From NCBI GenBank assembly GCA_965213685.1, contig CBDBZY010000063.1, positions 1-26,335 on the forward strand: a DNA stretch of 26,335 nt. Reading direction: 5' to 3'. The stretch's first letter is position 1. Each line of letters starts with the position of its first letter. The notes beneath the pieces were generated by a model. It saw only the letters and a program-made list of their open reading frames with translations. It had not been told where the DNA came from and ran no database searches. This document shows, piece by piece, positions 1-26,335 of this stretch. The DNA comes from a bacterium (GTDB taxonomy: Bacteria; UBA8248). The position numbers and the translations under genes are program-made.

Positions 1-2
1 AA

Positions 3-320
3 GAGGTGTTCGCTCAGAGGACGCGCGACGAGTGGGTGGCGCTTCTCGACGCCGGCGGAATTCCCTGCGGCCCGATACTGAACATGGCCGAGACGTTCGC
101 GCACCCCCAGATACAGGCACGGGAGATGAGCGTGGAGGTCGAGCATCCCCGCGCGGGCCGGACGAGGGTTCTGGGCTTCCCGCCCAAGCTCTCGGAGACG
201 CCGGTCGGCGTGCGAACGCCGGCGCCCTTCCTGGGCGAGCATACCGACGAGGTGCTCCGCGAGTTCGGCAAGACCGACGCGGAAATCAGAGGCTTGCGGG
301 ACTCGGGCGCCGTGGCTTGA
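3..320 (+). CDS. CoA-transferase family III (CaiB/BaiF), C-terminal part (runs off left edge)
   Basis: Typical C-terminus: GIPCGPILNMAETFAHPQIQAREM...PPKLSETP...PAPFLGEHTDEVLREFG. Confidence 0.88.
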   Translation, partial: EVFAQRTRDEWVALLDAGGIPCGPILNMAETFAHPQIQAREMSVEVEHPRAGRTRVLGFPPKLSETPVGVRTPAPFLGEHTDEVLREFGKTDAEIRGLRDSGAVA

Positions 321-324
321 GCGG

Positions 325-1035
325 ATGGCCCAACCGCCGCCCATCCCGCCCGGCGTCTACCTGGTCGCCACGCCGATTGGCAACATGGAGGACATCTCCG
401 GGCGCGCGCGCAGGGTGCTGGGCGGGTGCGACCTCGTGGCCTGCGAGGACACGCGCCGCACGGGCAGGCTGCTCTCTCGCCTGGGGCTGAAAAAACCGCT
501 CCTGAGCTACCATGAGCACAACGAGAGCGCGCGGGCCTGCGCGCTGGCTGCGCGCGCGCGAAGCGGGGAGCGCGTCGCCGTCGTGTCGGACGCCGGCACG
601 CCGGGCATCTCCGACCCCGCCTATCGGGTGGTGCGCGCCGCTATCGAGGCGGGCGTCGCCGTCATCCCCGTGCCCGGTGCGTCGTCCGTCCTGGCCGCGT
701 TGACCGCCTCTGGCCTGCCCACAGACAGGTTCGTTTTCGAGGGCTTCCTTCCCTCCAAGGGCGAGAAGAGGCGCAAGGCGGTGGAAGCCCTCCTCGGCGA
801 GGAGCGCACGGTCGTCCTGCTGGAATCGCCCCACAGGATCGAGAGGCTGATCGGCGAGGTCGCCGCCCTCGCCCCCGCCCGGCCCATCGCCCTGGCGCGC
901 GAACTCACGAAGCTGCACGAGGAGGTTCTCCGCGACACGGCGCGCGGGCTGTGCCAGAGGCTGGAAGGCAGAAGAATCCGGGGCGAGTGCGTCCTGCTCA
1001 TCGGCCCCAGGCGGATGGAGGGGACGGGCGGCTGA
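325..1035 (+). CDS. rsmI: 16S rRNA (cytidine1402-2'-O)-methyltransferase
   Basis: LYLVATPIGN-like start (VYLVATPIGNMEDIS), ACEDTR, VSDAGTPGISDP, FEGFLP, ESPHR, ARELTKLHEE. Confidence 0.96.
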   Translation: MAQPPPIPPGVYLVATPIGNMEDISGRARRVLGGCDLVACEDTRRTGRLLSRLGLKKPLLSYHEHNESARACALAARARSGERVAVVSDAGTPGISDPAYRVVRAAIEAGVAVIPVPGASSVLAALTASGLPTDRFVFEGFLPSKGEKRRKAVEALLGEERTVVLLESPHRIERLIGEVAALAPARPIALARELTKLHEEVLRDTARGLCQRLEGRRIRGECVLLIGPRRMEGTGG

Positions 1036-1068
1036 GGCGCGGGAGGGGGCTTTGCAGTCCCGCGCCTC
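1034..1068. terminator. GC-rich hairpin between convergent rsmI and MFS genes, possible terminator
   Basis: GAGGCGCGGGA (1034-1044) pairs with TCCCGCGCCTC (1058-1068); pyrimidine-rich tail but no clean U-tract. Confidence 0.4.
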
Positions 1069-1127
1069 CTCTCTCTTCGCGCCGCCGGCGGGCGGACGCC
1101 CGGGCGCGGCCCGGGAGGAGGAGCGGT

Positions 1128-2435
1128 CTAGTTCGGGGCGAGGCCTCGTTTTTTCATGTGCCCGTGTAGCCAGAGGGCGAGGCCCATCGAGAGGAACATG
1201 AAGGCGATGATGGACAGGAACGGAACGAGGTAGCTCTTCGTGTAGTCATACATCAGCCCCGCGAACGGGGGACCGAGAACGCCGCCGAGCCCGTAGCAAA
1301 TCTCCATGAAGCCGATGATCACCCCGTAGGTGCGCCCGCCGAAGCAGTCTCCCGCCAGGGCGGAGTAGCACGCGCTCATGCCGCCGATGCCGACTCCATA
1401 CACCAGCGCGAACGCATAGCCCGGGAGGAGGCCCCCTCCGAAATGGGGAATCAGGATCAGGAGCGCCAGGCCCGTGGCGACCACCATGGCGGAGAGCGCC
1501 ACGCCGCGTCCGCGCCCGATGATGTCTCCCACCCATCCTCCCCCGACGCTGCCCAGGGTCCGGATGAACCCGACGGTGCCGAAGATGACGGCCGCCGAGG
1601 CGGTGCTGTATCGGATGTCGACGAGGTAGAGCTGCAGCTGGCTCATGATGGTGTTGTTGTTCAGGCCGATGGCGAAGACCATCAGGATGAGGCACCAGAA
1701 GCGGACGTCGTGCCTCACGACGGCGAAGACCTCCCGAACCCCCTTGCCCTCGCCGCCGTGGCCGATGCCCGAGCGGGCCATCTCCTCGGGCGTGCGCGGC
1801 GCGGCGCCGTCCGGCCCCTGGCCGACGTCCTCGGGCACGTCGCGCAGGAGCAGGAACCCTGAGGGGGCGACGACGCACAGAACGACCAGGCCGTAGAGCA
1901 TGTAGGTGGCGCGCCAGCCGACGGACGCGATGAGGCGCTCGATGAGGGGGGCGAGGGCGAGGATGCCGATCCCGATGCCGGAGAGGGCGATTCCCGTGGC
2001 GCGGCCCCTTTTCTTGACGAACCAGCGCGGGATGATGGCGCTGTGCGTGGAGAAGCCGCTCAGCGAGAGGCCGAAGCCGCCGAGCAGGCCGATCAGAAGA
2101 TAGACGTGCCAGATCGACGTGATGAAGAAGCAGCCCACGAAGGTGGCGCCCAGCAGGACGGACCCCCAGGGCATCAGGGCGCGCGGACCTCTCTTTTCCA
2201 GCCACGAACCCGCCAGCGGCGAGCCGCAGGCGTAGACGGCCATGGAGAGGGCGAAGGCTCCGCCCAGCAGGCCCCGGCTCCAGCCGAACTCCTCGATCAG
2301 GGGAACCTGGAAGATGCCGAAGGAAAACCGCGTGACGACGTGGAACGCGAGCGTGCCGAACGACAGCCAGACGATGAGCCAGCCGTAGTAGAATCTCGGT
2401 TGGTTGGCGGGGCTGCCCCGTGGAAGCGTGGCCAT
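1128..2435 (-). CDS. MFS transporter (OFA/MCT-like)
   Basis: FYYGWLIV start, EEFGWSR, WFVKKRGRATGIA, GWVGDIIGR, about 12 hydrophobic segments. Confidence 0.92.
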   Translation of the reverse strand: MATLPRGSPANQPRFYYGWLIVWLSFGTLAFHVVTRFSFGIFQVPLIEEFGWSRGLLGGAFALSMAVYACGSPLAGSWLEKRGPRALMPWGSVLLGATFVGCFFITSIWHVYLLIGLLGGFGLSLSGFSTHSAIIPRWFVKKRGRATGIALSGIGIGILALAPLIERLIASVGWRATYMLYGLVVLCVVAPSGFLLLRDVPEDVGQGPDGAAPRTPEEMARSGIGHGGEGKGVREVFAVVRHDVRFWCLILMVFAIGLNNNTIMSQLQLYLVDIRYSTASAAVIFGTVGFIRTLGSVGGGWVGDIIGRGRGVALSAMVVATGLALLILIPHFGGGLLPGYAFALVYGVGIGGMSACYSALAGDCFGGRTYGVIIGFMEICYGLGGVLGPPFAGLMYDYTKSYLVPFLSIIAFMFLSMGLALWLHGHMKKRGLAPN

Positions 2436-2481
2436 GCGTTTCCTTGTTGTGATGCCGGATGCGCCGCGGTTGTCGCGCGGG

Positions 2482-2511
2482 ATTATACAGGCCGCCGGTG
2501 CTCAGGGCGAA
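2482..2511 (-). promoter_or_regulatory. Probable sigma70 promoter of the MFS gene
   Basis: Perfect TATAAT on minus strand at 2482-2487; -35 element poor. Confidence 0.45.
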
Positions 2512-2514
2512 GCC

Positions 2515-3417
2515 TCAGGCCTCCCAGAAGCGCATCGCCGTCTGAAAGTGGATGTCCACCGTGTCCGACGGGTCGAGGGCGTATCCGCCGCCGAGGGTGC
2601 CTGCGACGGGGATGGCGCGCGCGAGGCACTCCCCGAGCACGTATGCGTCGCGCCTTTTGAGGGCCTCCTTCGAGAGCTGGAGCGTTCCGAGCTGGTCTCC
2701 GGAATAGGGGTCCGCCCCCGCCTGATACAGCACGAGGTCGGGCTGGTGCGCGTCGAGTATCCCGGGGATGTGCTCCTCCAGGCGGGGCAGGTATTCCTCC
2801 TCGGTGGCGAGGTCGCAGAGCCCGACGTCGACGTCGCTCCTCCTCTTTCGGGGGTAGATGTTCTCCTGATGAATGGAGAACGTGAGCACGGCGTCGTCGC
2901 GCCGGAATATGGCGGCGGTGCCGTTTCCCTGGTGGAGGTCGCAATCGATGACCGCCGCGCGCGCGATGGCACCCTCCCTCTGCAGGACGCGGACCGCGAC
3001 CGCGAGGTCGTTGACGTAGCAGAAGCCCTCCGCCCGGTCGGCGAAGGCGTGGTGGAACCCGCCGGTGAGGTTCAGGGCGCGGCCCCTTCCGACCGCTTCG
3101 CGCGCGGCGCGGATGGTGCCGCCCGCCGCCAGGAAGCTGGCCTGGACGATCTCCGGGCTGATGGGCAGCTCGCTCGGCATCGTGCGCGCGGTGTGGACGG
3201 CGGCGAGCAAGTCCTCCACGTATTCGCGGGTGTGCACGAGGCCCATCTCCTCCCGGGTGGCCGCGCGCGGCTCGAGGAAGGCGCCCGCCGGCAGCCCGGC
3301 CTCCCGCAGCCTGACGCAGGTCCTCTGGTATTTCTCGGCCTGGAGGACGTGGCGGCCAACGTCGGCGTAGTAGTTTTCATGGAAGACGAAAACGCAGTGC
3401 TCCGGGGGCGCTCTCAT
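2515..3417 (-). CDS. Histone deacetylase family protein (Zn-dependent amidohydrolase)
   Basis: GGFHHA...GFCYVND, IDCDLHQGNGT, YQAGADP, GGGY motifs. Confidence 0.94.
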   Translation of the reverse strand: MRAPPEHCVFVFHENYYADVGRHVLQAEKYQRTCVRLREAGLPAGAFLEPRAATREEMGLVHTREYVEDLLAAVHTARTMPSELPISPEIVQASFLAAGGTIRAAREAVGRGRALNLTGGFHHAFADRAEGFCYVNDLAVAVRVLQREGAIARAAVIDCDLHQGNGTAAIFRRDDAVLTFSIHQENIYPRKRRSDVDVGLCDLATEEEYLPRLEEHIPGILDAHQPDLVLYQAGADPYSGDQLGTLQLSKEALKRRDAYVLGECLARAIPVAGTLGGGYALDPSDTVDIHFQTAMRFWEA

Positions 3418-3423
3418 CGGAGG

Positions 3424-4624
3424 CTAGACGACGCCCTTGTCCCTGAGCGCGGATATGGCCGCCGCGCCGTAGCCGATCTCCTCGAGCACCTCTTCGGTGT
3501 GCCTGCCCTTCGGGGGCCCCGCCCAGCGAATCCTGCCCGGCGAGCCGCCGAGCCTGGGCGCCACGTTTTGCATCCGCAGGGGGCCCAGCTCCTCATCGTC
3601 CACGGTCGTGATGGTTTCTCTCGCGCGCACGTGGGGGTCCGCCATCAGCTGCGCCACGTCGTAGATCGGTCCCAGCGCGCCCTCGTATTCCTCGAAATGG
3701 GCGATGGTCTCCTCGAGCGTGCGCGCGCCTATCCAGTCCTGGATGGCGCCGTCCAGCTCCTCCACGTTCTCCACCCGTCCCTCCTGGGTGCGCATCCTGG
3801 GGTCATCGGCCAGATCCGCGCGGCCCACGGCGCGCATGATGCGCGCGAAGATGTTCTCCGCACTCGCGGAGATGACGACGTAGCGCCCGTCCCTGCAGCG
3901 GTACGCGTTCCTGGGCGCGGCGAAGGGAATGGCGTTTCCCGTGCGCTTCTGGACGAGGCCCAGCTGATCGTACTCGAGGGGCTGCGGGCCCAGCACCGTG
4001 GTGATGGGTTCGTAGATCGCGATGTCGATCTCCTGGCCCGGCGCGCCGTGGACGTCGCGGTGGTAGAGGGCCATCATCACGGCGTAGGTGCCGCACAGCG
4101 CGCTGATGCCGTCGGCCAGTGCGAAGGGCGGGAGCGTGGGCGGGCCGTCGGGTGCGCCCGTGATGTGCGCGAATCCGCTCATCGCCTCCGCCAGCGTGCC
4201 GAAGCCGGGCCTTTTGCGCGTAGGGCCCCTTTTGCCCGAAGCCGCTCGTTCGCGCCAGGATGAGCTTCGGGTTGAGGGCGTGGAGGCACTCCCAGGAGAG
4301 GCCCCACCTCTCCATGGTGCCGGGGCGGAAGTTCTCCACGAGCACGTCCGCACCCTCGCAGAGCCGGCGGACGATCTCCTGCCCCTCGGGTGCCGACATG
4401 TTGCAGGTGATGGATTTTTTGTTTCGGCTCGCCAGCTTCCACCAGAGCGAAACGCCGTCCCTTTGGGAGGCGAAGTTTCGGAGGGAATCGCCGCGCGGGT
4501 GTTCGACCTTGATGACCTCCGCCCCGAAATCCGCCATGTAGGTCGCTATCCACGGGCCGGCGAACAGGGTGCCGACGTCGATGACCCGGACGCCCTCCAG
4601 CGGCATTTGGGGGAGTGCGCTCAT
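3424..4624 (-). pseudogene. CoA-transferase family III (CaiB/BaiF), split by a +1 frameshift (or sequencing error)
   Basis: N-part PLEGVRVIDVG..AGP..DFGAEVIKVEHP..ENFRPG..SGFGQKGPY in one frame, PGFGTLAEAMSG... in another; removing one base from the T4 run at 4212-4215 gives a 399-aa ORF; AGGAG RBS before ATG 4624. Confidence 0.88.
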
Positions 4625-4698
4625 GCGATGGGAGGCTCCTCGGTTGGCTGGACCCGCACCATCGGGCGGCCAAGGGAATGGGTTGCGCCGGACGCCCG

Positions 4699-4727
4699 AT
4701 GATAGCAAATGGCGGGGGCGGCATCAA
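4699..4727 (-). promoter_or_regulatory. sigma70-type promoter for CoA-transferase/HDAC unit
   Basis: TTGATG-N17-TATCAT with TGn extended -10 on minus strand. Confidence 0.55.
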
Positions 4728-4767
4728 GATTCGGGCGGGCGCCCCGACACCGCCCCGCCCGGGGAAA

Positions 4768-4796
4768 TGGACTTGGTCCCGGCGTCCTGCGATAAT
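4768..4796 (+). promoter_or_regulatory. sigma70-type promoter for the Tim44-domain gene
   Basis: TGGACT-N17-GATAAT with TGn extended -10. Confidence 0.5.
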
Positions 4797-4848
4797 CCGG
4801 GGCGCGGGGTTTTCTCATTCGGGGTCTGGCCGCTTGCGGAGGTTGCTC

Positions 4849-5931
4849 ATGAGGGTATCGCTTATCGTTGGATTGTGCGCGCTGTGGCTTCTGGCCCCGG
4901 CGCACCTGGGCGCGCCCGCGCGGACGCCGGACGGCCTGGTGATGGTGATTCAGGAAGCCGAGGCGAGGCGCTTCGGCGGCGGCCGCTCCTTCGGGTTTCG
5001 CGGCTCGCGCGGATTCGGCGGATTCGGCCGCAGGAGTTTTTCGCGGCGCCAGAACTTCGGCTCGCGCCCTCGGGCGAGCGGCTTTTCGCGCCGGGCGCTT
5101 CCGCGCCGTTCGTTCTTGGGCGGCGGCCTGGGCGCCGGCCTGTTCTCGGGCATCGGCGGTTTTTTGCTGGGCGGCATGCTCGGGCGCATGATGTTCGGCG
5201 GCGCGGGCTATGGCGGCGGCGGTCTGGGGGGCGGCTTCGGGATTCTCGAAATCCTCCTGATCGGCGGCGTCATCTTCTTCATCTTCCGCATGATGCGCAA
5301 CCGCTCCGCCGCCGCCTACCGGGAGCCCGGGCATGCGGGTGCGCGCTACGCCGAGGCGGACCCCTACGGCGTGGGCGGACATGAAGAGGAGGCGCGCGGG
5401 GACGGCGGGGACGTGTATCGCGGCCCGGACATCGGCTCGGGCCGGGGCGCGGTCGCATCGGCCGGCGGTGCCCGCCGCGATTCGCGCGCCGACGCGGGGT
5501 TGCGGAAAATCGCCGACGCCGACCCTTCTTTCTCGGAGCAGGCCTTCCTGTCCCTGGGCAGGGAGCGCTTCCTCGAGTTCCAGCGCGCCTGGACGGCGCG
5601 CGACCTCGGCCCCGTTCGCGACCTCCTCGATGAGGACATGCGCGCCGAAATCGAGCGCGACCTCGAGGGGCTGCGCCGCGAGGGCAAAGTGAACAGGCTC
5701 GACGACGTGGAGATTGCGCGCGCGGAGGTCGTGGAGGCCTGGAATGAGGAGGGCCACGATTTCATCACCGTGCGCTATGAGGCGAGCCTCTGCGATTACG
5801 TGGTGCGGGAGGGAAGCGAGGAGGTTCTGGAGGGCAGCCGCACGGAGAGGGTGCGCTTCAGCGAGCACTGGACGTGGGCGAGGCGCGAGGGGCCGAACGA
5901 GTGGTTCCTCTCCGCCATCGAGCAGGCTTGA
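4849..5931 (+). CDS. Tim44-like domain membrane protein with Gly/Arg/Phe-rich N-terminal region
   Basis: GGAGG RBS before ATG 4849; signal-like N-terminus, AEARRFGGGRSFG, GGFLLGGMLG, TM segment, C-terminal DPSFSEQAFL..FQRAW..ITVRY..FSEHWTW..WFLSAIEQ. Confidence 0.88.
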   Translation: MRVSLIVGLCALWLLAPAHLGAPARTPDGLVMVIQEAEARRFGGGRSFGFRGSRGFGGFGRRSFSRRQNFGSRPRASGFSRRALPRRSFLGGGLGAGLFSGIGGFLLGGMLGRMMFGGAGYGGGGLGGGFGILEILLIGGVIFFIFRMMRNRSAAAYREPGHAGARYAEADPYGVGGHEEEARGDGGDVYRGPDIGSGRGAVASAGGARRDSRADAGLRKIADADPSFSEQAFLSLGRERFLEFQRAWTARDLGPVRDLLDEDMRAEIERDLEGLRREGKVNRLDDVEIARAEVVEAWNEEGHDFITVRYEASLCDYVVREGSEEVLEGSRTERVRFSEHWTWARREGPNEWFLSAIEQA

Positions 5932-5945
5932 GGCTCGGGGGGAGC

Positions 5946-6314
5946 CTAGGGAGGGGAGACCTCGCCCGGGGCGGGTTTCGCTTCGCTCTCCTCCTCCCCC
6001 TCCCCTTCGCCGTAGCGCCTCCCGCCCTCCAGGTCCTTGAGCGACCACCAGAAATAGATGATGGCACCGAGAATGGCCGCCATGATGACGGCGAAGCCCG
6101 CCAGGAAATGCGAAGAGAATGCGGTGCGGTAGGCGGTCGGCGCCAAAGTTGTCCCGGCCGGCGGATTCTGCCCCGCTGCCGCGGTCGTTCGCGTCATGGT
6201 TTGCCGCTCGGCCCGGAATTCGGCGTAGCCCCACCAGGCGACCGCGCCCAGGAGCGCCAGTATCAAGATGGTGCATACGGGCCACCGGACGCCGGCTTTC
6301 CCCGTCTCGCTCAA
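5946..6314 (-). CDS. Small hypothetical membrane protein (2 TM segments)
   Basis: Two hydrophobic stretches, acidic tail; TTG start overlaps the stop of the upstream LLM gene. Confidence 0.65.
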   Translation of the reverse strand: MSETGKAGVRWPVCTILILALLGAVAWWGYAEFRAERQTMTRTTAAAGQNPPAGTTLAPTAYRTAFSSHFLAGFAVIMAAILGAIIYFWWSLKDLEGGRRYGEGEGEEESEAKPAPGEVSPP

Positions 6315-7261
6315 TCTCTCACCTCCGGAATCACCTCCTCGGCGAGAAGCGCCATCTGGCGCATCTCCTCGTCCGCCGGCCCCGCGTGCTTGAAGATGAA
6401 GTGGCGGACGCCCGCCTCCTGGAATTCCGCTATCCGCTCGGCACAGCGCGCGGGAGGGCCATAGAATAGATACTTCTGGGCGATGCCGTCAAAATCCATG
6501 TTGTATCGTTTCGAGAGGTTCTCTATGCCGCACCGCAGGGCGTGCGCCTCATCCTCATGGGCGTAGATGAAGGCGTGGTGGGCCGGCGTCCACCCCCCTC
6601 CCTCGATGTCGAGGGGCCTGCCCGCCCCCTCGGCCCATCGCCGCATGTCCTCCAGCCCCCTGGCGAAGCGCGCGGCGGAGTACATGTAGGAGACGTAGCC
6701 GTCGCCCATGGTCGCCGCTCGTCTGCGGGCGGCGTCGCTGCGGCCGCCCACCCAGACGGGCGGGCCGCCGGGCGTGGGCGGAGGCGGGCTCTGGCGCGCG
6801 TCCCGGAAGCGCCAGAAGCGCCCCTCGTGGCTCACCGCCTCGCCGCTCCAGAGCTTTCTGAGTATCTCGAGGGACTCGTCCATCCTGGCGCCCCGCTCCC
6901 GGACGGGCACGCCGCAAAGCGCGAACTCGCCTTTGCCCTCGCCCCCCACGCCGACGCCGAAGACGAAGCGGCCCCCGCCCGTGAGGTAGTCCACCGTGGC
7001 CGCGCCCTTGGCGGCGATGGCCGGCCTTCTGAGCGGCAGGAGATACACGCTCGTGCCCAGCGTGATGCGGCTGGTTCTGGCCGCGTAGGCGGCCAGGGTG
7101 GCGAGGCTCTCGGTGTAGTGGCCGTGAAAGGAGATGTGATCGCCTATCCACAGGGAATCGTAGCCGAGGGATTCGGCACCCTCCGCGAACGCATACATCT
7201 CCTCTGGCGGGTAGACGCGATCAGGGTGCATCCCGAAGCTGACGCCGAACCTCGTCTTCAT
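6311..7261 (-). CDS. LLM-class (luciferase-like) flavin-dependent oxidoreductase
   Basis: AESLGYDSLWIGDH, RTSRITLGTSVYLLPLR, GRFVFGVGVGG, PPVWVGGRS. Confidence 0.93.
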   Translation of the reverse strand: MKTRFGVSFGMHPDRVYPPEEMYAFAEGAESLGYDSLWIGDHISFHGHYTESLATLAAYAARTSRITLGTSVYLLPLRRPAIAAKGAATVDYLTGGGRFVFGVGVGGEGKGEFALCGVPVRERGARMDESLEILRKLWSGEAVSHEGRFWRFRDARQSPPPPTPGGPPVWVGGRSDAARRRAATMGDGYVSYMYSAARFARGLEDMRRWAEGAGRPLDIEGGGWTPAHHAFIYAHEDEAHALRCGIENLSKRYNMDFDGIAQKYLFYGPPARCAERIAEFQEAGVRHFIFKHAGPADEEMRQMALLAEEVIPEVRD

Positions 7262-7320
7262 TCTCCTCTCCCCGGCGTTTGCTGCGCGGCTCCCCCTCGG
7301 CTCGGCTCCAGGCAGTGAGG

Positions 7321-7349
7321 AAACTAGAGCACCCGCCCGCCCGGGTCAA
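7321..7349 (-). promoter_or_regulatory. sigma70-type promoter for the LLM gene
   Basis: TTGACC-N17-TAGTTT on minus strand. Confidence 0.5.
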
Positions 7350-7397
7350 CCCATTCGCCAGGGGCTTCCCGACCGGCCCGTTCCGCCGCCGGACGTT

Positions 7398-7426
7398 TTG
7401 ACAGCGGGATTTCGCAACCGTAATAT
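7398..7426 (+). promoter_or_regulatory. sigma70 promoter for DUF1015-yihA
   Basis: TTGACA-N17-TAATAT. Confidence 0.7.
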
Positions 7427-7473
7427 CCCTTGGCACCGCTCGTCTTTCATCGCCGCGTCAAAGGGGGTCGGGA

Positions 7474-8790
7474 GTGGTTGAGGTCAGGGCGTTTCGCGCG
7501 CTGCGGTATGCGAAGGTCGCACCGGAGGAGATGGGGGAGGTGTCCTCCCCCCCGTACGACGTTTTTACGCCCGCCCTCAGGCGTTCCTTTTACGAGCGTC
7601 ACCCCCGGAACATCGTCCGGCTCATTCAGGGCGAGACGAGAGAGGGCGAGGAGGGGGACGCCGGCCGCGTGGCGCGCGCGATCGCACACCTCAAGGAGTG
7701 GCGCGCGAGCGGGGAGATGGCCCTGGACGATGCGCCGGCGCTGTATCCCTACCGCCAGCGCTTCGCCCTTCCGGACGGAACCCGGCTGGAGAGAAATTCG
7801 TTTTTCGCCGCCGTGAGGCTGGAGTCCTACGACGGGGGGAACATTCGTCCCCACGAGCGGACCTTCCCGAGGCCCAAGGGCTACCTGTTCGACCTGTGGG
7901 GCGGCAGCGGGGCGCATCTGGGCCCCATTTTCGGTTTTTACGAGGACAGCCGGAACGCGGCGGCCGGTGCCCTGCAGAGCGCGGCGGCCGGCGCCCCCCT
8001 CGCCGATTTCGAGGACGACGGCGTGCGCCATACCTTGTGGCGGTGCGACGACGCGGGCGCCATCGAGGCCGCCCGGCGCGCCCTTGCCGGGAAGGAGGCG
8101 TTCATCGCCGATGGCCACCACCGCTATGAAACTTCCCTGAACCTCCGCGACGCCGCCCGCGCGCGGGGCGCGCCCGAGGGGGGCGAGACGGACTACACCC
8201 TCATGTGCCTCGCCAACGCCTCGGACCCCGGCATGGTGGTTCTGCCCACGCACAGGCTGCTCGCGAGCGTATCCGCCACGACGGAGGACGCGCTGGCGAC
8301 GCTGGCGGAGAGATACGACGTCCTGGAGGAGGAGGCCCCGCCGGTCGGCGCCGGCGGCGAGGCGGCCGGGCGCCTGGCGAGGCTGGCGCGGGAGAACGGC
8401 GGTGCCCCCGCGTTTTGTCTGTATGCGGGGGGCGGGAGCGTTCGCTACCTGATCGGCAAACGGCCCCGCGCGCGCGGCGGGTCCATGGAGGACTCCGTCG
8501 CCTCCCTGGACGTGAGCCGCCTGCACGCCGACGTCGTGGACGGCGCGTATCGCGCATCCCGCGAGGAGGGGGACATCGGCTTCACGCCCGACCCGGAGCG
8601 GGCGCTGTCCTCCGTGAGGCGCGGCGAATGCGCGGTGGCGCTTTTGCTGAACCCCACGCCAGTGGAATCGGTGTGCGAAATCGCCCGCGCCGGCGGAAGG
8701 ATGCCCCACAAGTCCACCTACTTCTACCCCAAGCTGCGCACGGGCCTCGTCGTTCACGCCTTCGCTCCGCCGGCGGCGGATTCTCCCTGA
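7474..8790 (+). CDS. DUF1015 family protein
   Basis: FRALRY..SPPYDV, IRPHERT, IADGHHRYET, PTHRLL, MPHKSTYFYPKL. Confidence 0.92.
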   Translation: MVEVRAFRALRYAKVAPEEMGEVSSPPYDVFTPALRRSFYERHPRNIVRLIQGETREGEEGDAGRVARAIAHLKEWRASGEMALDDAPALYPYRQRFALPDGTRLERNSFFAAVRLESYDGGNIRPHERTFPRPKGYLFDLWGGSGAHLGPIFGFYEDSRNAAAGALQSAAAGAPLADFEDDGVRHTLWRCDDAGAIEAARRALAGKEAFIADGHHRYETSLNLRDAARARGAPEGGETDYTLMCLANASDPGMVVLPTHRLLASVSATTEDALATLAERYDVLEEEAPPVGAGGEAAGRLARLARENGGAPAFCLYAGGGSVRYLIGKRPRARGGSMEDSVASLDVSRLHADVVDGAYRASREEGDIGFTPDPERALSSVRRGECAVALLLNPTPVESVCEIARAGGRMPHKSTYFYPKLRTGLVVHAFAPPAADSP

Positions 8791-8806
8791 CGGCCGCCCG
8801 CCGGAC

Positions 8807-9433
8807 ATGAGAATCCGAAACGCCGAATTCATCCAGAGCGCCGCGGATCGGGGGGGATGGCCGGGCGCCGATTTGCCGGAGGTCGCCTTCGCCGGGCGGA
8901 GCAACGTCGGCAAGTCGTCGCTCATCAATTTTTTGACCAACCGCAAGCGGCTGGCCAGGACGAGCGCGGCGCCCGGCAAGACCCGGCTCATCAATTTTTT
9001 TCGCGTCGATGGAAGTTTCCTGCTCGTGGATTTGCCGGGTTACGGCTACGCGCGGGTGCCGGTTGCGGAGAAGGCCCGCTGGCGGCCCATGATAGAGACC
9101 TATCTCAGAGAGCGGGAGACGCTCCAGGGCGTGGTCGTGCTGATCGATGCGCGCCGGGGGGCGGGGGAGATGGACCTGCATCTGCTCGAGTGGCTCGCGG
9201 CGGTGAACGCCCCGGCGTGCCTCGTGCTCACGAAGGCGGACAAGCTCGGGCGGGACGAGAGGCGAAAGGCCGCCGCCGCGCTCGTGAAGACGATGGCGAA
9301 CGGCGGAGGGCTGTATGGCCGGTGGTCCGGGCCGATCCTGTGCAGCGCGCATGGCGGGCTGGGGAAAAAAGAGATTCTGGCGCAGATGGAGGGATGGCTG
9401 GGCGAGCCGCCCCGGGACGCACCCGCCGCCTGA
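8807..9433 (+). CDS. yihA: Ribosome biogenesis GTP-binding protein YihA/YsxC (EngB)
   Basis: EVAFAGRSNVGKSSLIN, PGKTRLINFF, VDLPGYGYA, LTKADKL. Confidence 0.96.
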   Translation: MRIRNAEFIQSAADRGGWPGADLPEVAFAGRSNVGKSSLINFLTNRKRLARTSAAPGKTRLINFFRVDGSFLLVDLPGYGYARVPVAEKARWRPMIETYLRERETLQGVVVLIDARRGAGEMDLHLLEWLAAVNAPACLVLTKADKLGRDERRKAAAALVKTMANGGGLYGRWSGPILCSAHGGLGKKEILAQMEGWLGEPPRDAPAA

Positions 9434-9562
9434 ACCCCCTTGGGCCCCGTTCTCGCCGCGCGCAGGCGTCCTCACGCGGTCGCCGACGCGAAATCGCGGG
9501 CAAAAACGTCCTGTTGCCGGATTGCGCTCCGGGTCAGATGATGACATAGTGTCCGGAAGTGA

Positions 9563-9634
9563 AACGTGGCCTATGTTCGCGGTGCCGTAACCGAGAACAA
9601 CCAACGGCCGGATTTCCTGTTCCCCAGCGAAGAA
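9563..9634 (+). pseudogene. Short remnant resembling the catalytic region of an EcoRII-family restriction endonuclease
   Basis: Reads NVAYVRGAVTENNQRPDFLFPSEE, resembling the TExxxxPDFLFP motif; no intact gene around it. Confidence 0.45.
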
Positions 9635-9774
9635 CCGTCCGGGCTGCCAATCTTTCATGCAAACGCGATGCGGTCGCGTCCGATGGGCCGCAGTCGTCGG
9701 GGATGGAAGCCGTTCGGGAGCCGTCTGGCCGATGGCGGCGGCGAGCCCGCGCGCAGGCATCCCCTGAGGTCGCC

Positions 9775-10797
9775 GTGCCGGAGAAGAAAAAGAAGAAGGC
9801 TCCCGAAGCCGCAGCCCCCAAGAAAGCGCCCCGCAGGAGAGTGGCGAGGCAGGCGGCGGACGTTCGCGGCTGGGCGCCCGGAGTCCCAAGGGAGAAGCCC
9901 AAGGGACGAACCTATGATGGCCTGCTGCGGGTCAACGCGAAGCCTAGGCGGGCGGATCGGATTTTTTTCGGCACGGGTGGGGTTCCGCATTCGGCCAGGC
10001 CGCAAACCCACCCGGAGGCGGTGCGCCGGCTCCACGCGCTGGGGCTGGGCGTCTACGAGATGGAGTTTGTGCACGGCGTCCGCATCCGGCCGCAGACGTG
10101 CGAGGAGGTGAAATCCGCCCAGGCCGAGACGGGCGTTCGCGTCACGGCGCATGGCCCCTATTACGTGAACCTGTATTCGCTCGAGGAGGAGAAGGTGGCG
10201 GCGAGCCGCAAGCGCGTGCTGGACACCGCCCGCGCACTGGCCGCGTGCGGGGGCGACGGGGCGTGCTTTCACCCGGGGTTTTATCAGAAGCGGGACCGGA
10301 AGGAGGTCTACGACTTCATCCGGAACCAGGTAGGGGAGCTCGCCGACATTCTGGAGGAGGAGGGCTGTCCGGTTCGCCTGGACCCCGAGACGACGGGCAA
10401 GGGCAGCCAGTTCGGCTCCCTCCAGGAGATCGCCGACATGGGCGGTGCCCTCCAGGACAAGAACGTCGGGCTGACGATAGACTTCGCCCACATTCACGCC
10501 CGCTCGGCCGGGGCGAACAACACCTATGAGGAGTTCGGCGCCCAGCTCGAGCTCCTGAAAGACAAGATGGGCGCGGAGGCGCTCAAGACCATGCACATTC
10601 ACCTCTCGGGCATCGCGTATTCGGACAAGGGCGAGGCGCACCATCTCGAGCTCGACGAGTCGGACATGAATTATCCGGACCTGTTCCGCGCGCTGATAGA
10701 TTTCGGGGTGGAGGGACGGGTGGTGTGCGAGAGCCCGGCCCTGGAGTATGACGCCCTCATCATGCAAAAAACATACAGAAAGCTGAACGGCGGCTAG
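9775..10797 (+). CDS. nfo: Endonuclease IV (AP endonuclease family 2 TIM barrel) with basic N-terminal extension
   Basis: FGTGGVP, MEFVHGV, HGPYYVNL, FHPGFY, PETTGKGSQFG, IDFAHIHAR, HIHLSGI, CESP; GAGGT RBS before GTG 9775 (start uncertain). Confidence 0.85.
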   Translation: MPEKKKKKAPEAAAPKKAPRRRVARQAADVRGWAPGVPREKPKGRTYDGLLRVNAKPRRADRIFFGTGGVPHSARPQTHPEAVRRLHALGLGVYEMEFVHGVRIRPQTCEEVKSAQAETGVRVTAHGPYYVNLYSLEEEKVAASRKRVLDTARALAACGGDGACFHPGFYQKRDRKEVYDFIRNQVGELADILEEEGCPVRLDPETTGKGSQFGSLQEIADMGGALQDKNVGLTIDFAHIHARSAGANNTYEEFGAQLELLKDKMGAEALKTMHIHLSGIAYSDKGEAHHLELDESDMNYPDLFRALIDFGVEGRVVCESPALEYDALIMQKTYRKLNGG

Positions 10798-10891
10798 CCC
10801 GCGCCCGTCCCTCCCCGCGGGGATTCCGCGGGCGGGCGAAGCGGGCGAGCCTCCCCCCTCCCTGTACCCGGTTCGACAAAGGAGCGTCGCC

Positions 10892-12262
10892 ATGACGATT
10901 GCAGAGGAGATCGCGGCGTTTGCCGCGGCGAGGAGTTTTGACGATCTCTCCGAGGAGATGCGCGGGCAGGCGAAGATGCTCATGCTCGACACCATCGGCT
11001 GCGCCATCGGCTCCCTGGGCGCGGCACCCGTCCGCCTCCTGCGCGCGCAGGCGGACGATTTCGGCGGCGCGCCCCGCTGCGCACTCATCGGCGGGGGGAG
11101 AACCGCGCCCGACAGGGCGGCGTTCTACAACACCGCGCTGATTCGCTACCTGGATTTCAACGACGGGTTCATGGGGAGGCTCGCCACGTCACACCCCAGC
11201 GACAACGCGGGCAGCGTGATGGCGGCGGCGGAATACGCAGACGCGAGCGGGGCGGAGTTCATGACCGCCCTTGCCGTGGCGTATGAGGTGCAGTGTCGGC
11301 TTTGCGACAGCGCGCCTTATGAGAAGAGAGGGTTTGATCAGCCCATGGCGGGTGCCTATGCCGTGGCGGCGGGCTGCGCGCGCGCCCTGGGCCTAGACGC
11401 AGGCAGGACGGCCCACGCCATCGCCCTCAGCGGGGTGCGCCAGAATCCCCTCCTCATCACGCGCACCGGCGAGATCTCCCATTGGAAGGGGTTCGCCTAC
11501 GCGGCCGCCGGGCACAGCGGGGTGCACTCGACGTTTCTGGCCATGCGCGGGGTGACCGGCCCCCTCCTGCTGGTGGAGGGTCCCTTCGGCGTTTTCGAGT
11601 CGGTGACGGGAGAGTTCGAGGTGGACTGGTCGGACGCGCGCCTGGGCAAGATGCTCGAGATCAGCGTGAAGCGCTACAACGCGGGCCTCCACTCCCAGAC
11701 GGCCATCGAGGGCGTCATCGGCATGAAGCGCGCGCACGGCTTCCGGCCCGAGGACGTCGAGGACGTCGAGATCGGAATTTACGAGCGCGCCTATTTCATC
11801 ATGGGGGGAGGGAAGGCCGGCGCGCGCGAGCACGTGCGGAACAAGGAGACGGCGGACCACAGCCTGCCCTACGTGCTCGCGGCCGCCATCATCGACGAGC
11901 AGGTTCTGCCGGCCCAATACGAGGAGGAGAGAATCCGCGCGGAGGACGTGCAGGTGCTTCTCAAGAGGGTGCGCACCACGAATTCCGACGAGATGACGGC
12001 GCGCTATCCCGCGCAATCCCCCGTCCGGATAGCCATCACCCTGAAAGACGGCGCGGTGCACGAGATGGACAAGCCCGCCTGGGAGGGGCACTTCTCCTCC
12101 CCCATGCGGTGGGAGACGGTGCGCGAGAAGTTCGAGGCACTCAGCGAGGCGCGCGCGGACGCCTCCCTGCGCGGGGAGATAGCGGACGCCGTCTCGAGGC
12201 TCGACGCCATTCGGTTCAAGGAGCTGACGGGGCTGCTGGAGAGGGTGGAGACGCCCGGGTAG
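10892..12262 (+). CDS. MmgE/PrpD family protein (2-methylcitrate dehydratase-like)
   Basis: LDTIGCAIG, RYLDFND, HPSDN, AVAYEV, KETADHSLPY; AGGAG RBS. Confidence 0.92.
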   Translation: MTIAEEIAAFAAARSFDDLSEEMRGQAKMLMLDTIGCAIGSLGAAPVRLLRAQADDFGGAPRCALIGGGRTAPDRAAFYNTALIRYLDFNDGFMGRLATSHPSDNAGSVMAAAEYADASGAEFMTALAVAYEVQCRLCDSAPYEKRGFDQPMAGAYAVAAGCARALGLDAGRTAHAIALSGVRQNPLLITRTGEISHWKGFAYAAAGHSGVHSTFLAMRGVTGPLLLVEGPFGVFESVTGEFEVDWSDARLGKMLEISVKRYNAGLHSQTAIEGVIGMKRAHGFRPEDVEDVEIGIYERAYFIMGGGKAGAREHVRNKETADHSLPYVLAAAIIDEQVLPAQYEEERIRAEDVQVLLKRVRTTNSDEMTARYPAQSPVRIAITLKDGAVHEMDKPAWEGHFSSPMRWETVREKFEALSEARADASLRGEIADAVSRLDAIRFKELTGLLERVETPG

Positions 12263-12341
12263 CGCAAAATCCTGCGCGGGCTACGCCGGGAGCGCGCCCC
12301 GCCGCCGGGACGATTCGCGCCCGTTTCATGGGAGGTCGCCG

Positions 12342-12587
12342 ATGTCGGACAGGAAAGTGACGGTCTATTCATCTTCCACATGAGCGCCATGCAGGTCGGT
12401 GAGAGCGTTTCTCTCCCATCATGGCGTGGCCTACACCGAGAAACTCGTGGATGAGGACGAGGAGGCCCTAGAGGAGTTGTTCCAACGGGCGAACATGCGG
12501 GCGGCGCCCGTGATATTCGTGGGCGACGAGAAGGTGGTCGGCTTTGATCGGGCGCGGCTCGAAGCGTTGTTGGGGATCGGCCGGTGA
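12342..12587 (+). CDS. Glutaredoxin/NrdH-like redoxin, probable selenoprotein (UxxC; Sec = TGA 12381-12383), 81 aa
   Basis: GGAGG RBS, ATG 12342, MSDRKVTVYSSST-[TGA]-APCRSVRAFLSHHGVAYTEK...AAPVIFVGDEKVVGFD; TGA sits at the first Cys of the CxxC motif. Confidence 0.88.
12384..12427 (+). promoter_or_regulatory. Putative bacterial SECIS element for the glutaredoxin UGA
   Basis: Lower stem GCGCCATG/CATGGCGT, upper stem GAGAG/CTCTC, apical loop CGTTT starting about 22 nt after UGA. Confidence 0.65.
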
Positions 12588-12883
12588 AGGAAAATGCGCG
12601 CGCGCTTCGGTGCCCCGGCTGAGGCCGGGAGGTGCCCATCCCGTGGGATGCGGAGGCGGGCGACCTGGTGGACTGCGATAACTGCGCGGGCGTGAAATTC
12701 CGCTTGGGCGCGGCGGGAGGGGCGGAAGTCCTCACCATCGTGCAGATGGTTTCATGCCCCCTTTGCGGGGAGCGTCTGCCGGTGGACGACGCGACGCCCG
12801 CCGGTGCCATCGTCGAGTGCGACGGCGAAAAACTCCGTCTCGCCAAGGCGTTCGGCGCGTTCGTCCTGGAGCGAACGCTGTAG
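12584..12883 (+). CDS. Tandem LysW-like zinc-ribbon protein, candidate selenoprotein (CxxU; TGA 12620-12622), 99 aa
   Basis: GTG overlaps the grx stop (GTGA); VKENARALRCPG-[TGA]-GREVPIPWDAEAGDLVDCDNC...CPLCGERLPVDDATPAGAIVECDG; repeat 1 CPGUG aligns with repeat 2 CPLCG. Confidence 0.72.
12637..12650 (+). promoter_or_regulatory. Putative SECIS apical hairpin for the zinc-ribbon UGA
   Basis: CATCC-CGTG-GGATG; loop begins about 19 nt after UGA and starts CGT like the glutaredoxin hairpin. Confidence 0.5.
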
Positions 12884-12899
12884 GGGGGCTCGCCCCCGC

Positions 12900-12943
12900 C
12901 CGAGGGACCCCTCGCGGGGGGTTGGCATGGCGCGGGGCGGGTG
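12900..12943 (+). repeat. Left copy of island-flanking direct repeat
   Basis: CCGAGGGACCCCTCGCGGGGGGTTGGCATGGCGCGGGGCGGGTG; matches 26214-26254 apart from homopolymer lengths. Confidence 0.85.
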
Positions 12944-13008
12944 TTGGCGGCGCGCAGTGGTTTTCTGCCCGCCCGGAAATCTTTTTTGGGTTCCGAAACC
13001 TCGTGCGG

Positions 13009-16148
<3,140 letters not shown>

Positions 16149-16149
<1 letters not shown>

Positions 16150-16634
16150 CACAGGACAAACCGGGCGCGCTCGCGGCGGAGCATTTCATAGGGGTTCATG
16201 CAACACAGGCCGAGACGGTCGCAAGCGTTCGGAATCTTGATTTTGTGGATGGTGTCAGCGAAGACTTCGTGGGTGACGACGGCACAGTCAAGAGCCAGCG
16301 CGTGCGCGACAAGAAAGCAATCGGCACCCCTTAGAAAGGTGTCGACGGCGGCCGACTTGTATTCATTGCCGTTCGCCCAATCGCTGACGGCGCGAAGCTT
16401 CGAAACCACGGCCTCGTCCGGCTTCAGAAAGAACCCGTCGCCCCGCTCCGCGGCCCACTTCGCCAGTTCGTCGTTTCCCTCTTGCAGTTCGCCCAAGACC
16501 TCCTCGACGCTGGCGACGGTGCCCGCGCCGTTCTGCTCGACCAGCCAATCCCAGAAGGCGGGGCAGAAATCGAAGCCGTAGTGCCGGTTCTTGGCCTGAA
16601 TGAACACGTTCGCGTCGATGAGATAGGCGGTCAT
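16149..16634 (-). CDS. DUF4411 family PIN-like domain protein
   Basis: [31 protein letters not shown]...[22 protein letters not shown]; ATGA overlap with the upstream gene. Confidence 0.88.
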
Positions 16635-17788
16635 TCCATCACCCCGACTTCGCGCCCGATATTGTTGAAGGTCTCGGTCTTCTTGACGCCCAACATCCGG
16701 AACGCATCCCGATAGAGGGTCCGCCCTTCGAGCGTGCTCACGACCAGTGCGCGCGCGAACCGCCGCCCGACCCGTGCGACCGTCGTGCGATAGAAGTCGC
16801 CGCCCGCGCGGCGCGCCTTGACGAGCTTCCGCAGACGTTCGTTCTCTTGTGCCCATTCTTTGTCAAAACGAGCGCGGGTGATCCGGCCCGCATCGAGCAG
16901 GCGGCGCAATATGACCAGCGTGCTGACCTTGTAGAGGCCCGCCAGTCGGGGCAGCGCGTCCGGCGGCGATTCGTTCGGTTGCAGATCGGATCGCAAGGCT
17001 TCCAGCGGCACCAGAAACTCCGCTGCCACCGCGTTGCACCACACCTCCTCGCGCCGGAAGCCCGACGCCGGCGCCGCGCCGAGATTCGACAGAGCGGACA
17101 CGCCAAGCCAGATATGCGCAAGCTCATGGGCGAGCGTGAACATCTGCGCCGCTTTCGTGTCCGCGCCGTTGACGAAGATTAGCGGTGCGAGGGGATCCGG
17201 CAGGGCGAAACCGCGAAACTCCTCGGGATTGAGACGGCGGCGGTTGTTGTTTGCTACCACGCCATTGATCATGACGAGGACGCCGGCCTCCTCGGCCTGG
17301 CGGATAAACGGGCGAAGGGCGTCGGGCCCCGTCGAGTGCTTCCGGCGGGCGGCCAGATCGAAACCCAAAACCTCTCGCATATCGGCCGCGACAGTTTCAG
17401 GGGATGTCTTGGTCGAGGTGCTGCCGACGAAGCCGAGAGCCGGCTCGCCGGCGGCACGAGCGAAATCCCGATACCAGCTCTGCCGTTCCTGGCAGGCGTA
17501 GATCGTGTCCAGCAAGTCCGGGCTGGGCCGCGTGACCGCGTGTCCGGCGAGGGTGCGGAAGTCCGGAATGGGAAGGGCTTCCTCCGGCGGTTCCGAGAGG
17601 AACAGGTAACCGATTGGCACATGGACCGCGCGCGCAAACGCCTCCAATTGCTTCAGGGTGGGCTGGACGTCGCCGTTCTCCCATTCGGGCAGTTTTTTGA
17701 ATTTTTTCGCCGCCAGAGATTCTTGCCGGATGTCGGCGCGCTCGCGCGCCCAGCGGAGAAGATCGGGATTGACGGGGACGCGGATCAT
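16631..17788 (-). CDS. XRE HTH fused to ImmA/IrrE-family metallopeptidase
   Basis: N-terminal LLRWARER..WENGDVQPTLKQLEAFA; FRGFAL..IFVNGADTKAAQMFTLAHELAH (HExxH); CNAVAAEFLVP. Confidence 0.92.
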   Translation of the reverse strand: MIRVPVNPDLLRWARERADIRQESLAAKKFKKLPEWENGDVQPTLKQLEAFARAVHVPIGYLFLSEPPEEALPIPDFRTLAGHAVTRPSPDLLDTIYACQERQSWYRDFARAAGEPALGFVGSTSTKTSPETVAADMREVLGFDLAARRKHSTGPDALRPFIRQAEEAGVLVMINGVVANNNRRRLNPEEFRGFALPDPLAPLIFVNGADTKAAQMFTLAHELAHIWLGVSALSNLGAAPASGFRREEVWCNAVAAEFLVPLEALRSDLQPNESPPDALPRLAGLYKVSTLVILRRLLDAGRITRARFDKEWAQENERLRKLVKARRAGGDFYRTTVARVGRRFARALVVSTLEGRTLYRDAFRMLGVKKTETFNNIGREVGVME

Positions 17789-18624
17789 GGACGCTCTCCC
17801 GCCAGGTTCGCCAGAGCGGCCTTCAGGACTTGGAAGCAGACTTTGGCGGTGTGTTCATCCGGCGCAAAGCCCGAGATCATCTGCTCGTGTGGGTGGATGT
17901 AGTTTCGGAAATTGCGCAAGCCGTGCCCGAACTGCTTGATGTCGGGCTTCAGAACGCCGACTTCGTCAGCAACGTCGATCAACTGCGCAAGGCTCCATTC
18001 ATGGAAGGGTTTCGGCGATTCTTTCGCTTTCGCTGTTTTCGGCGTCGCATTCGCCTGATTGAAGCGCGCTGGATCCTGCCTGGCTACGCCAAGCAGCAAA
18101 GCTTCCAACACGCTGCCGCACAGGAATATCACGGACAAATGAGCACCTGCGTCAAGCACGACGCACGCCTCCTTAATCCGTGCTTCGATTATTGGCACGA
18201 CCTGCGCGTCAATCGGCATTTTTTGAATTTTCGGAACCGCGAACTCGCGCGCCAGAAACTCGGCTTCGGTCGTGGCGGGGCGAGGGACGGCAGATTGACC
18301 GGTCAGCCGTGCGACGATGCCGCGCGCCTTTTCCAGCAATTTCTTGTCCGGGTCCTTCTTTGCGAGGTCGCAGTATGTCTCATAGGAGTCCAGCATCTCG
18401 GACAGCACCTTGCCTACCAGATCGTCGGGTTCCAATGTCCAAAACGCACGGAGCTTTTTCGCCTTTGACGTTCCATAAGTCTTATATTTTTGCCCGTGGA
18501 CGTCGACCTTGTATTTAAGAAAAAAATCGCCAAACGTAGCGTCCGTGAAGTCGAGAACATAGCCGCCGCTCATTTCGAGGAGTTCTTCGAGGTAGCGCTT
18601 ATCGCTACTCGTCAACGAACTCAT
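17785..18624 (-). CDS. Putative defence protein: Abi-associated N-terminal domain plus HEPN-like C-terminal domain
   Basis: N-term MSGGYVLDFTD..GTSKAKKLRAFW; C-term CGSVLEALL..WSLAQLID..LRNFRNYIHP (R-x-H HEPN-type motif); lower GC; coupled ATGA overlaps on both sides. Confidence 0.65.
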   Translation of the reverse strand: MSSLTSSDKRYLEELLEMSGGYVLDFTDATFGDFFLKYKVDVHGQKYKTYGTSKAKKLRAFWTLEPDDLVGKVLSEMLDSYETYCDLAKKDPDKKLLEKARGIVARLTGQSAVPRPATTEAEFLAREFAVPKIQKMPIDAQVVPIIEARIKEACVVLDAGAHLSVIFLCGSVLEALLLGVARQDPARFNQANATPKTAKAKESPKPFHEWSLAQLIDVADEVGVLKPDIKQFGHGLRNFRNYIHPHEQMISGFAPDEHTAKVCFQVLKAALANLAGERP

Positions 18625-19830
18625 GAGATCACCTCCCCCGCCTCGGCGAGGCGGATTTCGCCCGAGATGAGTTTTGGAAGGAGGAGGTCGCGGGCCTCGG
18701 AGAGCGTAAGGCTTTCATTAGAATGAAGCCTGAATTGCTCGAAGAGGGGTCCAACCACCTTCTCAAAGGCCACTGCCACATCAGAACCAGATGCCGGAAA
18801 CGGTATCGCTTTCAGGTTTTTCTGGTTCAGCTTTGGTTGAACGGTGCCGGTAACGTATGGAGTTATGTCTGTTTGTTGAAGGAAACACAACAACATCTCA
18901 TTCGAGATGCCTTTTCCCCTGAGAACATGAGCATGGTTGTTTGCCCAGAATTGACCCCAAACATATTGCGTAAAGGGTTTTCCGTCCGGTTTGGTGACCG
19001 ATCCATCTTCGCCGAGTAGGATGTGAACTCCTTCAAACAAGTAGTCCTCTACGTAATCTATCACTCCGGCCGCGCCATGATATGGATAGGGCCCTTGGCG
19101 TTGCTCGCGTTCTCGGGATGATAGCGGGATGCGTTTAGAATCGAGGATTTCGATCTGATCCCCTAGCAGCGAAACCTCCCACCCCGCCGGCTTGCCCGCA
19201 TCGTCCAGTGTGTCGGGAAAGAGCTCCCAGAGTTCGGGGGCGAGGTAGGGGGGGCGGCCCTCCATCTTGGCGCGGGTGGGGCCGAAATCCACGAACCAGT
19301 CCCGGAAGATCGCCCGCGCCATCTCCTCCAGCGTCTCGTTCATCCGCCGGTTCAGGTCGATCTTGTCGTCCAGTGTGCCCAGCACGTGTGCGATGGCGCG
19401 TTGTTCGGGGAGAGGGGGAAGAAGTATTCCGTGGCGTGCCGAATAATCCCACTTTGCTCGGGGCATGCGTGTTCCTTCAGACCCGGAGACTGAATGTTCG
19501 ATGAATTGCGGCGAGGCCACACAGTAGTGAAGAAATCTCTGATCTATGCCTTCCTTGGCACGGATGACCCAAATGTCGGTTGAACAAATACCATTGAATG
19601 GCGCCTCGATAACCTTGCGAAAGTATGGCCGGAGCTTTCCGAACAAAGTATCGCCCTTCTTGAAGCGTGACTTCGTACTCGTCACATCACTTGCTTGCCC
19701 ATGCTTGAGTAGGGATAAGGTGTTTTCTCCAATATGCTCAAGGCCGATATAGAGCATGTTCTCTGCATCAGATGGAGATACTGTTTCGCGGATTAAATCC
19801 GCGCACTCTTCAAGCGTTACCTCCTCCCAC

Positions 19831-19838
<8 letters not shown>
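18621..19838 (-). CDS. hsdS: Type I restriction specificity subunit
   Basis: Two low-GC TRDs separated by a high-GC conserved spacer ([42 protein letters not shown]); C-term [14 protein letters not shown]; ATG 19838 overlaps the hsdM end. Confidence 0.94.
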
Positions 19839-21380
<1,542 letters not shown>

Positions 21381-22162
21381 GTGGTCCTTGCCCGTTGTTC
21401 TCCGACGAAGACGCAGGTGCCCCTCTCCGCTCCGCGAATTGCGCTGCGGGCCGGGTCGATGCAGCTCCGGCAGCGAGAGGTCGCTCGCCTTCAGCGTAGC
21501 CGACGCTGCCCGGCAGAGCAATATATGGCGGGTGGTTCGCGGGAAGGCCGCAAGCGGTGCCGAATCGATGCGACGCCTGTGGTCAGGACGGACGCCCTCC
21601 ATCCCTGGGACCCGGTGCTTCTCGGCTAGCACATCCGCCGCAATCACCCGGCGTATCGCTACATGCGCGACGGGGATGGCGACGCCCCGCTCCGATGCCG
21701 TGTATCCATGAAACCAGACAGGCTCGACGAGGCCGTCCTGGCCCTTCTCTATCGAGGATGGATATTGCGGTATGACAAATGAGACGTCGCTCGCGACAGC
21801 CAAGTCTTGCGGAACGTCTGCTGCCGAAGCCCACTTCGTCATCCAGGCTGGCGAGGTTGAGTTCCCTGACGATCAACTCAAGGAGCTTCGTTCGAAGATC
21901 CTCGCCGTTGCTCCACGACTCAAAACGGATTTCGTCGTTTTCGAGGCGGTTCCAGATTTCGTCCGTAGCGGGACCCGGGATACCCCCGAACCAGCCGGCC
22001 AGCAACAAGTCGGCGCGGGTCGTTCCGCGTTGCCGGTGCGGAATGGTGCGCTTCGCATAACCGCGGCCGACCTGCGGAAAGCGCTGCTCGATACCCTCTG
22101 GTTCGAATCCGCGCACAATGTCCACGAACGGTCGACCACTTCCGGTGGGAGGAAGCTCGCGC

Positions 22163-22277
22163 GGGTCGCCCGGGCGCAGATAGCGCGCGCGCCCGTCCTC
22201 GAGGCGGAATGGCACTTGGCCATTCTTCACCCCGGCCACCTCCGCAGTCTGGCTGTTGACGAGGCCGAGGCCGGCGC
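22163..22277 (-). pseudogene. Fragment resembling the helicase region of a conjugative relaxase (MobF/TrwC-TraI type)
   Basis: AGLGLVNSQTAEVAGVKNGQVPFRLEDGRARYLRPGDP, recalled as similar to the segment just before the final helicase motifs of such relaxases. Confidence 0.45.
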
Positions 22278-22330
22278 CGTGTTCCCGCTCTTCGACTGAA
22301 CGGAATGAACAAGGAGACGTCTGCTTTGAT

Positions 22331-22768
22331 CTATGACCGCAGAATGTTGGGAAGCCACCTCCAGAGCCTCTTGGTCGCTCCCTTTCGGGCGGATTCCTCA
22401 GTCCGCTGGAAAGCGATCGCACGCTCTCCGTAGTACCTCTCCTTCAATCTGCGCTCCTGTGTGCGGCCAGCGGTGATTCTGCTAGCTGGCCATTGCCTCG
22501 CCCATCTCACCGTGCTCTCGCTTATCCAGTAGTGCGATCGGCACTCGAAGCTCCAGTTCCCGATCGACGGGTTCAGAGAAATCGACACGCCATCGTAGAT
22601 AAGGGTCCAGTCCGTGGGAGTCAGTGGTGTCACGACATCACGTCCGCATCCGCAGCAGCACTTGTGCACCACCGTCGCGTAGTTCACGGACACATAGAGC
22701 GTCCGCTCTTTGAGATCGTTTGGAATAGTCTTGACGAATTCGTGTGCGAGAACCATCGGCCACTTCAT
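22331..22768 (-). CDS. DUF6527 family Cys/His-rich protein
   Basis: HKCCCGCGRDVVTPL..W..SLNPSIGNWSFECRSHYWI; ATGA overlap with the E2-E1 gene. Confidence 0.85.
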   Translation of the reverse strand: MKWPMVLAHEFVKTIPNDLKERTLYVSVNYATVVHKCCCGCGRDVVTPLTPTDWTLIYDGVSISLNPSIGNWSFECRSHYWISESTVRWARQWPASRITAGRTQERRLKERYYGERAIAFQRTEESARKGATKRLWRWLPNILRS

Positions 22769-23946
22769 GCGTTGTCCTCATTGACGATCGCGTTGCCATC
22801 CAACGTGTACGCGCTGAAATGCTCGTTCTCCAAGTCCCGGTAGAACCCGCGCAGTTTCTTCCATTTGATCACGGCCAAAGCGGCGTTCAGCGCGTTCAAC
22901 TCGGCAATCTGAATGTTCTGGGAATACACGCCGTCCGCATCGCCACCGGACAGCCCGATTCGTTTCTTGTCCCGCACGTGGTCGCGTTTGTCTGGTGTGC
23001 TGGCAGTTACCCGCACGACGCCCTGGAGCCGGTTATCGACGAGTTCGAGTCCCATCCCTACGTCGATGAACGGGATATCGAGTTCCTCTAACTTTTCGAT
23101 GACGGGCCGTTTCGCCTCGCCTCGGTCCACGCATATGAACGCGAAGTCCATCCCCTCAATAGCGTCCAGATTGCCCTCACCGAGATAGCAGTCATGCTCC
23201 ACAATTCCGCTTCGCATGAGGCTATAGCGGCCGGCATGATGGCGAACCTTTCGCGGACGCGCCTCGAGCTCTTCCTTGGACGGCGCGCCCGGGGAGCGGA
23301 ACGCGTTGTGCTGGAGGAAGTCGTCCCCGTCGAAGACATGGATTTCCCGCACGGGGGTCTTGGCCACCAAATCAAGTATGTACGAGCCCGTCCCGCCCAA
23401 TCCGACGATCGCAACCCGGTCCCGCTCCAGATTGCTTGACAGCGCCGCGATTCCCGCCCGGCTCGAGGCGGTGTCGAGGTATTTGAACACCGCCTTGGGA
23501 TCGTCCGGCTCTATCTCCCGGCGGGGTCGCGCCGTCACGTTTGGATCGATGGCTTCTGCGGGACCCGCGATGATGGCGATATAGGTCGTCATCTTGTGGT
23601 GATAGTCCGTGTACCCATCGGCAGGCTTGCTCGAGAACGAGTGGTCAACCGCCAGACCATCGGAGATCTTCTCCTGAACACTCTTGTGTTTGATCTTCGC
23701 GAGTTCACACCCGTTCCGATCGCAGGGGTACTCACCCGCGAACATGGCTACATGGGTCCTCGGCCGGGTTGTAACGTCTCCCGCCAGATCCAGCGTCGAT
23801 ACCAGGGCGCCCAGCTTCACCTGCCCACTGGAATTGACGTAAGGCACGTGGCGGATGACGAGGTGCCCCGACACGATGGCGACGTCGTACCCTTCATCCG
23901 CCAGCTTCTTGAGGTCGGGCCTACGACTTATCAGTGACTGTGACAT
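22765..23946 (-). CDS. ThiF/E1-like adenylyltransferase with N-terminal E2-like (DUF6791) domain
   Basis: N-term LVIRHVPYVN..GEYPCD..HSFSSKP..YTDYHHKMTTY; ThiF VAIVGLGGTGSYILD, FDGD, FICVD, FIDVGMG, ELNALNAALAV. Confidence 0.88.
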   Translation of the reverse strand: MSQSLISRRPDLKKLADEGYDVAIVSGHLVIRHVPYVNSSGQVKLGALVSTLDLAGDVTTRPRTHVAMFAGEYPCDRNGCELAKIKHKSVQEKISDGLAVDHSFSSKPADGYTDYHHKMTTYIAIIAGPAEAIDPNVTARPRREIEPDDPKAVFKYLDTASSRAGIAALSSNLERDRVAIVGLGGTGSYILDLVAKTPVREIHVFDGDDFLQHNAFRSPGAPSKEELEARPRKVRHHAGRYSLMRSGIVEHDCYLGEGNLDAIEGMDFAFICVDRGEAKRPVIEKLEELDIPFIDVGMGLELVDNRLQGVVRVTASTPDKRDHVRDKKRIGLSGGDADGVYSQNIQIAELNALNAALAVIKWKKLRGFYRDLENEHFSAYTLDGNAIVNEDNA

Positions 23947-24220
23947 TAATAACCGTGCCGTCCCGCAGCTTCACCGCTTCGCCCTCGATCAGAATGCCTT
24001 CCGGCTTGCGGCCACCAGCTTTCCGATAGATGATCGTGAAGCAGATGAACTCGCCGGTGGGCGGGTCTTCGAATGCCAGAGCGACAACCCGGTCGAAAGT
24101 CAGCTCTTCGTCCTCGACCGTTTTTTCCCGGCCGTTGACGACGATTGAAAAACCCTTTTCGTTAGGGTGCCCGTGATCCTTGTCGCCATGTTCGGGATTA
24201 TGCTCACGATCGCGCTTCAT
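23921..24220 (-). CDS. Ubiquitin-like (multiubiquitin-domain, beta-grasp) protein
   Basis: His-rich disordered N-term, then FSIVVNGREKTV..LTFDRVVALAF..TIIY..GILIEGEAVKLRDGTVINVTVTDKS; AGGGAG RBS. Confidence 0.82.
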   Translation of the reverse strand: MKRDREHNPEHGDKDHGHPNEKGFSIVVNGREKTVEDEELTFDRVVALAFEDPPTGEFICFTIIYRKAGGRKPEGILIEGEAVKLRDGTVINVTVTDKS

Positions 24221-24236
24221 GCGATGGACTCCCTTC

Positions 24237-24470
24237 TCAGCCCTTGGGCGGATAGGGGTCGCCGCCGTGGCTGTCGCTGCCGGCGATCCGTCCGTCCCTG
24301 TTGTGAATGCGAAGCTCGGTTCCCTGGTTACGGCTCACCGCGCGGCCTCTGTCGATGGCCGCCTGCTTCGTCGCGTGGTGGCTACTGGCGCGCCGCGCGC
24401 CGCCGCGTTTGACGTCCCAGCCCCCGCCCGGGTTCCGAACGATATGGTGGGTTTTGGGTCCCTTTCCCAT
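24237..24470 (-). CDS. DUF2188 domain protein
   Basis: HHIVRNPGGGWDVKRGGARRAS..TKQAAIDRGR..ELRIHNRDGRI..DSHGGDPYPPKG; AAGGAG RBS. Confidence 0.88.
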   Translation of the reverse strand: MGKGPKTHHIVRNPGGGWDVKRGGARRASSHHATKQAAIDRGRAVSRNQGTELRIHNRDGRIAGSDSHGGDPYPPKG

Positions 24471-24500
24471 GGTCAATCTCCTTGTAGTCAAGCGTTGCGT

Positions 24501-24537
24501 ATTGTACAGTTTGACGAATTCGTCGTGGCCTCGGCCA
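24501..24537. promoter_or_regulatory. Divergent control region with candidate operator palindromes
   Basis: Minus-strand TACAAT at 24501-24506; perfect palindrome GACGAATTCGTC at 24513-24524; TGGCC-TC-GGCCA at 24526-24537. Confidence 0.5.
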
Positions 24538-24596
24538 AGAAAATGCCCGCTGCACGGCCGTGCCGAAATCGTTATAGAGGAGTATACGATTTCGTG

Positions 24597-24959
24597 ATGG
24601 ACGAGTCAAGTACGCCAACAGAGCTGTTTCCGCAGAGGCTGCGAACCGCACGAATGGCGCGCAATCTGAGCCAGAGCGAGCTTGCCCGGCGGGCGGACCT
24701 ACAAGCATCTGCAGTTTCCCAGTTTGAAACGGGCACTCGCAAGCCTTCTTTCGACAATCTCAAGCGCTTGGCCGACGCTCTGCGAGTGACAACCGACTAT
24801 CTGCTCGGCCGCTCCGGTCTGATGGATGCCGCAGCCGCCACCGTCGACAAGCTCCATCGGCACTATTCCGGCCTCTCGGCCGAGTATCAGGAGATGGCCG
24901 ACGATTTCGTCCAGATGTTGGCCGAGAAAGCCAGGCGGAAGGCGAGGGAGGGCGAGTAG
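24597..24959 (+). CDS. XRE-family HTH transcriptional regulator (CapH/ImmR-like)
   Basis: RLRTARMARNLSQSELARRADLQASAVSQFETGTRKPSFDNLKRLADALRVTTDYLLGR; AGAGGAG RBS (start could be GTG 24594). Confidence 0.92.
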   Translation: MDESSTPTELFPQRLRTARMARNLSQSELARRADLQASAVSQFETGTRKPSFDNLKRLADALRVTTDYLLGRSGLMDAAAATVDKLHRHYSGLSAEYQEMADDFVQMLAEKARRKAREGE

Positions 24960-25836
24960 GTGGGGCGACCCCGAGATCAATTTTTCAAAGTGCGTCAAGA
25001 GGCGGAACAGCTCCTCCGGGAACTCCGGATCGACGCTCTGCCGATCGATCCATTTGCGATTGCGCATCAACTCGACATCGAACTGAAGCCGCTCCCCGCT
25101 TCCGCTGGCGGGGCCTCAGGCATGCTGCTCCACGTAGACGGCGTATTCGGCATTGGATATCCGACCCACATCAACAATCAGGGCTTCAGGAGATTCTCCG
25201 TGGCCCATGAGATTGGGCACTACAGGTTGCCCGGACACATCGATGCCGTCTTGGATGACCGGGACCAGCATTTTTCCAAAGCCGGGTTTCGCAGCACCGA
25301 TCGCTACGAGCAGGAGGCGGACCAATTCGCCTCGGCATTGCTCATGCCTGCCAAGCTTTTCGCTGCTGCCGCAGGTTGCGCCGGCGATGGTCTCCAGGCG
25401 ATCGAGACGCTCCAAGCGACATGCGAAACGTCTCTTGAGGCTACGGCCATCCGATACGCACAAACCAGCCGTGAGCCCGTGGCGGTAATCCGAAGCAGCG
25501 GCAGCATTATCGACTACGCGGTCATGTCGAACCCTTTGAGGGATTTCCCGGGGCTCGCCTGGATTCGAAAGGGCACGCCATTGCCCTCCGCCAGCGCGAC
25601 CGCTCAGTTCAACGCCGATGTGGAGAACATCGTCCGAGGTCGGCGCGCCGAAGGTCAAAGTTGCCTTCGGGACTGGTTTCAACGGGCTGCGTCGACAGGA
25701 GATTGTGGAAGAAATCGTCGGACTGGGCAGCTACGGCAAGGTTCTGACCGTGCTTACCGGGATGGAACCTCCCGACGAGTTTGAGGACGAAGAAACCGAC
25801 TTAGAAGAGTCGTGGGAAGTGCGCTTTCGTCGATGA
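24960..25836 (+). pseudogene. ImmA/IrrE-family metallopeptidase (CapP-like), +1 frameshift near the C-terminus (or sequencing error)
   Basis: LPIDPFAIA, RRFSVAHEIGH (HExxH), EQEADQFASALLMP, SLEATAIRY; removing one T at 25677-25679 gives DWFNGLRRQEIVEE...VRFRR, 291 aa. Confidence 0.88.
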
Positions 25837-26002
25837 TTCGGCCCTGTCTACCCGCCGTTCCCACCCGTCGATTCGGAATCGGAACCCCACCCGAAAGCGA
25901 TCGTCCTCGCCTGCCGCTGTTGGAGCAGCACGCACCAATTGTCAAACTGCGCGACGCGCGCGACAGCCGGGGACTCCGTTGCGGACAATACACTACGTTT
26001 GT

Positions 26003-26182
26003 GTCGAGAAGGATGCGCAGGCAGCGGTCCATCAGACGGATTAGGGCGGCGCGGCCAGAGGTCGTCCGCGGTGCTTCGCGCCCGCGCGTCATCTCGCTTC
26101 CTTCTGGTGCACCGCTCGGCTCGAAGATGACGATCTTGACGTCGGCCGGGCAGCGCAATGCCGCCTCGGTGCGCCCGCGCGC
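26003..26182 (-). pseudogene. Fragment resembling DarG (macro-domain antitoxin) linker region
   Basis: RGRTEAALRCPADVKIVIFEPSGAPEGSEMTRGREAPRTTSGRAALIRLMDRCLRILLD, recalled as similar to the end of the macro domain and start of the DarG C-terminal domain. Confidence 0.5.
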
Positions 26183-26213
26183 TTTCTTTTGTTGACGATG
26201 GGACTGTCTCGGG

Positions 26214-26254
26214 CCGAGGGACCCTCGCGGGGTTGGCATGGCGCGGGGCGGGTG
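26214..26254 (+). repeat. Right copy of island-flanking direct repeat
   Basis: CCGAGGGACCCTCGCGGGGTTGGCATGGCGCGGGGCGGGTG. Confidence 0.85.
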
Positions 26255-26261
26255 CTAGAAT
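26233..26261 (+). promoter_or_regulatory. sigma70 promoter overlapping the right repeat, pointing out of the window
   Basis: TTGGCA-N17-TAGAAT with TGn extended -10. Confidence 0.6.
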
Positions 26262-26335
26262 CCGGCCGTCGCTTCAGGTGGGCTCATCCGTTCTCGGCTG
26301 TTTTCTCAGGTTCCGGAGATTCGTTTTGGCGCAAC

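Follow-up and report, generated by a model that had tools for sequence, protein, structure and literature searches.

The window, by which we mean the whole stretch of 26,335 nucleotides that was analysed, carries on its forward strand two short, overlapping genes, each with an in-frame TGA codon near its 5′ end. Gene 1 runs from an ATG at 12342 to a TGA stop at 12585-12587, and gene 2 from a GTG at 12584-12586 to a TAG stop at 12881-12883. The contig ends in a defence island. The features discussed below are these, with the basis of each in parentheses:

10892..12262, forward strand: MmgE/PrpD-family gene, a neighbour outside the module (Pfam)
12330..12335, forward strand: Shine-Dalgarno-like GGGAGG, 6 nt 5′ of the gene 1 ATG (sequence)
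12342..12587, forward strand: gene 1, glutaredoxin-fold selenoprotein of 81 amino acids (translation with TGA as U, Pfam, orthologues)
12381..12383, forward strand: Sec codon of gene 1, TGA, codon 14 (sequence)
12384..12427, forward strand: candidate bacterial SECIS of gene 1, a lower stem and an apical 6-bp hairpin at 12401-12415 (RNAalifold)
12584..12587, forward strand: GTGA start/stop overlap of gene 2 on gene 1 (sequence)
12584..12883, forward strand: gene 2, tandem LysW-like zinc-ribbon selenoprotein of 99 amino acids (translation, PF21344, AlphaFold2, alignments)
12620..12622, forward strand: Sec codon of gene 2, TGA, codon 13, here called site A (sequence)
12638..12649, forward strand: AUCC-CGUG-GGAU, candidate apical hairpin of the gene 2 SECIS (consensus over 13 Sec forms)
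12683..12685, forward strand: Cys34 codon of gene 2, TGC, here called site B (codon comparison across 26 genomes)
about 12893..12920, forward strand: inverted repeat, rich in GC and lacking a T-run, downstream of gene 2 (sequence)

With TGA translated as selenocysteine (Sec, U), the internal TGA of gene 1 falls in the motif S-T-U-A-P-C and that of gene 2 in the motif C-P-G-U-G, in agreement with a sequence-only reading of this DNA, which had placed the two TGAs at codons 14 and 13, each within a Cys motif. The GTGA overlap described in that reading is likewise present; such a start/stop overlap implies translational coupling, and an NTGA overlap between the redoxin and ribbon genes is kept in 19 of 20 loci. 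Genes 1 and 2 are true selenoprotein genes, coupled in translation, and together make up a conserved two-gene cassette.

Evidence for selenocysteine in both genes

Whether the pair is conserved in any other genome, and whether Sec and Cys alternate in it, had been left to a search of gene neighbourhoods. In every one of the 26 related genomes in which gene 2 occurs, the redoxin gene lies next to it. The same arrangement recurs in 29 of 29 distant metagenome loci whose upstream sequence was long enough, the metagenome scan having used as its query the alignment of a distant subgroup (A7). The redoxin TGA, which aligns to the first Cys of the Pfam glutaredoxin C-x-x-C, is present in each of the 26 genomes and in every one of the 29 distant-subgroup loci with at least 300 nt upstream; no Cys form of the redoxin orthologue was seen among these 26 genomes and 29 loci. 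Since the redoxin is a Sec protein in every genome, whether the ribbon contains Sec or not, its Sec is not tuned to that of the ribbon. In the ribbon gene, Sec and Cys alternate at two sites. Site A is TGA in 15 and TGT or TGC in 11 of the 26 genomes, and site B, TGC here, is TGA in 10 of them; neither site is Sec in 10 genomes, A alone in 6, B alone in 1 and both in 9. A tree requires at least six Sec/Cys state changes and contains sister pairs, well supported, in which one form has U and the other C. A search of 22 other genomes of the genus failed to find the redoxin-ribbon pair in 10, several of them closed, and the pair is thus dispensable.

Purifying selection is observed on both sides of each TGA. 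Among 13 loci of the genus, pN/pS of the redoxin gene is 0.12 over the 8 codons upstream of the TGA and 0.13 over the 60 codons downstream, and that of the ribbon gene is 0.24 over 6 codons upstream and 0.35 over 20 codons downstream; with all 20 loci included, pN/pS lies between 0.31 and 0.49. The suspicion that gene 2 might be a pseudogene, for which the sequence-only reading had allowed, is countered by these ribbon values, by the replacement of Sec by Cys in homologues and by a confident fold model. The argument that two TGAs in such positions are unlikely to arise by chance or error also held up, both codons being conserved in related genomes and without variant in contigs of four sequencing runs from two studies. 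Two variant contigs, X4 from the study of the near-identical X1 and X2, and X5 from the second study, are 95-99% alike and keep both TGAs, and their variants destroy the GTG at 12632 that a gene caller would choose as a start after the ribbon TGA.

The genome holds a tRNA-Sec (78.6 bits, anticodon tca), selB (369.8 bits), selA (564.2 bits) and a selD with a Sec of its own, all on contigs other than that of the pair. Across the genomes that hold the pair, selA is present in 25 of 26, the exception being a genome that is 79% complete, and within the class, 45 of 46 genomes have it. In this assembly, selD is spread over at least three reading frames; if these frameshifts are real and not assembly error, the strain could not make Sec. 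An apparent frameshift is also seen in hsdM. Such frameshifts, together with the heterogeneous GC content of the genome bin, might suggest that the two TGAs are plain stops, sequencing errors, products of decay or UGA codons reassigned to another residue, but we find this scarcely credible. The TGAs are base substitutions rather than indels, are conserved across the 26 genomes in alignment with Cys and are identical in the four runs; purifying selection acts upstream of each, and since TGA also terminates gene 1 in 19 of 20 loci, UGA has not been reassigned. Hence, we hold it very likely that both are real selenoprotein genes.

The RNA evidence differs between the two genes. A bacterial SECIS element is expected as a hairpin shortly 3′ of the UGA with a G/U-bearing apical loop. 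In gene 1, the loop of the candidate bears G-U and lies some 27-29 nt 3′ of the U of the UGA; the hairpin is a GAGAG/CUCUC stem with a CGUUU loop set within a longer stem. The 60-nt fold after the TGA has z = -1.75, with 8 of 200 shuffles folding as well, and of the 14 pairs that RNAalifold finds in 20 redoxin sequences, 3 show compensatory double changes, among which is a change from A-U to G-C in this window and in locus L015. In gene 2, the candidate is a 4-bp stem with a tetraloop that places G-U at +24/+25 from the U of the UGA; its closing pair changes from G-C to A-U in 2 of 13 Sec forms, and when the 60-mer is folded alone, another structure has the minimum energy (z = -0.49). The same hairpin occurs in Cys forms because it encodes a conserved V-P-W-D, so that it does not discriminate Sec from Cys and is weak evidence. 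At site B of the ribbon gene, there is a 9-bp hairpin without covariation. Thus, of the earlier statement that each TGA is followed by a hairpin whose loop starts with CGT, the existence of both hairpins (CGUUU and CGUG) stands, but the second is shared by Cys forms. Rfam returned no family at gathering scores for the whole window and, for 12300-12950 with E up to 10, just two chance-level matches. The pair had further been said to end at a GC hairpin. An inverted repeat does lie there, but it is no canonical terminator: it lacks a T-run and folds no better than shuffles (z = +0.46). Strain variants have indels in it, and a pattern scan of 12100-13100 gave 0 terminator-like and 0 promoter-like sites.

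The redoxin and the tandem zinc ribbon

Gene 1 matches the Pfam Glutaredoxin family PF00462 (2.3e-15, 56.9 bits against a cut-off of 22.9), with an active site of U14-A-P-C17 in which Sec takes the first position of the C-x-x-C motif. The best of its 19 NCBIfam matches, all sub-threshold, is to the YruB family TIGR02196 (72 bits, under the cut-off of 88.55), which is named after a rubredoxin-operon gene; gene 1 lies under the cut-off of every NCBIfam model, the Uxx-star selenoprotein models included. From its sequence, gene 1 is a glutaredoxin of the YruB/NrdH-like type, a predicted thioredoxin-fold thiol/selenol oxidoreductase. As a Sec-glutaredoxin, it is a known kind of selenoprotein, and Sec-containing glutaredoxin (U-x-x-C) already appears among known prokaryotic selenoproteins in a 2026 review.

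Gene 2 is matched in two stretches by Zn_ribbon_LysW (PF21344; 3.8e-9, 36.5 bits, cut-off 27). The first ribbon reads C10-x-x-U13 ... C31-x-x-C34 and the second C58-x-x-C61 ... C79, and in the wider ribbon family there are eight conserved ligands, Cys4 plus Cys3His. The AlphaFold2 model is all-beta, with a mean pLDDT of 86.2. Fold comparison places it with the LysW structures 3vpb (Z 7.8) and 3wwl (Z 6.0), the next match having Z 3.5, and the top Foldseek match is 3vpb_E (probability 1.00, rmsd 1.2 Å over 47 columns, E 0.077); the whole tandem protein has no Foldseek match in the PDB at E ≤ 0.001, and LysW, at the level of a single ribbon, is the only clear structural match. The profile of the ribbon family also recognises the LysW sequence (1.7e-5). 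Scanned against NCBIfam with E up to 0.01, gene 2 matched the LysW/ArgW model NF041070 alone, at 47.9 bits and below the cut-off of 75, and none of NF041115, NF045648 (MbdU) or NF041197. Sequence and model together indicate that gene 2 is a duplicated LysW-type zinc ribbon. The protein ends in ...L-E-R-T-L; Glu is the last residue in 12 of 13 orthologues of the genus; beyond the genus, the tails contain Cys. In the curated models and published texts consulted, no selenoprotein family, model or paper was found for the ribbon protein. Public entries for it are fragments of 61-84 amino acids named “hypothetical protein”; gene callers truncate both genes, and the ribbon family is therefore invisible in current annotation, without a curated model.

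Gene neighbourhood within and beyond the genus

The sequence-only reading had set the pair just downstream of an MmgE/PrpD gene. The position is correct (Pfam MmgE_PrpD_N 3.7e-65, MmgE_PrpD_C 4.5e-39), but what it reflects is synteny within one genus and no functional link: loci L034-L037 of genus g1 have the PrpD gene upstream of the pair, in L042 it is displaced, and in other genera it is not found upstream of the pair.

In relatives beyond the genus, MerE-, MerT-, HMA- and MerR-like genes, several of which are themselves selenoprotein genes, come after the pair on the same strand. The MerE-like gene of genome G029 scores above the Pfam MerE cut-off (46.5 bits); the MerT-like genes include a U-U form (32.6 bits, 2 TGA); HMA metal binders with U-x-x-U match NF041115 (99.2 bits, cut-off 95); a CopZ-N-terminal-like metallochaperone matches NF047645 (100.9 bits, cut-off 100); and the MerR-type regulator has TIGR02051 as its best match. 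A thioredoxin reductase gene comes after these mer-like genes (TIGR01292, 364.3 bits, cut-off 343.45). By NCBIfam, the MerT, MerE and MerR matches are all below the curated cut-offs, so that “mercury” is a best-matching label and not a demonstrated specificity. By motif, mer-type linkage was seen in 24 of 35 distant metagenome loci. MerA was detected (TIGR02053 over cut-off) in 3 of 61 genomes, none of them with the pair, and the operon flavoprotein of genome G030 is best described as glutathione reductase-like, below every cut-off, with 302 bits against TIGR02053’s 454.

In the genus of the window, the order is the pair, variable DNA, thioredoxin reductase, a ferredoxin-like gene and a phosphoribosyltransferase, and with these conserved flanks it points to deletion of a mer-like block between them. 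No MerT or MerE above threshold was found in the window’s own genome or in 3 closed genomes of the same genus; thus, the metal context of the pair is borrowed from relatives. In tblastn searches of the own assembly with the relatives’ MerE-, MerT-, CopZ-N- and MerR-type proteins and thioredoxin reductase, nothing was found at 1e-3, the HMA protein gave one weak match and the flavoprotein found only paralogues at 26-30% identity. Since the thioredoxin reductase is missing as well, the contig ends where it does and the bin is heterogeneous, these searches speak for an incomplete assembly and not for absence.

Function of the pair and its relation to known systems

The overall best explanation, which we favour with some reserve on the strength of sequence and gene context, is that gene 2 would be a cytoplasmic soft-metal (Hg-type) binding ribbon served by a dedicated selenol redoxin. 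Taken by itself, a metal-handling role of the pair seems to us evenly poised on the same kind of evidence. The pairing of a Sec-redoxin with a Sec metal-binding partner had been proposed in the sequence-only reading and is consistent with the domain matches and with the mer-like gene context of the relatives. The Sec of gene 1, as the first residue of U-x-x-C, would be the attacking residue, and the redoxin would probably be recycled by the thioredoxin reductase whose gene lies downstream in relatives. The first ribbon would offer four soft ligands, Cys10, Sec13, Cys31 and Cys34, with position 13 and/or 34 being Sec in relatives, and may bind a thiophilic metal ion in the cytoplasm, likeliest Hg(II), with Cu(I)/Cd(II)-type ions possible. 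The ribbon might take the metal from carriers of the MerT/MerE/HMA type or act beside them, and the selenol redoxin would either maintain the (seleno)cysteine ligands in reduced form or catalyse metal release or exchange. Whereas reading frames, Sec/Cys exchange, coupling, fold and genomic context are established by the analysis, metal binding, the identity of the metal, contact between the two proteins and the reductant are steps that we infer. In the genus of the window, the transport genes have been lost and the pair kept, and the ribbon has become a selenoprotein; from this course of events, we propose that the pair acts here as a stand-alone high-affinity scavenger or buffer.

Unlikely, if still to be taken seriously, is a purely redox module in which the ribbon is a redox client or electron carrier with no role in metal trafficking, either as a rubredoxin-like Fe(Cys)4 centre or as a zinc redox switch whose Cys/Sec pairs cycle to selenenylsulfide or diselenide and are reduced by the Sec-redoxin and thioredoxin reductase. 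The YruB assignment as the redoxin’s best NCBIfam match, the thioredoxin reductase and the 4Fe-4S ferredoxin-like gene downstream in the genus, and the persistence of the pair in a genus without Mer-type transporters would all fit such a module, and a table in the 2026 review gives C-x-x-U and U-x-x-C as the customary redox motifs of selenoproteins. On the other hand, the two Sec positions belong to separate knuckles of a single four-ligand ribbon, which suits a shared metal site; the eight conserved ligands resemble LysW-type zinc sites; and outside the genus, it is metal carriers and a MerR-type regulator, rather than redox clients, that stand out as the most strongly conserved neighbours.

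The sequence-only reading had suggested that the pair carries selenium, and a selenium or sulfur carrier that delivers selenide or a persulfide-type species, for instance to selenophosphate synthetase, would accord with the heavy use of Sec in the class; we consider it very improbable, and the suggestion found no evidence, as the loci examined show no linkage to selD, selA, selB or sulfurtransferase genes and the Sec machinery is encoded elsewhere. Even less credit can be given to a LysW-like amino-group carrier that works with an ATP-grasp ligase, the redoxin being unrelated. Both halves of gene 2 are LysW-like in sequence and fold, and a terminal Glu is the rule among orthologues of the genus, but the score is well under the LysW/ArgW cut-off, the window protein ends in E-R-T-L, forms outside the genus have Cys-bearing tails, and no LysX/ArgX-type or LysZ/Y/J/K genes are annotated as neighbours in the window or in 9 related loci. 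Moreover, LysW systems offer no parallel for the duplication or for the obligatory redoxin partner.

Within the preferred reading of a soft-metal ribbon served by a selenol redoxin, we put forward a more far-reaching and distinctly tentative proposal: that gene 2 founds a new selenoprotein family, the first zinc ribbon with encoded Sec ligand(s), which would act as a selenolate trap or chaperone for Hg(II)-type ions, with the Sec-redoxin loading or unloading the metal, in a mercuric-reductase-independent route of detoxification or buffering that was kept and strengthened in one genus after the loss of the Mer transporters. Selenocysteine is seldom discussed other than as a catalytic redox residue; in this ribbon family, two ligand positions of a classical zinc-ribbon knuckle are occupied by either Sec or Cys, and the operons of relatives encode metal carriers (MerT-like U-U, HMA U-x-x-U) that are likewise selenoproteins. 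If the proposal is true, uncultured bacteria with the public labels Nitrospinota or Tectomicrobia handle thiophilic metals by selenolate rather than thiolate chemistry, and the pair would offer a small natural system in which to compare selenium and sulfur ligands in metal affinity and exchange.

Each component has a known counterpart from which it departs. Gene 1 shares with known Sec-glutaredoxins (PF00462, U-x-x-C) the match to the glutaredoxin fold and the Sec at the first C-x-x-C position; unlike them, it has U-A-P-C, a conserved F-L-S-H-H motif and a YruB/NrdH-like type, and it is always paired with a ribbon gene. LysW/ArgW carriers have an acidic C-terminal tail that ends in the conjugated Glu. 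Both halves of gene 2 share zinc-ribbon fold and ligand spacing with these carriers (PF21344; PDB 3vpb, 3wwl), but gene 2 is a tandem duplication with a degenerate second site and with Sec at ligand positions, falls below the NCBIfam cut-off and is without the acidic carrier tail; its partners are a redoxin and metal carriers, whereas those of LysW/ArgW are enzymes of lysine or arginine biosynthesis. HMA binders (MerP, NmerA, CopZ and the U-x-x-U family NF041115, members of which share operons with the pair in relatives) are likewise small Cys/Sec-rich soft-metal binders encoded beside MerT/MerE, but their fold is ferredoxin-like and unrelated to an all-beta zinc ribbon, and they bind through a single G-M-T-C-x-x-C loop where gene 2 would draw four ligands from two knuckles.

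TRASH-domain or zinc-finger-like proteins of archaeal mer operons are small cysteine-knuckle proteins that have been proposed as parts of heavy-metal trafficking. TRASH is mentioned in PMC8261052 and PMC3466566. Gene 2 resembles the TRASH-type proteins as a small cysteine-knuckle protein, and they are set apart from it, by description only, in belonging to another family with another cysteine pattern and in having no Sec and no coupled redoxin. Finally, Kim et al. are said to have described in 2011 a “tandem use of selenocysteine” in a Clostridium, where a Sec-glutaredoxin reportedly reduces a Sec-methionine sulfoxide reductase and the genes reportedly do not form an overlapping pair. That system and the present one are alike in that a selenoprotein redoxin serves a selenoprotein partner; in the Clostridium, however, the partner is an enzyme (MsrA), whereas here it would be a ribbon protein, with a redoxin that carries Sec even where the partner is all-Cys.

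Two coupled selenoprotein genes

The pair of genes described in the sequence-only reading, two overlapping frames with TGA at codons 14 and 13 and a GTGA overlap between them, reads from the sequence as it was described (U, selenocysteine or Sec):

12342, plus strand: ATG start of gene 1, the redoxin, with GGGAGG 6 nt upstream
12381–12383, plus strand: in-frame TGA at codon 14 of gene 1, inside S-T-U-A-P-C
12585–12587, plus strand: TGA stop of gene 1
12584, plus strand: GTG start of gene 2, the ribbon, overlapping the gene 1 stop as GTGA
12620–12622, plus strand: in-frame TGA at codon 13 of gene 2, inside C-P-G-U-G
12881–12883, plus strand: TAG stop of gene 2

By Pfam, gene 1 is a glutaredoxin (56.9 bits, cut-off 22.9), and gene 2 gives two matches to a LysW-like zinc ribbon (36.5 bits against a cut-off of 27). 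The nearest NCBIfam models are the YruB glutaredoxin-like family for gene 1 (72 bits, under the cut-off of 88.55) and LysW/ArgW for gene 2 (47.9 bits, under the cut-off of 75), and the NCBIfam scan gave gene 2 no match to any selenoprotein-specific model. Redoxin and ribbon are tightly coupled, an NTGA overlap joining them in 19 of 20 loci.

Contigs from four public runs each span 12250–12950 in one piece. Two are identical, and the assembly may derive from them; the others, one from the same study and one from a second study, carry 20 and 23 base differences and a few indels, which spare both TGAs, the GTGA overlap and the gene 1 start. In both variants GT is changed to AC at 12632–12633, abolishing the GTG that would start an 83-residue frame if the TGA were a stop. 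A six-frame search for gene 2 over 61 related genomes, with the loci of all positive genomes read, found it in 26, with 0, 1 or 2 TGAs within the match. Each of the 26 has a glutaredoxin-like gene immediately before gene 2 in the same orientation, and in each the C-x-x-C motif of that gene begins with TGA. The ribbon protein varies at two sites, where the two knuckles of its first ribbon end (C-x-x-[U/C] ... C-x-x-[U/C]). These sites are encoded by TGA, TGT or TGC and are always 21 codons apart; Sec stands at neither site in 10 genomes, at the first only in 6, at the second only in 1 and at both in 9. On a maximum-likelihood tree of the 26 ribbon proteins, poorly resolved as expected for a protein of only about 100 residues, there are at least 6 changes among these four states, and two well-supported sister pairs each join a Sec member to a Cys member.

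Pooled pN/pS on either side of the in-frame TGAs, from 13 loci of the window's genus
Redoxin, upstream (8 codons): 0.12
Redoxin, downstream (60 codons): 0.13
Ribbon, upstream (6 codons): 0.24
Ribbon, downstream (20 codons): 0.35

Since pN/pS is low on both sides, the short upstream pieces are translated in frame with what follows. Moreover, the ordinary stop of gene 1 is itself TGA in 19 of 20 loci, and therefore the codon has not been reassigned. Sequencing error or decay is for practical purposes excluded as the cause of the TGAs, and both genes are selenoprotein frames. The decoding machinery is found in the window's own assembly: tRNA-Sec (78.6 bits, anticodon tca), adjacent selA and selB (564.2 and 369.8 bits) and a selD that itself contains Sec, in K-A-G-G-U-G-S-K. 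Among the 26 pair-bearing genomes, selA is present in 25, the sole miss being a genome 79% complete.

For the redoxin, the SECIS candidate is a 14-pair structure common to 20 sequences, with a lower stem (12384–12388 paired with 12423–12427) and an apical 6-bp hairpin (12401–12415). The hairpin loop bears G-U and lies 27–29 nt from the UGA, counted from its U. Compensatory double changes are seen at three of the pairs, one of them from A-U to G-C in the window and one relative. For the ribbon, a first-site candidate hairpin, (G/A)UCC-CGUG-GGA(C/U), is common to 13 Sec forms, with the loop G-U at +24/+25 and a closing pair that passes from G-C to A-U in two sequences. It occurs in Cys forms too, because it encodes the conserved V-P-W-D, and so it is compatible with a SECIS and proves nothing. 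The second site, Sec in relatives, is followed by a 9-bp hairpin that shows no covariation. The candidates had no Rfam match. The earlier remark that the loops start with CGT is literally correct for both hairpins of the window, but the redoxin loop is AGUUU in most relatives.

Some caution attaches to the assembly. The genome bin mixes contigs of 33–69% GC, though the GC of the window (65.8%) agrees with that of the contigs carrying the Sec machinery (65–66%). Its 71 contigs include megabase contigs at 0.44–0.46 GC beside others, the window's among them, at roughly 0.65, and its 8.0 Mb are about twice the size of same-genus genomes (2.9–4.6 Mb). The selD gene (locus L012; assembly G000, contig C31, about 101.3–102.1 kb, minus strand) is spread over at least three frames, with three or more jumps of frame, and hsdM, a type I methylase gene, is split at 19831–21842 (minus strand), with its HsdM_N and N6_Mtase domains in two overlapping frames, as a frameshift would leave them. 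These breaks are either indel errors or real decay; if those in selD are real, the strain could not make selenocysteine.

A duplicated zinc ribbon

An AlphaFold2 model of gene 2, built on a 79-sequence alignment, is all-beta (mean pLDDT 86.2, pTM 0.69). Foldseek gave no match for the whole protein at E ≤ 0.001; its top rank was LysW (3vpb_E; probability 1.00, rmsd 1.2 Å over 47 columns, E 0.077). Exhaustive structure alignment against 48,161 chains also selected LysW, with Z 7.8 (3vpb) and Z 6.0 (3wwl, model residues 54–99), the next-best structure reaching only Z 3.5, and the ribbon family profile picks up LysW at the sequence level with E 1.7e-5. Every comparison, structural or sequence-based, leads to LysW, and thus gene 2 is, as modeled, a duplicated LysW-type ribbon. 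Distant members keep eight ligands, C-x-x-C ... C-x-x-C and then C-x-x-C ... H-C; in the window's clade the second of these sites is cut down to C58, C61 and H79 (Cys79 in the window). The first ribbon has a four-ligand knuckle site with Sec in place of Cys.

The family is small and unnamed. It numbers 89 proteins in a 5.8-billion-sequence collection, where Sec forms appear only as fragments of 61–84 residues; source names, where given, are mostly “hypothetical protein” (two are automatic names that do not fit), and their organism labels are Nitrospinota or Tectomicrobia metagenome-assembled genomes. Among 1.84 billion cluster representatives, 106 match at E ≤ 0.001 and 44 at ≤ 1e-10. LysW carrier proteins end in Glu. 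In the alignment of ribbon orthologues, 12 of 13 from the genus have a C-terminal Glu (...P-V-E and similar), and the copy in the window terminates in E-R-T-L. Outside the genus the tails run to 15–25 residues and usually include one conserved Cys (R-P-G-C).

Soft-metal carriers around the pair in relatives

The window reads DUF1015, GTPase, a TIM-barrel gene, an MmgE/PrpD gene (10892–12262, Pfam), the pair and then a defence island, including type I restriction-modification, to the contig end. This island (13009–26335: hsdR, DUF4411 with M78 peptidase, hsdS, hsdM, a DUF6527-ThiF-DUF6791 trio, and an HTH and M78 pair) directly follows the pair and breaks the synteny of relatives. In other genomes of the genus the upstream genes are the same; downstream come variable DNA and then a thioredoxin reductase (TIGR01292, 364.3 bits, above cut-off), a 4Fe-4S protein and a phosphoribosyltransferase. 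A search of the window's own assembly did not recover this expected reductase, and the contig ends within the island. Outside the genus, extra same-strand genes lie between the pair and that reductase:

MerE-like membrane protein with C-P-C-H (in genome G029, Pfam MerE 46.5 bits, above cut-off)
MerT-like proteins, one with U-U for the usual C-C (32.6 bits including two TGAs, cut-off 32.9)
HMA metal binders containing G-M-T-U-G-G-U (99.2 bits to NF041115 “metal-binding (seleno)protein”, cut-off 95), or MerT-HMA fusions containing G-M-T-U-P-F-T-U
CopZ-N-terminal-like metallochaperone (NF047645, 100.9 bits, cut-off 100)
Flavoprotein disulfide reductase, nearest to glutathione reductase-like models and under every cut-off
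MerR-type regulator, nearest to TIGR02051 (128.8 bits, cut-off 150.85)

The NCBIfam matches to MerT, MerTP and MerE each fall under their cut-offs, and therefore “mercury-type” describes the nearest relatives and not a proven substrate. True MerA (TIGR02053 above cut-off) occurs in 3 of the 61 genomes, and the pair is absent from all three.

In MerT-like membrane proteins at three loci (L039, 5596–5943, plus strand; L090, ~636; L057, ~3587) the vicinal Cys pair of the first helix is U-U (two consecutive TGAs) or C-U. HMA domains with two Sec (L046, 5952–6302, plus strand; L052, 6528–7148, minus strand; L061, ~3481) occur as G-M-T-U-G-G-U in a lipoprotein above the NF041115 cut-off, as G-M-T-U-P-F-T-U in a MerT-HMA fusion and as G-M-S-U-G-A-U in distant metagenome loci. 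In two operons the MerR-type regulator is followed by a small membrane protein ending K-R-R-Y-A-R-G-E-I ..., a motif we take to be SHOCT-like (L052, ~3450–4560, minus strand; L039, 6846–7193, plus strand).

Metagenome contigs were also scanned with a distant, all-Cys ribbon subgroup, 33–38% identical to the window's protein, yielding 35 loci, several of them on near-duplicate contigs. Upstream sequence of 300 nt or more is present in 29, and in each of these the ribbon is immediately preceded by a glutaredoxin-like frame whose TGA lies in S-S-x-U-S-x-C; two more, with about 175 nt, contain the end of the redoxin frame, its C-terminal part, one with 177 nt gave no match, and three have no usable upstream sequence. 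MerT-, MerE- or HMA-type (G-M-S-U-G-A-U) motifs, as simple pattern matches, are found on the same strand in 24 of the 35, and the loci without one sit mostly on short contigs. The association of redoxin and ribbon therefore predates the window's class and extends beyond it, and it travels with metal carriers; outside the genus, a neighbourhood of soft-metal carriers around the pair is conserved. Within the genus, MerT and MerE were not found in the window's own genome or in three closed genomes; most simply, a deletion in the genus removed the mer-like block between pair and reductase. The pair is present in 13 of the 23 genus genomes searched, the window's own included. Of the other 22, 10 gave no hit although several of these are closed single contigs, and the pair is therefore an accessory cassette even here. 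In all 13 pair-bearing genus genomes the ribbon contains one or two Sec; outside the genus this holds for 3 of 13.

Proposed function and relation to known selenoproteins

The core of the sequence-only reading, a Sec-redoxin with a Sec metal-binding partner, is supported; its function we infer as follows. The ribbon would bind a thiophilic ion at C10/U13/C31/C34, where Sec may raise metal affinity or speed ligand exchange; the redoxin, using its Sec as the nucleophile, would keep the ribbon ligands reduced or help to hand the metal on, and the thioredoxin reductase would recycle the redoxin. The main rival, less likely but plausible, is a purely redox ribbon, an electron carrier or redox switch. 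The conserved soft-metal neighbourhood suggests the metal-binding role, and the purely redox role may hold even in the genus that lost the transporters. Gene 2 was rejected as a true LysW: its score is under the family cut-off, the carrier tail typical of LysW is missing, and no lysine or arginine biosynthesis genes were found among its neighbours. A LysW-like carrier role finds little support, as does a selenium-carrier role.

As to known selenoproteins, a 2026 review of prokaryotic families includes glutaredoxin (U-x-x-C), a putative mercuric transport protein, a U-x-x-U metal-binding protein, MbdU and a dual-CXXC small protein, and there “zinc” occurs once, for a Cu/Zn efflux transporter. 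A 2022 preprint mentions a small group of MerT selenoproteins, and the GOS survey has MerP and a putative mercuric transport protein among its selenoproteins. The deep-Sep paper contains no “zinc”, “ribbon” or “LysW”; a full-text search for LysW together with selenocysteine returned, judged by title and abstract, nothing bearing on the ribbon family, and “zinc ribbon” occurs in none of the 20 papers listed by a combined search on selenoproteins, zinc ribbons and glutaredoxin. By these literature searches and the NCBIfam scan, gene 2 is an undescribed selenoprotein family, although supplementary tables of the surveys could hold it as “hypothetical protein”. Gene 1 adds a member to a kind of selenoprotein already known, and what is novel is gene 2 and the conserved cassette of Sec-redoxin and ribbon, tied to selenoprotein-rich mer-like loci.

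Follow-up and report, generated by a model that had tools for sequence, protein, structure and literature searches.

A tandem LysW-like zinc-ribbon protein, very probably a selenoprotein, encoded beside a predicted selenoprotein glutaredoxin and linked in relatives to mer-type genes

In the window (the whole stretch of 26,335 nt that was analyzed) we identified a gene for a 99-residue protein with two tandem LysW-like zinc ribbons that is very probably a real selenoprotein. The gene directly upstream is predicted to encode a glutaredoxin-like selenoprotein whose attacking residue is Sec (U-A-P-C). On balance we consider it somewhat probable that the ribbon protein is a Sec/Cys protein that binds or hands off a soft metal, probably mercury, and that it is serviced by the Sec-glutaredoxin. 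The features of the locus are as follows.

12330-12335, forward strand: Shine-Dalgarno-like GGGAGG, 6 nt 5′ of the ATG of the glutaredoxin-like gene; assigned by sequence only.
12342-12587, forward strand: predicted gene for a glutaredoxin-like selenoprotein of 81 aa with T-U-A-P-C as its active site; it ends at TGA 12585-12587.
12381-12383, forward strand: TGA predicted to be read as Sec (U14 of the glutaredoxin-like protein); TGA in 26/26 phylum loci and kept in contigs of 4 runs.
12401-12415, forward strand: SECIS-like hairpin (GAGAG / loop / CUCUC) in the glutaredoxin-like gene, 17 nt downstream of its UGA; RNAalifold on 26 loci.
12572-12576, forward strand: Shine-Dalgarno-like GGGGA, 7 nt 5′ of GTG 12584; taken from the letters alone.
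12584-12883, forward strand: tandem LysW-like zinc-ribbon gene, very probably for a selenoprotein, 99 aa plus TAG; its GTG start codon shares bases with the stop of the gene before it (GTGA).
12611-12685, forward strand: first ribbon, with C10 (12611-12613), U13 (12620-12622), C31 (12674-12676) and C34 (12683-12685; TGA in 10/26 relatives); invariant alignment columns and a Pfam match.
12620-12622, forward strand: TGA very likely read as Sec (U13, ending the first knuckle C-P-G-U); TGA in 15/26 and Cys in 11/26 aligned loci.
12636-12652, forward strand: SECIS-like hairpin (stem 12636-12641 / 12646-12652, loop CGUG 12642-12645); RNAalifold on 15 Sec forms.
12755-12820, forward strand: second ribbon, with C58 (12755-12757), C61 (12764-12766) and C79 (12818-12820; His in at least 90% of relatives); alignment and HMM match.

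The initial annotation had proposed that the open reading frame called at this locus extends in frame through TGA 12620-12622 to a GTG overlapping the upstream stop, and this is borne out in the sequence. The ribbon gene starts at GTG 12584-12586, overlapping the stop TGA 12585-12587 of the glutaredoxin-like gene, and ends at TAG 12881-12883. The read-through product is VKENARALRCPGUGREVPIPWDAEAGDLVDCDNCAG...CPLCGERLPVDDATPAGAIVECDG...ERTL, in which the tandem ribbon of 99 residues, first suspected from a CPG-U-G...CDNC pattern followed by a second-repeat CPLCG, can be read directly. The knuckles are laid out as C10-P-G-U13 ... C31-D-N-C34 and C58-x2-C61 ... C79, and the Pfam family Zn_ribbon_LysW covers residues 9-34. 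Calling with Table 11 yields only 12632-12883 (83 aa). A scan of 10700-13200 for promoters and terminators found none.

We searched 61 genomes for homologues and obtained a match in 27, of which 26 loci were kept and one weak match (L050, E 0.009) was left out. The whole 99-residue frame was intact in all 26 loci, which belong to the same phylum. Residue 13 was TGA in 15 loci and Cys in 11, with no other codon type, while at residue 34, its counterpart in the second knuckle, TGA was found in 10 and Cys in 16. Both TGAs occurred together in nine loci, and one (L027) combined C13 with U34. Sec was confined to these two symmetric ligand positions across the 26 sequences. On the tree, site 13 must have switched between Sec and Cys at least 5 times, and site 34 must have done so 2-3 times. 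Conservation was found on both sides of the TGA: C10 was invariant and P11 present in at least 90% of loci, and P20, C31 and C34 were conserved downstream. In 18 of 26 loci a start codon lay exactly 9 codons ahead of C10, and in 25 the distance was 2-13 codons. The initial annotation had raised the possibility of a simple nonsense mutation in one genome, or of homologues that start at GTG 12632. Instead, the relatives include both Sec and Cys forms at site 13, keep C10-P11, and none starts at GTG 12632. Existing gene calls in the relatives are cut to 63-71 aa with the whole first ribbon missing, and because gene callers remove this ribbon, databases hold the protein only as hypothetical proteins of 63-71 residues. 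A profile search of the genome contigs with the ribbon alignment returned only 5 loci, with a pattern that demands Cys at site 34.

The TGA itself was examined in independent contigs. Three runs from a single study, which may be the source of the assembly, gave Logan contigs identical to the ribbon locus, TGA included, and a contig from a second study, approximately 97% identical (17 differences), kept both TGAs. The codon, which might have proved to be TGC or TGT, therefore stands as TGA in contigs of 4 runs from 2 studies. We also recovered the Sec machinery that had been named in the initial annotation as something to look for: SelA (501.6 bits), SelB (369.8 bits, above its cut-off), tRNA-Sec (78.6 bits, above 47) and a SelD of the Sec form (GGUGSK; 172 bits for one piece). 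The SelD gene is split into at least 4 frame pieces in the assembly, which could be decay instead of assembly error. An alternative genetic code was considered and rejected, since 20 of 26 loci also use TGA to end the glutaredoxin gene, and no recoded TGA aligns with anything but Cys.

In bacterial SECIS elements the apical loop lies roughly 16-37 nt from the UGA and contains a G. The hairpin described earlier as CATCC, CGTG and GGATG is present at 12637-12641, 12642-12645 and 12646-12650, but the distance of about 19 nt given for it is that to the start of the apical loop, not to the foot of the stem. Out of 15 Sec forms, 13 had the site-13 hairpin in register and two had it moved by one base, and 93.3% of cells were paired versus 22-53% with slid partners; for the hairpins at both ribbon sites the ranges were 93-96% versus 22-64%. 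Covariation was weak, with 59/500 and 89/500 shuffles scoring as high at the two sites. The 56 nt after the ribbon TGA alone gave a z of -1.12, and 27 of 200 shuffles were as good. When the 48 nt after each site were folded against synonymous recodings, Sec and Cys forms had approximately equal z. The best site-13 hairpin averaged -10.0 kcal/mol in Sec forms versus -12.1 in Cys forms; at site 34 the Sec forms folded better (-16.1 versus -12.4 kcal/mol), a comparison confounded by kinship. An Rfam scan of 12300-12900 gave no match beyond two at chance level. The ribbon-gene hairpins thus stand at SECIS distance, yet they are not better than background. A frame that stays open is no proof where the genome is rich in GC. 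It is the comparative data that settle the Sec reading, and on these we conclude that UGA 12620-12622 is very probably decoded as Sec to give a real 99-residue product.

The glutaredoxin-like protein matched Pfam Glutaredoxin (PF00462) at 55.9 bits against a cut-off of 22.9, with Sec first in the active site (UxxC). It fell below the cut-offs of all NCBIfam glutaredoxin models, the best being the YruB-family at 70.7 versus 88.55. All 26 of the 26 phylum loci had a U-x-x-C orthologue directly 5′ of the ribbon gene, and in 20 of them the two genes overlapped by 4 nt. In soil metagenomes the glutaredoxin gene preceded the ribbon gene in 66/66 loci with at least 260 nt of upstream sequence; out of 75 soil loci with a glutaredoxin match, 68 had UxxC and the remaining 7 matches ended before the site. 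The hairpin in this gene was paired in 94.4% of cells over 26 loci, 5 distinct rows showed a double change from A-U to G-C, and its covariation was matched by 0/500 shuffles. The folding z for the 56 nt after its TGA (12381-12383) was -2.14. The initial annotation mentioned neither the Sec codon of this gene nor the Sec in the second knuckle of relatives.

Outside the window's genus (g1), MerE-, MerT- or MerR-like genes lay directly downstream of the ribbon gene, on the same strand, in 15/17 genomes; the MerE-like assignment and one MerT-like assignment were below cut-off, and the MerR-like regulators scored similarly, and below cut-off, on the MerR, CadR and CueR models. Lineages with the module are common in soils, with at least 523 metagenome loci. 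The 80 soil loci had 61-92% identity to the query and are close kin, so they represent roughly one lineage. Their gene order was merR | merB-grx-ribbon-merF-merT-merP(UxxU), and among eligible loci MerR was present in 38/40, MerB in 46/47, MerF in 46/72, MerT-like genes in 63/65 and MerP-like genes in 56/58. The order in locus L117 was MerR on the minus strand, MerB (62 bits), the glutaredoxin with U, the ribbon gene, MerF (43.5 bits), a MerT-like gene, and an HMA protein with UxxU that passes NF041115 (106.5 versus a cut-off of 95). This strictly conserved pair of Sec-glutaredoxin and tandem ribbon, which two distant lineages carry within mer-type operons, has been assigned no part in mercury resistance.

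The window itself has a restriction-modification island downstream of the ribbon gene. In its genome, which is 94% complete, we found no MerT, and the best MerA-like match was 366 bits versus a cut-off of 454; a MerB search gave no match, although the same search matched in no control genome either. Since MerT and MerB were not found and the MerA-like match is below cut-off, the module stands without recognisable mer genes in this organism. The TrxB orthologue was not found in the window's genome, where the window's contig (C63) ends in other genes and another (C33) starts inside the next syntenic gene.

We propose that 12342-12883 would form a translationally coupled module of two selenoprotein genes, with UGA 12620-12622 read by SelB and tRNA-Sec, probably aided by the hairpin at 12636-12652. 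In ribbon 1, the four ligands Sec13, C10, C31 and C34 would together offer a thiolate/selenolate site to a soft metal, for which Hg(II) is the likeliest candidate. Ribbon 1 may acquire the metal in the cytoplasm and hand it over as the MerA N-terminal domain or MerP does. The co-translated Sec-glutaredoxin would reduce this site or exchange with it, and in the window's genus the thioredoxin reductase of the adjoining gene may feed the Sec-glutaredoxin. The frame, the Sec/Cys pairs, the decoding machinery, the fold class and the gene linkage are observed; metal binding, contact between the partners and the direction of transfer are what we infer here. A role in metal handling seems to us evenly balanced, and action on mercury specifically is possible but less assured. 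The initial annotation had left the Sec as either a metal ligand or a redox switch; the choice is still an interpretive one, and because of the gene context we favor the metal.

The alternative that survives best, which we consider unlikely, is that the same selenoprotein is purely a redox carrier. In ribbon 1 the C-x-x-U pairs would alternate between the selenol/thiol state and a selenenylsulfide, or a diselenide where there are two Sec, in a chain running from NADPH through thioredoxin reductase, the Sec-glutaredoxin and the ribbon to an oxidised substrate, and the metal would be only structural or a redox-released switch. Consistent with this, a TrxB equivalog (TIGR01292, 362.5 versus a cut-off of 343.45) follows directly 3′ in 12/12 same-genus genomes and in several others, the partner redoxin has Sec at its attacking position in every locus, the most divergent loci have two AhpC/TSA-redoxin genes downstream, and the window's genome has no recognisable mer genes. 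Most of the CxxU selenoproteins in Table 1 of PMC13188914 are also regarded as redox proteins. However, the TrxB adjacency in genus g1 may be a leftover from the loss of mer-like genes, since locus L094 holds, in order, the ribbon gene, MerT, a flavoprotein, a MerR-like gene and TrxB. The location of the module inside mer-type operons in 15/17 non-g1 genomes and in the soil lineage also speaks against a pure redox role, as does the fact that the four ligand positions of ribbon 1 are all invariant Cys/Sec, in the fashion of a metal site.

It is very unlikely that the Sec is functionally neutral, a case in which ribbon 1 would bind zinc in the usual structural way and would gain and lose Sec by drift in a lineage that decodes UGA-Sec easily, with the protein doing its job elsewhere, for example as an adaptor. 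The frequent interchange of Sec and Cys on the tree would fit such drift, and so would the Cys found in 77/77 soil relatives and hairpins that are mostly encoded by conserved peptide. But Sec is costly to decode and is located at functional residues in known families. Here it occupies solely the two symmetric ligand positions in 26 sequences, has recurred at least 5 times at site 13 and at least 2 times at site 34, and has a counterpart in the partner redoxin of every locus. That records related to this phylum are, according to PMC13326102, among the largest known selenoproteomes is a further point for neutrality.

We rejected, as having a negligible chance of being right, the reading of the TGA as a real stop, a sequencing error or a pseudogene, with 83 residues made from GTG 12632 onward and no translation of the in-frame stretch before it: the Table 11 call has a GAGG (12621-12624) ahead of that GTG, frameshifts occur elsewhere in the assembly and the ribbon hairpin alone is not significant, but the same codon is TGA in 15 genomes and Cys in 11 behind a conserved C10-P11, independent contigs agree on the sequence, GTG 12632 is replaced by ACG in the second-study variant and by Ile or other residues in relatives, and the shorter product would lose half of the invariant ligands.

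The ribbon protein, with C standing for U, passed Pfam PF21344 (Zn_ribbon_LysW) over two stretches at 36.5 versus a cut-off of 27, and a soil Cys form passed at 31.6 versus 27. An HMM of residues 56-98 matched Sulfolobus tokodaii LysW (3vpb_E, E 1.6e-5). The AF2 model had a mean pLDDT of 84.7, and its best Foldseek match was again 3vpb_E (prob 1.00, TM 0.81 normalised by target length), so the LysW-like fold suggested in the initial annotation was recovered by Pfam, HMM and Foldseek alike. The absence of the LysW carrier tail that it had pointed out was also confirmed, with the protein ending in ERTL and with tails unrelated between clades. A LysW-type amino-group carrier, with a C-terminal Glu loaded by an ATP-grasp ligase as in LysW lysine/arginine synthesis, would suit the LysW-like fold of both halves and the ...P-x-E or ...V-E ends of 12 same-genus homologues, but we rejected it as extremely improbable given the ERTL tail, the missed LysW models (NF041070 and TIGR01206) and the lack of any ATP-grasp or Lys/Arg biosynthesis gene among the scanned neighbors.

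No NCBIfam model was passed by the ribbon protein, the family is absent from the 119 families in Table 1 of PMC13188914, and we found no description of it in the literature on selenoproteins, zinc ribbons, LysW and mer operons; supplementary lists such as BSepDB might name it. As far as could be checked, this agrees with the earlier suggestion that the family is new, and it has probably not been described as a selenoprotein so far. Out of 15 profile-matching proteins longer than 170 aa, 10 were scanned with Pfam and contained repeated ribbons, an IS fragment or a sirohaem synthase piece; none of these 10 had a fusion that revealed function. Cluster-member lists for 5 proteins gave no names. 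The ESM Atlas holds generic LysW-like clusters of ~94 aa, commonest in Rokuibacteriota and Methylomirabilota, which we note as a lead only.

The ribbon family would add a selenoprotein family of unusual architecture, a LysW-type ribbon with one or two Sec at metal-ligand positions. Because Sec and Cys forms of both positions coexist in close relatives, it would also be a natural case for comparing selenolate with thiolate metal ligation. The pair is a candidate for Hg(II) handling in cells that lack a full MerA/NmerA. More speculatively, and we hold this to be rather doubtful, the Sec-glutaredoxin and the ribbon protein could be two unrecognised core parts of a selenium-dependent route of mercury/organomercury detoxification, in which Hg(II) from MerB or from MerT/MerE/MerF would be captured by the bis-selenolate/thiolate site of the ribbon and resolved by a Sec-redoxin fed by thioredoxin reductase or by a MerA-like flavoprotein without the N-terminal domain. 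If true, the module would replace NmerA, or even part of MerA, in soil-common lineages and in a selenoprotein-rich phylum. A glutaredoxin-dependent MerA-like enzyme of Synechocystis is cited in PMC8261052.

Among known systems, LysW/ArgW (PF21344; 3vpb_E) is the closest in the PDB by both profile and fold. Both halves of the ribbon protein share its globular zinc-ribbon fold, and the second half retains the C-x2-C ... E-H pattern of the 3vpb_E alignment. Unlike LysW/ArgW, the protein has two tandem ribbons instead of one, Sec in its knuckles and no conserved acidic carrier tail; it scored 47.9 versus 75 on NF041070 and 15.4 versus 53.2 on TIGR01206, and its gene has redoxin and mer-like neighbors, not Lys/Arg enzymes.

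A Clostridium selenoprotein glutaredoxin is reportedly paired with Sec-MsrA, in a study on "Tandem use of selenocysteine". The pair described here is similar in its UxxC glutaredoxin fold and in the proposed dedication of a Sec-redoxin to a Sec partner, but where MsrA is an enzyme, the partner here is a zinc-ribbon protein. The UxxC glutaredoxin selenoprotein family is marked as experimentally verified in Table 1 of PMC13188914, where the FmdB-family selenoprotein (TIGR02605, UxxU) and the dual-CXXC (seleno)protein (NF041197) both appear as well. These two are likewise small Cys-knuckle proteins in which a knuckle Cys is replaced by Sec. The ribbon protein is not a member of either, since it scores below their cut-offs (11.3 versus 31.3 and 15.6 versus 40), and its Sec ends each of two knuckles (CxxU ... 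CxxU) instead of forming UxxU in one.

Further parallels are NF041115, MerP and the HMA domain at the N terminus of MerA, which are also small proteins with two Cys/Sec for a soft metal in mer-type operons; the soil operons that contain the ribbon gene also encode an NF041115 member. The analogy suggests that the ribbon protein would share with NmerA a role in cytoplasmic hand-off. It differs from all three in having a zinc ribbon instead of the ferredoxin-like HMA fold, four ligands instead of two, and no signal peptide.

Translated with TGA as selenocysteine (Sec, U), the ribbon gene encodes a 99-residue tandem zinc ribbon, VKENARALRCPGUGREVPIPWDAEAGDLVDCDNCAGVKFRLGAAGGAEVLTIVQMVSCPLCGERLPVDDATPAGAIVECDGEKLRLAKAFGAFVLERTL. 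In-frame read-through to a GTG overlapping the upstream stop, as proposed in the initial annotation, is borne out by the sequence (GTGA junction, GTG at 12584). Genetic code table 11 calls only an 83-residue ORF from GTG 12632. The two overlapping genes are:

12342-12587, plus strand: 81-residue glutaredoxin-fold protein read via TGA 12381-12383, active site T-U-A-P-C
12584-12883, plus strand: ribbon gene, Sec at residue 13

Of 61 related genomes searched in all six frames, 27 matched the ribbon protein; one match (L050, E 0.009) was spurious and was excluded, leaving 26 loci, all of which retained the full frame. At residue 13, where the initial annotation looked for either Sec or Cys, 15 loci have TGA and 11 have Cys; at residue 34, which closes the second knuckle, 10 have TGA and 16 have Cys. 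Both are TGA in 9 loci and both Cys in 10; U13 occurs with C34 in 6, the window included, and C13 with U34 in 1 (L027). Sec is confined to the last ligand of each ribbon 1 knuckle, and the invariant alignment columns include C10, C/U13, C31, C/U34, C58, and C61. The distance from a start codon to C10 is exactly 9 codons in 18 of the 26 loci and 2-13 codons in 25; in L044 we found no start codon 5' of C10. On a tree of concatenated glutaredoxin and ribbon proteins with the two Sec/Cys sites masked, no fewer than 5 changes are required at site 13 and 3 at site 34, where well-supported branches force at least 2. The gene was present in 30 of 51 species genomes examined in the phylum, and in a large protein collection the relatives' predicted proteins are 63-71-residue fragments beginning after the TGAs.

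Contigs from sequencing runs upheld the TGA codons themselves, since both were kept in Logan contigs from two studies. One study, which may be the source, contributed three runs whose contigs were identical over 12300-12900, and a contig of the other study had 17 differences, including GTG 12632 to ACG, with two synonymous and two conservative changes 5' of the TGA. By this comparative signature, the ribbon gene is a classical Sec/Cys family. Sequencing error, a pseudogene, and the 83-residue short ORF are ruled out by the combination of Sec/Cys pairs, the retained frame, and the run contigs.

Position 79 (codon 12818-12820) is Cys in the window protein; His (E-H-D-G) is near-invariant in the alignment, occurring in at least 90% of relatives, and in less closely related Cys forms the motif reads H-C-G or C-C-G. 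The second-ribbon ligand set therefore varies between clades.

The window's genome (7.97 Mb, 71 contigs, 94% complete) contains the Sec machinery that a selenoprotein reading calls for: SelA (501.6 bits), SelB (369.8 bits, above cut-off), tRNA-Sec (78.6 bits), and SelD, the N-terminus of which (...GGUGSK) is itself a Sec form. The SelD gene (contig C31, about 101000-102300, minus strand) lies in at least 4 frame pieces, and a nicotinate phosphoribosyltransferase on contig C33 is split across 4 frames, so that either the assembly is indel-rich or both genes are decaying. The 22 same-genus species genomes measure 2.9-4.6 Mb and estimated contamination is 3.7%; the assembly may represent a larger genome or a two-strain bin.

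RNAalifold placed conserved hairpins at the expected distance after all three UGA sites.

SECIS-like hairpins: columns after the UGA, cells paired (versus slid partners), and shuffles reaching the observed covariation
Ribbon site 13: columns 17-33; 93.3% (22-53%); 59/500
Ribbon site 34: columns 16-36; 95.6% (46-64%); 89/500
Glutaredoxin: columns 21-35; 94.4% (30-83%); 0/500

Only the glutaredoxin hairpin shows convincing covariation, in that 5 distinct rows carry a double change from A-U to G-C; the 56 nt 3' of its UGA fold with a z of -2.14. The hairpin initially annotated about 19 nt downstream of the ribbon TGA does exist (12637-12650, loop CGUG from 19 nt after the UGA), but on its own it is unremarkable for such GC-rich DNA (z -1.12). 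The ribbon-gene hairpins are largely dictated by the conserved peptide. Folding against synonymous recodings did not separate Sec and Cys forms of the gene, and the best site-13 hairpin was not stronger in Sec forms (-10.0 kcal/mol versus -12.1 in Cys forms). In L045 and L046, Sec forms whose peptide differs, a strong hairpin is retained one base out of register, while the one at that place in their Cys-form sister, L044, is weaker; this contrast is no more than suggestive. The Sec assignment therefore rests on the comparative evidence, and the SECIS elements are taken as compatible with it.

The upstream protein scored 55.9 against the Pfam Glutaredoxin cut-off of 22.9; no NCBIfam glutaredoxin model reached cut-off, the best being YruB-family (70.7 versus 88.55). 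A Sec-glutaredoxin gene lies immediately 5' of the ribbon gene in all 26 phylum loci, with U-x-x-C every time; the two genes overlap by 4 nt in 20 loci and are 15-19 nt apart in the other 6. The locus is a pair of coupled selenoprotein genes, a LysW-type double ribbon and its invariable Sec-redoxin partner. The two genes also sit together in a further lineage, as P0036 (125 aa) from the representative library shows: in this predicted protein the C-terminal part of a glutaredoxin (…TGRLAVPVIL) runs on into the ribbon protein, starting at the first strand of the latter, probably because the short gene junction was miscalled.

Upstream of the pair the window encodes DUF1015, a GTPase, a TIM-barrel protein, and an MmgE/PrpD protein. 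Downstream, on the opposite strand, is a type I restriction-modification island (13009-19979):

13009-16152, minus strand: HsdR
16149-16856, minus strand: DUF4411
16631-17788, minus strand: IrrE/M78 peptidase
17785-18624, minus strand: ORF without assigned family
18621-19979, minus strand: HsdS

The island occupies the place of the thioredoxin reductase (TrxB) seen in 12 of 12 same-genus genomes, and contig C33 begins within the next syntenic gene. Neighborhoods were compared in larger loci of 14 relatives and shorter loci of the remainder. In those 12 genomes the TrxB equivalog (TIGR01292, 362.5 versus 343.45) comes next on the same strand; in six loci (L085-L089, L091) the ribbon gene and trxB are separated by a low-GC3 segment of about 1 kb (about +340 to +1370 nt from the ribbon start) that contains two ORFs of roughly 130-170 aa. 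This segment is missing from L092 and L093 and looks like a small mobile insertion.

Outside the genus, mer-like genes hold the downstream position in 15 of 17 genomes. MerT neighbors passed Pfam (38.7 versus 32.9), MerE-like neighbors were under cut-off (41.7 versus 80), MerR-family regulators reached none of the MerR, CadR, and CueR cut-offs, and two genomes have a class-I flavoprotein disulfide reductase (302 versus 454 for MerA). An IS (rve integrase) at 10615-11463 (+) in L095 separates a MerT-like gene from a flavoprotein reductase, and at 8859-9440 (+) in L098 a MerT-like N-terminus continues into a MerR-like ORF as if joined by deletion.

We also scanned metagenome contigs with the all-Cys subfamily alignment, which matched at least 600 stretches, of which at least 523 were confirmed and 80 kept. 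Being closely related, these 80 soil loci amount to roughly one lineage. A glutaredoxin gene was found in all 66 with at least 260 nt upstream; across the 80, 68 matches are UxxC, 7 stop short of the active site, and in 5 loci the sequence upstream is too short. All 77 ribbon genes located have Cys at both sites. Locus L117 reads MerR (opposite strand), MerB, Sec-glutaredoxin, ribbon, MerF, MerT-like, and HMA protein, with MerB (62 bits versus 27) and MerF (43.5 versus 24.3) above cut-off and MerT-like below. The HMA/MerP-like gene (3404-3709, +) carries two Sec (G-M-T-U-G-A-U) and passes NF041115 (106.5 versus 95), which models UxxU metal-binding (seleno)proteins. PMC13188914 lists UxxU metal-binding selenoproteins as well as ones of the MerT type. 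The soil operons thus hold three Sec codons in two genes, one codon in the glutaredoxin-like gene and two in the MerP-like gene, beside an all-Cys ribbon.

Tblastn matches among eligible soil loci
MerR: 38/40
MerB: 46/47
MerF: 46/72
MerT-like: 63/65
MerP-like: 56/58

Mer-type neighbors accompany the glutaredoxin-ribbon pair in two distant lineages.

Zinc-ribbon and rubredoxin geometry would make the two Sec positions symmetric, probably exposed ligands of the ribbon 1 site, where two thiolates and one or two selenolates may hold a soft metal. The Sec-redoxin would exchange with this site or reduce it, and Hg(II), passed on from MerB or Mer transporters, would be the likeliest metal. A MerA-like enzyme of Synechocystis depends on glutaredoxin (cited in PMC8261052). 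The main rival, a pure selenol/thiol redox relay supplied by TrxB, would account for the TrxB gene adjoining the ribbon gene in the window's genus, and we think it rather unlikely. The order in L094 (ribbon, MerT, flavoprotein, MerR-like, TrxB) suggests that this adjacency may be a leftover of mer-like gene loss. In the window's 94%-complete genome we found neither MerT nor MerB, and no MerA above cut-off. Of greater interest than the selenoprotein itself are its conserved pairing with a Sec-glutaredoxin and its association with mer operons, both of which can be tested.

The ribbon protein very probably represents a real selenoprotein family, undescribed as far as we checked. A profile search of 1.84 billion representatives gave 90 matches at E<=1e-3, 39 at <=1e-10, and 3 at <=1e-30, many of them full-length all-Cys proteins of 94-105 residues with a second ribbon ending (H/C)CG. 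We found no description in the literature searched on selenoproteins, zinc ribbons, and mer operons. Table 1 of a 2026 review (PMC13188914) has 119 prokaryotic selenoprotein families; none listed there carries PF21344, and the nearest are an FmdB-family zinc ribbon (TIGR02605, UxxU) and a dual-CXXC small protein (NF041197). The window protein scores below cut-off on both of these models and on the LysW carrier models. This agrees with the initial proposal of a candidate new family. UBA8248 and Nitrospinota-labelled records are among the largest selenoproteomes in BSepDB, according to PMC13326102, and we infer that the window's organism lies within Nitrospinota.

The tandem LysW-like ribbon first proposed is supported: when U is replaced by C, the protein clears the Pfam Zn_ribbon_LysW cut-off in two stretches (36.5 versus 27), and residues 56-98 match Sulfolobus tokodaii LysW (3vpb_E) by profile (E 1.6e-5). 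An AF2 model (pLDDT 84.7, all beta) had 3vpb_E as its sole meaningful Foldseek match (prob 1.00, TM 0.81 normalized to target length, E 0.068). The ribbon protein differs from LysW at the level of the carrier models but has the zinc-ribbon fold in common with it.

Follow-up and report, generated by a model that had tools for sequence, protein, structure and literature searches.

A probable Type II Bub operon behind a CapH/CapP-type DNA-damage switch, with a DUF2188 gene as its first cistron

Results

The locus and its genomic surroundings

The window, that is, the whole stretch of DNA analyzed (26,335 nt), corresponds to an entire contig (CBDBZY010000063.1) of a bacterium of the UBA8248 lineage. 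The ORF listing confirmed four minus-strand ORFs at the positions described in the initial annotation, and its picture of tightly packed or overlapping genes agrees with their coordinates: the ORFs of bubE and bubBD overlap by 4 nt and those of bubBD and bubA by 26 nt, and a gap of 16 nt separates bubA from the DUF2188 ORF upstream. A pair of regulatory genes, capH and capP, which had gone unmentioned at that stage, is located upstream of these four genes and is divergent from them. The genes considered here are the following:

13009-16152: HsdR of a type I restriction-modification (R-M) system, directly downstream of the Bub operon
18621-19979: HsdS, type I R-M
19831 to about 21380: HsdM, type I R-M
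22331-22768, minus strand: bubE, 145 aa, DUF6527 protein
22765-23946, minus strand: bubBD, 393 aa, E2-E1 fusion
23921-24220, minus strand: bubA, 99 aa, ubiquitin-like protein (Ubl)
24237-24470, minus strand: DUF2188 leader gene, 77 aa from an ATG with a Shine-Dalgarno sequence; an alternative TTG start gives 24237-24491
24597-24959, plus strand: capH, XRE-type HTH repressor of about 120 aa
24960-25836, plus strand: capP, IrrE/ImmA-type zinc metallopeptidase

The Bub operon sits in a defense island beside the type I R-M genes; the neighboring R-M operon reported in the initial annotation was found again as HsdR, HsdS and HsdM directly downstream. No tRNA was found in the window, nor was any integrase seen in it, and terminator-like sites were no more numerous than chance would give (3 against 3.8).

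The HMM and PADLOC searches that had been proposed earlier gave domain matches for all four genes of the operon, as well as for capH and capP, and the Pfam matches bore out the identities originally given to the four proteins (DUF2188, Ubl, E2-ThiF fusion and DUF6527). The domain set and its order in the Pfam scan (Multi_ubiq, DUF6791 plus ThiF, DUF6527, and no JAB) match the published definition of the Type II Bub operons, and the locus was therefore assigned to this type. The seven ORFs at and near the operon that were scanned with Pfam gave no JAB/JAMM peptidase, and neither a SMODS/CD-NTase nor a JAB family was matched in the operon or in the flanking DNA. The gene order bubA-bubBD-bubE and the 26-nt overlap between bubA and bubBD recur across related loci; of the 41 loci compared, 38 yielded a BubA and 40 a BubE.

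The initial annotation had stated that no mechanism was established for operons of this kind, and this no longer holds. The family, formerly 6E.2/DUF6527, has since been named Type II Bub and was described biochemically, with a mechanism that proceeds through oxyester intermediates, in the available text of Ye, Gong, Chambers and Corbett (2024, bioRxiv 10.1101/2024.11.21.623953); for the journal versions of the Bub papers, a June 2026 paper refers to Gong et al. 2025 and Ye et al. 2026. The family is thus already described, and the locus in the window adds one more copy to it.

The BubA, BubBD and BubE proteins

BubA matched Multi_ubiq (E 2.3e-14) and consists of one beta-grasp domain preceded by a His/acidic-rich N-terminal tail, with the C-terminus ...NVTVTDKS. 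This protein ends in Ser and not in the Gly usual for E1 substrates, as does the active BubA of E. coli. The terminal Ser was present in all 39 relatives; furthermore, BubA aligned to the crystal structure of the E. coli Type II BubA (9cd2), and the ...TDKS end is common to both.

In BubBD, matches to DUF6791 (residues 10-159, E 7e-58) and to ThiF (residues 171-298, E 1.8e-9) were obtained with Pfam, and two domains were delimited:

Residues 1-160: E2-like domain, carrying H65, S105 and K107
Residues 162-393: ThiF-type adenylation domain, carrying G182-G187, D206, D208, R217 and the crossover-loop residue Y341

All of these residues were invariant in the 38 full-length relatives compared, and S50 likewise. 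The identity of BubBD was 45-59% to most of the relatives found and 74-87% to the nearest ones. The intact GLGGTGS nucleotide-binding loop noted initially was located at residues 182-188. By contrast, the Cys of the GEYPC motif (residues 71-75), proposed at the same time as a target for mutation, did not stand up as the residue of choice: C75 is missing from one of the full-length relatives (37 of 38 keep it), the residues published as catalytic are Ser and Tyr, represented here by the invariant S105 and Y341, and no catalytic Cys is present in the crossover loop. According to the accessible text of the preprint, mutation of S106, R219 or Y342 in the E. coli BubBD abolished conjugation (bioRxiv 10.1101/2024.11.21.623953). 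The catalytic positions of the protein studied here lie one or two residues away from these numbers, and by its position and invariance S105 is probably the equivalent of E. coli S106.

A model of BubBD was obtained with a pLDDT of 84. The best solved match to its E1 domain was the BubCD protein of Citrobacter (Foldseek E 3.7e-13; VIA Z 23.0, rmsd 3.1, 223 residues aligned). The whole chain aligned to Cap2 (7to3) with a VIA Z of 17.6, in a loose alignment with an rmsd of 14.9. The Pfam match to DUF6791, the succession of helices and strands in the model and this loose alignment suggest that residues 1-160 form an E2-like domain. A profile of these residues gave a chance match only when searched against the sequences of the PDB (E 0.44), in which the Citrobacter BubB was not found, and hhalign of the same domain against a Cap2 protein returned a probability of 0.1. 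A literature search for the name 'DUF6791' found no mention of it. The PADLOC E1-E2 profiles matched the nucleotide-binding stretch of BubBD alone (best E 4e-8).

BubE (PF20137, E 1.1e-23) contains a C4 zinc site (C37/C39/C41/C76) and a Ser68/His79 dyad and is extended at the C-terminus by a basic stretch. Both the C4 site and the dyad were kept without exception in an alignment of 21 proteins, and in 40-41 members of a set of 41; the equivalents given for the Citrobacter BubE in the preprint text available are C57/C59/C61/C99, S92 and H102 (bioRxiv 10.1101/2024.11.21.623953). This DUF6527 protein, read initially as Cys/His-rich, is no orphan: BubE is the predicted zinc-finger Ser-His protease of the pathway, filling the role that JAB has elsewhere.

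The divergent regulators and the putative operator

The product of capH matched HTH_3 (Pfam, E 2e-15) and the PADLOC capH profile (E 1.3e-19), and that of capP matched Peptidase_M78 (Pfam) and the PADLOC capP profile (E 4.5e-52) and carries a HEIGH motif. Three features were recognized between the regulators and the operon:

24512-24525, no strand assigned: operator-like palindrome 1, TGACGAATTCGTCG, flanked on one side by the promoter-like site and on the other by the start codon of DUF2188
24561-24574, no strand assigned: operator-like palindrome 2, imperfect, with TAACGATTTCGGCA as its minus-strand reading and the -10 hexamer just upstream of it
24581-24609, minus strand: sigma-70-like promoter (TTGACT, 17 nt, TATACT), pointing into DUF2188-bubA-bubBD-bubE

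The promoter-like site overlaps the start of capH on the opposite strand and agrees with the consensus at 10 of 12 positions. It was the sole site of this kind in 21800-25900, where 1.1 are expected by chance, so that the match is weak by itself; its -35 hexamer was kept in all six cassettes of the alignment, most of which also retain the -10 hexamer. Palindrome 1, like palindrome 2, was conserved in all six aligned intergenic regions, one of which belongs to a CBASS-linked cassette. The core GACGNNTNCGTC gave four matches in the window against 0.49 expected, which represent three distinct sites (one palindrome being counted on both strands), and the consensus of palindrome 2 in the alignment was TGACGATTTCGTCA. 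The palindrome pair, TGACGAWTTCGTCA, is proposed in this analysis as the putative operator of CapH.

This arrangement resembles the CapH/CapP systems described in the available text of Lau et al. (2022, bioRxiv 10.1101/2022.04.27.489752), in which a divergent HTH repressor and an M78/IrrE-type peptidase are located upstream of the operon they control, and in which CapP of the homologues studied cleaves CapH upon DNA damage. Of the published Bub operons, 168 of 544 are reported in the accessible preprint text to carry CapH and CapP (bioRxiv 10.1101/2024.11.21.623953).

The DUF2188 leader gene

The first cistron behind the operator-like site encodes a basic protein of 77 aa (pI 11.5) that matched PF09954 (E 5.9e-22) and the PADLOC profile PDC-S16 (E 1.9e-33, residues 3-77 aligned to positions 3-75 of the 75 in the profile). 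Its model (pLDDT 80) shows the order strand-strand-strand-helix-strand-strand; lysines are conserved in the family, and so is the tail, which ends in ...PPKG. Comparisons of structure and sequence gave little guidance: no match to the PDB at E <= 0.001 was obtained with Foldseek, and nothing below E 0.48 against PDB sequences with phmmer. The best VIA-align match was AcrIF5 (Z 5.1), with the DUF1508 protein 6q2z at rank 31 (Z 3.5, rmsd 7.6), and the best score outside its own family in the Atlas search was an uninformative 0.80. A YegP/DUF1508-like fold, considered for this protein, is not supported by these matches, and it was assigned to no known fold.

Of 41 related Bub loci searched with a profile, 5 contain DUF2188. 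These five belong to the nine loci that have a stand-alone M78 peptidase gene in divergent orientation, and the remaining 32 gave no match. A further 15 DUF2188 loci, which came from unrelated searches, were all devoid of Bub genes and contained other cargo. When DUF2188 loci were scanned with Pfam, an adjacent M78 peptidase was found in 9 of 14, seven of these nine having an HTH match too; the cargo of the M78-linked loci was CBASS, Cap2-CBASS, a ThiF operon or unknown gene pairs. CapH/CapP beside DUF2188 operons, including those of Tsuneonella and Extensimonas, are already listed in the accessible text of Lau et al. (2022, bioRxiv 10.1101/2022.04.27.489752), who cite Burroughs and Aravind 2020 for DUF2188. 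The gene studied here is therefore like other PDC-S16/DUF2188 leader genes in its placement behind a CapH/CapP-like pair and differs from them in its Bub cargo. No tested function of the DUF2188 family was found in the literature available, and no mention of DUF2188 in the accessible parts of the Bub literature.

Discussion

Comparison with known conjugation systems

The closest known system is that of E. coli ZDHYS365, the Type II prototype; as described in the available text, its BubA, BubBD and BubE match the present locus in gene content and order and are not accompanied by a JAB. As judged from the sequences, the elements of its chemistry appear to be all kept here: the E2 Ser with its Lys and His, the crossover Tyr, the adenylation Arg, the C4 site and Ser-His pair of BubE, and the ...TDKS end. 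The two loci differ in that BubA has one beta-grasp domain here and three in E. coli, and in the DUF2188 gene ahead of bubA in the window. The Type I Bub system of Citrobacter has the same kind of E1 domain, the best structural match obtained, and, according to the text available, oxyester chemistry and a BubE protease in common with this locus; unlike it, the Ubl is fused to E2, JAB is fused to E1, and the Ubl ends in Gly after cleavage.

A one-chain E2-E1 fusion is also found in Type II CBASS (Cap2/Cap3), which CapH/CapP can precede. Nevertheless, Cap2 is described in the sources available as working through Cys thioesters, conjugating a CD-NTase and not a Ubl, and being paired with the JAB peptidase Cap3, and the identification of the locus as Type II CBASS was ruled out, there being no CD-NTase or JAB in its operon or flanks. 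The Bil systems are likewise Ubl conjugation operons in defense contexts, but they are described there with separate E1 and E2 proteins that have catalytic cysteines, a JAB peptidase and a phage tail target; this identity was also discarded, as E2 and E1 are fused here and no JAB is present.

Alternative explanations

The adenylation domain of BubBD resembles MoeB (Z 21.4), MccB (Z 21.0) and ThiF, and its crossover loop is devoid of a catalytic Cys, as could be expected if the locus were a ThiF/MoeB-type system for sulfur carriage or peptide modification (ThiS/MoaD, MccB) and not for protein conjugation. This explanation is highly improbable, since the E1 is joined on one chain to an E2-like domain and always accompanied by a gene for a dedicated protease, no rhodanese, biosynthetic or peptide-precursor genes are nearby, BubA terminates in Ser and not in Gly-Gly, and the E. 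coli homologue is reported in the accessible text to make ATP-dependent BubA conjugates. Signs of decay around the operon were also considered, as they could indicate a relic that looks intact and is no longer induced or functional: capP carries a +1 frameshift in the window, hsdM is split at a G14 tract (20926-20939), a fragment that resembles only positions 737-856 of the PADLOC profile PDC-S68 (1221 positions) is found between hsdM and bubE, and the contig of a related strain skips most of 21562-22354. Mapping against relatives placed the capP defect at one extra base near 25677, which divides the gene between frame 3 (24960-25784) and frame 1 (25678-25833). This base was absent from the contigs of all three runs that cover the site, and the G tract was two bases shorter in the contig of one run, which puts hsdM in frame. 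As the four ORFs of the operon are full length and keep every catalytic residue, decay is a very unlikely explanation. The locus is thus very probably an intact Type II Bub operon behind a CapH/CapP DNA-damage switch, with the optional DUF2188 gene as its first cistron.

The role of this first cistron admits more than one explanation. DUF2188 could be a working component of the Bub system, as a target, an adaptor of BubA or a chaperone of the single-domain BubA, in which case the operon would be a four-gene variant. Its placement in the transcription unit of bubA, 16 nt ahead of that gene, and its conserved lysines and ...PPKG tail are compatible with this, and so is the short single-domain BubA (95-101 aa) of the five DUF2188-linked Bub loci. 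Furthermore, published Ubls are sometimes fused at the N-terminus to a small stress-protein domain (DUF1508/YegP, seven cases), and in 10 of 21 CapP+CapH rows in the portion of the published Table S1 examined the numbering leaves room for one or two genes between CapH and the Ubl. Nevertheless, DUF2188 is absent from 36 of 41 related Bub loci, its 15 other loci have different cargo and no Bub genes, and one locus (L009) has a short BubA yet no DUF2188; the link between DUF2188 and a short BubA was found in one clade alone, so that it may be a matter of mere common descent. A Bub-specific role is therefore unlikely. These distributions indicate that DUF2188 is not a part of Bub and, as far as conservation and gene neighborhoods can tell, is a very conserved basic protein riding with damage-responsive repressor modules and varied defense cargo; our best guess is a damage-induced accessory that binds nucleic acids or proteins. 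Beyond this, it is conceivable, though we hold it only tentatively, that DUF2188 is a functional third element of the CapH/CapP-type switches, highly constrained, made first on induction and acting on a conserved cellular or phage partner, either as a general first-line effector or by modulating the switch, and perhaps also as an adaptor or target in Bub operons with a single-domain Ubl. In about half of those Table S1 rows a gene separating CapH from the Ubl is left unlisted, which suggests that such an element may be widespread and so far unremarked.

Proposed mechanism

On the model of the homologues studied, CapH would bind the two palindromes (TGACGAWTTCGTCA) around the promoter and keep the operon off. 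Single-stranded DNA arising from damage or infection would activate the CapP metallopeptidase, CapH would be cleaved, and DUF2188, bubA, bubBD and bubE would be transcribed as a single unit. The ThiF-type domain of BubBD would then adenylate the C-terminal carboxylate of BubA (Ser99) by means of R217 and the GxGGTG loop, and BubA would pass to the crossover-loop Tyr341 as an oxyester and from there to Ser105 of E2, aided by K107 and H65, before being moved onto a lysine of some target. Finally, the zinc-finger protease BubE, through Ser68/His79, may trim or limit the conjugates, the role of JAB in CBASS and Bil. ATP-dependent conjugation of BubA via oxyester intermediates is described, in the preprint text available, for the E. 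coli and Citrobacter homologues only (bioRxiv 10.1101/2024.11.21.623953).

Defense context and significance

According to the June 2026 paper, protection against phage had not been demonstrated for any Bub operon, and the term 'defense' is therefore taken from context for the locus described here. The Bub family, as presented in the accessible text, carries out ubiquitin-like conjugation without any cysteine. The copy in the window is of value for its study in being compact, with a single-domain Ubl, and in having its own damage switch with a readable putative operator; additionally, it belongs to a clade in which DUF2188 is located between the switch and the Ubl gene. Since DUF2188 also stands first in CBASS and other operons that follow a switch of this type, knowing its contribution could inform many defense operons. 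In a congener genome, the same CapP-CapH-DUF2188 cassette was found ahead of a CBASS operon (locus L068).

Gene Content of the Operon

Four closely packed or overlapping genes on the minus strand had been described in the initial annotation as encoding a DUF2188 protein, a ubiquitin-like protein (Ubl), an E2-E1 fusion and a DUF6527 protein. This arrangement was recovered in the ORF listing, and two divergent genes were assigned with PADLOC:

22331–22768, minus strand: bubE (DUF6527), 145-aa ORF; Pfam DUF6527
22765–23946, minus strand: bubBD, 393-aa ORF; Pfam DUF6791 and ThiF
23921–24220, minus strand: bubA, 99-aa ORF; Pfam Multi_ubiq
24237–24470, minus strand: DUF2188 gene, 77 aa from an ATG preceded by a Shine-Dalgarno sequence; Pfam DUF2188
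24597–24959, divergent from the operon: capH (HTH gene); PADLOC capH, E 1.3e-19
from 24960, divergent from the operon: capP (M78 peptidase, HEIGH motif); PADLOC capP, E 4.5e-52

The genes bubE and bubBD overlapped by 4 nt and bubBD and bubA by 26 nt, while 16 nt separated bubA from the DUF2188 gene. The Pfam matches of all four proteins, far above the curated cut-offs, agreed with the identities proposed, and the GLGGTGS loop was found in the translation. Operons of this kind ("6E/DUF6527") were renamed Bub in two linked preprints of the Corbett laboratory (Ye et al., 10.1101/2024.11.21.623953; Gong et al., 10.1101/2024.11.21.623966), and the gene set in the window was exactly the published Type II Bub set. 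The initial annotation knew of no established mechanism for such operons, a view superseded by both preprints: an E1 crossover-loop tyrosine and an E2 serine form oxyesters, not thioesters, and conjugates are stripped off by BubE, a zinc-finger Ser-His protease. The locus is very probably a CapH/CapP-controlled Type II Bub operon, which would work as described for the E. coli and Citrobacter homologues. The Bub operon is a further example of an already described system, in which DUF2188 is the one poorly understood piece.

Conservation and Structure of the Bub Proteins

The search for related loci returned 43, of which 41 carried Bub genes and two (L042 and L043) matched the ThiF part only. 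For BubBD, 38 full-length proteins were aligned, leaving out the truncated L002, L003, L038 and L039 and also L042. In this alignment H65, S105, K107 and P108 of the E2 domain (motif FSxKP) were invariant, as were the G182–G187 loop, D206, D208, R217 and Y341 of the E1 domain. Mutations of S106, R219 and Y342 in E. coli BubBD abolish conjugation, according to Ye et al. (10.1101/2024.11.21.623953); S105, R217 and Y341, 1–2 positions off, were taken as their putative counterparts from position and invariance. The cysteine of the GEYPC motif had been proposed as catalytic. The motif was present in the translation, but this residue (C75) was found in 37 of the 38 BubBD proteins and was replaced by Tyr in L041.

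The AlphaFold2 model of BubBD (mean pLDDT 84) had the Citrobacter BubCD structures as its best solved matches (Foldseek E 3.7e-13; VIA-align Z 23.0, rmsd 3.1, residues 162–393), followed in the list by MoeB, Atg7, MccB and UBA5. In the modeled N-terminal domain, a helix led into a four-strand meander, and a long loop bearing S105 and a long helix came next, which is the element order of E2 enzymes. Sequence profiles of this domain reached neither Citrobacter BubB nor Cap2. The whole-chain alignment with Cap2 (Z 17.6, rmsd 14.9) lent loose support to an E2-E1 layout in the model.

In BubE, C37, C39, C41, C76, S68 and H79 were invariant in the 21 aligned sequences and present in 40–41 of 41 in the wider set; their spacing corresponds to that of C57, C59, C61, C99, S92 and H102 in Citrobacter BubE. 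The C-terminal Ser of BubA was shared by 39 of 39 relatives, and E. coli BubA, crystallized and active (PDB 9cd2), likewise ends in Ser (...TDKS) and aligned to residues 17–99 of the window protein (E 1.3e-8). BubA has three domains and about 248 aa in most relatives; in the clade of the window it has a single domain and a His/acidic-rich tail, and its length is about 99 aa.

An antiphage or stress-response role had also been proposed. The position in a defence island is consistent with it, but Ye et al. (10.1101/2024.11.21.623953) saw no phage protection by the Bub operons tried, and as late as June 2026 a paper of this group states that protection is still not demonstrated for any Bub operon. 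Because of these two reports, the role is drawn from genomic context only.

The Predicted CapH/CapP Switch

CapH and CapP adjoin 168 of 544 Bub operons according to Ye et al. (10.1101/2024.11.21.623953). The 126-bp intergenic region of the window was aligned with those of five other cassettes, four Bub-linked and one (L068, from a congener genome) CBASS-linked. Two 14-bp palindromes with the consensus TGACGAWTTCGTCA and a promoter-like element were kept across the alignment:

24512–24525: palindrome 1, perfect core
24561–24574: palindrome 2, imperfect in the window
24609–24581, operon strand: promoter-like TTGACT-17-TATACT

The palindrome core had four matches in the window against 0.49 expected, corresponding to three distinct sites, one palindrome being counted on both strands; two of the three lay in the capH region, one of these two inside capH (24900–24911). 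The palindromes are putative CapH operators.

Compared with its relatives, capP in the window carried one extra base near 25677, which puts the conserved last ~50 residues in another frame. Since this base was missing from the contigs of three sequencing runs (X1, X2 and X4), the only ones of the four with coverage there, the frameshift in the assembled record probably reflects an error or a minor variant.

DUF2188 as a Probable Companion of the Switch

The DUF2188 protein is basic (pI 11.5) and, judged by sequence identities, unusually conserved: the best 120 clusters of 922 matches were 77–92% identical to it, and between the window and the Bub locus L005 the identity was 75% for DUF2188, 59% for BubBD, 52% for BubA and 47% for BubE. 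Its model (pLDDT 80) showed three strands, a helix, two strands and a conserved tail (...SDSHGxDPxPPKG) of low confidence, and no convincing match was found among solved folds. Operons with DUF2188 adjoining CapH/CapP were already catalogued by Lau et al. (2022; 10.1101/2022.04.27.489752). No mention of DUF2188 was found in the main text of either Bub preprint (10.1101/2024.11.21.623953, 10.1101/2024.11.21.623966), in two supplementary files of the former or in the 2026 CapK/CapS paper. In part 2 of 7 of Table S1, 10 of the 21 CapP+CapH rows leave a gap in the gene numbering from CapH to the Ubl (one gene in 6 rows, two in 4), the identities of the skipped genes not being given.

A profile search placed DUF2188 in five of the 41 Bub loci (L001, L002, L004, L005 and L014), always between the regulator and bubA. 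Nine Bub loci had a divergent M78 peptidase that stands alone, and these nine included all five, together with L012, L013, L035 and L036; none of the other 32 Bub loci contained DUF2188. With the DUF2188 protein as query, 15 more loci were recovered from the phylum of the window and from 401 sampled genomes of another class, and Bub genes were absent from all 15. In the 14 of these scanned with Pfam (L072, which mirrors L071, was left out), an M78 peptidase adjoined DUF2188 in nine, seven of them also with an HTH match. The cargo behind these M78-linked genes was varied: a CD-NTase with SAVED-2TM in L068, a CD-NTase with Cap2 in L077, a weak Multi_ubiq match with a ThiF protein in L078, and uncharacterized gene pairs in L071, L073, L075 and L076. 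L071–L073 seem to be copies of a single element found in three genomes. DUF2188 is likely not a component of Bub but a portable gene that accompanies the switch.

Other settings were also seen. Two loci lacked an M78 peptidase gene next to DUF2188: L069 carried an AAA ATPase, SMODS and SAVED, and L074 had two tandem DUF2188 genes (L074:7038–7611) adjoining genes of the GmrSD and PglZ families, no HTH/M78 pair being found in the vicinity. Relatives of 43–53% identity occurred in 32 temperate-phage records, one of them within the lysogeny module of Streptococcus phage Javan264 (L086:3495–3719). In a Mycobacterium prophage (L087:2647–3240), the domain made up the C-terminal portion of a protein annotated as an antitoxin, beside a BrnT-like toxin. 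Downstream of the M78 peptidase and DUF2188 genes, L078:5958–10444 encoded the 214-aa protein that gave the weak Multi_ubiq match and a ThiF protein of 488 aa, with two unassigned ORFs after these; the locus may represent a further ubiquitin-like operon led by DUF2188. Contigs of runs X1–X3 matched the window on one side only of 24232 or 24278, break points around the DUF2188 gene's 3' end, and continued into unrelated sequence, which suggests that these samples also contain the cassette with other cargo attached.

Genomic Context and Mobility

The window, which is the entire contig, carried housekeeping genes of 67–71% GC over 1–12.3 kb, followed by a defence island with the order hsdR, a DUF4411 gene, an HTH-M78 (RmrA-like) gene, an unassigned ORF, hsdS, hsdM, a PDC-S68 fragment, the Bub operon and capH/capP, the last two at ~60% GC. 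The type I R-M genes, whose position beside the Bub operon had been pointed out, were located in the same island. The stretch 16149–18624, inside the R-M operon between hsdR and hsdS, held the DUF4411 gene, the HTH-M78 gene (PADLOC RmrA-like) and then the 279-aa ORF, which had no family match and lies where the GC content of the window is lowest (0.53).

A 14-G run (20926–20939) split the minus-strand hsdM into two frames. The run had 13 G in X1 contigs and 12 G in X2 contigs, and by arithmetic the 12-G form restores the frame; hsdM is either phase-variable or affected by a homopolymer error, two readings that look alike because the G counts come from contigs, not reads. The ORF at 21583–22422 seems to be what is left of a large defence gene, since its match (E 3e-27) covered only positions 737–856 of the 1221-position PADLOC PDC-S68 profile. 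A related strain's contig (run X4) skipped most of 21562–22354.

The Bub system is clearly mobile. Among 50 other genomes sampled in the phylum of the window, one had a full-length BubBD relative (49% identical) and one further genome matched the E1 part only. The nearest relatives (74–87% identical) came from Alphaproteobacteria, Pseudomonadales and Binatia MAGs, and homologues were found in a further 126 plasmid records, 95 of those plasmids being predicted mobilizable or conjugative. The assembly of the window's genome (G000) comprised 7.97 Mb in 71 contigs, against 2.9–4.6 Mb in the 22 congeners listed. Despite a marker contamination of 3.7%, the bin may combine two or more genomes. In L018 (1740–5195) and about 20 similar loci, a 1152-aa protein that joins an M78 peptidase, a UvrD helicase and a PD-(D/E)XK nuclease was encoded ahead of the Type II Bub operon, on its strand; these operons are of the Rhizobiales type, and their Ubl has three domains. 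The fusion might serve, as a single protein, as a damage sensor or regulator.
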